NCBI GenBank assembly: GCA_965112155.1
Contig: OZ218099.1
Direction: 5' to 3' (one strand)
From: Podarcis liolepis
Taxonomy: Eukaryota
Length of the DNA stretch: 64,000 nt
Position 1 is the first letter of the stretch; the number at the start of each line of letters is the position of its first letter. Both the position numbers and the translations under genes were made by a program. Under the pieces are notes generated by a model. That model did not search any database. It was not told where the DNA came from and was given only the letters and a program-made list of their open reading frames with translations. Below are positions 1 to 64,000 of this stretch, piece by piece.

Positions 1-118
1 CACTGGGAATTGAAGAAGTCATCCTTGTCTTGGGTGAAGACAGGAACGTCATATTCCTGCACAATGGGGGGATCTGGGCGTTGCTCAATCACTTTCAGGT
101 GAATGGTGTTTGATTCAT
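1..118 (-). CDS. NPRL2: NPRL2 (GATOR1 subunit) coding exon 5, truncated by the window edge
   Basis: Minus strand reads (D)[38 protein letters not shown]; acceptor catacAG at 119-120; phase 1 matches the preceding exon. Confidence 0.95.
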
Positions 119-1081
119 CTGTATGAAGGAGCAAAAGAGGACAGAGCTAGGGACTTCTGAAGATGTTTTGCTGCCTGAAGCAAAGTACAAAATGGTTCCA
201 CCCACCCCAATCTATGTACAGAAGTTCATTGAGCTGGCAGCTGAATCTTAACACTGGTTGACAGGACAGCTGCAATTGGAACACATGGACCTCTGCACTG
301 CACTCTGATGCTGTGACTTTTTAAATATAGCACAACTGGGGTGGTTCTACCCTGAGAGCATACAAATTAGAACAATGTTCCTGAGCCACTCCCGGCTCTT
401 TTGGGATGATGGCAGAATATAAGTTTAATGAAATAAATGATTAAGAAATGTAAACCAAAACATCTTAGCTAAATCTTTTGAAGTCTGAACTTGAGTTTGT
501 TGCTTGGTTCCCAACTGCAAAGTCATCAGATGGTGGGAACAAAAGGGTCCCTAGAAGCAGACAGGATTGCATGCCTGAAACAGGAAGCGGGAGCCTGATG
601 AAATTAGAACAATGAGCTAATCCAGATTAATTGAACAATGACAACCAACAACTTCTCTTTTTTTGCACTCTTGGTCATGAGAGCCAGACAACAGCTGACA
701 GGAAAATAAAGGCGTCTGAACATCAGAAATAATTAATCTATGACAGGAAGAACTTGCTTGAAAGTCCAACTTTTAATGGACATTTCTGCCATTCTCTTGA
801 AGCTAACAAAAACTAAACTCAAGGGAATCAATATAGGATTTAATATTCATATACCACCCTTTCCTGAAATACACCACATTCTACAGCAACTGGACTACTT
901 CTATCTTTCAATAACTGGAGGAAAAAAGAGAGAGAGCAACACAACTCTAAGTGCTCTCCTGCTCTGAAAGTGCCACACTTCCATCTTTCCCTGCATTTCC
1001 TCCAAGAATCACTTGCAAGCTTGCAACTTAACATGCAATTTGAAAAGGAGCATTTGCTGCTACTTTTTTGTTGACAGTTAC

Positions 1082-1190
1082 CTATAGGAAGAGTGCATTT
1101 GCCAGTGGCATTTAGTTCCTCAAGTAGGATGGTCATGATGGGTATCAACTTCTGTTTGCTCTCATCAGTGGAAATGAAGCCACTCTCAAG
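1082..1190 (-). CDS. NPRL2: NPRL2 coding exon 4 (109 nt)
   Basis: [36 protein letters not shown]; AG at 1191-1192, donor GTAACT. Confidence 0.96.
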
Positions 1191-2019
1191 CTAGGAAAGA
1201 GCAAAGTCGATGATTAGCCCCAACCAAAATGCAACTTTAAATATACCAAGAGAAGCAGAGGTAGTAGTTTGTGCTGAAAGTATCCCATACTAAATAAAAA
1301 TATTTCATGGGGAATGTGCATGTATATATGTGTGTGTATGTAAACAAACACACCCCCACACACCTTTTTATACAATAATGGGAGAAACTTCCCCATTAGT
1401 GCAACTGCAGGATAGGTAACAATCCTGCAGCAGTTGTGTGATATTGGTATAAACTTAACAAAGTGGTACAAATGTAATAAGGTGGATAGGAAGATATTCC
1501 TGCTTCTAAAGCAGCAGCCCTGAAACAAGAGAAAAGGCTATATGCTTCTTGAAGCAAACAGGCAAATAAACAGGAGATGTGTGCTTTTGAGACTGGTGGC
1601 AAGGGAGAAAGTATGTATCATTGAAATTTTTTTTAATTAGAAAAGAACATCAACATGGTAGAACACTGTTGCAAGGAATTAGATAATTGCACAATTTCTT
1701 CTCAGAAGATGACAGAAATACTCTTGTGGTAAAGTAGGTAAATATTCACACTTTACCAACCTTAAAGATGATATATAAACTCTTCAAAAGCAACTGCACA
1801 GTACCCTAAGAAAGAACAGGGAGAGTGCTCTGCCAGGTCATCAGTGATGTCACAGGTACTCTCCAACAGGTATCTGTGACAGTCACACACATCTATCATA
1901 GTAGCACTGGTTGCACGTTTGGGTGGTCCATTTCAGAGTTCAGCAGGTGCAATTCAACAGAAAAAGAAAGAAAACACAACAATAAAACAAAGCAGAGGAC
2001 ACTTTAAATTAAGCTTTCA

Positions 2020-2486
<467 letters not shown>

Positions 2487-2748
2487 TTAAATCTGCAGAT
2501 CAGTAGTCGCAAGATGAGATCTATGGACTCCTTTGAAACCTATCTAAACATATTTTTATAAATCAGTTTTCCACTGTCAAGGAAGCACTATGCTGCAGAG
2601 AGCGACCCCAGAGAATAGCTGCCACTCAGAGTAGACAGTACTGGGCTCAATGGACAAATAATCCAACATAGCATAAGGCAGCTTTCTGAATGTCCCACAA
2701 CTATATACTGACCAGTTTCTTTATACCATGATGTCTGGTACCACTAAC

Positions 2749-2826
2749 CTGATATGTTATCTTAGGCCCAAGTGTTGGGTGGAATTCACTGAAAAAGATA
2801 CACTCAATTCTGCTGCTGACTTCCAT
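2749..2826 (-). CDS. NPRL2: NPRL2 first coding exon (78 nt CDS)
   Basis: ATG at 2826-2824, [26 protein letters not shown]; donor GTTAGT; an acceptor tctcttgcAG lies 8 nt upstream of the ATG. Confidence 0.95.
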
Positions 2827-3299
2827 AGCGGTAACTGCAAGAGATCAAGTATACACAACTGATGATACTCCCAAGTAAATACCTCATAATTTTAAGAACT
2901 GTTATTTGTAATAGGGAGGGAACTCCACAAATCCAGAAAGATGACAGGAAGGGCACGACTTCTTGTAGCTGTTAACCATGTCTCCCTCAGTTATGTACAA
3001 CATCCCATCATATAGCTCTTATAAGTCTCTGAGGACTTTTATTCATGTTTAAGTTATGCAAGCTTTTCCACATATAAAGGAGCAGTGACAATCAGTGTGA
3101 TTTCCTGCTGCAGCTAAACTCTCCTTTCCCTCTCCCCTCAGTTCAGGAGGGCTTCCCTGGCTCAGCTCAGGCTGAGCTTTGAACCCCTCACTCTCCTTAG
3201 CTCAGTTTTCCTTCTAAATTGTTACACTTCCGGCTGGCAAAAGACACTGGGGGAAAATTGTTCCTGTGTAGGAAACTCCAGGTTCATTGGTAAGTGGGC

Positions 3300-4220
3300 A
3301 GACAAGTAAGAGCTACACTCGCACACACATTTCCCCAGGGAACTCTGCACAAACGGGCGAAACAGCCTGCAAGCGCCCCCTCCCTCCTCCCCAAGTGAAC
3401 GAAGAACAGCACTGAAGGAAAGGCGCACTCACCGGCGACCGAGAGAAGAGAGCAGCAAGAGCACGCATGCGCACACTATAGTCCCGCGTATGGTCAGAGT
3501 CGGGGAGAACGCTTGGCTTTTCTACGCAGGCGCAAAACATCTGGGCGCACAGGCGCGCGCGCGAGAGAGATAGACTAACGTTATGGCGCATGCGCATGCC
3601 ATCACCGTTTTATCTGGCCTAGTGGCGAGACTGCTGTCCCGGAGATGCGCGCACATAGATTTCTCTGACTCCCGATAAAACGAATGGCAATTCCAAACAA
3701 AGGAGCCGTCGAGGAGAACTTGCCCAGGTGGTCACGTGTCTTATCAGGTTGAAGGCTTCATTTGACAGAACTTCGCCCGTGATGGACAGCGAGGCTCAGC
3801 CTCTCAGATGCGGAGGATGACAGTCAGGGTAGGCGGGCCCTAGAAGGCCAGTCTCGGCCTTGCCCAATCAGCAGGTGGCGCTTGCTTCCTCTGCTTCTAT
3901 CGGAGTTCCTGCTCCCTTGCGATGCGGATCATCCGCGAGCAGGTAGGTGAAATCCGCGCTCCCCGGGATCTACTGTTGGATACGGGTGTGTGTGTGTTTG
4001 GACTAAGGAACTCGGTGTGTATGCGAACCCAAGGTGGGCGGCGGCGTGGGTCGAGATCTGCCCCCTTCTGCACAGCTGTCGTGGGTGGGGCTGTTCCTGT
4101 GACTTGAAGCCTTGCTGGTGATGCCTTTGTGTGACCCGCATCTTCGATCTTGGCAAATCGGCACCTGAAACCCAGAAATCCCAGGGTGGGTAGTGGCGCC
4201 CACCCTGTGGAACGCCCTCC
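3300..4220. promoter_or_regulatory. CpG-island bidirectional promoter of NPRL2 and CYB561D2
   Basis: Abrupt CpG enrichment; NRF1 motifs ACGCATGCGCA (3463-3473) and GCGCATGCGCA (3586-3596), E-box GTCACGTG (3731-3738), CCAAT (3864-3868); outward-facing donors CCG|GTGAGT (- strand, 3433/3432) and CAG|GTAGGT (+ strand, 3942/3943). Confidence 0.85.
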
Positions 4221-4249
4221 CATCAGATGTCAAAGAGATAAATAATTAC

Positions 4250-4389
4250 CTGACATTCAGAAGACATCTTAAGGCAGCCCTGTTCAGGGAAGTTTTTAAT
4301 ATGTAACGCTGTACTGTTTTTAACACTGATTGGGAGCCGCCCAGAGTGGCTGGGGAAACTCAGCCAGATGGGCGGGGTATAAATAATAA

Positions 4390-4428
<39 letters not shown>

Positions 4429-4438
4429 TTATTATTAT
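4250..4438 (+). mobile_element. LINE (L2-like) 3' terminal fragment with (TTA)n tail
   Basis: ccgcccagagtggctggggaaactcagccagatgggcggggtataaataataaa followed by (TTA)n; the same tail recurs near 9112-9163 (+) and 15279-15342 (-). Family assignment is from memory. Confidence 0.65.
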
Positions 4439-6600
4439 CTCCTGCTCCTCAAAATCTCGCTTTCTGAAGAGTTAGGAGGAGGGGCGGGTGCCTTATCCGA
4501 GGAGAATGTGCTTTTGGATTAGGGAAGATTGGGTCCTCCCAATGACTATCGAATATATAAATATGTATATAAGCATATATGATATACAATATACCGTATA
4601 TTAAACGGGGGTCTGAAGGGTCTGTGGGTGTTCCCCCCACCCCTGTAATTTGGCAGACTGGGTATCCTCCCTCCGCAAATGAATAGGGTGGGGGAAGAAT
4701 CATGAAGCACGCTAAATCTCGCTCTGCCATTCATAGTGCACAGAAAGAGATCCGGATCAGACTCTGCAATAACAGGTTGCTGAGGGGAGATGAATGAGCA
4801 ATGGCGACTCTACCACATTTTCATACTTAAGACAACAGGATCAGTGTCCTGACACAACATCTGATCTGTGGCAGCAGGTTTAAAAGAAAGGGATGCTGGT
4901 GAGAGTGAATATACTGTATTTTCCTCCTGAAGTGGGCTGTGGTTTAATTACTGCTTAAATAAAATACACTAAATTGGATAAGCACAAATGCCATCCGGTT
5001 ATAAGATCAAGCATAGAGGTGGTAATTTCACTGTTTATGGCTTCCTGGGTTTGAACACTTATTCATACTACTTTGGAAACTACTGAATGAGCTCTCTCTC
5101 TCTCTTTTACTCTTTTAAAAGGGAGTGTTCACTCTGACTGACAATATAATTCTCTGTTTGAAAAGAAGTGAATGCATCTCTCATTTGCCTGTGGTCCCTT
5201 TGAGTTTAATTTCGGTGTCAATCTCATTTCTTTGTTAATCCTGGGGTGAAACGAGGCTTTATTTCACCCGGGTCAAAGACCCAGTTTGGCAGCCCTCCAC
5301 ATGCATTTGCACACACAGGCTAGGAGCCTCAATGGTGCCACTCTGGAGACACTACTGGGGCAACCCCCCCCCCAATACGTTAACCCTGGTTAACCCTATG
5401 ATGTCATTCCAGTAAGAAGGTGGATCTGTAGAGGGTGCAAAGGAGAGATTACCAGGGCTTGGACCTTGCTTCAGCTCTCCACTCAGGGTTGCTTCATCTG
5501 GGACAAAATTCATGTAGAGAAAGCAGTGCAACCCATGTGTACATAAGATGTTTGCAGTTCTCTTGTATTGCCACATTAAAAAAATATCTGGAACCCCCCC
5601 CCCCATTCCGCCACAGGTTTCTGGTGTGTTTAATCAATAATAACTTGGATTAATCAATGATAATCCAGGAAGCAGAATAGGACTATAGTTTACGTATTAA
5701 GCTTTGCATGAACCAGGGAGAATCTGTTAGGTGTTTCAGTTGGTGCTGGTGGCTAAATATTTGTTCAAGAGCTCTAACCTTAATTCGGGAATTCCATGAG
5801 GAATGTAAAGAAAAATGTGGTTATGCCTTAGCCTGCCAAATGCCTCCACGTTTCAATAACATTACTCCATGGAGCTGCAGTATCAATACTTGCTGTCATA
5901 AAATGAAACATGTCTGTGACTCAACAGGCTTTCTTAGCAAACCAGTAATAAGAGTGGTGTAACTCTTGTAGTGCTTTATACTGGCTTTGTAGTTTGCCAG
6001 TGTGTCCTAGTTTCTCCCTGGTGAAAGGCGTCTGCCCTGCTGCAACCATGGGAGTGGGAGACTTTTTTTCTACTGCACTAATTCTGGTGAGAAGATGTGC
6101 TAAGACAGCACATTTTGTGTACATGCCAGGCAGAATGTGGCATGGGCAAATGTTTCCCTTTAGTACCACACTGTCACAGGTATTGCAGTTACAATGAGGG
6201 AGGGAGAAAAAAGAATGGGCATGATGAAGGGGAGAGTTCAGCTGACTTCCTGAAATAGCCCATTGCTATTGCTAATAAATTAAGCAGATGGTGGGGAACA
6301 AAGTCTTCTTTTGCAAGCCAGGATTTTTCTTTAGTCTGCCCTTAAGATTCACCAGTGAAAGTTATTGCTGGGCCTTGTGCCATCTTATGACAGATTTTTT
6401 GGTGTTAATAGCTTTGCCTGTCTTTTTCTCAGATAACTAACAGAAGTATGAGAAGTATGTTTTCCCCATCAGCACAATAACATTCTATAGTTTCCCCCTC
6501 ATGTGCTGGGGAAGCTGGTACATGCTGCATACAGAAAAAGGAAGCTGGTAACTGGTGAAGGGTGGAAGGTCAAGATCCTGTCAACTGTGCTGGAGAAGAC

Positions 6601-6727
6601 ATGGCTCTGACTGTTGAAACAGAATCGCGAATATACCACTCTCTCAGAGCTGTCTTTGGTGCTACTGCGCACCTTGCCTCACTTGGATTTACCATCTTCG
6701 TAGCTGTGGTGGCTAGACCTGGATCAA
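6601..6727 (+). CDS. CYB561D2: CYB561D2 first coding exon (127 nt CDS)
   Basis: ATG at 6601, [42 protein letters not shown]; donor GTAAGT at 6728. Confidence 0.95.
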
Positions 6728-7731
6728 GTAAGTAGGATGCAATGATAGGTGCATTGTTAAATGTGCTCCAATACCTGTGCATAGGTTTGATTAAAAATTA
6801 AGACGTGGGCAGATATACACTCAGTCAAAATTCTGTCTTGAGTGTGAGTAAAGGATGTTAGTCATTTGAAAGTAAGACTTATAGTCCAGCACTTTGTAGA
6901 ACTGATTTCAGGTGGTTTAGGCCTCACTCTTCATATAGCCAACATGATAGGCTTCTGAATCATCTAAGCTTTCTAGGGCGCTTCTGCTCTTAAATATAAT
7001 TGTTTTACAGGGCCTAAACTGATAGAAATAGCTTCTGCCTGACATAACACATAGGATGGTGTCTCAGTCCTGCAAGAAACCTGTGCATGCTCCTGATGCA
7101 CATTTTAATGTTCATCCCCTTCATGGTGTTTTTCCAAACCTTATGTGAATTAGGAGGACCATCCACATGAAGTTTACATGTCTGTGACTACAGTCTTTGA
7201 TTATTGCCTGGAGAGAGTTTGGCCGGTGCACTTTACTGACGAATAGTGTAGCATTTCTGTTTTTCCATTACAAAATGCAACACATGAGCTCTGTCACAGT
7301 AAACCAATCCTTTGCAACATCTCCTGTTACTAACTTTGCACTCCTAGATGTTTTATGAGAATAAACTTTGAGCCTCTCTCTGTTAAATGAGTCTTCTAAT
7401 GAAATATGATCCTTTAACATAACAAAAGCTTTAGACAAGATCACTAGGCCCATTTTCAGTGATGCCTTAGGTATTTTGGCATAGGGCACTGCATTCCCAT
7501 TTGCAGTCTCAGCAAAGCACATGCGTTGAACCAAAGGTGAGACTGCGAACGCCATCTTGGTAGTCAAGATGACCCTGAAACTAATTGGTAGTTGTTGCAA
7601 CAATGAGCTCACCTATATATGCACTTGCTTTGTTACAGACTAATTGGATTGCTTTGATGCTATGCTTATCTGTGGGGCCTGGGATACTGGGTTCTTGGCC
7701 CACAGAGGGGAACTATCTGTAAGCCTTAGAT

Positions 7732-7867
7732 CAGGCTTCCTCAAACTCGGCCCTCCAGCTGTTTTTGACCTACAACTCCCATGATCCCTAGCTAGCAGGA
7801 CCAGTGGTCAGGGATGATGGGAATTGTAGTCTCCAAACATCTGGAGGGCCGAGTTTGAGGAAGCCTG
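7732..7867. mobile_element. hAT-type palindromic MITE (136 bp)
   Basis: TIRs caggcttcctcaaactcggccctccag / ctggagggccgagtttgaggaagcctg; perfect 8-bp TSD CCTTAGAT (7724-7731, 7868-7875). Degenerate relatives near 19680-19805, 59490-59610, 60516-60650 and 61735-61825. Confidence 0.88.
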
Positions 7868-8743
7868 CCTTAGATAGTTTCCAGCTATGTCCTCACATGG
7901 ATTGATGAGAAGTTCTGGTCAAACAAAAGTATGCCGTCTTTTGTATAAGTAATGCTTAACTTACTAGCACTTTGTGGACAAGTCATGATTGCTTCCTGCT
8001 GTGGTGTTCCCCCCATGTCTTGTAATGGCAGTGGGGCTTTGCAGGCTGTGTTGTAAGTTTATACCTTTCTTTAATAAAGCACTAGAACTGGCCATTCTGG
8101 TGTCTTTGATTTTCTCTTTTGGTATCTCTGCACCAAACCACTCCCACTGGCCCTCCTTTGGGCTGCAGATCAGAACAACACACCACATTGCTCAAAATAT
8201 TTGATTTTTTAAAAAGAGGGATATAATCTGTGTTGTGCCAGATTCTAAAAACACTGATCCCTGTTGCACCTACAACCCACAATTTAGTGTAGCATAAGGT
8301 TTCGTGACCACAAATTTTATACCACTGTAAATCTGTTCCATCTTTAAGGTACCACAATGCTTATCTTTTTCCTGCTACAAAGTAAATGGCAACCTTTCCA
8401 GAATTCATATGCAATTCCACAATGTGTTTGGAGTGCTGTATTGCATTTCTTTCAGCGCTTTTGATTTTGAAGTCATTTTGTTATGTCTGTTTTGGGGAAA
8501 GTTTTGCTCTACCCTGAACCTCACGTGAGAAGGAATGACAAAGGGATCCAAATTGAAGTATATAAAAATGTGTGATGGCTTCTCTCCAGCAACAATGATT
8601 CTAGTACACTTAGCATTTCCACACAATTGGATTAATTCTAGGATTTAAATGGATGTATCCTATTTCCAGAGCAGGTAGCACATTTTCAGCTGTATGCTAA
8701 CTGATTGTCTACAGGGACTCACCTTGCTTTTGTTTCTTTCCAG

Positions 8744-8781
8744 GCTTGTTCTCCTGGCATCCTTTCTTAATGTCTCTTGCG
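8744..8781 (+). CDS. CYB561D2: CYB561D2 second coding exon (38 nt)
   Basis: (S)LFSWHPFLMSLA with the first heme-ligand His motif; tttctttccAG acceptor, GTAAGC donor. Confidence 0.95.
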
Positions 8782-9127
8782 GTAAGCCAGCCACAGGCAT
8801 TCTTTACAACCATCTTCCTAAATAACTAATTATAACCTTACCTTATCTATTTCGGGCTTTGTTTAGTGGACTGAATAGTCTGAGAAAAGGCTGGAGGCAG
8901 CTTATTGTGGAGTAAGATGGAAATTCTGTGCTAAGGAATTGGAAAAGGCAGAGGTGATGCAGTTGCTCCTGCCTGTTGTGGGACTCGAATCCAGAATTCC
9001 CTACTGGTAGATAGGATTAAAATATGAGATAATTATCCCTTCCTTTTCTGTGTGCAGCTCACAAAGCTTTTATCTTCTCCTTTGCTGATGAGGATCGCTA
9101 TAAAATTTGTACCAGCCAGATGGGCGG

Positions 9128-9166
<39 letters not shown>

Positions 9167-9373
9167 CCTTTAGAAAAGAGATAAGCCTTTCCATGACAGA
9201 ACAATTTCTTCTCCAGTATTTGGCAGGAATTCCCAAGTTATTACACAAAGTTAAATGTTGGGGGAAAGCAAGGAAGCTTTTGTTCTTGTTAAGCTGGGAA
9301 TGAGTGCAATTTTACCATTGGCTAAATGTAATGTAACAAACCATAGTGATGTTGTCTTCTTTTGCCTCTCCAG

Positions 9374-9877
9374 TTTTCTTTCCTGATGACAGAAGCCCTT
9401 CTGACTTTCTCTCCAGAGAGCTCCCTCCTCCAGTCCTTCTCCCGGAAGGCCAAGGTCCGCTTCCATTGGGCTTTACAGTTGCTCTCACTCACCTGTGCAG
9501 TGTTGGGCTTGGCCATCATCAGCTATAACAAGTACCGCAAGGGGAAAGACCACTTTGTCACCTGGCACGGTTTGACTGGCTTGCTGACTGTGCTGTATGC
9601 TACCATGCAGTGCATGGGGGGCCTTGCTCTGCTCTACCCCAAGCTGATGAAGAACTGGACACTGAGCAAACTCAAGCTTTACCACGCCACATCAGGGCTG
9701 ATTGGTTACATTCTTGGCTGTGCCAGTTTGATGCTGGGTATGTGTTCCTTGTGGTTTACCATATCTGTAACTGGAGTCTCCTGGTATCTGTCCATGCTGT
9801 GTCCTATCCTCACCAGCCTGGTTATCATGAACCAAGTGAGCAATGCCTACCTCTATCGCAAAAGAATCCAACCTTAA
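9374..9877 (+). CDS. CYB561D2: CYB561D2 last coding exon (transmembrane cytochrome b561 D2; total 669 nt, 222 aa)
   Basis: [19 protein letters not shown]...HWALQ...TWHG...KLYHATSG...[15 protein letters not shown]; acceptor ctctccAG at 9372-9373. Confidence 0.97.
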
Positions 9878-10243
9878 AAGCCATCCTGAAACAGACAGCT
9901 TGTGGGATCTCTGAAGAATTCCTGCATTGTCAGTAAGGAGTCAGGTGGTCTTACAAGGCAGTGGGACTGAAGAATCTCTTTTTACTTGCCTATAGCATCA
10001 TATGGTATTTTATGTAATTTCTGACTTTTCCCTGTTAAAATCCTGGAGATGCCCATCCTGTTGAACCAGCTTCCTTTTGGTGCCAGTGTCCATGTAGCAT
10101 TTTCTTTTCTCTGTCAAAATACCTCTGGAAATATGGCCAGTGCTGAGTAAGTAGCCCAGTTGCACTCTGCTGGTGCCTCCCTGTGTAAGAACACCAAGTA
10201 TTGCTTAGGTCGTTCTTGATTCAGGTAGCTGCTGAAATCCTTC

Positions 10244-10247
<4 letters not shown>

Positions 10248-10285
<38 letters not shown>
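10248..10285. repeat. (CA)n microsatellite in the CYB561D2 3' region
   Basis: Direct observation. Confidence 0.95.
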
Positions 10286-10287
<2 letters not shown>

Positions 10288-12993
10288 CGGCTGTTTTAAT
10301 ATACTATCTCTTGGTAAACTGTTTGGGGTTCAGATGTCCTGGTTTGGGTATCAGATTGAACCTTTTAGCACTCTGAATAAGGGAAGGACTGATCTCTCTC
10401 TAACACAGTTGTAAAGGCCTGAGTTTCTGTCTAAAAAAATCTGTCCTGACTGTGCAGTGCTCTAAGCTGTATTAGAAATGACAAGGTAATTTGAGCTAGG
10501 CAGGATCTAAACATATTACATGCTTTAAAAACAAAGCTGCCTTGTATGGAGACTCTACAACCAGAAAGTGGCATGGGAGGACAGAGGGCCTAACATTTCT
10601 CATTTTTTAATGCTCAAGAACACCAGACCACCCGTCTAGCAGGTTTTCTCCCCAGCAGGATTCAAAGTGCATGTTAGCATGTAAGTGTAAATTATTATTA
10701 CTGCTGCTTTATCTGTTCATAGCCTTGTAGCTAAAGCTCTCAGGGGGATTTACATAAACAGTTTAAAAACCAAACCTGATCAACTATATGTGTTAGACTG
10801 GCTAAGTAACTTCACTTCCTGAAATAGTAAAGTGGCTCAGATGTGGATCAATTAGCCATTGGCGTTTTCCAGAGACAATTTGATGTGAAGAGACGGTGGT
10901 TGACATGTAGAGCATTTTGTACAACCTGTCTTAGGTCTAGACAAACATTAGGAGATACTTGCCATTTCCTTCCACTGTTATAATATTCTGAGGGCTGCAA
11001 CTCCTTCACTACCCACCTTCTCTCCTGTTGTTTTTTTTTTTACTCTTAGAAGTCCTGTCATTCCATGTCTGCACCACTCAGTTCAATGTGGCTTAGTCCC
11101 CTGCTACTCTGGACTGCACTGCAGGCTTGTTTAACTGTGCTTGCCTTGTGTTTGTGTGAAAGTAGGGGGAAAGGAAGAAATTGCTACTGTGTCCTCCCTT
11201 CTATCCCCACTCTGGCTCTCAGTAGTCACTGTGGCCTTTTCTTTGGTCAGCTGCTATAACAGCAGCCATTTTGAGAGCAACTGCTGCCTAGAAAATAACA
11301 GGCAAACACTGAGAACCAGGAAGAAGAGGGGCAGCACAGTGATGGATTCTCCTCCTCCTCTTCCCTGGTGGAAAGATGTGAGGCGGGCAAAAGTTTCATG
11401 GGCATATGGTATACTGAACTTGAGAAAGGCTTTCAAGAATTGGGTATAACCGAGTCTGTGTTCTCTTCTTTACACTGATGACTTCTGGGTTCCTTCTTTC
11501 AGGTTGACGCGTGCACTGTTCATGAGAAAGCTTCACGGGCAAAAGCACAATACTATGTAAGCTTAGGAATTTCTCCTTGAACTTCTGGCCTAGTGGTATA
11601 GGTTCTCATAATCTTTTATCCTATACCTGGAATGGTATACCACAAGACCACATTATTACCTGAAACTATTCCTGATAGAGGGAAGCTTACAGCCCGGCAA
11701 ATGTATTTATGCCCTCTCAAGGTGGAGAAGAAACCTGCTCAGTCCTTTCCCTTCTCGGTGTACAGAATTTCCATTCACTCTTGTGTTATGGTAGATGAAT
11801 AGTAGCTTCATTTTATGGCTAGGTAAGCAAAAGGGAGCTCTGATGTCCAAAGGTTTCCCACTGATCCAAGCACAGAGGTTAGAATAGTATCTGCATGGCT
11901 ATCTTCTTTTGTAGCTCTTAGACCAAAACTCCCAGCATTTGATGTCTCATGAGTCACAGTATTTAACATAGACGATCCTGCAAACAGGAACATGGAAGCA
12001 GAGTGCTGAAATACAGATAAGCGCTCTTCTTTTTTCAGACTTGGCACAGTTTGCCGATACATGACAAGTTTTGCACAAGTGTAACATGTGTGATCAACAC
12101 TTGTGTTGATCTACATACAATCTCTGCGTGGAAATGCTTTCTACACTGGAATGTTGAGGCACTCAGAAAAGCTTCTGGATGGGCTGATGGTACTTACTGG
12201 TAATCTCTTGCAGTTCCAAGGCAAGGATAAAACCCAGTTGCTTTTTTATCATTAGCTAACAGCTGACTTCCAGATTTGATTTGCTTGCAGCATGTTAAAG
12301 TGGCTTCAGCCAAAGTGCACACAAAGGTTCCCACCAGCTGTGGGACTAAATCAAGGAAAGGAGTCTTTGTTTTGCTGGCTGGGAAGAAGAGAGAATAACT
12401 GCCTTAGCAAAGAACGAGAAAATGGGCAAAGCTGGGCCCCTTGTTTAATGGGATTGGAAGAAGCACCATGGTTGCAAGGAGATAAGACACTGGCCCTGAC
12501 CTAGATAAAGTTAATCATGACTAAAGCTCTTTGAAACCTATGAAAGAATGTGACTACCTGAAGTCCCATTGTTTTCATCTTCCAGTGGTTATGTACCTTA
12601 GATGTCCTGTGCAGCATCATTTACTTAAACATATAGTTTGCCATAATGTATTATGTAAAAATGCTACATTTTTATGGACTAGAGTACCTGGTTATCTTTT
12701 CTATGGAGCCCATGGTCCCCACCTTTTCTTGCGTCTATGCGATACCAGTCCTTTCAGTGACAACTGCGACAGGCATTATGTCAGCAGGAATGCTTCATTT
12801 TCACCAGTTACATGGATTGATTTGGCTGAAATATATATTGCTGTTACTGAAACATCAAGCGGTCTGCCAAGTCTGAAACTGCACCAACGAAGATCGTTGT
12901 TTGCACTGGACTGTTTGTGATGAGTATATCTGCCAGGCAGGTGTACCCATCAATGAGCTTGATCAAAGAAAGGTAATCAAGAGTTCTCTATTA

Positions 12994-12999
12994 AATAAA
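12994..12999 (+). terminator. Candidate CYB561D2 poly(A) signal
   Basis: AATAAA followed about 30-50 nt later by a G/T-rich tract (gttgcctttttatttgtttttg); implies a 3' UTR of about 3.1 kb. Confidence 0.5.
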
Positions 13000-13169
13000 G
13001 CTTTTGAACACCTGTAGTGGCTCTGGCATGTTGCCTTTTTATTTGTTTTTGCTCCCTTCTGATCCACTAAGACAAGATATCCTCAAGCAGAGTTCACGAG
13101 ATACCTAGTATCTGCAGATAACATTGCTCTTTCTTGTTGGCATCACATCAGTTAATAACAATTTTATTA

Positions 13170-13626
13170 TGCCCTAGTCAGACCTCATCTAAAGTACTGT
13201 CTACAGTTCTGGGTGCTGCATAGGCAAATTGGAACAGGTTCAGAAGAAGACACCAAAAATGGCTAGTGGGGTAGAAAGCCAGTCTCACGAGGAAGGATTG
13301 AAAGAACTGGCATGTTTAATGATAGCACTTTTCAAATACCCAAACGTCCATTACACAGAAGAGGGAAAATACTTGTTCCCTGCAATCCCAGAGGACAGGA
13401 CTAGATCTAATAAGCAAGGGAGGGCTTATTGCAGCTGAATGTTAGAAAAGCTCTTTTAATGACAGTGAAATCAGTTGCTGAGGTTGATGGGCTCTCCCTC
13501 ATTGGAAGTCTTCAGGCAAAGGCTGGGCAATCATCTTATGGATGCTGTAGCTCTGGATTTCCAGTGCTGAGCAGGGATTGGCCTAGATGGCCTACAAGAC
13601 TCCCTCCAACTCTTATGGTACTATGA
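13170..13626 (+). mobile_element. Degenerate CR1 LINE 3' fragment
   Basis: Remnant ORF2 C-terminus (ALVRPHL.YC.QFW..., LEQVQKK..KM..G.E...EE.LKEL) and CR1-type end ccctccaactcttatggtactatga. Confidence 0.75.
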
Positions 13627-15244
13627 ATGTGTTCACTGAGTTACCAGTAATTGTCATACAGATTATTACCAATAGGTGGCGCTACAACAGTAAGGGATAG
13701 CAGAGATTTAACAATTATTTCTTCCCCTGGGTAGAAAAGAGCTGTTCTGGGAAGCCACTGGTGTTGGTAAAATTCTCCAATGCCTTCAGGGTGCACCAGT
13801 GTTGTTTCCTAAGTGTGATGTGGCTGAAGGATGATAGTAAAACAACAAGCAGAGCCTAATTGCTATTTGAAAGCATAATTGAATCCAGAGTGATTCCGCA
13901 GCTGCTCCTTTAATACTGTGCTAATAGTAAAGCTCCCTGTTCCTCAACTTCCTAAAGGATGAGTTGTTACTGAGGTGAAGTAAACCGCAAGGAGTCAATG
14001 GGTAGCTTGAAAAATCCTGTTGGTGCCAAAAATTCTTTCACAGCAGCCCAGAATTTAGTTATGAAACTAACAAGGCCTAGTGAACTTAGTGCTTCCCTCC
14101 TGTGATTTCAGATAGCATGTCTTGGCAGCCAGAAAGGATACAATGGATAGAACAGTGACACCTAAAGCTGATGCAGTACCAGCAGTTCAGAAGTCTCCCA
14201 TAAATTTCTGTAGGACCAAATATTATGAATGGGTATAAAGTTAAATTCCACTTACAAGGCAGGATTGTACGGCTGTAGAGAGAAGAGGTACATTCGACTC
14301 CCCTGTTGCAACAGTTTTAGGAAAACTTCCAACTATTGTATACCTCTCCTGATAGTGAGAATTTATAGGTGGATATTTCGCATCAGCAATATTTCTTTTA
14401 AACAGAGAGAAAATGAGAAAAAAAAGTTATAAAGGAGGATCTACAGGAATTAGCTCTATGTATCTGTGATTGACATGAATCATTTGGGCTTTAGACCAGT
14501 GCTCTACCTAACTTGCAAGGGCCCAGTATGCTCTTCAGAAGAATGACTTAGTACTACACCAAGGCACCTGGCTAGCACAAATCACTGAAGCATCCAACTG
14601 GCCTTATTGGGTCATCTAGCCCAGCATTGTTTACTTTGATTGTACTGGCTTTCGACAGCTTGCTATCTCCCTTTTTAAAAAAAAACAACAGGAAAATGCC
14701 TTTTACTTCCTAAGTAAGGAAGACCCAGTATATAAGGACTGCAGGTTATCCCTACAGGATTCCTTTCCTGAAAGCTTGGCTGAGTCCACAGAAGACCTTC
14801 CACATACATCCCAGGATGCTGCATTCACTATCCTCTGTTGTACTAGAACTCCACCCAATCTATTTACTCACAAAACATCTCCCTAACAGGAATGAGATGT
14901 CCAGGTATAGGGCGGTATATAAATTCTAATTTAACAACCCACCACAGGCTATAAAACCTTTCCACATACTGAATGCAAGGTTATGAATTTAAGTAGCGAT
15001 TCCTTAGAACCTTTGTTAGTACTGTGTCTCCAGTAGCTGGCTATCAATTAGCTTCCGTGCAACAGTGGCTACTGTTAATGCTGTCTGTTGGCACAGGTCC
15101 CTGGTATTGTATCCTTGTTCCAGGATGAGACACACGATTTCAAAATTACAAATCATGGTTGTTTGCAAGTTACGACCAACATTTATGGTACAAGGGTTAC
15201 AGTTAGGATTATCAGGGTGGTGTTGTGAAGCACCCAGTAAAATA

Positions 15245-15453
15245 ACAGAATCATAAAATTGTAGAGTTGGAAGGGACCATTATAATAATACTAATTTATT
15301 ATTTATACCCCGCCCATCTGGCTGGGTTTCTCCAGCCACTCTAAGGGTCATTTAGTCCAAGCCTTGCAATGCAGGAATTTTTCACCCAACGTGGGGCTCA
15401 AACCCACAACCCTGAGATTAAGAGTCTCATGCTATACTGACTGAGCTATTCCA
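15245..15453 (-). mobile_element. tRNA-Lys(CTT)-derived SINE with CR1-like tail, interrupted by an L2-like tail
   Basis: Minus strand 15453-15383 reads TAGCTCAGTCAGTATAGCATGAGACTCTTAATCTCAGGGTTGTGGGTTTGAGCCCCACGTTGGG (tRNA-Lys-like); tail ggtcccttccaactctacaattttatgattct; foreign segment at 15279-15342. Confidence 0.8.
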
Positions 15454-17750
15454 ATACATTTCCTGTCAAAACGAAGTGATGCCCAACATCTTTCTGAGAT
15501 TTAGTACAAAAATCTTATTTTGCAACAGAATCAGAACCTGGCCTAAGAGTATTAAAACACTGTATTTCTCATGCGTCTTGTGTAGAAACAGATTGCAATG
15601 GCTTAGAACTCACAGACAGCTGCATTAGTATTCGATATTTTTAGAAGTACCTACCCAAGGAAGTCAGTTACGTCTGCTTGAAAAATTATAAAATTGACCC
15701 CATCAAGCCCCCTCAACAATCACCACTTCTTAATGAGCATCACGTTTAGTACTGATAACGTCACACAAGATGAATGTCCTACATGTAAATGCTTCCATGT
15801 AGAAAACACTAAGTGAAAGAAGGGATGAAAAGAGAAAGTACAGGTGACTCCCAATTTACATGGGGGTTACATTGCAAGGCGAAATCGTGTATATTTGAAA
15901 CACCATCGAAAAAGCCTCCAAACACCCTGTTCTACCCCTGCCCCTTTTTGTGATGTTTTCGGGTCACTTCTAGGTTTGGCGCGGTTGCGCACATATTGGA
16001 TGTGCCTAAAATGGTTGCTTGTGCCTAAAATGGTTGCTGTCTGTATTCCAAATGTGTAACAATAAAATTATCTTTTCTGTCTTTTTATTAATCTACCAAA
16101 GCAACACACGAAAAAAGTATACAACTGCCTTTCACAGCAACTTGCCAGGTGAGATTTCCTTTTGGTAAAGGAAATTCATATTGTGTGAAGCAGCTCTTAG
16201 TAGAAGTGCCTACTGAGCAGGTCTAAGTACTCAGTTAAAGAGTTTTGCAGAAATCCCCAGTCTTGTCTCTTGAAGCTCCCTGGGCAAACCTGGGCCACTC
16301 ATTACTGCATCGTGGTACCTTACACGGATGCTGCAGGGGTGAGGAAAAAAACAACATCCTAGACAAAAGCAGGATAGAAATATAAGAAGACTTAGAAGTT
16401 ACCTGAAAAGATGTCAAAAGTCAAGCCTTCAGAAGTGAAGTGACTGTCCTTCAGTCTTTTATGCCAGTAAAGCTAATCACTTCCCTAAATTGGTTGAAAG
16501 CCTTTTCAGCCTTGTGTCTGTGTTCTTCAACTATAAAGCTGTCTTGAGTGAAATCACAAAAGAAGACAAGACCCCAACATTTGGAAACTTCTCCAACTAG
16601 GAGGCTTACATGGTCATATACAAAGGAAGGTTTACAAAGCCAATCAAGAAGCATTCTTCAAAAGAACTGTTTATTGATACTGAAATTGTGTTTCATTACC
16701 TGGTTGACAAAACCTCGTGGTCCTTTAAAAAAATTATCACAACATTGTCTCACACTCTCTTCCTGTTCTGCTAAGTGTCCCCTCACCCAGTCCTCCAGCT
16801 GGGTGAGTTGTACCCTTTGGGATACTTTGGGGTTGGGTGTCAAGGCAAAACAGCTTAGGCCTTGCGAACCCACAAAAAAAAAAGAAAGGGAAGAAAAAGC
16901 ATCTCATCCCAGAGGAGAGGAAGAGGCTAATAATGATCTAACCAAAGAGAAAAAGCAGGCATCAGAAGAAATGTCAAGGGTCCCACAAAAAGCACCTTTT
17001 AAAATCAAACAGAACCAGCAACATATATTCTACTGTAGCAAGGAGTTCATTCCAACATCCTGTGAATGTATGGGCACCCCACCTAAGACAAAGCAGCTTT
17101 GTCATTTGAATCACCGCAAAAGGAAAATGAAGAACAACCAAAGGCTAAAGAACAGAAATGAAATTAATTCCCTCTGAGTCCTATGGAAAATCTGAGATAA
17201 TGCTTTTCCACAAGGTAGTCCACATACTAGTAGCAACCTGCTCTTTATCCCTAAAGCCATCACTGTCAAGAATTCAAGAGGTGGACCGAGTGGCTATGCT
17301 GTTATTAAAAAGGCTTTAAGCTGCTGGTTCTGCGAATGCCTAACCCAGCAACTTGTTTTGGCAGAGCTCCTCAGGGCTACCAAATCTGTAAGGAGGGAGG
17401 TTTAATACAGCAAAGCATTTGTTTAAAGTGCTTGCTCATTTAATCAACAACAAAGCCAACTCTGAAAGGAAAAGGGGGAGTTGCAGAGTTGTTTTGACAA
17501 CCAATGCTGCCAAGGTAAAATAAAATCAAGAGGGAAAGTGCTGTGTTGCTTGCTGAGCTTGCTCTGGGATGCCCTGGTGGGCTTATACAGTGGTCTAGCA
17601 GTTATAGCTCAAAAACAGGAGCCACGCTGGGCAAGCCAGGGCCCCACACAGGTTGACTGGAACTGCCAGCCAGAAGGAGCCAAACACGCACACACATACA
17701 TGTGATAATAGCCACAATGGCAGCTACTTCTTGGAGATTTTGCAGGTTGC

Positions 17751-17756
17751 TTTATT
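17751..17756 (-). terminator. Candidate proximal TMEM115 poly(A) signal
   Basis: AATAAA on the minus strand about 330 nt after the stop; further candidates at 16670-16675 and 16084-16089. Confidence 0.45.
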
Positions 17757-18085
17757 AAGATGAACACTCCTTATTGGGCAGAAGAGATGCGGCTCTCCCT
17801 CTGGCCTGCCAATTCTGAGAAATTCTCAATTCCAGGCATCCCTCTGATGACAACAGCCCAAATCCCAGATCTGTGCAAACAGTTTTCACCATGAGTCCTG
17901 GGACTTGGCACCAGCCAAGTGTGGCGAACAAACGTTGGAAGGGATGTGTGGTCTCCCTCAGGGCCAGCAGGCACAGTGTTTTGCTTCCTGCAGAACAGGC
18001 AGCACTGTGAGGAAGGACATGTGAAGGATCATTAGCAGCTCTGGCATACAGGGACACGTAGAAGAGGAGGGCAGGTGCCTCATGG

Positions 18086-18293
18086 TCACAACTGAGAGGG
18101 GGCATCCTCAAAGGTAATGAGGCTGGACTCCTGGCTGCCTGCTTTCCCTGCAGTGACAGAGTCCCGGCTCTTCTCGGGTAGCAATGGAGTATCAGCCTTG
18201 ATGTTTTCTTCTTCTTCATCCTCCATGCTGGGCCATGACGACTGATCTTCTACACGCTTCAACCGCTCATTCAGTGCCTTCAGGGCCAGTTGT
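18086..18293 (-). CDS. TMEM115: TMEM115 last coding exon (208 nt)
   Basis: (R)QLALKALNERLKRVEDQSSWPSMEDEEEE...ESSLITFEDAPSQL*; acceptor ttctgtAG at 18294-18295. Confidence 0.96.
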
Positions 18294-18549
18294 CTACAGA
18301 ATGAGAAAATGACCCATAGTGAATGTAGGTTAGTTTGCATATTAAGTGGCATATTTCACGAGAGGGGTATTTTCTAGTGCAAGTCACCAAAGGAGTCCAG
18401 AGACCCTCTAAGGCTGGGAAGGCCACAGACACCCTTGGCCAACCCTCCAAGGATAGAAAGCACAACCCCAATCATGTGCATTGAGAGTGGAATTGGAAAC
18501 GGCTCTGCGAGCAACAGCATGCAATGATGTGCCGTTGCAATCAGGGATT

Positions 18550-19277
18550 TTGTTGGCATCTGTCTGTCATGAGAGACAATGGAATGTGTCTCTGGGGTGA
18601 AGTCAAACTACTGCACACATCGTGCTCCTTCTGGGGCAGCTGGTCCACCTTTGGTCCCCATCCTGCACTCAACTCTCACCTGTGGCTCCTAGAAACTGTC
18701 AGCATAAGACAGCGGCCACACCCCAAGAAACCAGATGAGGGTAGCTGATGGGTCTCAAACCCTTAGTGAGTTAGGGACTTCCTTTGCATGCAGAGACAGG
18801 CTCCAGCGGATAGAGCGGATGAGTGGTCAAGAAGGCAGTTTCTACACATGCTGTAGAGGGAAGTGATAGGCAGATGGGGCTTGTCAACCTGGGAAGGCAA
18901 AACATCTATGAGAAGGAAAACTCTGATTCTAAACCTCTGCTGCCTTGTGGGCTATCTCCAGGAGATGAAAAAGCTCAGGAGTAAACCCTACACAAATCTG
19001 GAGGAAGTCCCTAAGACTGTTGGATGGTTCCTCGTATGCCTCTTTCTGGCAACTCCTGCAGCCATGCTGGTACCAAACATTGCTCTGCTTCATTTTGGAT
19101 CACATCAGGGAGGCCAAGAGGGGGTTGTCGCTGTCTGAGCAGCCCAGGACCACCATACACACTTCCCAGGCTTGAGGCCTGGGGAGGTCACTTCGGTGCT
19201 GCTAACACGGCGGTTTTACTTCACCCCTCTTAGGTCCATTCCATTGTTTCTCGATACAGACGGATGCCAACAACAAC
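18550..19277. mobile_element. About 720-bp repeat bounded by ~60-bp imperfect inverted repeats and ending in (CAA)n; possibly Vingi/RTE-related
   Basis: 18550-18612 is the reverse complement of 19207-19273; the interior gagaaggaaaactctgattctaaacctctgctgcc resembles RTE/Vingi 5' regions (from memory). Confidence 0.5.
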
Positions 19278-21257
19278 CATTTTAGAAATGTTGTATTTCC
19301 TCATTTTCACCTAAAAACAGCATTCAAGGCTACATTCAGCTATTTTGATAACCTTCAAAGGCATGAGGAACCTGTGACCTCCAGATGTCACTGGCCTCTA
19401 AATTCTGTCACCCCGTCCATTAGTCATGCTGTTTGGGGCTGATAGGAGCTGGATTCTACCAGCATATGTACAGCTACGAGTTCTCATATGTACCAGCACT
19501 TAACCTTGATATTCAGAGATAACCTTGATATTCAGAGAAGAGGTAGTCTGTTGCTGGGTCCTATCTACTTCTGCCTTTGATACAATCAAATAATTATTTA
19601 GATCTGCACCAAATTGCTCATCGTAATCAAATAGTCATCATTCAATTGTTCCAATATGCATGCTGAACACCTAAAAAACAGGGGTGGCTAACCTTGGGCC
19701 CTCCAGGGATTGCTGACCTGCAGTGTCCATCATTCCTGAGCATTGGCCATGCTGGCTGGGGGCGCTGATGGAGAGTTTGAGGCCAACAATATTTGGAGCA
19801 TCCCTATCTTACAGAATATTCCCTTTCATGAGGTGAATATTTTACTAGCACAAAGTGAATACATGTGGACTCTTTGCCTTCCTAGAAGAAAATAGTAAGG
19901 GATTTGTCATATCCATTCTGCCTGGAGCTCCTGTGCGAGCAAGGCTTCCTTTGTGCCAAGCAGAGCTCTAAGCATGCCATTGGGACATGTGGGATAAGCT
20001 TCTCCTAAGCTGAAGAAAGCTGGCAAGCCTTTAACAGACACAATAGATCTTCTGCATATGTAATTGGGACAATAGTTGGCTCAAATGGGCATTAGCACAG
20101 TGTTGTACTAGGTGATTTTAACACCTATATTTTAGGCAATACAGTTAAAAATTACACCTAGCTTTGTTAAAAATGCTTCAGAGCTGAACACTGCTGAAAG
20201 CTGTATTAGTGGAACACACTGCACAGTTATATCTACACATATAGCGCTATTAACTGCCTGACAACTTGACTTAATCATTCAATTTGCTCCAGGCATTCAG
20301 AGTTCTGCATTTTGATGGTGTAAAGTGCACAATAATGACTTTCATCATCAGATTCTTTCATTTGGAAATGCGAAACTAAGTTAAAAGCAAGAGACATATA
20401 TAGGTGTGGCAATTACTGAAATTAGTTAGACTACTAAAATTCTGGATTACTACAGTCTTCAAACAGGACTGAAGCAAGAAAAAGTATACATACACTTGTG
20501 CATTTTTAAAAATGTATGCCAGTAATCTGTGAAAAGCACAATAAGATTTTAAGTTGGATACTCGCTGGCAGTGTTTAACTAGATAGTTTGCAAAGAAAAG
20601 TTTTTGGTTGTTTATGAACCAAAAACAGATCTTATAATTTCTTTTTTAAAGAAACGTTATTGGAGTTAGTGTGACTACAAAAACATGACTACAACTGAAC
20701 TAAGCTTTAAGTGTCAATATGCAGCACCACTGCAAAGGACAAGCTGGCTGCAATCCTGTGGCGGGACTTACTCCCAGGTAAATGTAGAAACTCAGAACTG
20801 CACTGCTAAGCTCTTCAGTTTGACAAAGGAGTAAATTTTATTGTTTTTATTTCAGAAGCAGTGCTATTCTCATACTCCTTAATTACACCTACGTTTACTA
20901 GAAGAGCATCTAAATATTCATTAATATACTTATTATAACAATTAAATATTAATAGTCTTGACTTTTTAAAGATTTTTGCTTGTTTTTTTAAACAAGTGTT
21001 TGGATGGATTAAATGTTTTTGTATGGATTCTGTGCACAAATAAAAAATTAATGCAACTTCTCTTTATGGGTCTTAACTCTTTAGTGTATTTGCAGTCAGT
21101 GTTAGAATTTCTGACACATAAATGTAGGTTACGGGCACCACAATGGAATGTCTAGGCTCCTTTTCCCCAGTTGAATTTATTACTATTATTATTACTTAAA
21201 TTTCTATACTGGTTTATATTCTAAAGAATGAAATGCAACGCAGTTTACTACACATTA

Positions 21258-21497
21258 CAGTGGTACCTCGGGTTACATACGCTTCAGGTTACATACACCA
21301 GGTTACAGACTCCGTTAACCCAGAAATAGTACTTCGGGTTAAGAACTTTGCTTCAGGATGAGAACGGAAATCATGCTCCGGCGGCGCGGCGGCAGCAGGA
21401 GGCCCCATAGGCTAAAGTGGTGCTTCAGGTTAAGAACAGTTTCAGGTTAAGAACGGACCTCCGGAACGAATTAAGTACTTAACCCAAGGTACCACTG
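21258..21497 (+). mobile_element. Tc1/mariner (Tigger-like) MITE, copy 1
   Basis: TIR cagtggtacctcgggtta...taacccaaggtaccactg, TA TSD on both sides. Confidence 0.9.
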
Positions 21498-21954
21498 TAC
21501 TTAGTATGCCCTTGTGCACTCAGTGATTCAGCAAACAGTACGTGCTGGGCTGTCCCTGCAGGGAACACTTGTGTGGTACAATTCCTTCATGTCACTTCAG
21601 ATATGTATGCAAACAGATGGGAAACGTGATAGTTTGAGGTCCCAATGTTTAGTTTCCCCCATGTACTTGCGTACTTGACTCCCTTTTACATATTGCAGAA
21701 ACAACATGGTGCTGTGGAAATGCAGGGGTTGTCTGTAGCAGATTTTAGAAAATCTGAAAATACACCACAAACAGTGTTAGAAACTAGCCAGGCAACAGGT
21801 TCATCTTGGCTTGGGTCCACTTGCGACCACGTGGAGATCTCTGGATGCCAGGCTGGTGATTGGGGAAAGCAAAATGTCACTTAGAGAAGAACCTGAAATA
21901 TTTTCCTTGAAGCTTGAATTTGTTTTATTCTGGATTGTTTTGTTTGATGTTATA

Positions 21955-22173
21955 CAGTGGTACCATGGGTTAAGTACTTAATTCGTTCCGGAGGTCCGTT
22001 CTTAACCTGAAGCATCACTTTAGCTAATGGGGCCTCCTGCCGCGCCGTCAGAGCACGATTTCTGTTCTCATCCTGAAGCAAAGTTCTTAACCTGAGGTAC
22101 TATTTCTGGGTTAGTGGAGTCTGTAACCTGAAGCGTATGTAACCTGAAGCGTATGTAACCTGAGGTACCACTG
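21955..22173 (-). mobile_element. Tc1/mariner (Tigger-like) MITE, copy 2, inverted relative to copy 1
   Basis: Same TIRs and TA TSD; the interior is the reverse complement of copy 1. Confidence 0.9.
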
Positions 22174-22424
22174 TACATCAGCCTGCTGACTACAACTGGG
22201 CTACTCCTATACAAAGACAGAACAAGCACACTGAGCTTCAAAAAATCTTGAATCCCCAGATTTTGATTTTTTTTAAAGATCCAGATAGGCACAAATGGAG
22301 TACCAGCAATATAGAAGACACTTTTAAAATATTGAATTAGATGACTTCCTCCATTTCCTTCTCACCAATGTTCAACAGTGAACATAAGTAGTCTCCAAAA
22401 AGTTTTATATTGCAGGAATATTAC

Positions 22425-23278
22425 CTTCTCCGTTCAGCATCCTGAGGATCTGTTCCTGGTAAGCTGATAGTAATAGATGAAGGGGCACCAACATCATAAC
22501 GTTTCACTGTTTTTCGACAGACTTTCACTTTGACCAAGACGCTGTGCACAAGGTTGGCTAGCAAGCCAACCACTGGTTGTAGGATCTCAGGGAAAAATGT
22601 GGCAAATGCAAAGTGGTCTGACATATCACCACGTCCTCGGCTGTGCCTCTGGTAAAAACGGAGATATATCCAACTGGAGAGGACTCCAAAACCATAAGAG
22701 GCCAAGACATTGCTTTCGATGAGGGTGGTCAATCTCAGAACTGCCAGGATCAGGAGCAAAAGCATGGGAACAACCTTCATCCGCACCTGAGGTACCTTCA
22801 AGACAGTACTGTCACCCATGGTCTGTTTGAGAGCCACCAAGACTCCACCAAGGAAGCCCAGCATGCCATAGATGCGAACGGTAAACAGGTAAGACAGATT
22901 GAATGATTCCATATAGGTGAGAAGATAAGCAAAGGCCCCCAAGAGCCCCACTGATACATTCACCACTGCAAAGAAGATCAAGAGCTCCAGGGCTCCCCAT
23001 AGCGGCTCCAGCAGCCTCCCTGCCACCACTATAGTAGCCAGGCTCACACCTACATCCCAGATGTGTTGTTCCACCACACTGTGGGTTGCTAATGTCCAAA
23101 TCCAAAAGTTGGGTGGGAAGAGAAACCCAGGCGTCACCCCAAGCCCATACACAGTGTCCACAGCAAAGGAGAGAAAGTAGAGCAAGATGACGATGGCACA
23201 TATGGACTTCACCACGACACTGGTGCTGGCCAGAGCAGCCAAGAAGTGTTGCCGAGCTACTGGGAGGTATCTGTTCAT
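22425..23278 (-). CDS. TMEM115: TMEM115 main coding exon (854 nt CDS; Golgi rhomboid-like pseudoprotease, total 353 aa)
   Basis: ATG at 23278, MNRYLPVARQHFL...GVTPGFLFPPNFWIWTLATH...YLRFYQRHSRGRGDMSDHFAFATFFPEILQP...DPQDAERR; donor AG|GTAATA at 22425/22424; 854+208=1062 nt. Confidence 0.97.
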
Positions 23279-23299
23279 CTTTATACCCACAAGCCCTGC

Positions 23300-24470
23300 C
23301 CCACGCGTCAGGGTCCGAGGTCCAAGAGTCTTCGCTTTAGGGGCGAGGCGTTAAGGCGTTGGTGGTGGCCCGGAAAACCCCTTCTTTTCTTTAGCACGGA
23401 TTCGCGGTCGATTCCATCGCCGCCTTCCACGGATCGCCCAAACGGAGGCGACAGCTGATTAAGCCACAGGCCGCTCTGTATGGAGGAGGAGGAGGAAGGA
23501 AAGGCGTTCTCTTTTTATCCGGCCTCGTCCCAAATGGGAAAAACCAGCAGCCGCCGCGCCCCACTTTCCTTTGCTTCCGAGCGAGGACCGCTGCACCCTC
23601 TCCTCGCAGCACCCTCGCGCGGCCCAGTCGAGGGCGGCCCCCTTAGCGGAGCGGAGCGAGAGAGGCGCTCGCTCCGGAGCTCACGGGACGGCCAAAGCGG
23701 AGGCGCAGCTCGCTCCCTCCCGCAGCCGAGCCCCTCGCAAGCCCCATTCAGCCCGCCGGCGGGGGCGGGGGCCGCTCAGGGAAGGCCTCCCTTCGGCCTG
23801 CTCGCCGCCGGAAGCCGGAGCCTCGGCCGCTCTGCTTGAGGCCGACTCCCAGGAGCCTTCTCGCCGCCACTTCCCTCTTCCAGGCCAGCACTCCGCTCCT
23901 CGGAAGGGCTCCGCTCAGACGCAAACAAACAGCACGGCTGCGCACGCGTGGCTGTTCTATGAGCTGCGCGGGGCACGCCGGGAAATGGAGGCTCGGCCCT
24001 CGCGCGCGGCGGGCGCTGGCCGCGGCGAGACGACTACGAATCCCAGCATGCATTGGGATGCGGGGTCTGCGCAGGGAAGCGCGGGAGTGCGAGCGGGGCG
24101 GGACAAAGAGGCACCTGAGAGGCGGGGGCTTAGGAGGCGTCCCGGCTGCGAGGAAAGAGCGCGGTGGGGTGGGGCGCGGCTCTTGCGGCCCAAAGCGCAA
24201 CGGTCGTTGGCGAGCGGATGAGGAAGCTAGTCTCGCCGCTGGGCGGAATGGCGGCGTCACCCGCAGGATCTCCTCCTCCTGTTTGCTTTGCCTCGTCACA
24301 GTAACTTGTGCTTGGCAAAGGACCGAAATCATTGGCACGTGCCTGCAGGAATAGGGAGCCCGCCCTCCTGGGTGCGGGGTTGGCGGAGGGGCGCAGCCCT
24401 CGCCTCAGCATTTTTAGTCGCAAGTGAAATCCATTCCGTTTGGTTTAATGGCGCCGCCCTGGCGAGTAAA
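23300..24470 (-). promoter_or_regulatory. CpG-island promoter of TMEM115
   Basis: Very high GC/CpG; ZNF143/THAP11-type motif ACTACGAATCCCAGCATGCA (24033-24052), NRF1-like TGCGCACGCG (23939-23948), ETS CCGGAAG, GC boxes. Confidence 0.85.
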
Positions 24471-27400
24471 AGGCAGTATGCATTTCGTGGAAAGGGTGAG
24501 AACGAGAAACGAAGCCAAAGGTTGCAGGACTTTTTATTAAATGCACAGCTACACAGCTGTGAATTTCCAATGCTTTGCTGGTGAATCCTGCCTTTAGCAC
24601 GTCTGCGCTTCTGAAAAAGTAAAGCTGTGCACACTTGGGAGTCAGCCGAACTGAACTCGCGAAGACATACTGTAGTTCAGTGTAAACCTGCAGAGGATGA
24701 AGTTATAAACAGGTTCTGGCTTCAGAGAGGGTTAGTTCAAAGCTCTGATATACCCTTTCTATTTGTCATGAGAAAATTGGGAGGGATTCAGAATGGTGTG
24801 GAAAATGAGGCCCAGAATTAATTTTCTGCTGTTACATCCTCTGTGTGATGAAGTTTCCATAGGGATATTCCCCTTTTTAAATAGATGCCCCTTACAGCGA
24901 CATTTCCATTTGTGGTGGTTATGCAAGGCTCAGCCAAGTACAGTTACGGCCTGCACTTTGTTACATTCAGAGTTTAATTTTGAAAAAAGCTGGGCACTAT
25001 CCAGCCAAGTTCAGGCACTTAGGGCTACTGTCCTATAGATTCCGTTCATTTGGATATGCTTCTGTAGACATGCATAGAATTGGACTGGACATCGTACAAG
25101 TGGGAGAGTTAAGCAGTTGATCATGTTTCTGCTACAGAAATGAACAGGAAAATATACACTTTACAATGACTGCAATGTATGTGTTTAATTTCAGGAGCAT
25201 TTGCTGTTATAATTTTCCATTTCATATCATTCATAGTAGTTAGAGCAATGTTACCAATTCAGGATAACTAGACAACTTATTTTTTTAAATTAAAAAAGCT
25301 CATTTATTTATAGCAAAGTAATTGAGGACAGAAGTACAAGCTAACCTAGTAAACATAGGAATGGAAGGAATGGTGGACCGGATAGGGTTGCTTAACCCTT
25401 TCCCCAACTATAAATTCTCCCTGCAACTCTTCCCCCTTCAGTTTATGTGTGATGTCAAAGCTGACTGGGAGAATTTTTTTGGGGGAGGGGGTTGCAATGG
25501 AGCATTAGGTTACAGAAGAAAAGGTGAAACACTCTCTCTGATTCTCCCTTCTCCTGTATTAGTGTTATGAGGTAAACATAGGAACCCCATTTCTGTTTTG
25601 CAATATGTAGTTTCTGTTTAAGTTTCATAAAGCTATTTTGTATTCCAATATGCCACCCTCTATTTCTCATGAAGGAATTCGCTGGTGGATGTAATAATTA
25701 CTGAAAAGTTTGTGTGCCAACAATGCAAAATGGAGTGTAGAACTTTGTTTCCCAAGTATGTGTGAGGTAAACCCTTTATGAGATAACTAGTAAAGTTGCT
25801 TGTAAGAAGAGATGGAAGGCTCTCTAGGTAGAGAATGCAAAGGCATAGGCGCAAAAGTACAAAGCCTCCTGCTTACTTTCTTACAAACATGGAGTCTGGT
25901 CAGTAGCAAAAGTGATACATGACTTTGTTCTTTAGTGTCTAGAAACACACAGCAATACATGTGACATAAACAGAAATCAGCAAAGTGTAAGATGGACAGA
26001 ATTGTGGGCCAGAGCCCATTTTGTCTGCAGAAGTTAATCTGCTATAATACAGTACTCTTTGTGGTTTTTGCTGCAAAAGACTCAGCTAAGAAACCAGTTT
26101 TTCTTCATTGTTTCTCCAAGGACTGGATAAGCCAGGGTGCTACCAAGTAGCCAGCCCCACATATTGAGGTCTTTGCATATCTCTTGACTATGGCATGTTC
26201 CTCTATGGGGAGATAATGTCTTCTCACACAACAGGAGAAAAGTGGCGATATTTTCTATGTCATAGCAAATATTCTATCTTGTGTGTGACATACCCTACAG
26301 CAGCCAGTGTTGTATAGGATTAAAGTGTGCGCTGGGGCTGACGTCATAATTCATAACATTTGCATAGCACTCTTCGAATGTTCAACACACCTTGTTTCAT
26401 TATCTCAGTAAAGTGTCATGCGTGGTTAAGGGGGACGGTGGCTGACAAGTGTGTGGACTTCAAAATGTGGTTTTATCTCAGTGTCCTTGAATTCAATATT
26501 TTTTTTCTCATTTCGAATTTGCATTTCCTTCAGCATGTAATCATAAAGTAATATTAGTGAGGGTTGTATCCAAAGAAGTCCCTCTCAGAATAGACCCATT
26601 AAAAGTGAAAAACCTGCATTAGTCATGTCTGTTAACTTGAATTGGTCTACTCTGAGTAGGACTAGCATTGGAGACCACCCTTAGATGCTTTGTTAGTCTA
26701 TGTGGTGTGCAAACAGCTCTGCAGTCCACATCCTTCTGATTTAGCACCTCTTCTTCCAGTGTTTTAGTCATCACAATACAGTCCTAATTTAAAGTGGAAT
26801 TGTGATCCAGTGAAATGAAAGAAACGATGGACCTAATTATGAATGCTTGTTAGTTGCAAACTTGATTGTGGATTAATTCCACTCAAGTTCTTTATAGACC
26901 TCAGTTACTAGCATTAACAAAATACTCAACAGCTGGTATGAGAAAATATTTTTGCAATTATCTTTTATCTGGGACTTGTTTCAGTGGCACCCTGCTCTCT
27001 TGACCACATACTTTGAATCCACAAAAATATTGTAGGCAATCGAATGTTGTCTCTTATTTTTATTTGTGTAGTGCAACAGACTTCAGAGTTGCACACAGAT
27101 GTCTAGGCACATGCGACATGCATCTTTCTTTGTAATGTGTGTCCAAACAGTTGACTTACTAATGGTTTGAGCAAGCCTGTCTCCAGGAGTTTTTGGATAA
27201 GATCAGTTTTGTACGTTTTTCATTGATTACACACAGTTTTCAAACCTGTATGTTTTGTGTGTATGTGTGGCAGGATCAGGAAGGGTAGTTGAAATTCCAA
27301 AGCACTAATAGTATCAGCTACACTACAAACACCATTCCACAGATACATGTCTGCATTATTTTGGTCTTTTTCAAAGTTTTATTATATTTTTCTGAATAGT

Positions 27401-27629
27401 CTTCTGTAGGTTTGTGGTCTTCTGTAGAAGAGCTATTGCAATAGTACAAATCAAACACATACCCCTTTCCTTTCATTCTTGCAAACACTATCAAAGCTGC
27501 TGTCATCCCATTATGATAATTAACTACCATTTTGCCAATAATATTGTTGTTTATCTGCATACTGCTTTTTGACTCAAAGTGACCCAAAACAGTAAACGGT
27601 TTTAAAAAAAAAGTTTAGTCTGCTTAGAC

Positions 27630-27807
27630 CAATGGTGTCCAGCTTTTTTCAAAGAGGGCCAGATTTGATGAAGTGAAGTTGTTGAGCTTTTTTTAGGACT
27701 GAAGTTGTTGAGGTGATTTTACCCCAGGAAATAAACTGCCACAGGGGCTGGATTAAACCGACTGGCGGGCTGGATTAGGCCCCTGAAACAGACTTTGGAC
27801 ATGCCTG
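27630..27807. mobile_element. Internally deleted hAT (Charlie-like) element
   Basis: Termini caatggtgtcca...tggacatgcctg; 8-bp TSD gcttagac / acttagac. Confidence 0.7.
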
Positions 27808-28018
27808 ACTTAGACATAACCTGTACTGAACACAGTGGGACTTGCTTCTGAGTAAAGATACACAGGATTATACTGTTAATCTAGTTTGTTTTTTCACTTT
27901 GGAAGCTGTGCACACCCTCTGAAGCACACAGCTGTGTATATTTAAAAAGGGAGTGGAGGCACAGCTATTATTTCCATTGTGCTTGTCCTGTCTATTATGT
28001 GCAGAGAAGTTATCATGC

Positions 28019-28019
<1 letters not shown>

Positions 28020-28065
<46 letters not shown>
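28020..28065. repeat. (TTA)n microsatellite
   Basis: Direct observation. Confidence 0.95.
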
Positions 28066-28066
<1 letters not shown>

Positions 28067-30913
28067 GCACCACGCAAAGCTGAAATGTAATTGGGGCATG
28101 CTTTGACTTATGTAAGAAGGCCTCAATGTAGTGTGAATTGACAGAGCTGTCAATGTGCATAGGTTATTCTCAGGCTTCCTTATACCTAAATTCTGTGGCG
28201 GTTTGTTCGGATCTCTTAACTAGGCCTGTCTTTGACAATGTCAATTCACTTTCTGTCTCATTTTATTCCCATGCAGTTTCTTTCTCTTTTTATTGTTGAT
28301 CTCTATGTATTCATGATGTATTTGTTTTGTGCAAACGGTGAATGTGGGTAGCTAAAGGGAGTGTTACAAACTAGCCAGGCGACAGATGCATTTTGCGACA
28401 GGCAAGGGTCCACTTGCGACCACTTGGAGATCTCTGGATGCCAGGTGGGTGATTGGGGAAAGCAAAATGTCACTTAGAGAAGGATCTGAAATACTTTCCT
28501 TGAAGCTTGAATTTGTTTTTTTCTGGATTGTTTTATTTGATTTTTAATGTATAATAAACCACTTTGAGATTCATTCATTAAAATATAAAGCATTATAGAA
28601 ATGAACAACAATAATAGTAAATTCCACCAGAAAAAAGGCGCCTAGACATTCCATTGTCGCAACCATAACCTAGGGTTAAGGTGCCATTTGGTGATTAGCT
28701 TTTTCCGGCTGGGCAATAATCAGCTTTTCAACATTGTGGTTTTATCACCAGCTAAACATCATGGTCTAGCAGTATTCTGCAATGCTGAAAAAACAAGCTA
28801 CATTGGCCTCAGCTCTCGAGGTGCCGGTGAAACTGCAGGAGCTGAGGCGGTTTCACCCCAGCGCCTCGTGGGCTGGGACAACGCAGCTTGTTTGCGTGGC
28901 TTAGCTGGGGTGCAGAAGGGCTCCCAATTCCCAGCTGAGCTAGCCCCAGTGCACCCCTTGCTGGTGGGCAAGTGGGAGGAGCGTTGGGGCTCCTTTCCAT
29001 GGTTCAACTGGGTGGGGAAGCAGTTTAAAGAAGCCAAGGGAGGACTAAGCTGCATCAGCCCAGCGATACAGCTTGCTCCTCCCTCTACGGTATGAGGGGC
29101 AGAGTGATAGTGGTTTCACCTGGCAATATATCACAGGTGAAACTACCGCTGCTCCCGAGTCCCTCTGCTACCAGCAGACAGATGTTGAAAGTGGTGCTGG
29201 TAGCAGAGGGACTCAGGAGCGGTGGTGGTTTTACCCGTGATACACCGCCGGCTGAAGCTGTATTGATACGTTTCCAAGGCCTATAGTTTATATACCTGAG
29301 TTTCTAACACCGGCTAAAGGCCCAGAAGTGGAGGCACCCTGTATAATTTATCTTGACCCCAGATCTACAGTCTGTTTCTGAGTATTATTGATGAGGTAAC
29401 TATCAGGTTGAAGGGCTCCCTTTATCCCTTTTGAAACCCCAAGCATTTTCATCCCTTCTCTTTTGGATCTTACCCTGTATCTGGTTGAATGCATGAGAAT
29501 CTTGCCACTTGCTTCTGCAGGAGCTAGATTGGTTCCTTGGATTTGTCTGCCATTAAGTAAATATAGGTTCAGCAGATCTACATGAGAAGCTCATGTCCTA
29601 CACTTCGGGAATTCTCATTTATCCTTTTCTTGCACTCAATTGCAGACAGCTTATTTATTACATGGGGACAAAGGTGTCTTTAATAAAACAGCTGAGTCAG
29701 TTTCCTTTGTGAATTTTTAACAAAAACATGATAAAGATTGCCAAACTCAGGTGAGCAAAGTCATTCTCATTTTCTCCTCTTCCTTCTGCTAGGTAGCTAG
29801 TCAAGGAAGTTGTAAACTGAAAGATAGCTCCCCCACCTTTCAGGACATCAGTGTGTTACAATAAATGACTAATATAGATGTGAGTCAGCACTTGACAACC
29901 AGGCTAGTAAATATTTCTTTGTGTGTGCATATCTGCAAAGCTGATAATACTTACACAACACTGTTCACCTAATAACCTCTCTTGAGATTGGTGGCAGTAA
30001 TTAACCTCCTCTAAAGAAGCAGTTTATTGAAAGTGTCCAATTTTATGATACTTGTTGGAAGTGCAACAGCAGGGACCATTCAGATTTAACTTAAGGTTTA
30101 ATTATGTCAGTGTTGAAGTCACCTAACCAAGATGGGAACGGGTAGTGTTGCTTAGCAACCAGGCAGAGTGGCATGATGCTCACTGAGATAGTACATGCCC
30201 TGATTGGCTGTGTAGTTCTGAAGGAGTTTTCATCTGTATGTTAGCTAAATGTCATCTGCTATAAACAAGGCCTGAAGAAAGACAAAACCTCTTTATTTCT
30301 CCTCAAATTATACTGTTTTTATTCAGTTTTCTTCAGGAAAGTGTTAGCAGGACTTTTCTCTCTGGACTCCACCTGTGCTAAGTGGCATTGCTACTATGGG
30401 AGGCATCTAGTGTTCTGCATGCGTAGATGTGCTGGTGCAATTGGACTTCCACTTCCTCTCTTCCACATTCACACCCCAAAATCTGATCCCGATTGTATCC
30501 CCCACCCCAGAAATTGGAATGGAAGCTCCAGTGTACCAGTGGAGCTGTAGCACTGGCTATGGCCCATTATATTTTGAAGTCATATCTTTGTGTGATCCCC
30601 AGTGACCAGCCTGTATATTGTGACCAGCCAAGCTTGGCAAGGCTTTGTGTGTCTCCAGGAGGACCCGCTAACAAACAATTGGTGTAGATTTTATCTATTT
30701 ACCTCCCAGCATATGGCAGAGCTTCTAAGAAAGTAATGCAATTTGTGTGTGTTTTAGGAGGTACATAAAATAAAAGCATTTCCAGGTTGTTTGAAAGCTC
30801 TAAGCAACCATTTTAATATTTTAAATCTTAGACCAGTGTCAGGGGCCTGTTTGTAGGCCAGGGCCAAGGAACACAGACACCTGCTTACCCCTCCTCCTGT
30901 TTCTGGTATGTGT

Positions 30914-30947
<34 letters not shown>
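30914..30947. repeat. (TAG)n microsatellite
   Basis: Direct observation; explains the poly-V/poly-T/poly-Y ORFs in the track. Confidence 0.95.
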
Positions 30948-31848
30948 AAGAAGTCGTCATCGTTGGGGGAAGGAAGCAACATACAGTTGCCCAGCTGGCT
31001 CAGGATCCCTGTGAGTCGGGCCGGAGTCAGGAAGAACCTGAGTCCCACAACTTCTGTATTCACTTTTCTTCTTTCTTGATGGTTATGTGCTACATGTATT
31101 GTACGCTTCTGAATACCAGGTGCTGGAAAAAGCAGGAAGGGATAGTGCTTTTGTTCTCTGGTCTTGCTTGTAGGCTGCCCATAGGCATCTGGCTGGTCAG
31201 TTTGAGAATGAGTGTTGGACTTGATGGGTCACTGGCCTCATCCAAGGGACTCTTATGTTCTTCTCTTTGTCTTGATATCATCATCGTCATCATTAATGGT
31301 CATTTTTCCATAATCCTGAATCCATTCACTAAGAAGGCACACTAAGATCTTCTTTAGAGAGGAAGTGGGAAGTGTCTTAAACGCCAGCTCTTTGGGTAAG
31401 TTTCTCTAATATAAAAGAAGCTGCTTTCTAGTGGCAAGGCACTTCTGTGTACCACTGGCTGGTGCCAAGCAGGGTGAATAACCCCCTGTGGGGATTAATT
31501 ACCATATCTCATTTAACCAGCAAGAATACTGAAATGGTCTACCCCAGATCAAAGGTAGAGGCTTACAGAGGGCTGGAAAGAGCAGTATGGTTAGGAATCA
31601 AGTCTCTCACCGCCCTCACCCAGTTCTGGAGCTACGTCACAGTTTGAGATAGAACTTTCAGCTCAACTCTATTGATCCTTACTATTTTTTCTATTTTCCT
31701 CATTAGGATTTGCAACGTGAGAAATTCGGAACAGTAAACATCAGAACACGAGACCAGAAAGGTACCTACTTATCTAACCATTCTTAATGTGTTGTAAATG
31801 TAAACCAGTAAAAGAGCCACCACATTTGAAGTGAAAATATGAACATTA

Positions 31849-31854
31849 TTTAAT
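31849..31854 (-). terminator. Candidate distal CACNA2D2 poly(A) signal (ATTAAA)
   Basis: Ends an AT-rich, 3'-UTR-like block (31830-32330) that is U-rich on the minus strand. Confidence 0.55.
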
Positions 31855-34800
31855 AACTGATCCTCTGTAATAAACAATTTTAAAATATTTTACAAGGAAT
31901 CACGCACACAATATTTTACAAAGATTTTAGTCTTTTTTAAAATTTTCCAACTCTTCTGTACAACAAAAAAGAGATTCAAATAATAATTAAAAAAAACAAC
32001 CCTTTTTGAATTAGTAGGGGGAACAAAACTTTCAGATGAAGAATGTTAGGAATTGGATCCCAGCAGCTATAAGGACAGCTACTTCATGTTTTGCTTTTTT
32101 CCCTTTTGTTTTTTAACTTAAAATATAATATAATATAATATATATATATTTATAATTATGTATATTTGTTTTTTTCCATTTTTCTCAAATGAGCAGCACC
32201 CGACTAGACTACAGATTTACACACACTCCTGGTAACACAGAGCCAGCCATCTGGTCAAAGCACAGTTCCCATAGACATAACCAAACACACACTGAAAAAG
32301 CTACAAGCAAAATGACCTTTAATCAACCTTGTCATTATTAGTGAATCTCCTCCCTGCCCGCTTGGCTCTGGAGTCAAACTTCCAAGACCATGTTCAGGGT
32401 TTTCATGGACCCCCCTCCCTTTCCCACCCACTTACCCTACCACAAATTGTTTTGCTCAAATGGATTTTAAAATGGACAAAGCATGTGAGGTGGGTTGAAT
32501 CATTGCTATGTCTCACCAGTACTGCTAGTCACATGGGACCGGGACATAGGGAAGCCTGAACTAGCCTTCACTCAGCCCTTTGGGATCTGCTAGGAGGATG
32601 CCTTATTGGGAATGACCAGCAATCTCAAAAGATTTTACAGGCTTCTCCATTCTACAGACTTTCCTGTACTGGGCAAGTCTATTGCTCCCTACAGACTCTC
32701 ATCTTGTACAGCTTCATTCTCCTTCAAGGTCCTCTCCAGGATTCAGAAAATCGCCTTGATGGTCAACCCAAGTTCACAATAGCACACACAATCTCCTTGC
32801 TGTTTCTCTGTGTCTTTCCGTGCCGATTTCAGATATAGTACTTCATGGTAAAATTCCTTTAGGCTCTCCAATTTTATGCTCCCAGAAACTATTTCTTCAT
32901 TCTAAGAGCTTGGGAAGCTATTTCCATTCCTTTCCTATTATAAGATAGGTTACTATGATTTGCGAGGTTATCCATTTTTCTACGTTAGAGATAAAAGGCA
33001 AGCAACCCCATCATGCTCTTGGCTTCCCTCAATCTATTTGTCCTTGTACCATCTCCATCTGTCAGCAGACAAAGCTGAAATGGAGACAGACTTACAGGCA
33101 ACCCATGGGTGATTCTGACTGGTGGGGGCATAGTTCTGGCCTAGGGGGACTCTAGGACACCCTACAGATAATCTGAGTTGTGCTGGGAATGGGTTTCCCA
33201 GCCCTGGTTTATATTTCTAAGCTATTTGGAAAGAGCTAGTTGTTGCGTAGATCAGTCTTGTACACTCATTTATACATAACACCAGGAGATCTCATTCTTA
33301 AAATGGCAAATATCACTACTGCGGCAGGGGAATAAACCAGCACAACTTCTACCCATCTTCAGACTTGCACATATTGGGATGCCATCAACTCATGCACAAA
33401 CAACAACCTTAAAAATAAAAAGGAATCATCCACTTGCATTGAAAATAGGGCAACGTTTTCTCATCTTAGGAAAAGTTCACCATCCAAATACTTGCCTGCT
33501 TTGGCTTTGAAACTTAGAGAAACAAGGCCTTTGTTTCATTCATATAACCATTGTGAAAAATGTGAGGGAGGGGTGCTGTTGGACTGTATGATAGGAAAGA
33601 GGGTCTTCCACCTCAGTTCCCTTTTGCCTTAGCTCTGACCCAGTGACATCTAACATGGCTTCCACAAATAGAAATGAATGGTGTGAGAGCAGTGCAGCAT
33701 CTCCATCACATCTGGTACTGACCTCCTGACCAGTCAATCAAGAGGCTGAATGCCCTGGTATCCAGGTGTGATGTGGGTAAGTACTCCAAGTGGAAAATGT
33801 GCTGTGTTGCAATCTGTGCTCTCTCTGGTGTTGGGCTACTGGACATCTTCCTTTCCATCTCCAACATTCTCTGTTCATCATTCTTCACTCCTCTCTGACA
33901 GGGAGACCAAAGCCAGGTGCTGGGAAGGTCTATAAGCTGTAACAAGGATAGATGTGCTGCATGGAAATGCAGAAATAGGCAAAGCTAATCTCCATAAGGT
34001 AGACTGGAGGCTTAACGTACCACAGTTTCAGTTGAACAAATGCCAGCATCACCAGCAAGGATTCACTGAAATCTAAGCTAGTAGGAAAACAAGAGTTCCA
34101 CAAGTTTAGGTAGCGGTCATCAGAACCACTGCATGTCACTGGGAGACTATGTCACTGGGAGACTACAACATTGGGACAATGTTGAACAACTGCTAGCACG
34201 TCATGGCTAGAATGGATCTCGAGAAACTCTTCCGTATTACCTCCAGTATTAGATGCAAGATGACTCGGCATACCAGTCACCGGGGGACATTAGTGGAAGA
34301 GTGCTACTGAATTGATGTGCTTTGCCACTGAGAAACAGGACGCTCAACTATACAGTCCTTTGCTCTGACCCAGCACAGCTGTTCCTGCCCACCTCCCAGC
34401 AGCACCTACACATCTTTCTGTCTCTCAACTTTGTTACCAGTGGTAACCACATGTGAGAAGTAGAGCAGCTTTTTAAAAAAACCTTAGGGTGCATACAGAT
34501 GTATAGGATTTGAGTGCTGAACCACCTGTGCAAGCCTGCTTCAGGAGGGGACATTGGTAATAAGCCACCCTGTCCCTATGCAAGGCTGGAGGCGCGAGGC
34601 TATGACAGGGTCCTGGAATCTTCCTACCTCCTTCCTAAAGCATGGTAAGCACTTGCCTGGCTTTGGGAAGGAGGCAGGAGGACTCTTGGAACCCTGTCAG
34701 AGCCCTTCCTGAAGCTGGGCAAGTGCTTACTGGGCTTTGAGAAGGCGCCTTTCTGAGATGTGTGTCCAGTGTGGCCGCACTGCTCACACTGCCCTAAATC

Positions 34801-34881
34801 TGCCCTTGTCTGCTTACTGTACTTTGTTCAGGTGTATTGTTTTCTTACCTGGGTAGAGCTCAGGGAAACTATCTCTACATG

Positions 34882-35120
34882 AAAAAATTCCTTCCTGTAG
34901 CACCTTAAAGACCAACTAAGTTAGTTCTTGGTATAAGCTTTCGTGTGTATGCACACTTCTTCAGATACACTGAAACAGTGTACCGCTGTTTCAGTGTATC
35001 TGAAGAAGCGTGCATGCACACGAAAGCTTATACCAAGAACTAACTTAGTTGGTCTTTAAGGTGCTACAGGAAGGATTTTTTTTATTTTGACTATGGCAGA
35101 CCAACACGGCTACCTATCTG
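34882..35120. mobile_element. Penelope-like element remnant: inverted pseudo-LTR palindrome with minimal hammerhead motifs
   Basis: About 95-bp near-perfect inverted arms (34882-34978, 34986-35081) with a 7-nt loop; 12-bp TSD TATCTCTACATG (34870-34881, 35121-35132); CTGAAGA...GAAA core in each arm. Confidence 0.8.
34994..35034 (+). ncRNA. Minimal type-I hammerhead ribozyme motif (mirror copy on the minus strand at about 34930-34970)
   Basis: GTAT-CTGAAGA-A-GCGTGC-AT-GCACAC-GAA-AGCT-T-ATAC: stem I GTAT/ATAC, catalytic boxes, stem II, palindromic AGCT in place of stem III. Confidence 0.6.
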
Positions 35121-38100
35121 TATCTCTACATGGTTGGAGCAGAAGCTAGTTGTGCATAGCCTGGTTGGCTGGAACCACTGATGCTCCAAAATCACGTCAA
35201 CATTTCAACCTTTAAAACACAGTTTCTACATTAAATTTAAAAGGGGGGGGGGGTTAACTGCAGAAAGATGCATATGTTTTAAAATATAAATTTTTAAAAG
35301 TGGATATCCCACCTGAAGGTGGGGGAGGGGCAGGCCCGAGAATTGAATTTGTGGTCAAATCAGTGGTATATATGCCTTTTTTGCAGCAAAGTGGCCGGAA
35401 ACAGGTTCACACCAGGGGAGGAATGATGGCGATTTTAAGCTATAGCTGTACAAATTATGGATGCAAAACACTGAGCTGTTGCTATTATTATTTCTTTATT
35501 TCCATTATTGGGCATGACCCTAACCTTCCCAGTACTGCTGCCGATATAAATGAACGGTGGAATATGCTTGGAAAATTTGTAATGAGGCTCTGTTAGCCGT
35601 GTACAAGTTTGAAAACCACCTCTCTAAGGGGATCAGTCACAGTTCAAACACCAACACAAAGACCTTGATTTGATCCCAGTGGATAGTAAACCAGTATTGA
35701 GTGACTGTGAGATAGCAGCCAACCGAGACGAAGTAGCCATACTGTTTGTGGTCTAAAGTGCTCCAAAGTTGGGGCAAGGCCCTTTTTATGAAACCATCTC
35801 TCATTCAGCTGACAGGCACTGCCATATCCCAATCTGTGCTCCAGCTTTCTCCATCCTGAATCTCCCCTACTAATGAAGTACACCCTATGAACATATGGTG
35901 GCTCCAGAGCACTAGCCAAACAGAGTCACAGACAAAGTGGCGTCAGGGAAGACTGCTTTTAGTCAGACCAAAGTGGGAATGAACCTGGGGGATTTCAGCC
36001 AAGCACACCATAGACAGTTGCTCACATCACAAAAAACAATCACACAATTTGGCACAATTTGGCAGTCTCTGCTCAGAAGAGACTAGCAAGATACTGGGAC
36101 TGTACCCACAACTAGTACACTTGATTATTACTGGAAGTCTACTCAAGGAGTAATGGTTCTGTCTCTCTCTACTGTGTTTCTGGTAGAGTTGGAGCTATTT
36201 GTAACTTCCCAGTTTGCTTCTCTAGAAATCTACACAAGGCCAATGAAGCAAAACTATTAACCTTAGCACCAGTGGTATCATTGTGTATATAAGTCATCTT
36301 GGGGAAGAACAGTGGGAGACCTGGAGGAAAAGGTTCTGGAACATAGGGCATTTGGTGCAGGACAGGGGAGGGGGTATGTAGACTGGATTTGGGACAGAGC
36401 TGGTTTTTGAAAGGTTAAGAAACTATTTCTGATCTCAAGAACAAGGATCACTAGAAAGAAAGCAAATGCACCTCAATGTGTGTGCTAAAGGTTTGCTTCC
36501 AGATCTCTCAAATGATTTTTTTCTACAACAAAGTTACCTCTTTCATGTATTTACATTGTACTACTACCTTGCATATGACAGCAGTGACCTGCTTTTTACC
36601 CCCATTCAAACCAGACCAGACCAGGAGCGCAAAAATCCATTTTCAGCTTTCTCTGAAGATACACATGTAGTGCATTGCAGCATGTTCTTTGGGACTGTTT
36701 GGGTGAATCAAAACCTCCCAAGACGAATCAGGTTTTTAAAGGGGTTCCTGCCATTTGCCTTGCAATGAAACACCTTAACAGTGGGGCCACCAGAATCTGC
36801 ACAATAAAATGTGATGTAACCAGCATAGGAGTTTAGCATGCTACATTCTTTCCAAGAGACTTTCTCTAAAATTTTGGCTCAGTACTGAAGCACCAAACCA
36901 AGGTTACAGAAAGTTCCCATTCACACACATTGTTGAGCAAGCTTTCTTTGCCTAGAAACTTACAGGTTCAAGTAACCATCCCATTGTTATTTGCTTTCTA
37001 GAGTTCCTTCTAACAAGGCAAATGGAATTCACAACATTGTAATTACTCACAGTAGGTTTTATGCCAGGATTTGGATTAACTGGAAAGAGAATTTTGGTTG
37101 AGGAAATGAGCATGTGAAGTCAAAATGAGGTGCACCAAGATATGCACGACATTTCATCCTCCTATCACATCACATTGTGCTGCAAGGAAATGCCATCAGA
37201 GTTATTGACAGCGCACTTAACCGCTACCTTCTGATGGAGTTGCATTACACTGTTGCATAGTGCTGCTGCTCTTCATATTGCCCAATATGTGATTGTGGCT
37301 CTGACATCACACACAGCAGAAGCAAGACAGGATCCTTCCCACTTTGCTGGCTACTCTGAGTACAGAGGCAATGCATGAGGGGATATTTGGCTGAAGAGAA
37401 AGAAATCTTTGAGTTCTCTGGGGACTGAAAAAGCTTTCATTAAGTGGCAAGGTATGTTTATCACTGTATGTGCAGAAATAACAGGCACAAAACTGGATAA
37501 CCTGCCCTCAACAGCAAGCAGCTTTTGCGGAGACTGGGTGATGAATTCAAGTTTTACTCCTGTTTTCAAACCTCCAACAGTATATGTGGCTGCTTTCAGT
37601 AATAATCCTCCCAGCCATGAAATATGTACCTGCAAAGTCACCTGAAGTGTTCTGTGGGTTTGAGGTGAATGGCAGGTGTCATCATGACCTTCACTACGAT
37701 GCAGAGTTCTTTCACCTTTCTCTGCATGGACACTGGAGACAATTAGCTGTCTGCAAAACATCTGCTTTTAGAGCTCTAGTTGTGGCCCATTGCCCACCAC
37801 TGTGATTCCAATACTGGATGGATGGAGGGGACTCTAAAGGTGCAGTCAGTTTTCTGCACAAAGTCCAGGAAGAAAACCTTTAGCTATCACCTTCTTGGTT
37901 TGGCACAAATTGTTGCTGCCAATCATGGTGGACAATTTCCTTTAGAAGAAAAGGGACAGTGTGAACTGGGAAGAAGGTCATCTTTATCTTGGCCAACTCC
38001 ACCCTTTGTCCACCTCAAAGGTAGAATGCTGCAAAAATCCCAAAATGAAGTCTTCACAGTGATTTGGGGGAGCAGAAGAGATCATCTTGTTTTCTTGATG

Positions 38101-39286
38101 GACTTAAACTTTTATGGGCCACGCAGGGAACAGGCTTGGCAAGGAAAAAAATGAAGCCAGGGACTGCTGGGTTTTGGCTGTTTCTTGCCCACTAGAAATA
38201 CTCTGTCTTGCTATTCATTTTGCTAAAGACAGCGAGAGCCACTGTGACCTTCAACCATTAATGGGTTACTAGTATGCCTAAGGATCTTCACACACTTCCT
38301 TCTCCCCTGCTTGCTCTCCAAGTCCTCTCAGTATGGTGTGAGTTAGTTTAAATAAATAATACTGACCATAAAATTCAAGTCAATTTCTTTTTCTTTTTTC
38401 TCTTCTGTGTCTTTGTTGCTGACAACAAATACTATAATTTGTCAGGATAAAATGCTTGGAAATTAGATGTAAAAAGATCTAGATTAAAATCCTCAAGCTA
38501 AAAATAATAATTTAAAAATTGATTTGAGATGGGATCTAACTAATGAAAGATTCAGCAGCGATGGCCTTTGAAAACACAGAGCGGGCTGGGTGGGATGGAG
38601 ATGCCGTGGTGACATCCTAGGATTACTTTTGAGTTTAATAAGCCATTTAAATTGGCTGAAAAGTTAAACTAGACTACAGAACCAATTTGGCAAGAATATA
38701 CCATTTTTTTCCTGTTCTATTGAATAATTTTGTCGTTGCTGCTGTTTGCATGATTGGGATGGGAAAGTAAATTGTTTCAAACAGAATAGCAATTTGTCAG
38801 CATTGTTGATTAAATACTTTTAAGACAATAAAATGTCAAGAGATATCCTGATGAAAACTGGCAAAGGTCTTCCCAGAATTCCATGGATTCAATGGGGGGG
38901 AAAAAACTTACGAGGCCACTGTTCTTTGTTATTTGGCCACAGCTCAATGGGTGGAAAGGGGAGCAATGAATCAAAGCTCAAGGATGTTCACTGTGTGGAG
39001 AAAGTCGCAATGGTTCGTGCTTCCCAAAGTCTTGCTCAGAGCTCAACCTGCACAACCTGCTGTGCAGAGACACTGGAAGGGCAAGGAGAGGATGGCAGGA
39101 AACAAGAAACAAAACAATGAGAATAGCTTCTGGACTTCTGAATGACGAAAGAGAAGGTCCTCATGAGTGAGTGCCAAGGTGTAACCAGAGTTGATGGGAC
39201 TAGGCAGCTGCCCTCTTCTGGCAAGTCTGGAGGGAATGGAGATGGTGCACAAAGCAAAAATGAATGGGCTAGACTAAATGGATGTT

Positions 39287-39415
39287 TCAAAGGCAAGACA
39301 CCAAGGGCAGCGGATGGCGACTGGCAGTCAAATAGAGGAGGAGGAGCTGCAGAGATAACAAGATACTCAAAGAAGGTCTAAAGGAGGCCCCTCTTCCACA
39401 GTCTGAGGTATCTTC
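39287..39415 (-). CDS. CACNA2D2: CACNA2D2 last coding exon (GPI-anchor signal region)
   Basis: [42 protein letters not shown]; tttccatAG acceptor; TGA at 39289-39287. Confidence 0.95.
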
Positions 39416-40194
39416 CTATGGAAACAACAAAAAAGGATAGATAATTTTGGTCATTCCATATGTAGGCACGGATAAGTTACTTCCCTGCATGTGTTTCAAT
39501 ATGATTTTCAAAAGCTGTTCAACATGAACCACAATAGTCTTTATGATTCAGTAGACACTTCAATCTCCCATCCTAGGTGCATTACTCTGTACATATTCTC
39601 ACAGTTCCTATAAACATGGGAAAGGAAAATTATCTCTTTTTTTGAAGATAGAGCCCAGTGAGATTAGAAGGACTTCCAGATGAGCTCTAAGGAATAGTTG
39701 GCAAAAAGAGTGCCACCTCCCAAATAGAGTGGTTTTGCTATTAGAAAAGGAGTGCCTTATTAAAGAGATACTCATCCTCCCAGAGGTGCATCTTGTGAAA
39801 GTGATTTGAAGGGCAACACTGCGTGTGTCACATCACACATGCGCAATGTCCCATCATCACACATGCAACATCAGGCTGTCGGAAGGAGCTGGGGAGTACA
39901 GCTAAATGCAGCGGTAGTGTAGCTTCAACGGCTGGTGGCTCCTCCGGTGAGGGGCTCCTTCTGGCCACTGAAGCCACGCCATGCTTGGCCTCTTCTGCCC
40001 CCAATATTTTGGGCTGCTTTTTCCTGATCTCTACCCTTTGCAGTGCATCTTGCTACACTGGGACAAATTTGGCGAGGAGTGTTACCCCACAGTAAATATG
40101 CCAATTGAATTAGCAGGCTAGGGGATGAGTAGATGGACTAGTGGCCTGGTACTCCAGCTTCCTATTGCGAGCAGTACTCTGACTGAATCCCTTA

Positions 40195-40380
40195 GGGACA
40201 TAGGAAGTTGCCTTATACAAAGTCAGACCGTTGGTCCATCTGACTCAGCATTGCCTACAATGACTGGTTGTAGCTCTCCAGGATTTCAAACAGGAATTTC
40301 CTCCAGTCTACTTGGACATGCCAGGTATCAAACCTCAAACCTATATGTAAATAAGTGTTCTCCCACTGAACTATAGCCCT
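40195..40380 (-). mobile_element. Degenerate tRNA-derived SINE with CR1-like tail
   Basis: Minus strand begins gggctatagttcagtggga (box A-like) and ends ...tataaggcaacttcctatgtc. Confidence 0.55.
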
Positions 40381-40547
40381 CCCCTACATACAGCCCTGAT
40401 ATGGCCCTTCATATCAGTAGAATGGTTTGACAAGGAAAGCTCTAGCCTACAGCTTCAGCCTTGGGTTTCTCAAATTCCAGGCTATCCTCCTAACGGAGCA
40501 AAGCCACTTTAGATATATCCATGCACTCCTTGTGTCCTCCTACTTAC

Positions 40548-40636
40548 CGTTGCATTGTAGTCAAAACAGATGTGGGGACCTTTTCGATACCGTGGCTTGT
40601 CTACTAGTTCACACTGATTGGGATCTCCCGGTGGAG
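40548..40636 (-). CDS. CACNA2D2: CACNA2D2 exon (89 nt)
   Basis: (A)[29 protein letters not shown]; donor GTAAGT. Confidence 0.94.
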
Positions 40637-41344
40637 CTTTCCAGTGTCAAAGAAAATATAGCACAAGGCAATAAATACACTTGTAGTGATATGGAAGAGC
40701 GGGAGGAGTGGGGTCAAAGAAAGGAGCCCTTGATTATGGAGACTAGCAACCACAAGAACTGCCCTGCTGGATCAGACCAAGGACCTTTCACAGGGGTGGC
40801 CAGGTCCTGAGCTTCCCCCTTCCCCTTGGGCCTGATGGGGATTGACCAATGATGTCTGGTGACCCAACTTCAAAGTATCAAATAATATCTGAGTGTCACA
40901 GCAATTGCTCCATTTGCACAGTTATAATCTGGCCATGTTTCCACCCAACAAGCAAAAGCACAGAATATTTGTAGAGCTATAGTGCAAGAAACAGGAAAAC
41001 CATTGCAAAACATTGGGGGGGGGGAGGTGGACTGAAGAGGCACCAATCATGGAAACACTGGGGGCTCATGACTGCATTGTGTGGATTTACAAGTAAACAA
41101 AACATTACAGTAATGGGAGAAACCAGCAGTGTGGATGTGGCCAATGTCTGTCATGACATTTTTCACAGGGAGAGGGCAATGGCTTATTTGTATCCACTGC
41201 TTTTTGTTACATGTCTATAAATGCTTCATCAGAAATATACCATGTGTTAACTCTCATTTTCAAATTAAATTCACATGAACAGAATCCCACAAGGATCCCT
41301 ACCTACTGGTAGACATGAAAGGAAAATAGGCAACCATGTGTAGA

Positions 41345-41750
41345 CAGTACATTAGAAGAGCCTGCTGGATCAGGCCAAAGGCACATTTTGTCCAGCATTC
41401 TGTTCTCACAGTAGCTACCGGTAATCAGATGCCTTTGGGAACCCCACAAGTAGGGCATGAGTGCAGCAGAACTCTCCCCACTCATATTCCCCAGCAATTG
41501 ATTATCAGAGGCAGGCCAGATCTGATACCGGAGACCATATACAGCCATAATAATTGATAGCCATTGATATTTTCCATGAATTTGTCTAGTCTCCTTTTAA
41601 AGCCATCCAAATTGATGGCTACATCATCTTGTAGTAGCAAATTCAATTGTTTAACTGTGTGAAGAAATACTTTATTTTGTCTGTCCTGAATCCTTCAACA
41701 TTCTGCTTTGTTGGCTAGCCCCAGGTTCTAGTATTATGCAAGAGAGAGCT
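41345..41750 (-). mobile_element. CR1 LINE 3' end
   Basis: Reverse complement of a CR1-type 3' UTR (cattagaagagcctgctggatcaggccaaagg...tccagcattctgttctcacag). Confidence 0.65.
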
Positions 41751-41777
41751 TCCAAATATTTACTTTAATGTTTCTTA

Positions 41778-42429
41778 TGTAACTAACCTGGCTTATAAGG
41801 CCTAATGCTATTGTGACTTTTTCTGGTCTTTCTGCTATTTGAGTATAATTAAGCCATAAATCCAATGGAACCTAGAGTGTGAATGTGTGAGAGTGATTTC
41901 CTTGTTACAGGGAAGGAAGAGAGAGTGCTGTGGGAGTGAGAAGCAACTGGAGTGAGTAATCGCCATAACATAACAGCAGCCAAAGCGAGTCTGGGCCTCG
42001 CTAACAGGCAATATACAACACCGTGCAATGTAATATCAGCCACCCTGGAGAGAGCCAAGGGCCTATTTGCCAGATAAGAAGGAAGTATAACTTTTCTATT
42101 GGTTCTGCCAGTGGCAACATGGTTTATGGTTTTATGGTCTCTCTGTCCATGTGACAGTCTAGTGTAGTGAAAATGTGCGGTGACCTTTGAGGTATAAAAA
42201 CACCCCAAAACTAAAGCAAGTCGGAGATTCACACAGACTCTTGAGGCAGGCATGCGGAGACCCAGGGGCACTGGTCTCTCATCAACACATTACACTTGAA
42301 CCAGCCACCCAGGTTGTGCATTTGTAAGTATGAGCGCATGTTAGGTGACTTTATTCATAATTTGAGCATATTGCGGGGTTAAGAGCACTAACTGCTATAT
42401 TCTGATTAATAAAGCTTCAAATTTTTACA
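41778..42429 (+). mobile_element. Candidate solo LTR (about 650 bp)
   Basis: TGTAAC...TTTACA termini, TATAAAA near 42194, AATAAA near 42408; no convincing TSD. Confidence 0.4.
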
Positions 42430-42432
42430 TTA

Positions 42433-42658
42433 CAGTGGTACATCGGGTTAAGAACTTAATTCATTCTGGAGGTCCGTTCTTAACCTGAAACTGTTCTTAA
42501 CCTGAGGTACCACTTTAGCTAATGGGGCCTCCCGCTGCTGCTGTGCCGCCGGAGCACGATTTCTGTTCTCATCCTGAAGCAAAGTTCTTAACCCGAGGTA
42601 CTATTTCTGGGTTAGCGGAGTCTGTAACCTGAAGTGTCTGTAACCTGAGGTACCACTG
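42433..42658 (-). mobile_element. Tc1/mariner (Tigger-like) MITE, copy 3
   Basis: Same TIRs and TA TSD as the copies at 21258 and 21955. Confidence 0.9.
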
Positions 42659-43247
42659 TAGAGTGTTTTTCGACTCCACCTTGCCCTGTGCTGATCAGCC
42701 AGAGCTCAGCCAGTTTGATAAACAGATTGCACCAGGAACCATGCCTATAAAAGGGCCACACGTTTTAAAAAGAAGTTTCTAGCTCTCCTGGAAGGAAGGT
42801 TATGAAGCAAAACATGCATGTACAAAGGTGTGTAGGTATCTCAATTTGGGTGAAAAGAAGCTATCAACTACCTATCACCCAAAGGGACTTCACACCCCAC
42901 CGCTTGCATTAAGACTTAGCACAGGTAAGTATTTTCATATGTGCATGCCAACTGATAATGGGGAGGTGGAGGTGTGCTCTGGAACAGCCCATGTGACCTG
43001 AAAAGCACCACCCACTTTTCATGCGCCTCCCACTCTAAACGTTGCCATGGGCCATGGAATTGCGCAATGAATACAGTCCAATATTCATTGGCATGTAGAA
43101 ACAGAGCAGCAATTCCACTCTCAACAAAAACAACACTGCAATGCCGAGGCAGGGGGGAGAAGGGGAGGGAAGGGTTCCAATGTGGTTGGGCCCATTATGT
43201 TGAACCTGATACCGCATCATGCAGCAGAGCTGAGAAGCAAAGGATAC

Positions 43248-43357
43248 CCTTTATCTCCGCTTGGAGAAGCTTGGTGGACTCACACTGGCTGCATATTGGC
43301 TTTTCTGCTACAACAAACAGAAGGTTGGTGCGAGCAAGCCTTTGTGCATGGAATAGC
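43248..43357 (-). CDS. CACNA2D2: CACNA2D2 exon (110 nt)
   Basis: (R)[36 protein letters not shown]. Confidence 0.95.
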
Positions 43358-44519
43358 CTAGGGAAGAAAAAGAAAAGGGCGTGGGGAAAGGAGGAAGTGC
43401 TGCTATCATGCTGATTTAGTACTATTTCTATTTACTGCAGATTATTACAACAGTTCAGCTCATAAAATAAAGGTTAAAGTTACATTTGGCCTTATGGCAA
43501 AACTACACATGCCCAAATACAAAATATATGCAAACTGCATCAGATAAGAGCTGTATGTGTGTGCAATTTGCCACTTTTTACCTTTCTAAATGCATGCAAC
43601 TGGCAGTGGAAGAAGGATCAGGCCCCACTCTTGTGTATTTGGAAGGAAAACATGACTAATAATAAAGGAATACACAATTTACTTTTGGTCATGATTATGC
43701 TTGCTTCTTTATCTAGGCATTATCTATGATATGCATTTAGGTCCAAAATACAGCTTATTTTAAATGTGTTCTCACACATAAAGTGACTGCTTATTTTATT
43801 TAAACAATTAGTCACCACAGGGCAGGGGAGAGACCAAGACTGTAGGGAAAGGATTTAACTTTTTCCTCCCCCACTGCAGTCCTGATGAACAACCCCCAAC
43901 CCCAGCTCCTATCTCCATTTCTGTCAGCCGGAGCTTCCCTCACAATGTAAACAACAGTTTTGGAATGGGGTGATTTTCATCAGAATGGTGGTTTGTGTGT
44001 ATATGAGGGTAAAAACTCCTCACATTGGCCTGTCATGGTCCTGCTCCTGATTGCCCCCAAGCCTCCTGTGGCATCTACTTTTGCTTTTAAAATAATGCAT
44101 TTGACACAATGTTTTCTTTGGTTTAATATTCTAATTGGCTTAGTATTCATTCTGTCTGCCTAGGGCAACCAGATAACTGGAATTCTTTGAGCAGGCCAAA
44201 CTTCAACTCCTAGGATTTTATTTTTTTAGCGCCATGATAGTTAAAACTGTATAAAAATGATATCAATCTGTAGTGTAGATACACCCACCCCGCAATTCAG
44301 ACCAATATTGCCTGTTCCTGGAAAGCAATCTATCTGCATAATTCCACCAGGATCTCTTGTATCTTAGCCAAATACCACTCACTGCCCTTACTAGTTTCCA
44401 TACTGCTAATTCTGGTGATCAATTTTAACCCTACTTTAAAAGAGACCTGAGCCAGAAGGGATTGCTACCTTCTAGGTCAGCTAGTATGAATGTTTATAGC
44501 AGGGACATCTCCCACTGAC

Positions 44520-44643
44520 CTGGAGCAATTTCCACAGTCAATGATGGTGTTGTAGGTGTAGTCAACTGTGCTAAAATAGTATTGGGTCTGCTTCATGATG
44601 CAGCTGGTCTCCTTGGATTCCATGCTGTCAGCTGCCACATCCT
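44520..44643 (-). CDS. CACNA2D2: CACNA2D2 exon (124 nt; approximate start of the delta chain)
   Basis: (E)[40 protein letters not shown](R). Confidence 0.95.
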
Positions 44644-45281
44644 CTGTTCGGACACACAATACATACAGTTGGAAATAATGGAAGTGGCAAACATTTATCC
44701 TTCCTGAATCATCTAAATTAGCTGTTCTCCTTTAATGTTGTGTCTAAGGGCTTTAACCACATATTATGTTAATTATAGGGCTTGCAGACATGTCAGCTGA
44801 AAAAAAAAATCCTAAATGCACCAATTTCCATGGGAATAGCAGCACCTGGGGAGGGGTTTTTTAACCTGTGTGTAAATTATAGGTATGGCACCTGCGCAGT
44901 GGTGGCTGGTGACATTTTGACTTGGTAGGGCTACAGTCTTTGACCTTGCTGTTTTTATCACAATCGGAATTGCACAGCACTTATTTAGAAAAGCGTGCCA
45001 TTACACGTGGGCAGAATGCCATTGTCTCCTTTCTAAAAACACACAAATCAATTATTCTCTGCACATCTATGGACAGGGAAAAAGCTCCCATGTAACAGGA
45101 CCCAAGTATGGTTTTCAAAGAAGATCAACTCCATTACCTCTTATTTAGAAATTAAGCCATATCACATGACCCATGTTTTTGCATTCATGTAAAACACACC
45201 TGTTGCAAACCCCCCAATCACACAAAAACGTTTTAAATGTGAGGAAAACTTGCTTCCAGATGCATGCAGTAGGGAGCTTAC

Positions 45282-45337
45282 CTGTTTGAAACCAGCTATT
45301 GTAGGTTAGTCCATACAAGAATTGCTGAAACAGAGAC
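45282..45337 (-). CDS. CACNA2D2: CACNA2D2 exon (56 nt)
   Basis: (W)SLFQQFLYGLTYNSWFQT. Confidence 0.95.
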
Positions 45338-46466
45338 CTTATAGAAGAAAACAGCAGAGCTATTAGGTGAAGAAAACAAATGCAGGTCACCAACCCAAAT
45401 ATGTTCCTTGGCTTATGGGACCAAAAAGATATGAAGTCTCACTTTTCTAGGCCAAAAGGGTAGAAAGAAGCAAGGAGCCTCAAGATCACTAGTTCTCAGA
45501 CTTTTTTGTGGGCCACTTAAAAATTGTTGGGAGTCTCGGTGGATCACTTAGCAAACTTTCTTGTTTTTGTTCACCATAGTGTTGCTTTTTTAATGGTTTT
45601 CAGTCTTTTAATTAAAAAACAAGGCTTATAATTGCAATTTTAAAAGACTTCCCTTTCTAATGTGATGAATGCGAGCTCTGAAGTTTGGTGTCATGTTTGT
45701 CAGTTTACAAAAGGGGTGCAACTGGGTGGAGGCAGGGCTGGACATAAATATAGTTGCAATTTTGTTTAGGGTGCTTCTTTTTCATTAACAGCTACTAATT
45801 GATATTTACATTATGTACTGTATAGAAGCAGACACAGCTTTCCTTCCATGGTTAATTCCAAGCAATGACACCCTTACAAGCACACAGTTGACTCTCTATG
45901 TCAAATAAAGCTACAGGTGTAGGTTGGTTGAGTTGCACCTCATGAAACCCATGCATACACAGCTCATGAAACCATGTTACCCTAGCATGGTAGGGTGGTA
46001 CGAATTTGGGAGGAAAACACAAGCATTTCACTCCTGGAGTAAACATGAAGAAAAACAAAACATCACGGTGAAAATCTACACCATATAATCAAAATAATGG
46101 GCCCTAGCTGCTGAAAATGGCTCATTTATCCGGTAGGTAAAAAGTCAAATAATGAAAATTATGTTCGATAATCCAGCTCAGGCTAAGATGGCAGCAATTT
46201 CTGTCATGGGGAAAAACAAATCGAAGTACAGTGGGAAAGTACAGATATTTGTAATAGTTCTGCAACCATTCTACAGACCACCTAAATGGGTTTTGCCTTA
46301 GATCTTTGCAGAACTTGTTGAAATGTTGACAACCCTAGAACTATTCTACCAGATACTTCTTGATGTGTGTTCTCTCGCTGTTATGTGCAGTGCAGAGTGG
46401 CCCAATGTGTGGCATTCCTGTCCTGCTGTAAGAGCTTATCCAGTAAAGGGCAAAAGAAAGGCTTAC

Positions 46467-46519
46467 CATGCAGCTGCTGAGGTCCACCAGGCCAGGTTCA
46501 GGAAATCTGCCATTGTTGG
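46467..46519 (-). CDS. CACNA2D2: CACNA2D2 exon (53 nt)
   Basis: PTMADFLNLAWWTSAAA(W). Confidence 0.95.
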
Positions 46520-47504
46520 CTGGACATAAAGGGATAAGGGAAATGTGGTTGTTAACAGAAAAATACCACTGTTAGCTCAAGCTCAAAGTGCTGTAGCAGC
46601 TTTTCACATGCTAAGGATCAAACATGAAGCCCAGAGGCAGGATTCTGTAATGTTTTGAAAAACCCAACCTTTTGACCACATTTATCTGCATCTAATGGTG
46701 CTTTGCCACTGATAGAGAATACACAAATAATTCTACAGAGGGACCCATTGATTCATGATGCAGAGAAGACAAGGTTCACAAAGAGCCAGAGCAGCCCTAC
46801 TCATGAGCACAGCAAGCACACCCAGGCATGCAAAAATTGTGATTAGGTGGCCTTGCCTGGCAACACTTTTCTCATAATACAATTTTTGAGATAACTAGCA
46901 CTGATTTTACTAGTACTAGACAAAGATCAGGGGCTTGGAAACCTCTCAGTGACTCATTGTGGTTAGTAAACTATCAGACCTCTCTTGTGGCCCATAAATA
47001 GAAGAAAATGAAAAGACTTTACAAGAAGAAATGGTGACGAATTACCAATTTAAAACAACTCCATCTGCACTCTGATGCAACTGTACAAAACGTATGGGAA
47101 AAAGAAGGGCAAAGTGTTGCTAGATAGCAGGTAGACATTGTTTGGATTATTCATGCTCTGCATCACTGATAGACCAAGGCCAGTTCTTACCTTTGAGCCA
47201 CTGTGTGGGAAGTTGCTTTAAAGGCCACTTGATGTGATGGCTCTAATATGCCAAAGCTACTCACTCTCCAGTTCACCCACCAGGTGTGGAGAATATCCAA
47301 GCCACCACCAATTACAATTTAAAAATTCAACAATCCTCATCCTTCCTAAACACTGCATTGATACAGCTGACAATTCTTCTCTTTGCCTTAAGTATACTGT
47401 GGTTACTGTGCTTACATAATTCCACCTGTAAAGCAAATCCCCACTTGTATGCACAATGCTGAAACCTTCAGGTAAGTCTTCACGGCATGGGAGCCCCCAC
47501 TCAC

Positions 47505-47657
47505 CACATACACCCCACGCAGAGCGCCTCCCGTATTGCTCGGAGGTTCTGGAGCGCAGACAGACTGGAAGTCGTAGGATTCTTTCCGTGTGAAGAACGA
47601 GTTGTTGTAGAGAGCAGACATCAAGTGAGCGTCGACCTCACTGAAGAACTTCCCTAC
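47505..47657 (-). CDS. CACNA2D2: CACNA2D2 exon (153 nt)
   Basis: [51 protein letters not shown]. Confidence 0.96.
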
Positions 47658-48763
47658 CTGGAAAAGGGAAAAAAGGATGAAATAATTCGTTTAAGCTGTA
47701 TCCAGCTGATTATGCATTTTCCAACCATGGCTGCTTCCAGACAGGGACCTTTTATTGCAGATGGGTAATGATCAGATTTTTCTGTGTGCAGATTTGGTGC
47801 TTCAGCTTCCATGCATTCCTCCCCGCCCCCCATCACTATATTTATTAGTATTGCTCTCCAAACCAGTGGGCAGAGCTTGATGGAATGCATCTCAGCCGTG
47901 TGGTTTTTTGTCCTTCCTCTTAATCATTCCTCCCTCACCTCCACTGTCTTTCCCACCGTGTATCTCTATATGTGTATGTGTTTATACCAAGTCACCATGC
48001 TTAACAATGGGAGAAATGGAAATTTATGCTTTCCTTGGGAAGGACAATGCCTACTTCTATTTGGTTTTCTTTCTTTTTCTTTTTCAATGGAGGTAGAACA
48101 TAGCCATTGTGGCTATTAGCCATTGAAATCTGGATTAAATGTAAAAAAAGTATTGGCTGGCATTTCGATAATGTGTATGGCATTGGTTGGGTGCTGCAAA
48201 AATACTTGTGAGCATTAGCAGTAATGCTACCAGTCCAATAGAAATGGGAGCAATGTATAAACTCTGCTAAACATGTAGGAAGCTTCTGAACATGCATGTT
48301 GGCAACTGGGGTCCTCCATGTGTCAATTGTCTGATATCATAATGATGTTAGAGGACCCAAAGTAATTACTCCCCTTTGTGGGTTTGCTTTGAGCCACTTG
48401 CATTCAAGCTAGTGATACAAAGGAATATGAGCTGATCAGTGCTTATAGCAAATCCCAGGGATTGGCTGCCCTATGGTACCCCCAGCAAGGAATTCTGTAG
48501 TGCAACTGATTTCAGTGGGCTTGTTAGCAAGCATTCCTTTACCTAGCGGCTGGCGCTGACAACAAGCCTTGCTTGCCAAACTCTACATTGTTCATATACG
48601 CATTTCTATCTGCCCCACACCTTACGTTGCATATGACATTGGGTGTGTGACAAGTAGGTGTGATTTGGGGGAAACGATGAGCTAAATTGTTACCCTTGTT
48701 GGGCCTAATTTGGCCTGTGGACTGGAGGTTCTCTACCCCTGCTATAGAAAAAGCACAGCTTAC

Positions 48764-48835
48764 CTGGAACCAGTAATCCTCCTGGTTGGAAAGTACCAGA
48801 AAACCCCCATCATCGATGAGAACACAAAGGAGGTC
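48764..48835 (-). CDS. CACNA2D2: CACNA2D2 exon (72 nt)
   Basis: [24 protein letters not shown]. Confidence 0.96.
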
Positions 48836-49344
48836 CTGAAAGATTGAACAATACTTTGTGTTTTGCAGTGGCTTCTAAATTCTGGTTTAGACATTAGTCT
48901 ACATGCCTGATTGTCTCTATAATGAGCAAAGGCAACCGTAAATGAGCATTCCTTGTCATTCTATAAACATTTATGGTGCTCACATGTGTTTAAGGATCAG
49001 GGTAGTCTAAGAGCAAGGGAATAAAGGTGGTGGAAACAAAGCTTGGTATGTGTATGTGTATACACACACACATGCACAGAGCTCCCTATTTTGCCACCCG
49101 AGGCAAGATCTTGTCAAACTGATGCCATTGATGGCACGATTTATCCACTGGAGGTGGTGCCCATGAGGGTGTTGACTCTTTGGCTTATGCCACCCAAGGC
49201 GACTGCTTCACCCCACATCAGGATTTCTGACAGTTTTCTGGTTTAGGAAGCAGCTAAGGATACACTACAATAAGCATTAAGAGTCGCTATGTAACAATCA
49301 GCAAAAAGGCCCAGTTATTTTCCATCTGTTTCCTCCATGTTTAC

Positions 49345-49392
49345 CTTGTAATTAGCCTCACAGTCCATCTCGCAGCCTGTGGAGGGGTCACA
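49345..49392 (-). CDS. CACNA2D2: CACNA2D2 exon (48 nt)
   Basis: CDPSTGCEMDCEANYK; tttccAG acceptor, GTAAAC donor. Confidence 0.92.
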
Positions 49393-49981
49393 CTGGAAAT
49401 GAAAGAAGAAAGGCAGTGACACCAAGAGAATTTGAAACACATCTCAAAACTGAATTACTTAAATCCCACATCCACACCCTTCCTAATCACAAGAGGACAG
49501 GTTCTACAGTCAGAAGGGAATTGTGAGGAAATGAGAATAGAGACAGCTTTGGCAACATTTATCTATACTCTGGTAATATTTAGATTGCTGCAGTGTGCTG
49601 TACGTGGGGAATTATGATGACTGTCCAGTCGGAGTAAAATGGAGTGTAATAATCGATTCTCACAGATCTGCTTCTGTCCATCCAAGGTGGGGAGGGGCAG
49701 GGGAGGAGGGCGGGGAAGAAGGGTGCCAGACCAGTTTTGCAGGATTGTAGCCACTCCTGCTGAGAACAGTAATAACAGCGCATGGATTGTTCACATCGAG
49801 ATCCATAGTGGGAGAAAATGTAACTAGTTAAAAAGTCGTCTTAAAAGTGGTTTAAAAATCGTTCTAAGGAATAGAAGTGAAACGTGCCAGCAAGAAGCAG
49901 CAGCAGCAGAAAAAACACTAACATGGACTGGCAATGGGATTCACTGCTTGGACTATACTTTGGTGGTCTTCACTTGTTTTC

Positions 49982-52900
49982 TTTTCTTTTTTTTGCAAAT
50001 TAAATTTTTATTGATTTTCAGTACACGTACATACATTCATAAATTACACATATATAGGTTACATATTTAACTTAGGCTCTATCATGCCTCTGACTTCCCT
50101 CCATTTCTTTGGTAAGTATCAAATAAAGTTCTAATATCACGTACTCTATATATCTTATTATCAACTGCACGCTGTAAGAGTTATTCCAACCCTACCAGTG
50201 TCTTCAAAGATTTACAATTGTTTCTTATATACATCAAATATTTACTCCAATTTTCTTGAAACTTCTGCTCGTCCTGATCTCTTAATTTTCCTGATAGTCT
50301 GGCCAGTTCTGCGTAGTCCATCATTTTAACCTGCCAGTCCATTATATTCAGTATTATGTCTGTTTTCCAATTCTGAGCTAACATATTTCTGGCTGCTGTC
50401 GTGGCATATAAAAATAGGTTTTTATCTTTTTTTCCAATTTCCTTTCCAATCAATCCCAGTAGAAAAGCTTCAGGTCTTTTTGGGAAAGTATATTTAAAGA
50501 TTTTTTAAAGTTTGTTATAGATTAGTGTCAGGGAACTGACATCAGAGCAGAGGGGAGAGGCGAGGCTCCCAGATTCTGCAGGAGAGGGAACGAGTAAGGG
50601 AAGAGAGAGAACGTCATCTGGGGAAGGAAGTCCAGGTGACACCAGGAAGAAGGGAGAGGCAGAGAGCATCTCGGAGGTGAGGCTCCGAGACTCTTCCAGT
50701 GAAGTCAGTGAGGAGGGTGGAGGACCACCACTCGGCACGCCCACTCTGCGCAGAAGGCTTCCGCGCAGAGAGGTGAGGCGAAGGTTGTCCGTTAAGGAAT
50801 TCTTATGCTGGAGGAAATTTAGGAGACGCCCACTCACGGATTCTGCTAGCGACTGAGCAGCAGCGCCAAGGGCTGCTCAGTCAGGGAAAGACACAACCCC
50901 CCACTAAGCAGTTTGGAACAGCTGAAGGTTTACACACAAGCAACCCCAATTCCCTTGACAATTAGTTCCCAAAAGCCCTTCACTTTACTACAGGTCCACC
51001 ACATATGGTAGAGGTCACCCTCTACCTCTCCACAGTTCCAACATTTTTTTATTTTTTGTTCTATACATCCTTGCTAGCTTTATCGGCGTTAGATGCCATC
51101 TGTAGATCATTCTCCTTTAAAGCAGTACAAGCCGTAAATTTCATGTTTATATTCCATAGTTCTTGCCACGCATCAAAATGGATATTATGGCCGAAATCAA
51201 TAGCCCATTTAACCATAGCTTCCTTTATCTCTTCGTCTTTTGTATACCAATCCAATAATAAAGCGTATATTTTTGATAATAATTTATTTTTACCTTCTAG
51301 AATATCAATATTGAATTTAGATTTCTTATCCTCGAATCCCTTTTTCCTTTTATCTTCTTTTAGTAGATCATTAACTTGGTGATACTGTAACCACCCTGTA
51401 AATAAATTCTCTACCTCCTCATACGGTTTCAGTTTTATATCGTGATCTGTCTTTTTGATTAGTTCTTCATAAGTAACTTTTTTCCCTTCCATATTGACTT
51501 TTTTGATAGTTAAAACTTCTATTGGTGAAATCCACCAAGGGGTTTTCCTTTCCAATAGGTCTTTATTTCTTTCCCAAACATGAAATATTGATCCTCTGAT
51601 TATATGGTTTAGAAAACCCTTGTGAACTTTCACCTTCTCATACCATAGGTACGAGTGCCACCCGTACCTATTATCAAAACCTTCTAAGTCTAAGAGATTG
51701 GTGTTTTCTAATTTTATCCAGTCTTTCACCCATGTTAAACATGCCGCTTCGTAGTATAGACTCAGTTCTGGCAGGAAAAAGCCTCCTCTTTCTTTTTTAT
51801 CCACCAAGATTTTCATTTTTATTCTCGGTTTTTTCCCCTGCCAGACGAATCTTACTAATGTTTTTTGCCATTCTTTAAGTTGTTTTAGCCCTTTAATTAC
51901 TGGAATATTTTGGAATAGAAATAACATTCTGGGCAAAACATTCATTTTAATCATAGATATTCTCCCCAAGAATGACAACTTTAATCTATCCCATATTTCT
52001 AGGTCCTTTTTAATACCCCTCCATGTTGCCTCATAATTGTCTTTGTATAAGTTTATATTTTTTGTTGTAATCCATACTCCTAAGTATATAACTTTCTTAA
52101 CTGCTGTAATTCCAGATCTTTGTTGTAGTTCCTCTACCTCTTCCTTGGTCATGTTCTTTGTCAGCATTTTGGTCTTATTCTTGTTAAGTTTGAGTCCCGC
52201 CACCTTGCTGAATTCTTCTAGTCTCTGTAAGGCTTCTTGTAAACTCTTCTTTGGCTCTTCTAATGTTAACACTAGATCATCCGCGAATGCTTTAATTTTG
52301 TACTCTTTACTTCCTACCTTGATCCCTTTAACTTCTGATGCTTCTCTTAGCCTCTTGTTAAAAACCTCTAATACTGTTATGAATAACAGGGGAGTCAGGG
52401 GGCAACCCTGTCTAGTCCCTTTAGCGATATCAAAAGGTTCCGATATATTGCTATTTATTATGAGTTTGGCTTTTTGATCTTGATATATGGCTTCAATTCC
52501 TTTTCCAAACCCTTCTCCAACTCCCATTGCTTTTAGATTTTCTTTCATAAATCTCCAGGAGATGTTATCGAATGCTTTTTCGGCATCAATAAATATCAAT
52601 GCCGCTTGCTTGTCTATCCTGTTCTCTAAATATTCAATAATGTCTATGACATTTCTTACATTATCTTTCAGTTGTCTTCCCGGAAGAAAGCCTGCTTGAT
52701 CTTTGTGAATTTTCCCATTTAAAAGTCTTTTTAATCTTTCCGCCAATACATCAGCAAATATTTTGTAGTCGTTATTTAACAAGGAGATGGGTCTGTAGTT
52801 TTTAACTTCTAAGCCATCTGCATCTTTTTTTGGGATCAAGGTAATGTAAGCTTCCTTCCACGTGGCTGGGATTTTTCCTTCTTTTAAGATGTTATTCATG

Positions 52901-53205
52901 ACCTCGCATAACACTGGAACTATTTGGTCACATAATGTTTTATAATATTTAGATGAAATGCCACCTGGCCCCGGAGCCTTTCCCATTTTCATTTTTTTAA
53001 ATTGTTTTCCGAATTTCTTGTTCTGTAATTGTCTGTTTTAATTGTTCTCTTTCATCTTCCGTAATCTGTTGCAATTGGTATTTTTCCAAATATTGTTCTA
53101 TTCTATTATCTGTCTCTTTCTCTTTTCTATATAATTCTTTATAATATTTCTGAAAAATCTTTCTTATCTCTTTGGGGTCTTCCACTATCTTTTCTCCATC
53201 CCTTA
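49982..53205 (-). mobile_element. 5'-truncated L1-clade LINE (ORF2 RT and C-terminal region), frameshifted and interrupted by a solo LTR
   Basis: ORF 51061-52992 has RT motifs NYRPISLLN, DAEKAFD, GTRQGCPLTPLLF and FADD; further pieces at 52997-53205 and 50181-50453; A-rich tail with AATAAA (50007-50012); 18-bp TSD TGGTCTTCACTTGTTTTC (49964-49981, 53206-53223). Confidence 0.95.
50526..50960 (+). mobile_element. Solo LTR copy A (435 bp), nested in the L1
   Basis: TGTCAGGGAA...TTCCCTTGACA inverted termini; 5-bp TSD ATTAG (50521-50525, 50961-50965). Confidence 0.9.
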
Positions 53206-53607
53206 TGGTCTTCACTTGTTTTCAGGCACAATTCAGTGTGCTGTCTTGTCTTTGTCCTACAAAGCTCTAAATGACTTTAGGTCAGTAGATCTAATAGACC
53301 GCCGTTTCTCATATGAACCTTACTGTTCTTTAACTTCCTCTGAGACCCCAGTTTTGGGAGCCTCACCTTTTAGAAACTAGGTTGGTAGTTACCAGAAATG
53401 TCTTTGTTTTATTGGTGGGCCCTTCTTTATGGAATATCTTCCCCAGATATATTAAAGTGTCTCTAATTTTAGCATCTTAATGTTTTAAGCATGCAGGATC
53501 CTCAAAGTGAACTGGGGGGGCAAAGAAGTGTTATGAAGTAGGATGATAAACCACTTCTTTCAGGAACAGTAAGATAAATACATAGATATAGATATATAAC
53601 CTCTGGG

Positions 53608-53783
53608 CAGTGCTTTTTTCTGGGGGGATGCAGGGGAATGCATACCCCTAAATATTTTGTGAAAATTTGTTCTTTTGTCCATTAACTGTATTTATTTTTC
53701 CTGATTTGAACTATAAAATGGTGATTTTCTTGAGTCAAAATGAGAGTACCCCTAAACATTTTTTTAAAAGAAAAAAAGCACTG
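53608..53783. mobile_element. hAT-type MITE
   Basis: TIR cagtgctttttt / aaaaaagcactg; 8-bp TSD cctctggg / cctcttgg. Confidence 0.8.
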
Positions 53784-53861
53784 CCTCTTGGGGTTCATTC
53801 ACTGTTGCCAGAGGGAACCTGGCATGTCACTGGCGAGGGTGACTGCTCTGCTGCAGTGTTA

Positions 53862-54101
<240 letters not shown>

Positions 54102-54638
54102 TTAGAAAAATGTTGTCTTCTTTTTTTTGTCTAAACACCTGGGCTGCATAGACACCACACATTTAAAGTTCATGGCTCCCCCTAAAGAACCATAGGAACC
54201 GTAGTTTACCTGGCACAGAGCTACAGTTCCCAGGATTATTTGGCGGAAGTCATGTGCTTTAAATGAATGGTGTGCATCTAACTCAGCTGTTCTGTTGTTT
54301 CTTATTAAGTACTGCATTTTTCCTAAAACCAGCTTCATTCAGAATTGAGAAACAAAAACTACTTAGCTGCTAACGTGTACAAAGCAACTGTGACAGCATG
54401 AAGGATTACACAAAGGCCACATGAGCCTTCAGCCCAGTGGAGGGGTTTGTCAACCCAATAGCCCAAAGAAATCCAAGTGTTTTTGCAGCCTGACTGAAGA
54501 CTATGAGCTGGTATTTATGTAGACTGCTAGAGAGGCTGGGGAAGGCTTCACAGCTGCAACTGATGTAGACCAGAAGGCCTGAAGACAGGAGAGACATTTC
54601 AGAGACAAAGATACAGGCAAACGCCCCAACATTCTTAC

Positions 54639-54737
54639 CTGCTGGTTTCAGGTGCCTCTCACCAAAGTTGAGCTCAACTGCTGTGCTGACAAGGATCCCA
54701 ACTGTGTTGTTTTCCAGTTCCAGCCCTCGGTAGTTGA
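54639..54737 (-). CDS. CACNA2D2: CACNA2D2 exon (99 nt)
   Basis: (F)NYRGLELENNTVGILVSTAVELNFGERHLKPA. Confidence 0.95.
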
Positions 54738-55385
54738 CTATAGGGGGAAGAAGAAGAAAAAGGACCTGCCAGTCTGTGGATGGCACAGGCAGCATAACTG
54801 CTGCAAAGCACTCTGGCTTGGGTGGCAATGCTTTATGGTTCCATGCAGGGCTGACTTCCTGCCAGTGCCCTCTCCCTGCTTCCTTGTAGTGACAAAATGA
54901 AAGGCTGTCCCTTGCTTTTTTATTTTATTAACATTCTAATTACGAGAACACTTTTCTGCTTAAGCAATTACCCACTGCATATAATATGAAATGGTAGCCA
55001 CAGCACATGCAGCAAGCAGTGAACCGCTTTATTACATTATCCCTTGTCCTCAGTGGAGTTTGTGAATGCAAAGTGGCAGGTCCCTTATGGTGCAAGAAAC
55101 CTCAGCTCAGAAGCTATAAATTACGGACTTGGAGGCATGATGGGGTTCTTTGCCTATCACTTATTACAGAGCTTCAGGAACTGTGGCTTGATCAAGACTA
55201 TGTAAATACTACATATTACTATCACTGTCCTTGTAGTAAGCCTTTAAGCAGAATTTATTGCCTCACACCCTGCAGCCAGATGTCTGGTGCCAATTCCTGT
55301 AGTTCCATGCTTATAAAGGCTATCAAAGCTGAGGGCAGGGCAAACCAGTTCCACCCACTTGGAGCACTGTGTAGGGCATACTTAC

Positions 55386-55489
55386 AATCCCTGTAAGGGG
55401 TCTTAAAGATGTGGCCTTTGTTATCCAGGCTTCTCCGATAGAAACTGGCGTTGAAGGGCTCCCGGTCTTCTTCCCAGTCTTCAGCAGCT
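55386..55489 (-). CDS. CACNA2D2: CACNA2D2 exon (104 nt)
   Basis: (K)[34 protein letters not shown]. Confidence 0.95.
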
Positions 55490-57246
55490 CTTTAATAAAA
55501 TCAACCAGCCCCACAGAATGTCACAAGCTTTTGGCAGAGATTTCATTTTCCATATAGCCGCAAATAAAATATTGGCCTTTTTTAAAAACCCATCAATAAT
55601 ATGTACTATGAACATTTATACTTTCACAACCGGTCTTAGAGACAGGGAGGTGATAGCTGAGAAAGTCCAAATGTTCATTATACATACATATACACAGAAT
55701 TGTAGAGATGGATCATCATATGTAAACAAATAATATATTTCACCTCTGAAATATAGGATGGTATTGAGCCATAAATGTTCTTTTATTAAGACTACCAGCT
55801 ATTTACTGTGGCTGTGGTGCAGTTTTCATTTTGCACAGACAAGTGCTTGGCAAACCTACCCTTTTTGCAGCCCCAGGCAAACAGAGGATCAGGAAGTCTA
55901 CCAGGCCCCTTTCAAGCTGCATTTGGTTTAGTGAATCACAAGTTACGCAGGCACAATTCATTGTCTACTGTCAGCCTTTAAAGATAATTACACGCTTTCA
56001 GAAACCTCTAAAACCACAAGGGTCACAGAATCACAGCGATGATTAAAACTTAATAGTTGTCCGCCTATATTCCTTTGAGCATCAAGGGCACCTGAACCCA
56101 GTAAATTACTACTAATAATTTCCCCCTGAAGGAGGTAGTTGGGAATACAAATCTATTTTGTCGTCAGGAAAAGTGTTGTGAGGGTCTTATTAACCAGAAG
56201 TGTCCTTCAGTGACACAGGCTGCAAAGTTGTTAGTGGGTACACTTTGACATTACCTTTTGCTCCTTGTGCTAAAAAGAAGGTCATTCAACACCTTAAAAG
56301 AACATATCAAGGAATGGATTTGCTGGATGCCCAAAGTAATGTGGTACCATTAGTATTCTGTCTACCTCAACAGTAATTTTTGGAAACCTAACAATGCCAA
56401 CAGTTATGGCTTTTCCCATCTGCCTTGTCCCACCCTCCAGCCCAAGGAGCCTTCATAAGGGAGCTGTTTCCAGAGGAAGAACTATGAGGGGAGAGAGACT
56501 CTGTTCGCGGGGGGGGGGGGGGCTGGTTTCACCTGTGTGGCTCCACCTTCAGCCCAAGGAACCTTCAGAAGGGAGTTGCTGCCATGGGCATTATGCGTTT
56601 GTGTATTTTAATAAGATGAACAGAGGGTGTGGAGTGTCTGCGTGCATGAACTTCACAGCGCTTAGTTCATCTTTTGGTTGCTATTTTGTTAATGTTGTTA
56701 ATAGTGTTTTATGGATTATAAGTGCTGCATTGATTTGTTAATCCTATGACTTTTGCTTTCATTGTGATGTTTAGCTTATTTTTTAGTTTCTTGATTTGTT
56801 AACAGTGTTTTATAGATTATAACTGTTTCACTGTAAATTTGTTAATTATTCGGTATGATTTATGCTGTATTTGTGATGTTTTGTTATTGTTTGAAGGCTG
56901 CCTTGGGATTCAGTTGAATTAAAAATGACATAGAAATACTGTATAATCAATCATATCAAAATCAAATCAATTCGGATATTAGAAATGTTTAAGAGGACAA
57001 GTGCAATAAAATGTACATAAAATATTTCTAAAATATTTTTTTCAGTGTAGCTTGACAGAGATAAAAATGCATAAAACATGTTTCATATAGATATGACAAC
57101 ACATGAACACTTGCACCCTTAAGGAAGTAATTAAATTGTTGCATTAGTTTCACTGGGACTTGGGCTGCAATGTAACTGTAGTTACCTGGGAGTAAGCTTC
57201 ACTTCAGTCAACAGGACTTACTTCTGAGTAGATGTGGTTAGGAGTG

Positions 57247-57678
57247 TCTCAGGGAACTGACATCGGAGCTAGAGGCGGAGGGAAGGCTCTCAAATGATGC
57301 TGGAGAAGGGCCCAGCAGGGAGAGAAGCAGCTCAGCAGATGGGGAAGCAAATCAGCGCAACACCAGGGATAAGGGGGGGCAGATGGGGGAATCGGCGAGA
57401 GGGCTCCAGGACTCTTCACCAGACACCAGCGGGGAGAGCACGGGTCCTCCGCTACCCACGCCCTCCCTGCGCAGAAGACTTCCGCGCAGGGAGAGTAGGA
57501 GGAGACTTGGCGTCAAACAACTTTTATGTTGGAAAAGGTTTAAGAAACGCCCACTGACGGATTCTGCTAGCGACTGAGGCAGCCACGAAGTGAAGGGCTG
57601 TCCAGACAGAAAGGTTTAACCAGGCAACATAGCCAGGAGAGGCGGCAACTTACGCACAAGCAACCCATACTCATTACA
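57247..57678 (+). mobile_element. Solo LTR copy B (432 bp), same family as 50526-50960
   Basis: Colinear with copy A from T(C/G)TCAGGGAACTGACATC to cacaagcaaccc...ACA; 5-bp TSD GAGTG (57242-57246, 57679-57683). Confidence 0.88.
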
Positions 57679-57786
57679 GAGTGTATCCTTAATCATTACT
57701 AACTCTAGATTATGGTAGATTGGGGCCACTAAATGCTAAACACATTCTCTTCAGCTACAGATGATGCGACAAACACTTGTCACTTA

Positions 57787-57882
<96 letters not shown>

Positions 57883-58797
57883 TCAAGCAATATGCCAAAG
57901 TTCGGCTTCTCACCAATTTGTCTTTGCACTGCACCTTTAGCCTATCTGTTGATTATTATAACTGTGGTAGGTATGGTTTGTGTTTTCCTCCCTTTGTTTT
58001 CATTTTGTATTATCTTCAGTGCATTTTTACAAGAAAATATGGTGCCGGTACTCACCATGAAGTTGTTATATTCGGGGGAAAAAAGTGTCCATACCATTGA
58101 GTACCCCCAGAAAAAAGCACCAATCATATTGTATGTTTATGTTGTGAACCTCCCTGAGATCTCCAGTGAAGGGCGGTATAGAAAATTAATAAATAATAAA
58201 AGGGTATGTGTGCATTTAGGTTAGTATTGCCCCCTGGGAATGGGAGTGGACAAACTTTTGAAAATGAAAAACTTTTACCTGATTTTATACTGAACTGAAA
58301 GAACCTCTAAATGGGCAAGTTACCATGTAGTTTTAAGTTGTGACTTGCAGTTTAGCTTAGATAAAATTTTAACTTGTCTTCAACTTTAACTGGTTTTAAA
58401 TTTACCCTCTAGCTTTGATAAACTAAACTAGTTTTCACTGGTTTTATACTGAATGGAAAGCTGAATCTTTCAGCTGAGGCTTTTTCCACTTAAAACCTCG
58501 CCTAGCCCTCTTAACGCAGGAAGACTTAAGTCCACTTTAAGCTTGTTCTTAAAGCTAATCCTATTTTCAAAAATCTAAGATTACTAGGTCTGTATCGTGT
58601 AGAGTTATATATTAGTTGGGTTTCCTTTTATCCCTTCTCCAGAACTGACCAATTGTATAGGCCTGCTAGCTTCTCAGAAGAGAGTTTCAGGGTGAACACT
58701 GCCATATATCTACTTTCTTCCCAGCTGGAAAATACTCTTGTTGGGGCACCAAAATGCTCCCAGTGTCTGAAAGAGGAATGAAATTAAATTGTATTTA

Positions 58798-58932
<135 letters not shown>

Positions 58933-60850
58933 TTATTGGATATCCCCTGAGGAGGGCTCCACTCCATTTTAAAGTACGATGGTGAAGAATCCTCTTTGCC
59001 TTCTACTCTTGCTTGCCTTTTCCCTCTCTCCTTGCATAGCCACCTTTTCACTTGTTTCAGCAGCAACTTAAACTGCATCAGAAAACAAGGATACTCCAAG
59101 GTGTGCAGTGGACCCTTTCAATGCTCCCTGGTTAGAATGCCCTGCAGAGGTTGCTGTGTGATCCTTATAACTTGATTAGTTGGCTATGTATATTAAGTTA
59201 TATATGTTCACAAAAGTAATAAACCTTAGAGTACATGACCAGCTCTACTAGTGCATCCCAGTACTTTCTAGTGTTATGCTAGTTTTGCAGTGTTGTCAAT
59301 GACTCTCCTCCCAATCCTGGAAGTCCTACCGACTCTGCTGGTAACCTTTTCCAGCTCTGCTTACTCTCTTACCTAAGTTGTCCTGGTGGGACAGGCAGCC
59401 CCTGGCATAATTCTCCACATTACTGCTGCCACCACATGGTAGGTCTATGTTCCCATTTACTTGACTTAATAGAGGTGGGCACCAGTCTAGGTAATGTATG
59501 ATGGAGAACCTGCGGGTCCTTCAAATTACAGCTCCCATAATCCTTGAGCATTGCTGAGGCTGATGGGAGTTGAAGTCCAACAAACATCTGCGGAGCAACA
59601 GTTTTCCCATCCTCCACTCCATCCTAGAGCATCTCTTAGCGCTGCTATTATGCAGGGCACATTTCCTTCCCAGTTGTTTGCTCTGTGCATTGCCCTATGG
59701 GAAAAGACTCTGAGCCTTTCCTGGCCCTCTTTTGTTTCATGCGATTGCCACAGATGTCTGCCACCTAAGCCACATAGTTCTCTGCCATGTGGGCATGGAC
59801 TTTGAGACTGCTTCTATTTCTCAGTCATGCTGAGTACAGCAAAGAAACAAAAGCTTAAATGTGGCATTTCAATTATAGGCAGGATTGGAAGGGGACTTCT
59901 AGAGGTTGTTGTCACCAAACTAAGGATACTTTAGGTGAAAGACTTAAAAATAAATAAATTCATACACAGAGGGGAGTGATAGTCCATAGGCTTCTTACCT
60001 TATTTTCAGTGCTGAATTGCGTTATCGCTAGAAAATTTAACTGATGTTTAATAGCAGGCTGTTTTCTTGCAATGCAATCTTACTGTTTTTATGCTATCCC
60101 TGGAAATGGATTTGTCTGCCTTGGTTGGGGATTTGTCTCAGGAACATGAGGTACTTTTGTGAAATGCGTGCTACTAACATTAGAATCAGAGAGCACCAGC
60201 CTTATATGGAATATGACCTGGTTCAAACCAGATCACAACAAGAGTACCTGCTGATGGTCACATTTATGCTTGACAAACTGCATTACTCAGTGACTGTGCT
60301 TGCAATCTGAGACACCCTTTCCTGGGAATAAGCCCCATAGAATTCAATGGAATTTGCTTCCAAGTGGATATGCCCAGTATTTCATTGTGAACTTACGGGT
60401 TTCATTCATCATTTGCATCCTCCTTTCATGACACCAGAGAACTGATACTACAACCTTCGCCAGAGAATAGTAACCCACCCCAGTTCTTTCTTCATAGGGT
60501 GCACTCTATCTAAATCAGGTGTGGGAAAACTTTGCCCCTCCAGGTGCTGCTGAATTACTGCTCCCATGTTCCCTGGACATTGGCCATTCTTGCTAGGGCT
60601 GATGGGAGTTGTGGTTCAGCAACATCTGGAGAGCCAAATGTCCCCCCACTCTTGATCCAAATAATTTTTATTTTTATGGCAAACATAAACTTTGCTCCAT
60701 TTTTAAAAAGCAACAACATTTAAATGTATATCTTTTAAAGCAGAAGCACACCTTTGCTTCTGGGTTTTTCCTTGGTTCTCTCACCCAAACAGTGCTGAGT
60801 GTTTCTTGAGAGAAGGCTGAGTCTCCACTGCATGCCCTGGGGGTACTTAC

Positions 60851-60948
60851 ATTGCTTGGAGTCAGGCGTCACCTTTTCCATGAGGGCGATAAAGTTTTCC
60901 AGGAATTCAGTGTTGTTATCCGACTGGCTGAGGTCTTTGCAATATTCT
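60851..60948 (-). CDS. CACNA2D2: CACNA2D2 exon (98 nt); most 5' exon found in the window
   Basis: (R)[32 protein letters not shown]; the 15 exons sum to 1384 nt (1 + 461 codons) with consistent phases. Confidence 0.96.
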
Positions 60949-62633
60949 CTGGGATTACGATGAAAAGATTTGTCGTTTGGAAGGATGAAAAAGTTACTGT
61001 CAGTTTTCTTCCTCTCAGAACTGCTATAATCATGACTTTGTGTGCAACGTAGGTGAGGCTGTTACCCAGTCATGTTGCTGTTGTGCCTAAGAGAACACTT
61101 TCAATACTGTCTGCATACATGTTTGAGATAGGAGTGGTGGGGGATTCCTGTAAAGATATTTGTCCTGTCCATGAGCAAGGCTGTGTGAGACATCAGTACT
61201 TGTGTGCACTTGAAATCTATTTGTACAAATGCATTTAAACGTGGGGATGTGAGGAGGAGGAAGTAAGTGTGGAAAAGGATATGTGTAAAAACCCAAAATA
61301 TCTTAAAAACAGATCTTCATATTGAAGATACTCATACGCTGTTCTGTATGACTTGGGCTCAGTTTGGAACACAAGTGGATACAGATTGTAATCATTATTT
61401 ATCTCCTGCCTTTCCCCCCAAGTGGCTTACAGATAAATTAGATGGCACTGTGCTCAATAAAAGTGGCATTTGGGTTTCCCACACTGCTATTATAGTGCCT
61501 CTCAAGAATATTAGAAGACTATTAAATAATGTGGGGCTGATCTATGAAGGAATAGTAGGCAGTCTGGGGAATTTAATGACCATATAAAAATCTGTGGCAT
61601 TCACAGATTGACTGATGCCACCCATCACCATCTGAAACAAGAACTCTATGAATACTGTGACTGCTTCTCTTCTGGATTTGTGTAGCAATTGCGCTGCTAT
61701 TCTAAGAATTCAGTTGTTTAATTAAATTCCTTTAATTCCCCAACCCGGTGCCCTCCATGCTGGCTGGGGCTGTTGGGAGTTGTAGTCTAAAACCTTTGGA
61801 GGGTATCAGGTTGGAGAAGGTTGCTGTAGGGAAGGTAGCTTAATTAACCATGATACTCGCTTGAACTCCTTTAGGTTTAGAAAGACTGTGGCAAAAGAAG
61901 GCCTTATTTCTTTCAAGCTCATCTATTATTGTGAAGTTCCAGAACTGTCCTTTATTCTGATTTTCAATATGGCCTCTACAGAAGCTTTACAGCTCTCGTA
62001 AGAAAAAAAAAGCTTCTGTTTATAAACAGGTACTGTTCGACAAAAATGGAAACTTTGGTAATCAGGATGGTTATAGTTCTATATACAGCTTTGGAAAACG
62101 GGTATGGGGGACTGCAGTTTCACCTGTGCAGTTCTAGCAATAGGTTTTCTTCTTATCCATCATTTTATCTACATTTGGTCACAGCTTCATTTAACTCTGG
62201 TTTCTTTGCTCTCTTTTTAAACACAGCTAAATAAATATGACTCCTTCATGTATGTAATGAGATCCCACAGTGGGAAACTTAGGATTCAGAGGTGATACAA
62301 CTAATGCCTCTATTAATCCTAGTGGCATTTCCAATAGTAGCAGCTCTCTCTAGAGCAGTGGTGGGCAACCTTTTTAAGGTCAAGGGCTACATAAGAGTCT
62401 AGATGGAAGATGAAGCCCTCTAGCTGTAAAGCACATAGCTCCCCATGAAGCCACAATACTGGATAATGATGTCTGCTTGTATTCATACCACACTGGCTTC
62501 CATTACAAGCTAATGCAATTTAGGTTTCTGGGATACAGGCATTATGAATGATACAACACTGTAGTCAAAGAAGCATGACTTTTTTATGTCTTGAGAATAA
62601 TATTCCTGCCTCCTAAATGAAACTAACTCTGAC

Positions 62634-62992
62634 TAGAGATGGGCGAATGTGTCAATTTCAGTTTCTCATTTTTCAAATCTTGAGTTCGGGTCTCCACATT
62701 TCCACATCTGTTTGAGATCCCGCCCCCCAAGTGCCAATGAAAATTTATCAGCATTTTAGTGCAAATTTCTAATACATATATATTTTTGTTTGCAATTTTG
62801 TCTACATTTTTGCAAAGCAGTTTCCCAAAATAGAATGCATTTTGTGATATTTTCACTAATCTATGTATTTATGGACCCACTTTTTCTCTAATACGTACCT
62901 TTTTGCACACATAACTTGGCTGGAGAACTGCACTGCAAAATTAGGTAGGTTTGCCTTTAAATGTGAACTGAATTGAATATCTCCCATCCCTA
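62634..62992. mobile_element. Old hAT-like non-autonomous element
   Basis: Termini tagagatggg...cccatcccta; TSD not recognisable. Confidence 0.5.
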
Positions 62993-64000
62993 TCCTTAAC
63001 TCGCTTGTGTTAGGTTCTCCCTAAGGAGCAAGTGCATCCCCAAATAAACAAAATAGAAAGATACAAGGATGAGCCATGGCTGTCTACAAATGAAAGATGC
63101 ATACACAGCGCAAGTCACTTATATAATGTGCCACTTTATGCAGGCCTAAATCTTTTTCATTGAGACTAGTCCAGCCAATCAACTTGCTATGCTCATTTTG
63201 AACAATCATTCTGAGGTTCCTTCTTTGTATGCTTTCCCTACAGTACATTTACTGCTTCCTACATTGGCTTTAACTGTTTCACCACAAATAATTATTTCTG
63301 ACTCTAACACTAAAGAGCAATGGACTGAGGATGGAAAGAACTACAAGTTAGCACGGCGCATCCGAGTTTTCCCAAACATGTGTTAGCAGTTGTTAATAAT
63401 AATGCGAGCGCTGGGCATTTACAAAAGAGAATCAAAAGGAAGAGGAGATGTTTACTCCTTCATCTGCTCCCTCTATCCACCACACCTATCCACACCCAGT
63501 CGCCAAATCTCTCTCCTTTCAGTGGTCTTAGGAGGCAGGCGAGAGTAGTTGTCGGGAAGGATCAAGCCCACCACTACTTTTTATATGCAGATATGCACCT
63601 CAACCTTGCACGAGTCTTATGAGGCAGACATGGGACTGGGAACTCTGTGTTTCCTTTAGAAAGTGTCCTTTCTCCTCATCCTTTCCCAGGCTTATTGAAC
63701 AAAGCAGGAAGAATATAAGTGGAGCACACTGTAATCCAGTAGGCAGACAGACTAGCAGCAACAACTGTCCAAATTGCATTCACCATGTGTTGATGCAAAC
63801 ACATAGGCAATGCCTTCTGATTCAACTGTGCACCCAGGAGCACTGGTAAAATGAGCAGGACCGTAACGCAAAGGGGAAAAGCAGCAGATTAAGCACTTGG
63901 TGACTGGAGTATGAAGGGCTGTGCTTAGGAGGCAATGAGCTTTGAGGCAAGATGGCTCAGTTTCTTGCATGAATTGAACTGTAACTTTGCGCGTGGGACT

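Follow-up and report, generated by a model that had tools for sequence, protein, structure and literature searches.

The window (the whole stretch of 64,000 nt of Podarcis liolepis DNA that was analysed) carries two solo LTRs, A and B, each flanked by a 5 bp TSD. Their positions, and those of the features within them, are given in Table 1. Both derive from a Tf1/sushi-type chromovirus (Ty3/Gypsy) and not from a retrovirus, and the peptide they encode makes up the final 109 residues of Pol, a tail of the integrase encoded in the LTR. We regard this identification, of the LTRs and of the peptide as the C-terminal end of Pol, as nearly certain. The coding part of LTR A is 99.7% identical to that of the 3′ LTR of an element elsewhere in the genome (L040), and the corresponding part of LTR B, a member of another subfamily, shares 96.9% identity with the 3′ LTR of element L113. 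The first letters of LTR B are TC, rather than TG.

In both LTRs a frame of 330 nt (stop included) is open from the second base, and the two frames show no indels relative to each other, as reported in a preliminary description of this DNA. Copy A lacks an in-frame ATG, also as reported, and copy B has one, at codon 46. A recount of the C-terminal 44 codons agreed with the earlier figures: 34 residues are identical between A and B, 13 of these by way of different synonymous codons, and the ten changes are mostly conservative (four R/K swaps, G/P, T/S, V/S, S/G, E/Q and F/L). The Arg-rich segment has 14 K/R in 36 residues. No Pfam family was matched by either peptide.

Table 1. Positions of the two solo LTRs and of the features within and beside them
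Feature	Position	Strand	Remarks
TSD of solo LTR A, 5 bp (ATTAG)	left copy 50521..50525, right copy 50961-50965	+	
Solo LTR A	50526..50960	+	Tf1/sushi-type chromovirus, family 1
U3-encoded Ser/Gly/Glu-rich linker of A (VRELTS...)	50527..50721	+	LTR part of Pol, codons 1-65; weak purifying selection
U3-encoded Arg-rich segment of A	50722..50829	+	codons 66-101; strong purifying selection
TATA-like site of A	50800..50807	+	lies within the frame; 32 to 25 nt before primer; putative promoter site
Self-primer of A, 11 nt, ACTCACGGATT	50832..50842	+	complementary to PBS behind the 5′ LTR; overlaps P-L-T-D-S codons
Pol stop codon within LTR A	50854..50856	+	ends 25 nt from first base of primer
Conserved U5 block of A, CACAAGCAACCC	50935..50946	+	complementary to sequence 3′ of PBS in full-length copies (putative pretzel-type duplex)
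TSD of solo LTR B, 5 bp (GAGTG)	left copy 57242..57246, right copy 57679-57683	+	
Solo LTR B	57247..57678	+	other subfamily of family 1
LTR-encoded Pol end in B	57248..57577	+	109 codons and stop
Arg-rich segment of B	57443-57550	+	inside LTR-encoded Pol end
TATA-like site of B, CTTTTATG	57521..57528	+	putative role
Self-primer variant of B, ACTGACGGATT	57553..57563	+	B-type full-length copies have the matching PBS AATCCGTCAGT
Conserved U5 block of B	57655..57666	+	

The parent element and its continuous Pol frame

A six-frame search of the genome returned 8118 first-look candidates for the A peptide (150 of them scored) and 8159 for the B peptide. LTR pairs were found at 24 of 51 loci inspected. 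The two-LTR element L031 is 5.8 kb long, with 433 nt LTRs that are 99.1% alike, and is bounded by the TSD CTATC. Its gag frame of 345 aa carries Retrotrans_gag and CCHC, and its pol frame of 1351 aa runs across the polypurine tract as far as the stop codon of the peptide. Pfam domains of Pol follow the order protease, RT, RNase H, H2C2, rve, SH3_Tf2-1 and Chromo, at positions that include RVP_2 58-162 (others below cut-off), RVT_1 274-434, RT_RNaseH 522-627 and rve 798-896. The Chromo match (1104-1149) scored 31.4 bits against a cut-off of 25.1 and is followed by about 200 aa that match no Pfam family. This order of domains, with a chromodomain at the C-terminal end of the integrase, is that of a Ty3/Gypsy chromovirus. 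The pol frames of three further copies (L123, L124 and L125; 1398, 1412 and 1374 aa) have the same ending.

The suggestion that the frame enters the LTR from the internal region was thus borne out, and the ORF found to cross the PPT in two-LTR elements is that of Pol. The chromodomain is in phase with the LTR frame at 39 of 54 distinct junctions and at 17 of 19 further ones; the copies are related and partly duplicated, so that such counts and their p-values overstate independence, and one junction query spanned the junction itself, a mild bias toward in-frame copies. The spacing from chromodomain to LTR ranges from 203 to 251 nt, and subfamilies differ by multiples of 3.

The remaining 15 of the 54 junctions are out of frame and are concentrated where a run of at least seven Gs precedes the PPT. 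With runs of this length 8 of 18 junctions are in frame, versus 31 of 36 with shorter ones (Fisher p = 0.003, for related copies). The same break occurs at 6 of 28 element loci of family 3 (below). Some out-of-frame copies keep a long Pol frame that ends 14 nt into the LTR. Such copies may mean that the tail is dispensable in cis, or may stem from slippage or assembly error.

Two products had been envisaged for the frame, a Pol/integrase tail or an accessory protein. The first stands, as the frame is in phase with the chromodomain, while the second has no support in an element made up of gag and pol only. A separate accessory gene of the Nef, Sag or Rec kind would be expressed from an RNA that is spliced or has an internal start, and its product would bind RNA for export. 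The Arg-rich composition would suit such a protein, as would the single in-frame ATG of B and the copies in which Pol ends at the start of the LTR while the LTR frame stays open. Against this, the frame is continuous with the chromodomain at most junctions, indels between subfamilies keep the frame, no ATG is conserved, and no splice joint lies inside the element among the best-supported joints listed, at low read depth. We consider an accessory gene very improbable, and the analogies drawn earlier with Nef, Sag, Rev, Rex and Rec are not supported for a frame that lies in phase with Pol.

Two other chromovirus families of the same genome share this arrangement: all three fill U3 with an integrase tail that ends in an Arg-rich motif. 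Family 2 (6421 first-look candidates) is 63% identical to family 1 over RT-IN. Its LTR of 757 nt encodes 210 codons and has its own 11-nt primer/PBS and a TATTAAG at -31, and its basic end carries L-x-W at the same distance from the primer as in family 1. Family 3 has 50% core identity to family 1 and many frames of 1558 and 1564 aa. Its LTRs encode 110-119 codons and have a 10-nt primer/PBS, with GATAAAAG at -30 from the primer; the frame stops just upstream of this site, and the basic stretch at its end includes PRRSARL. The tails of families 1 and 2 are 28% identical over 192 residues. Since the tails of the three families can barely be aligned, they share their layout more than their sequence. 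A tree was reconstructed that relates the three P. liolepis families and their UniRef relatives, its tips being drawn from these and not from named reference elements.

Selection on the frame and the overlapping cis-elements

The proposal that the frame is under purifying selection was upheld when all six frames were compared between A and B. Over the whole frame, dN/dS (NG86) was 0.37, against 1.0-1.2 in four of the others; the antisense frame that shares third positions gave 0.41, mirroring the reported frame. The C-terminal part gave 0.16 and the N-terminal part 0.57. Differences between A and B fall 8/7/17 on the three codon positions of the 36 basic codons, with the primer-overlapping end left out, and the excess at third positions has p = 0.016.

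Segment values were estimated from 175 diverged pairs among 23 copies that are unbroken from chromodomain to stop, most of which had been retrieved with an upstream-region query rather than with the peptide; the remaining 31 of the 54 junctions were broken, out of frame or short. The dN/dS was 0.09 for the chromodomain, 0.24 for the acidic pre-LTR segment, 0.41 for the U3 linker (column bootstrap 0.26-0.59), 0.15 for the U3 basic segment (column bootstrap 0.07-0.29) and 0.11 for the primer/R segment. The Arg-rich part is under purifying selection, with a dN/dS of about 0.15. The linker value contradicts the earlier statement that the N-terminal 65 or so codons diverge freely.

The end of the frame also overlaps signals that act at the nucleic acid level. 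The PBS is an 11-nt sequence, separated from the 5′ LTR by a gap of 2 nt, and is the reverse complement of LTR positions 307-317. It is not of the tRNA type, and a PBS complementary to the LTR is the hallmark of self-priming in the Tf1/sushi group. Of 22 two-LTR elements, 18 show perfect pairing of primer and PBS (11/11) and the other four pair at 10/11, in a set from which two of the 24 LTR-pair elements had been dropped for want of a located LTR start; one of these two, L124, pairs 11/11 when examined separately. There are four versions of the primer site, each with a matching PBS, and A and B differ in version; a single copy (L033) has a discordant primer and PBS.

Upstream of the primer, the Leu codon within the TATA-like site has A as its third base in 23/23 copies, while four of the five other Leu columns tallied vary. 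Downstream, a duplex of at least 8 nt between U5 and the sequence after the PBS can form in 20 of 24 two-LTR elements. When L031 is folded, the structure of minimum energy (z = -2.85) includes the U5 duplex, together with a hairpin downstream of the stop codon; the primer/PBS duplex is absent from it. Neither A nor B has an AATAAA or ATTAAA by which to set the border between R and U5.

Some of the conservation at the C-terminal end is a constraint on the nucleic acid, from the self-primer and the TATA-like site. The last 20 or so codons do double duty, serving the protein as well as the primer and the TATA-like site, a putative promoter element. One may then ask whether the tail is translated as near-neutral read-through, its conservation coming from promoter and RNA-structure constraints. 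The primer, the fixed Leu codon and the U5 duplex are constraints of this kind, and out-of-frame copies are common at long G-runs, in family 3 as well. Within the basic segment, however, pS is 0.56 and pN 0.145, and with pS this high the low dN/dS reflects constraint on the protein. Columns of K, R and E hold their residue through several codons, and three families with 50-63% core identity have kept a U3 frame open over 100-210 codons. Near-neutral read-through is, in our judgement, decidedly unlikely, and selection on the encoded Pol end remains the preferred reading.

Should transcription begin at the self-primer, as it does in Tf1, the primer would mark the start of R. The genomic RNA would then contain U3 at its 3′ end alone, to be translated there as the end of Gag-Pol, and the frame would cover all of U3 and stop 25 nt into R. 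With such a start the peptide would be translatable only from the 3′ LTR of genomic RNA. As neither a 5′ LTR nor a solo LTR would produce it from its own promoter, A and B would only preserve the selection that acted on their parents.

No peak of transcription starts was seen in four RNA runs at low depth; a TATA or TATA-like motif lies about 30 nt upstream in all three families. RNA reads cover all 30 bins of a young subfamily copy (L125) at low depth. In two bulk runs of one study they come mostly from a single strand, with intronic read-through as a possible source, and most are 90-99% alike, as from related copies or a related species. The A-subfamily copy L123 had only 13 and 29 partial reads and was uninformative.

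Candidate roles of the tail

The explanation that we favour as a whole is a U3-encoded Pol end that forms a disordered integrase tail with an Arg-rich tip for import or tethering, and we put its probability at roughly 0.7. The tail is likely kept on the mature integrase, though a protease may remove it. A function in nuclear import or in tethering to chromatin, read from the sequence of the tail, we consider slightly better than an even chance.

Behind the chromodomain, the tail could be a string of short chromatin-directed motifs: two acidic FxGF motifs, the Ser/Glu linker and the basic tip. The FxGF motifs of family 1 lie in the internal region, between the chromodomain and the PPT, and so outside the window. 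In the first of them the residues F, G and F are kept in 21, 22 and 19 of 23 copies (W in four at the last place; x = E/V/A/M), and in the second in 23, 23 and 22 of 23 (x = R/Q/P/W). Two FxGF motifs arose by chance in 0.045% of 20,000 shuffles, for a motif chosen post hoc. Family 2 has a single one (STF-x-GF in 7/7 rows), and family 3 has none.

According to the parts of the source consulted, FxGF is essential for binding to LEDGF and HRP2 in known partners, and a TIM also needs a hydrophobic helix (PMC9987994). The likeness to the TIMs of IWS1, KMT2A and JPO2 lies in an acidic, Ser/Thr-rich disordered stretch and in an FxGF with variable x and kept F, G and F. The 82 residues before the LTR include 25 D/E and 13 S/T, in agreement with an acidic, Ser/Thr-rich TIM linker. 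The helix, obligate in those proteins, shows no clear conservation in family 1: at 12 places from the first Phe the copies have L, W, V, E or a gap. The putative motifs also stand just upstream of the LTR, and family 3 lacks them. LEDGF-family domains are encoded at two loci of the genome. Modelling of tail residues 1163-1252 in complex with lizard LEDGF 290-379 (score 0.00; run without alignments, controls not folded) carries no weight either way.

At the basic tip, family 3 (PRRSARL) shares RRSARL with the motif RRSARLSA of HMGN, Dsup and Dot5 as given in the sections seen of two papers (PMC12487698, PMC13347269), and families 1 and 2 have R-R-x-x-R. The family 1 tip reads RRE[AS]R, with Glu in 23/23 copies at the place of the HMGN/Dsup Ser, so that it falls short of the HMGN core RRSAR. 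Family 1 also has an invariant Arg 9 residues before a Trp (22/23), a spacing that recurs in family 2; place 8 is Cys or Ser. The CENP-C-type motif, as described in the portion consulted (PMC10606924), has an anchor Arg with an aromatic pair 8 and 9 residues downstream, and family 1 is without the second aromatic. The L-x-W of this Arg/Trp spacing overlaps the TATA-like site. Readings of the basic tip as a PP1 RVxF motif, a PIP-box or a cyclin RxL motif were rejected, their key aromatic or spacing positions not being kept.

These resemblances raise the tentative possibility that the U3-coded modular tail mimics chromatin motifs, with FxGF docking on a TND of the LEDGF/HRP2 type and the Arg tip anchoring to the nucleosome acidic patch. 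If so, a vertebrate LTR retrotransposon would have reached the host tether of lentiviral integrases independently, and a single DNA stretch would serve as protein code, promoter and reverse-transcription primer.

Arg-rich helices are common RNA binders, and the basic tip might instead serve inside the particle, where it would bind RNA or cDNA of the element itself for packaging, for priming or to protect cDNA ends, rather than host chromatin or importins. The missing HMGN-motif Ser of family 1 would fit this as well. Gag, however, brings a CCHC knuckle of its own, the tip of family 3 agrees with the nucleosome-binding core RRSARL of HMGN, and the tail follows the chromodomain, where plant chromoviruses carry targeting domains according to the material consulted on them. 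We think such a role unlikely, and continue to prefer an import or tethering tail. Peptides as short as those of the tail make the question of targeting directly testable, and the tail may hint at how vertebrate chromoviruses choose their insertion sites, a field in which the literature consulted deals with plant, fungal and retroviral systems.

Comparison with known systems

Relatives outside the P. liolepis genome were found as UniRef gene models of Podarcis muralis and as one further protein, P0009. The former (P0005-P0007, P0131-P0136) are automatic models named "Gypsy retrotransposon integrase-like protein 1" and are 54-56% identical over residues 1100-1351. In two of them (P0005, P0006) the family 1 tail is complete, with its LTR-encoded part, and P0007 has most of it; in these models the tail has no Pfam domain and carries no note of LTR encoding. 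With HMMER over 1.84 billion representatives, P0009 (60%) came up as the one true relative, beside P0010, a match of composition; that set has few repeat-derived eukaryotic proteins, making the absence of distant relatives weak evidence. A PDB sequence search with the 192-aa tail gave nothing at E up to 10, and the ESM Atlas gave no usable match.

A full-text literature search, read as titles and abstracts and with Repbase, Dfam and subscription papers outside its scope, found no U3-encoded integrase tail in vertebrates. The same search found no vertebrate LTR retrotransposon with a frame overlapping a self-primer or with FxGF or HMGN-type motifs. The tail may be noted in Repbase or Dfam, and its novelty is lowered by the UniRef models that already hold it and by the plant precedent described below.

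A Pol end encoded in U3 explains the protein-coding signature of thousands of LTRs (first-look candidates number about 8,100 in family 1 and about 6,400 in family 2). LTR frames with such a signature can mislead gene finders and selection scans. One LTR stretch is here under three simultaneous constraints, for which the covariation of primer and PBS offers a clean test.

The family 1 element resembles the Tf1/sushi group (sushi-ichi, V-clade), as far as the consulted parts of two descriptions go (10.1101/2022.12.06.519325, PMC6317226), in its Gag with Retrotrans_gag and CCHC, its Pol in the order PR-RT-RH-IN-chromodomain and its 5-bp TSD. It shares with that group the lack of a tRNA PBS and an 11-nt self-primer, and has a putative pretzel-type duplex; self-priming is already known for vertebrate sushi elements. 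Family 1 differs in about 200 extra residues after the chromodomain, of which U3-R encodes 109, and in a frame that overlaps the TATA-like site and the primer. The portions seen of the two descriptions make no mention of such a tail (10.1101/2022.12.06.519325, PMC6317226).

The plant precedent is provided by CRM group A and Reina/Bingo, in which the gag-pol frame extends into the 3′ LTR, as stated in the sections consulted (PMC3059260, PMC3605345). For CRM group A, the same sections place a putative targeting domain in the 3′ LTR (PMC3059260, PMC3605345). The polyprotein frame of family 1 runs into the 3′ LTR in the same way. The comparison, made by description, also brings out two differences: CRM elements are primed by tRNA-Met and have a CR motif in place of the chromodomain, whereas family 1 is self-priming and has its chromodomain upstream.

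Related chromovirus families

Two further chromovirus families with LTR-encoded integrase tails are present in the same genome. Family 3 is abundant and very young, with LTR pairs that are 99.5–100% alike and many frames of 1558 and 1564 aa, and its tail ends in an HMGN-type PRRSARL motif. On contig C2, three family 3 matches follow one another at 5005-nt intervals, a pattern that suggests a tandem array. The LTR of family 2 is 757 nt long and carries 210 Pol codons, and one copy is nested within a family 1 element. The chromodomain-like region of family 2 did not reach a match to Pfam Chromo. In family 1 (TPTLRR; codons 38–41 from the stop) and in the family 3 tail (SPDLQR), a Thr/Ser-Pro lies immediately ahead of the basic segment and may be a cell-cycle kinase site.

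Frame breaks and structural variants

A G homopolymer upstream of the polypurine tract (PPT) differs in length among copies of families 1 and 3. In a substantial fraction of copies this shifts the LTR tail out of the Pol frame, although some of them otherwise keep long open Pol frames. The variation could have arisen by slippage or through assembly error, or it could mark a form without the tail that the element tolerates. The two-LTR family 1 copy L031 carries about 230 nt of extra sequence at the gag/pol boundary (L031:4900–5130) that alters the end of gag and is absent from sister copies.

Genomic setting

Solo LTR A adjoins the RVT_1 frame, just past its end; this frame is probably a LINE, into which LTR A may have inserted. 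The DUF1751 exon is TMEM115-like. The repeats with TACAGTGGTACC-type inverted ends are probably miniature DNA transposons, and similar repeats, which attract thousands of RNA reads, flank L125, a copy of a young family 1 subfamily.

Features of the window and loci of the related families
Feature	Location	Strand	Basis
Host exon, cytochrome b561	window 9350–9874	+	
Repeat, TACAGTGGTACC-type inverted ends	window 21250–22175		
Host exon, DUF1751	window 22424–23350	-	
Repeat, TACAGTGGTACC-type inverted ends	window 42431–42666		
658-aa open frame, RVT_1 (E 9.8e-40)	window 51061–53037	-	domain match
Family 2	L040:2064–6149, L143, L212–L215		
Family 3	L180–L211		

By hand count among the matches listed, 91 of 150 to the internal chromodomain–PPT region of family 1 fall on C20, a 40 Mb contig of the genome searched (G000); with the LTR peptide of solo LTR B as query, the corresponding hand count among the matches listed was 1 of 150. 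Many of the chromodomain–PPT matches on C20 lie in apparently duplicated blocks at 24–30 Mb. Clustering of this kind, among copies that retain internal sequence, would be consistent with a non-recombining sex chromosome.
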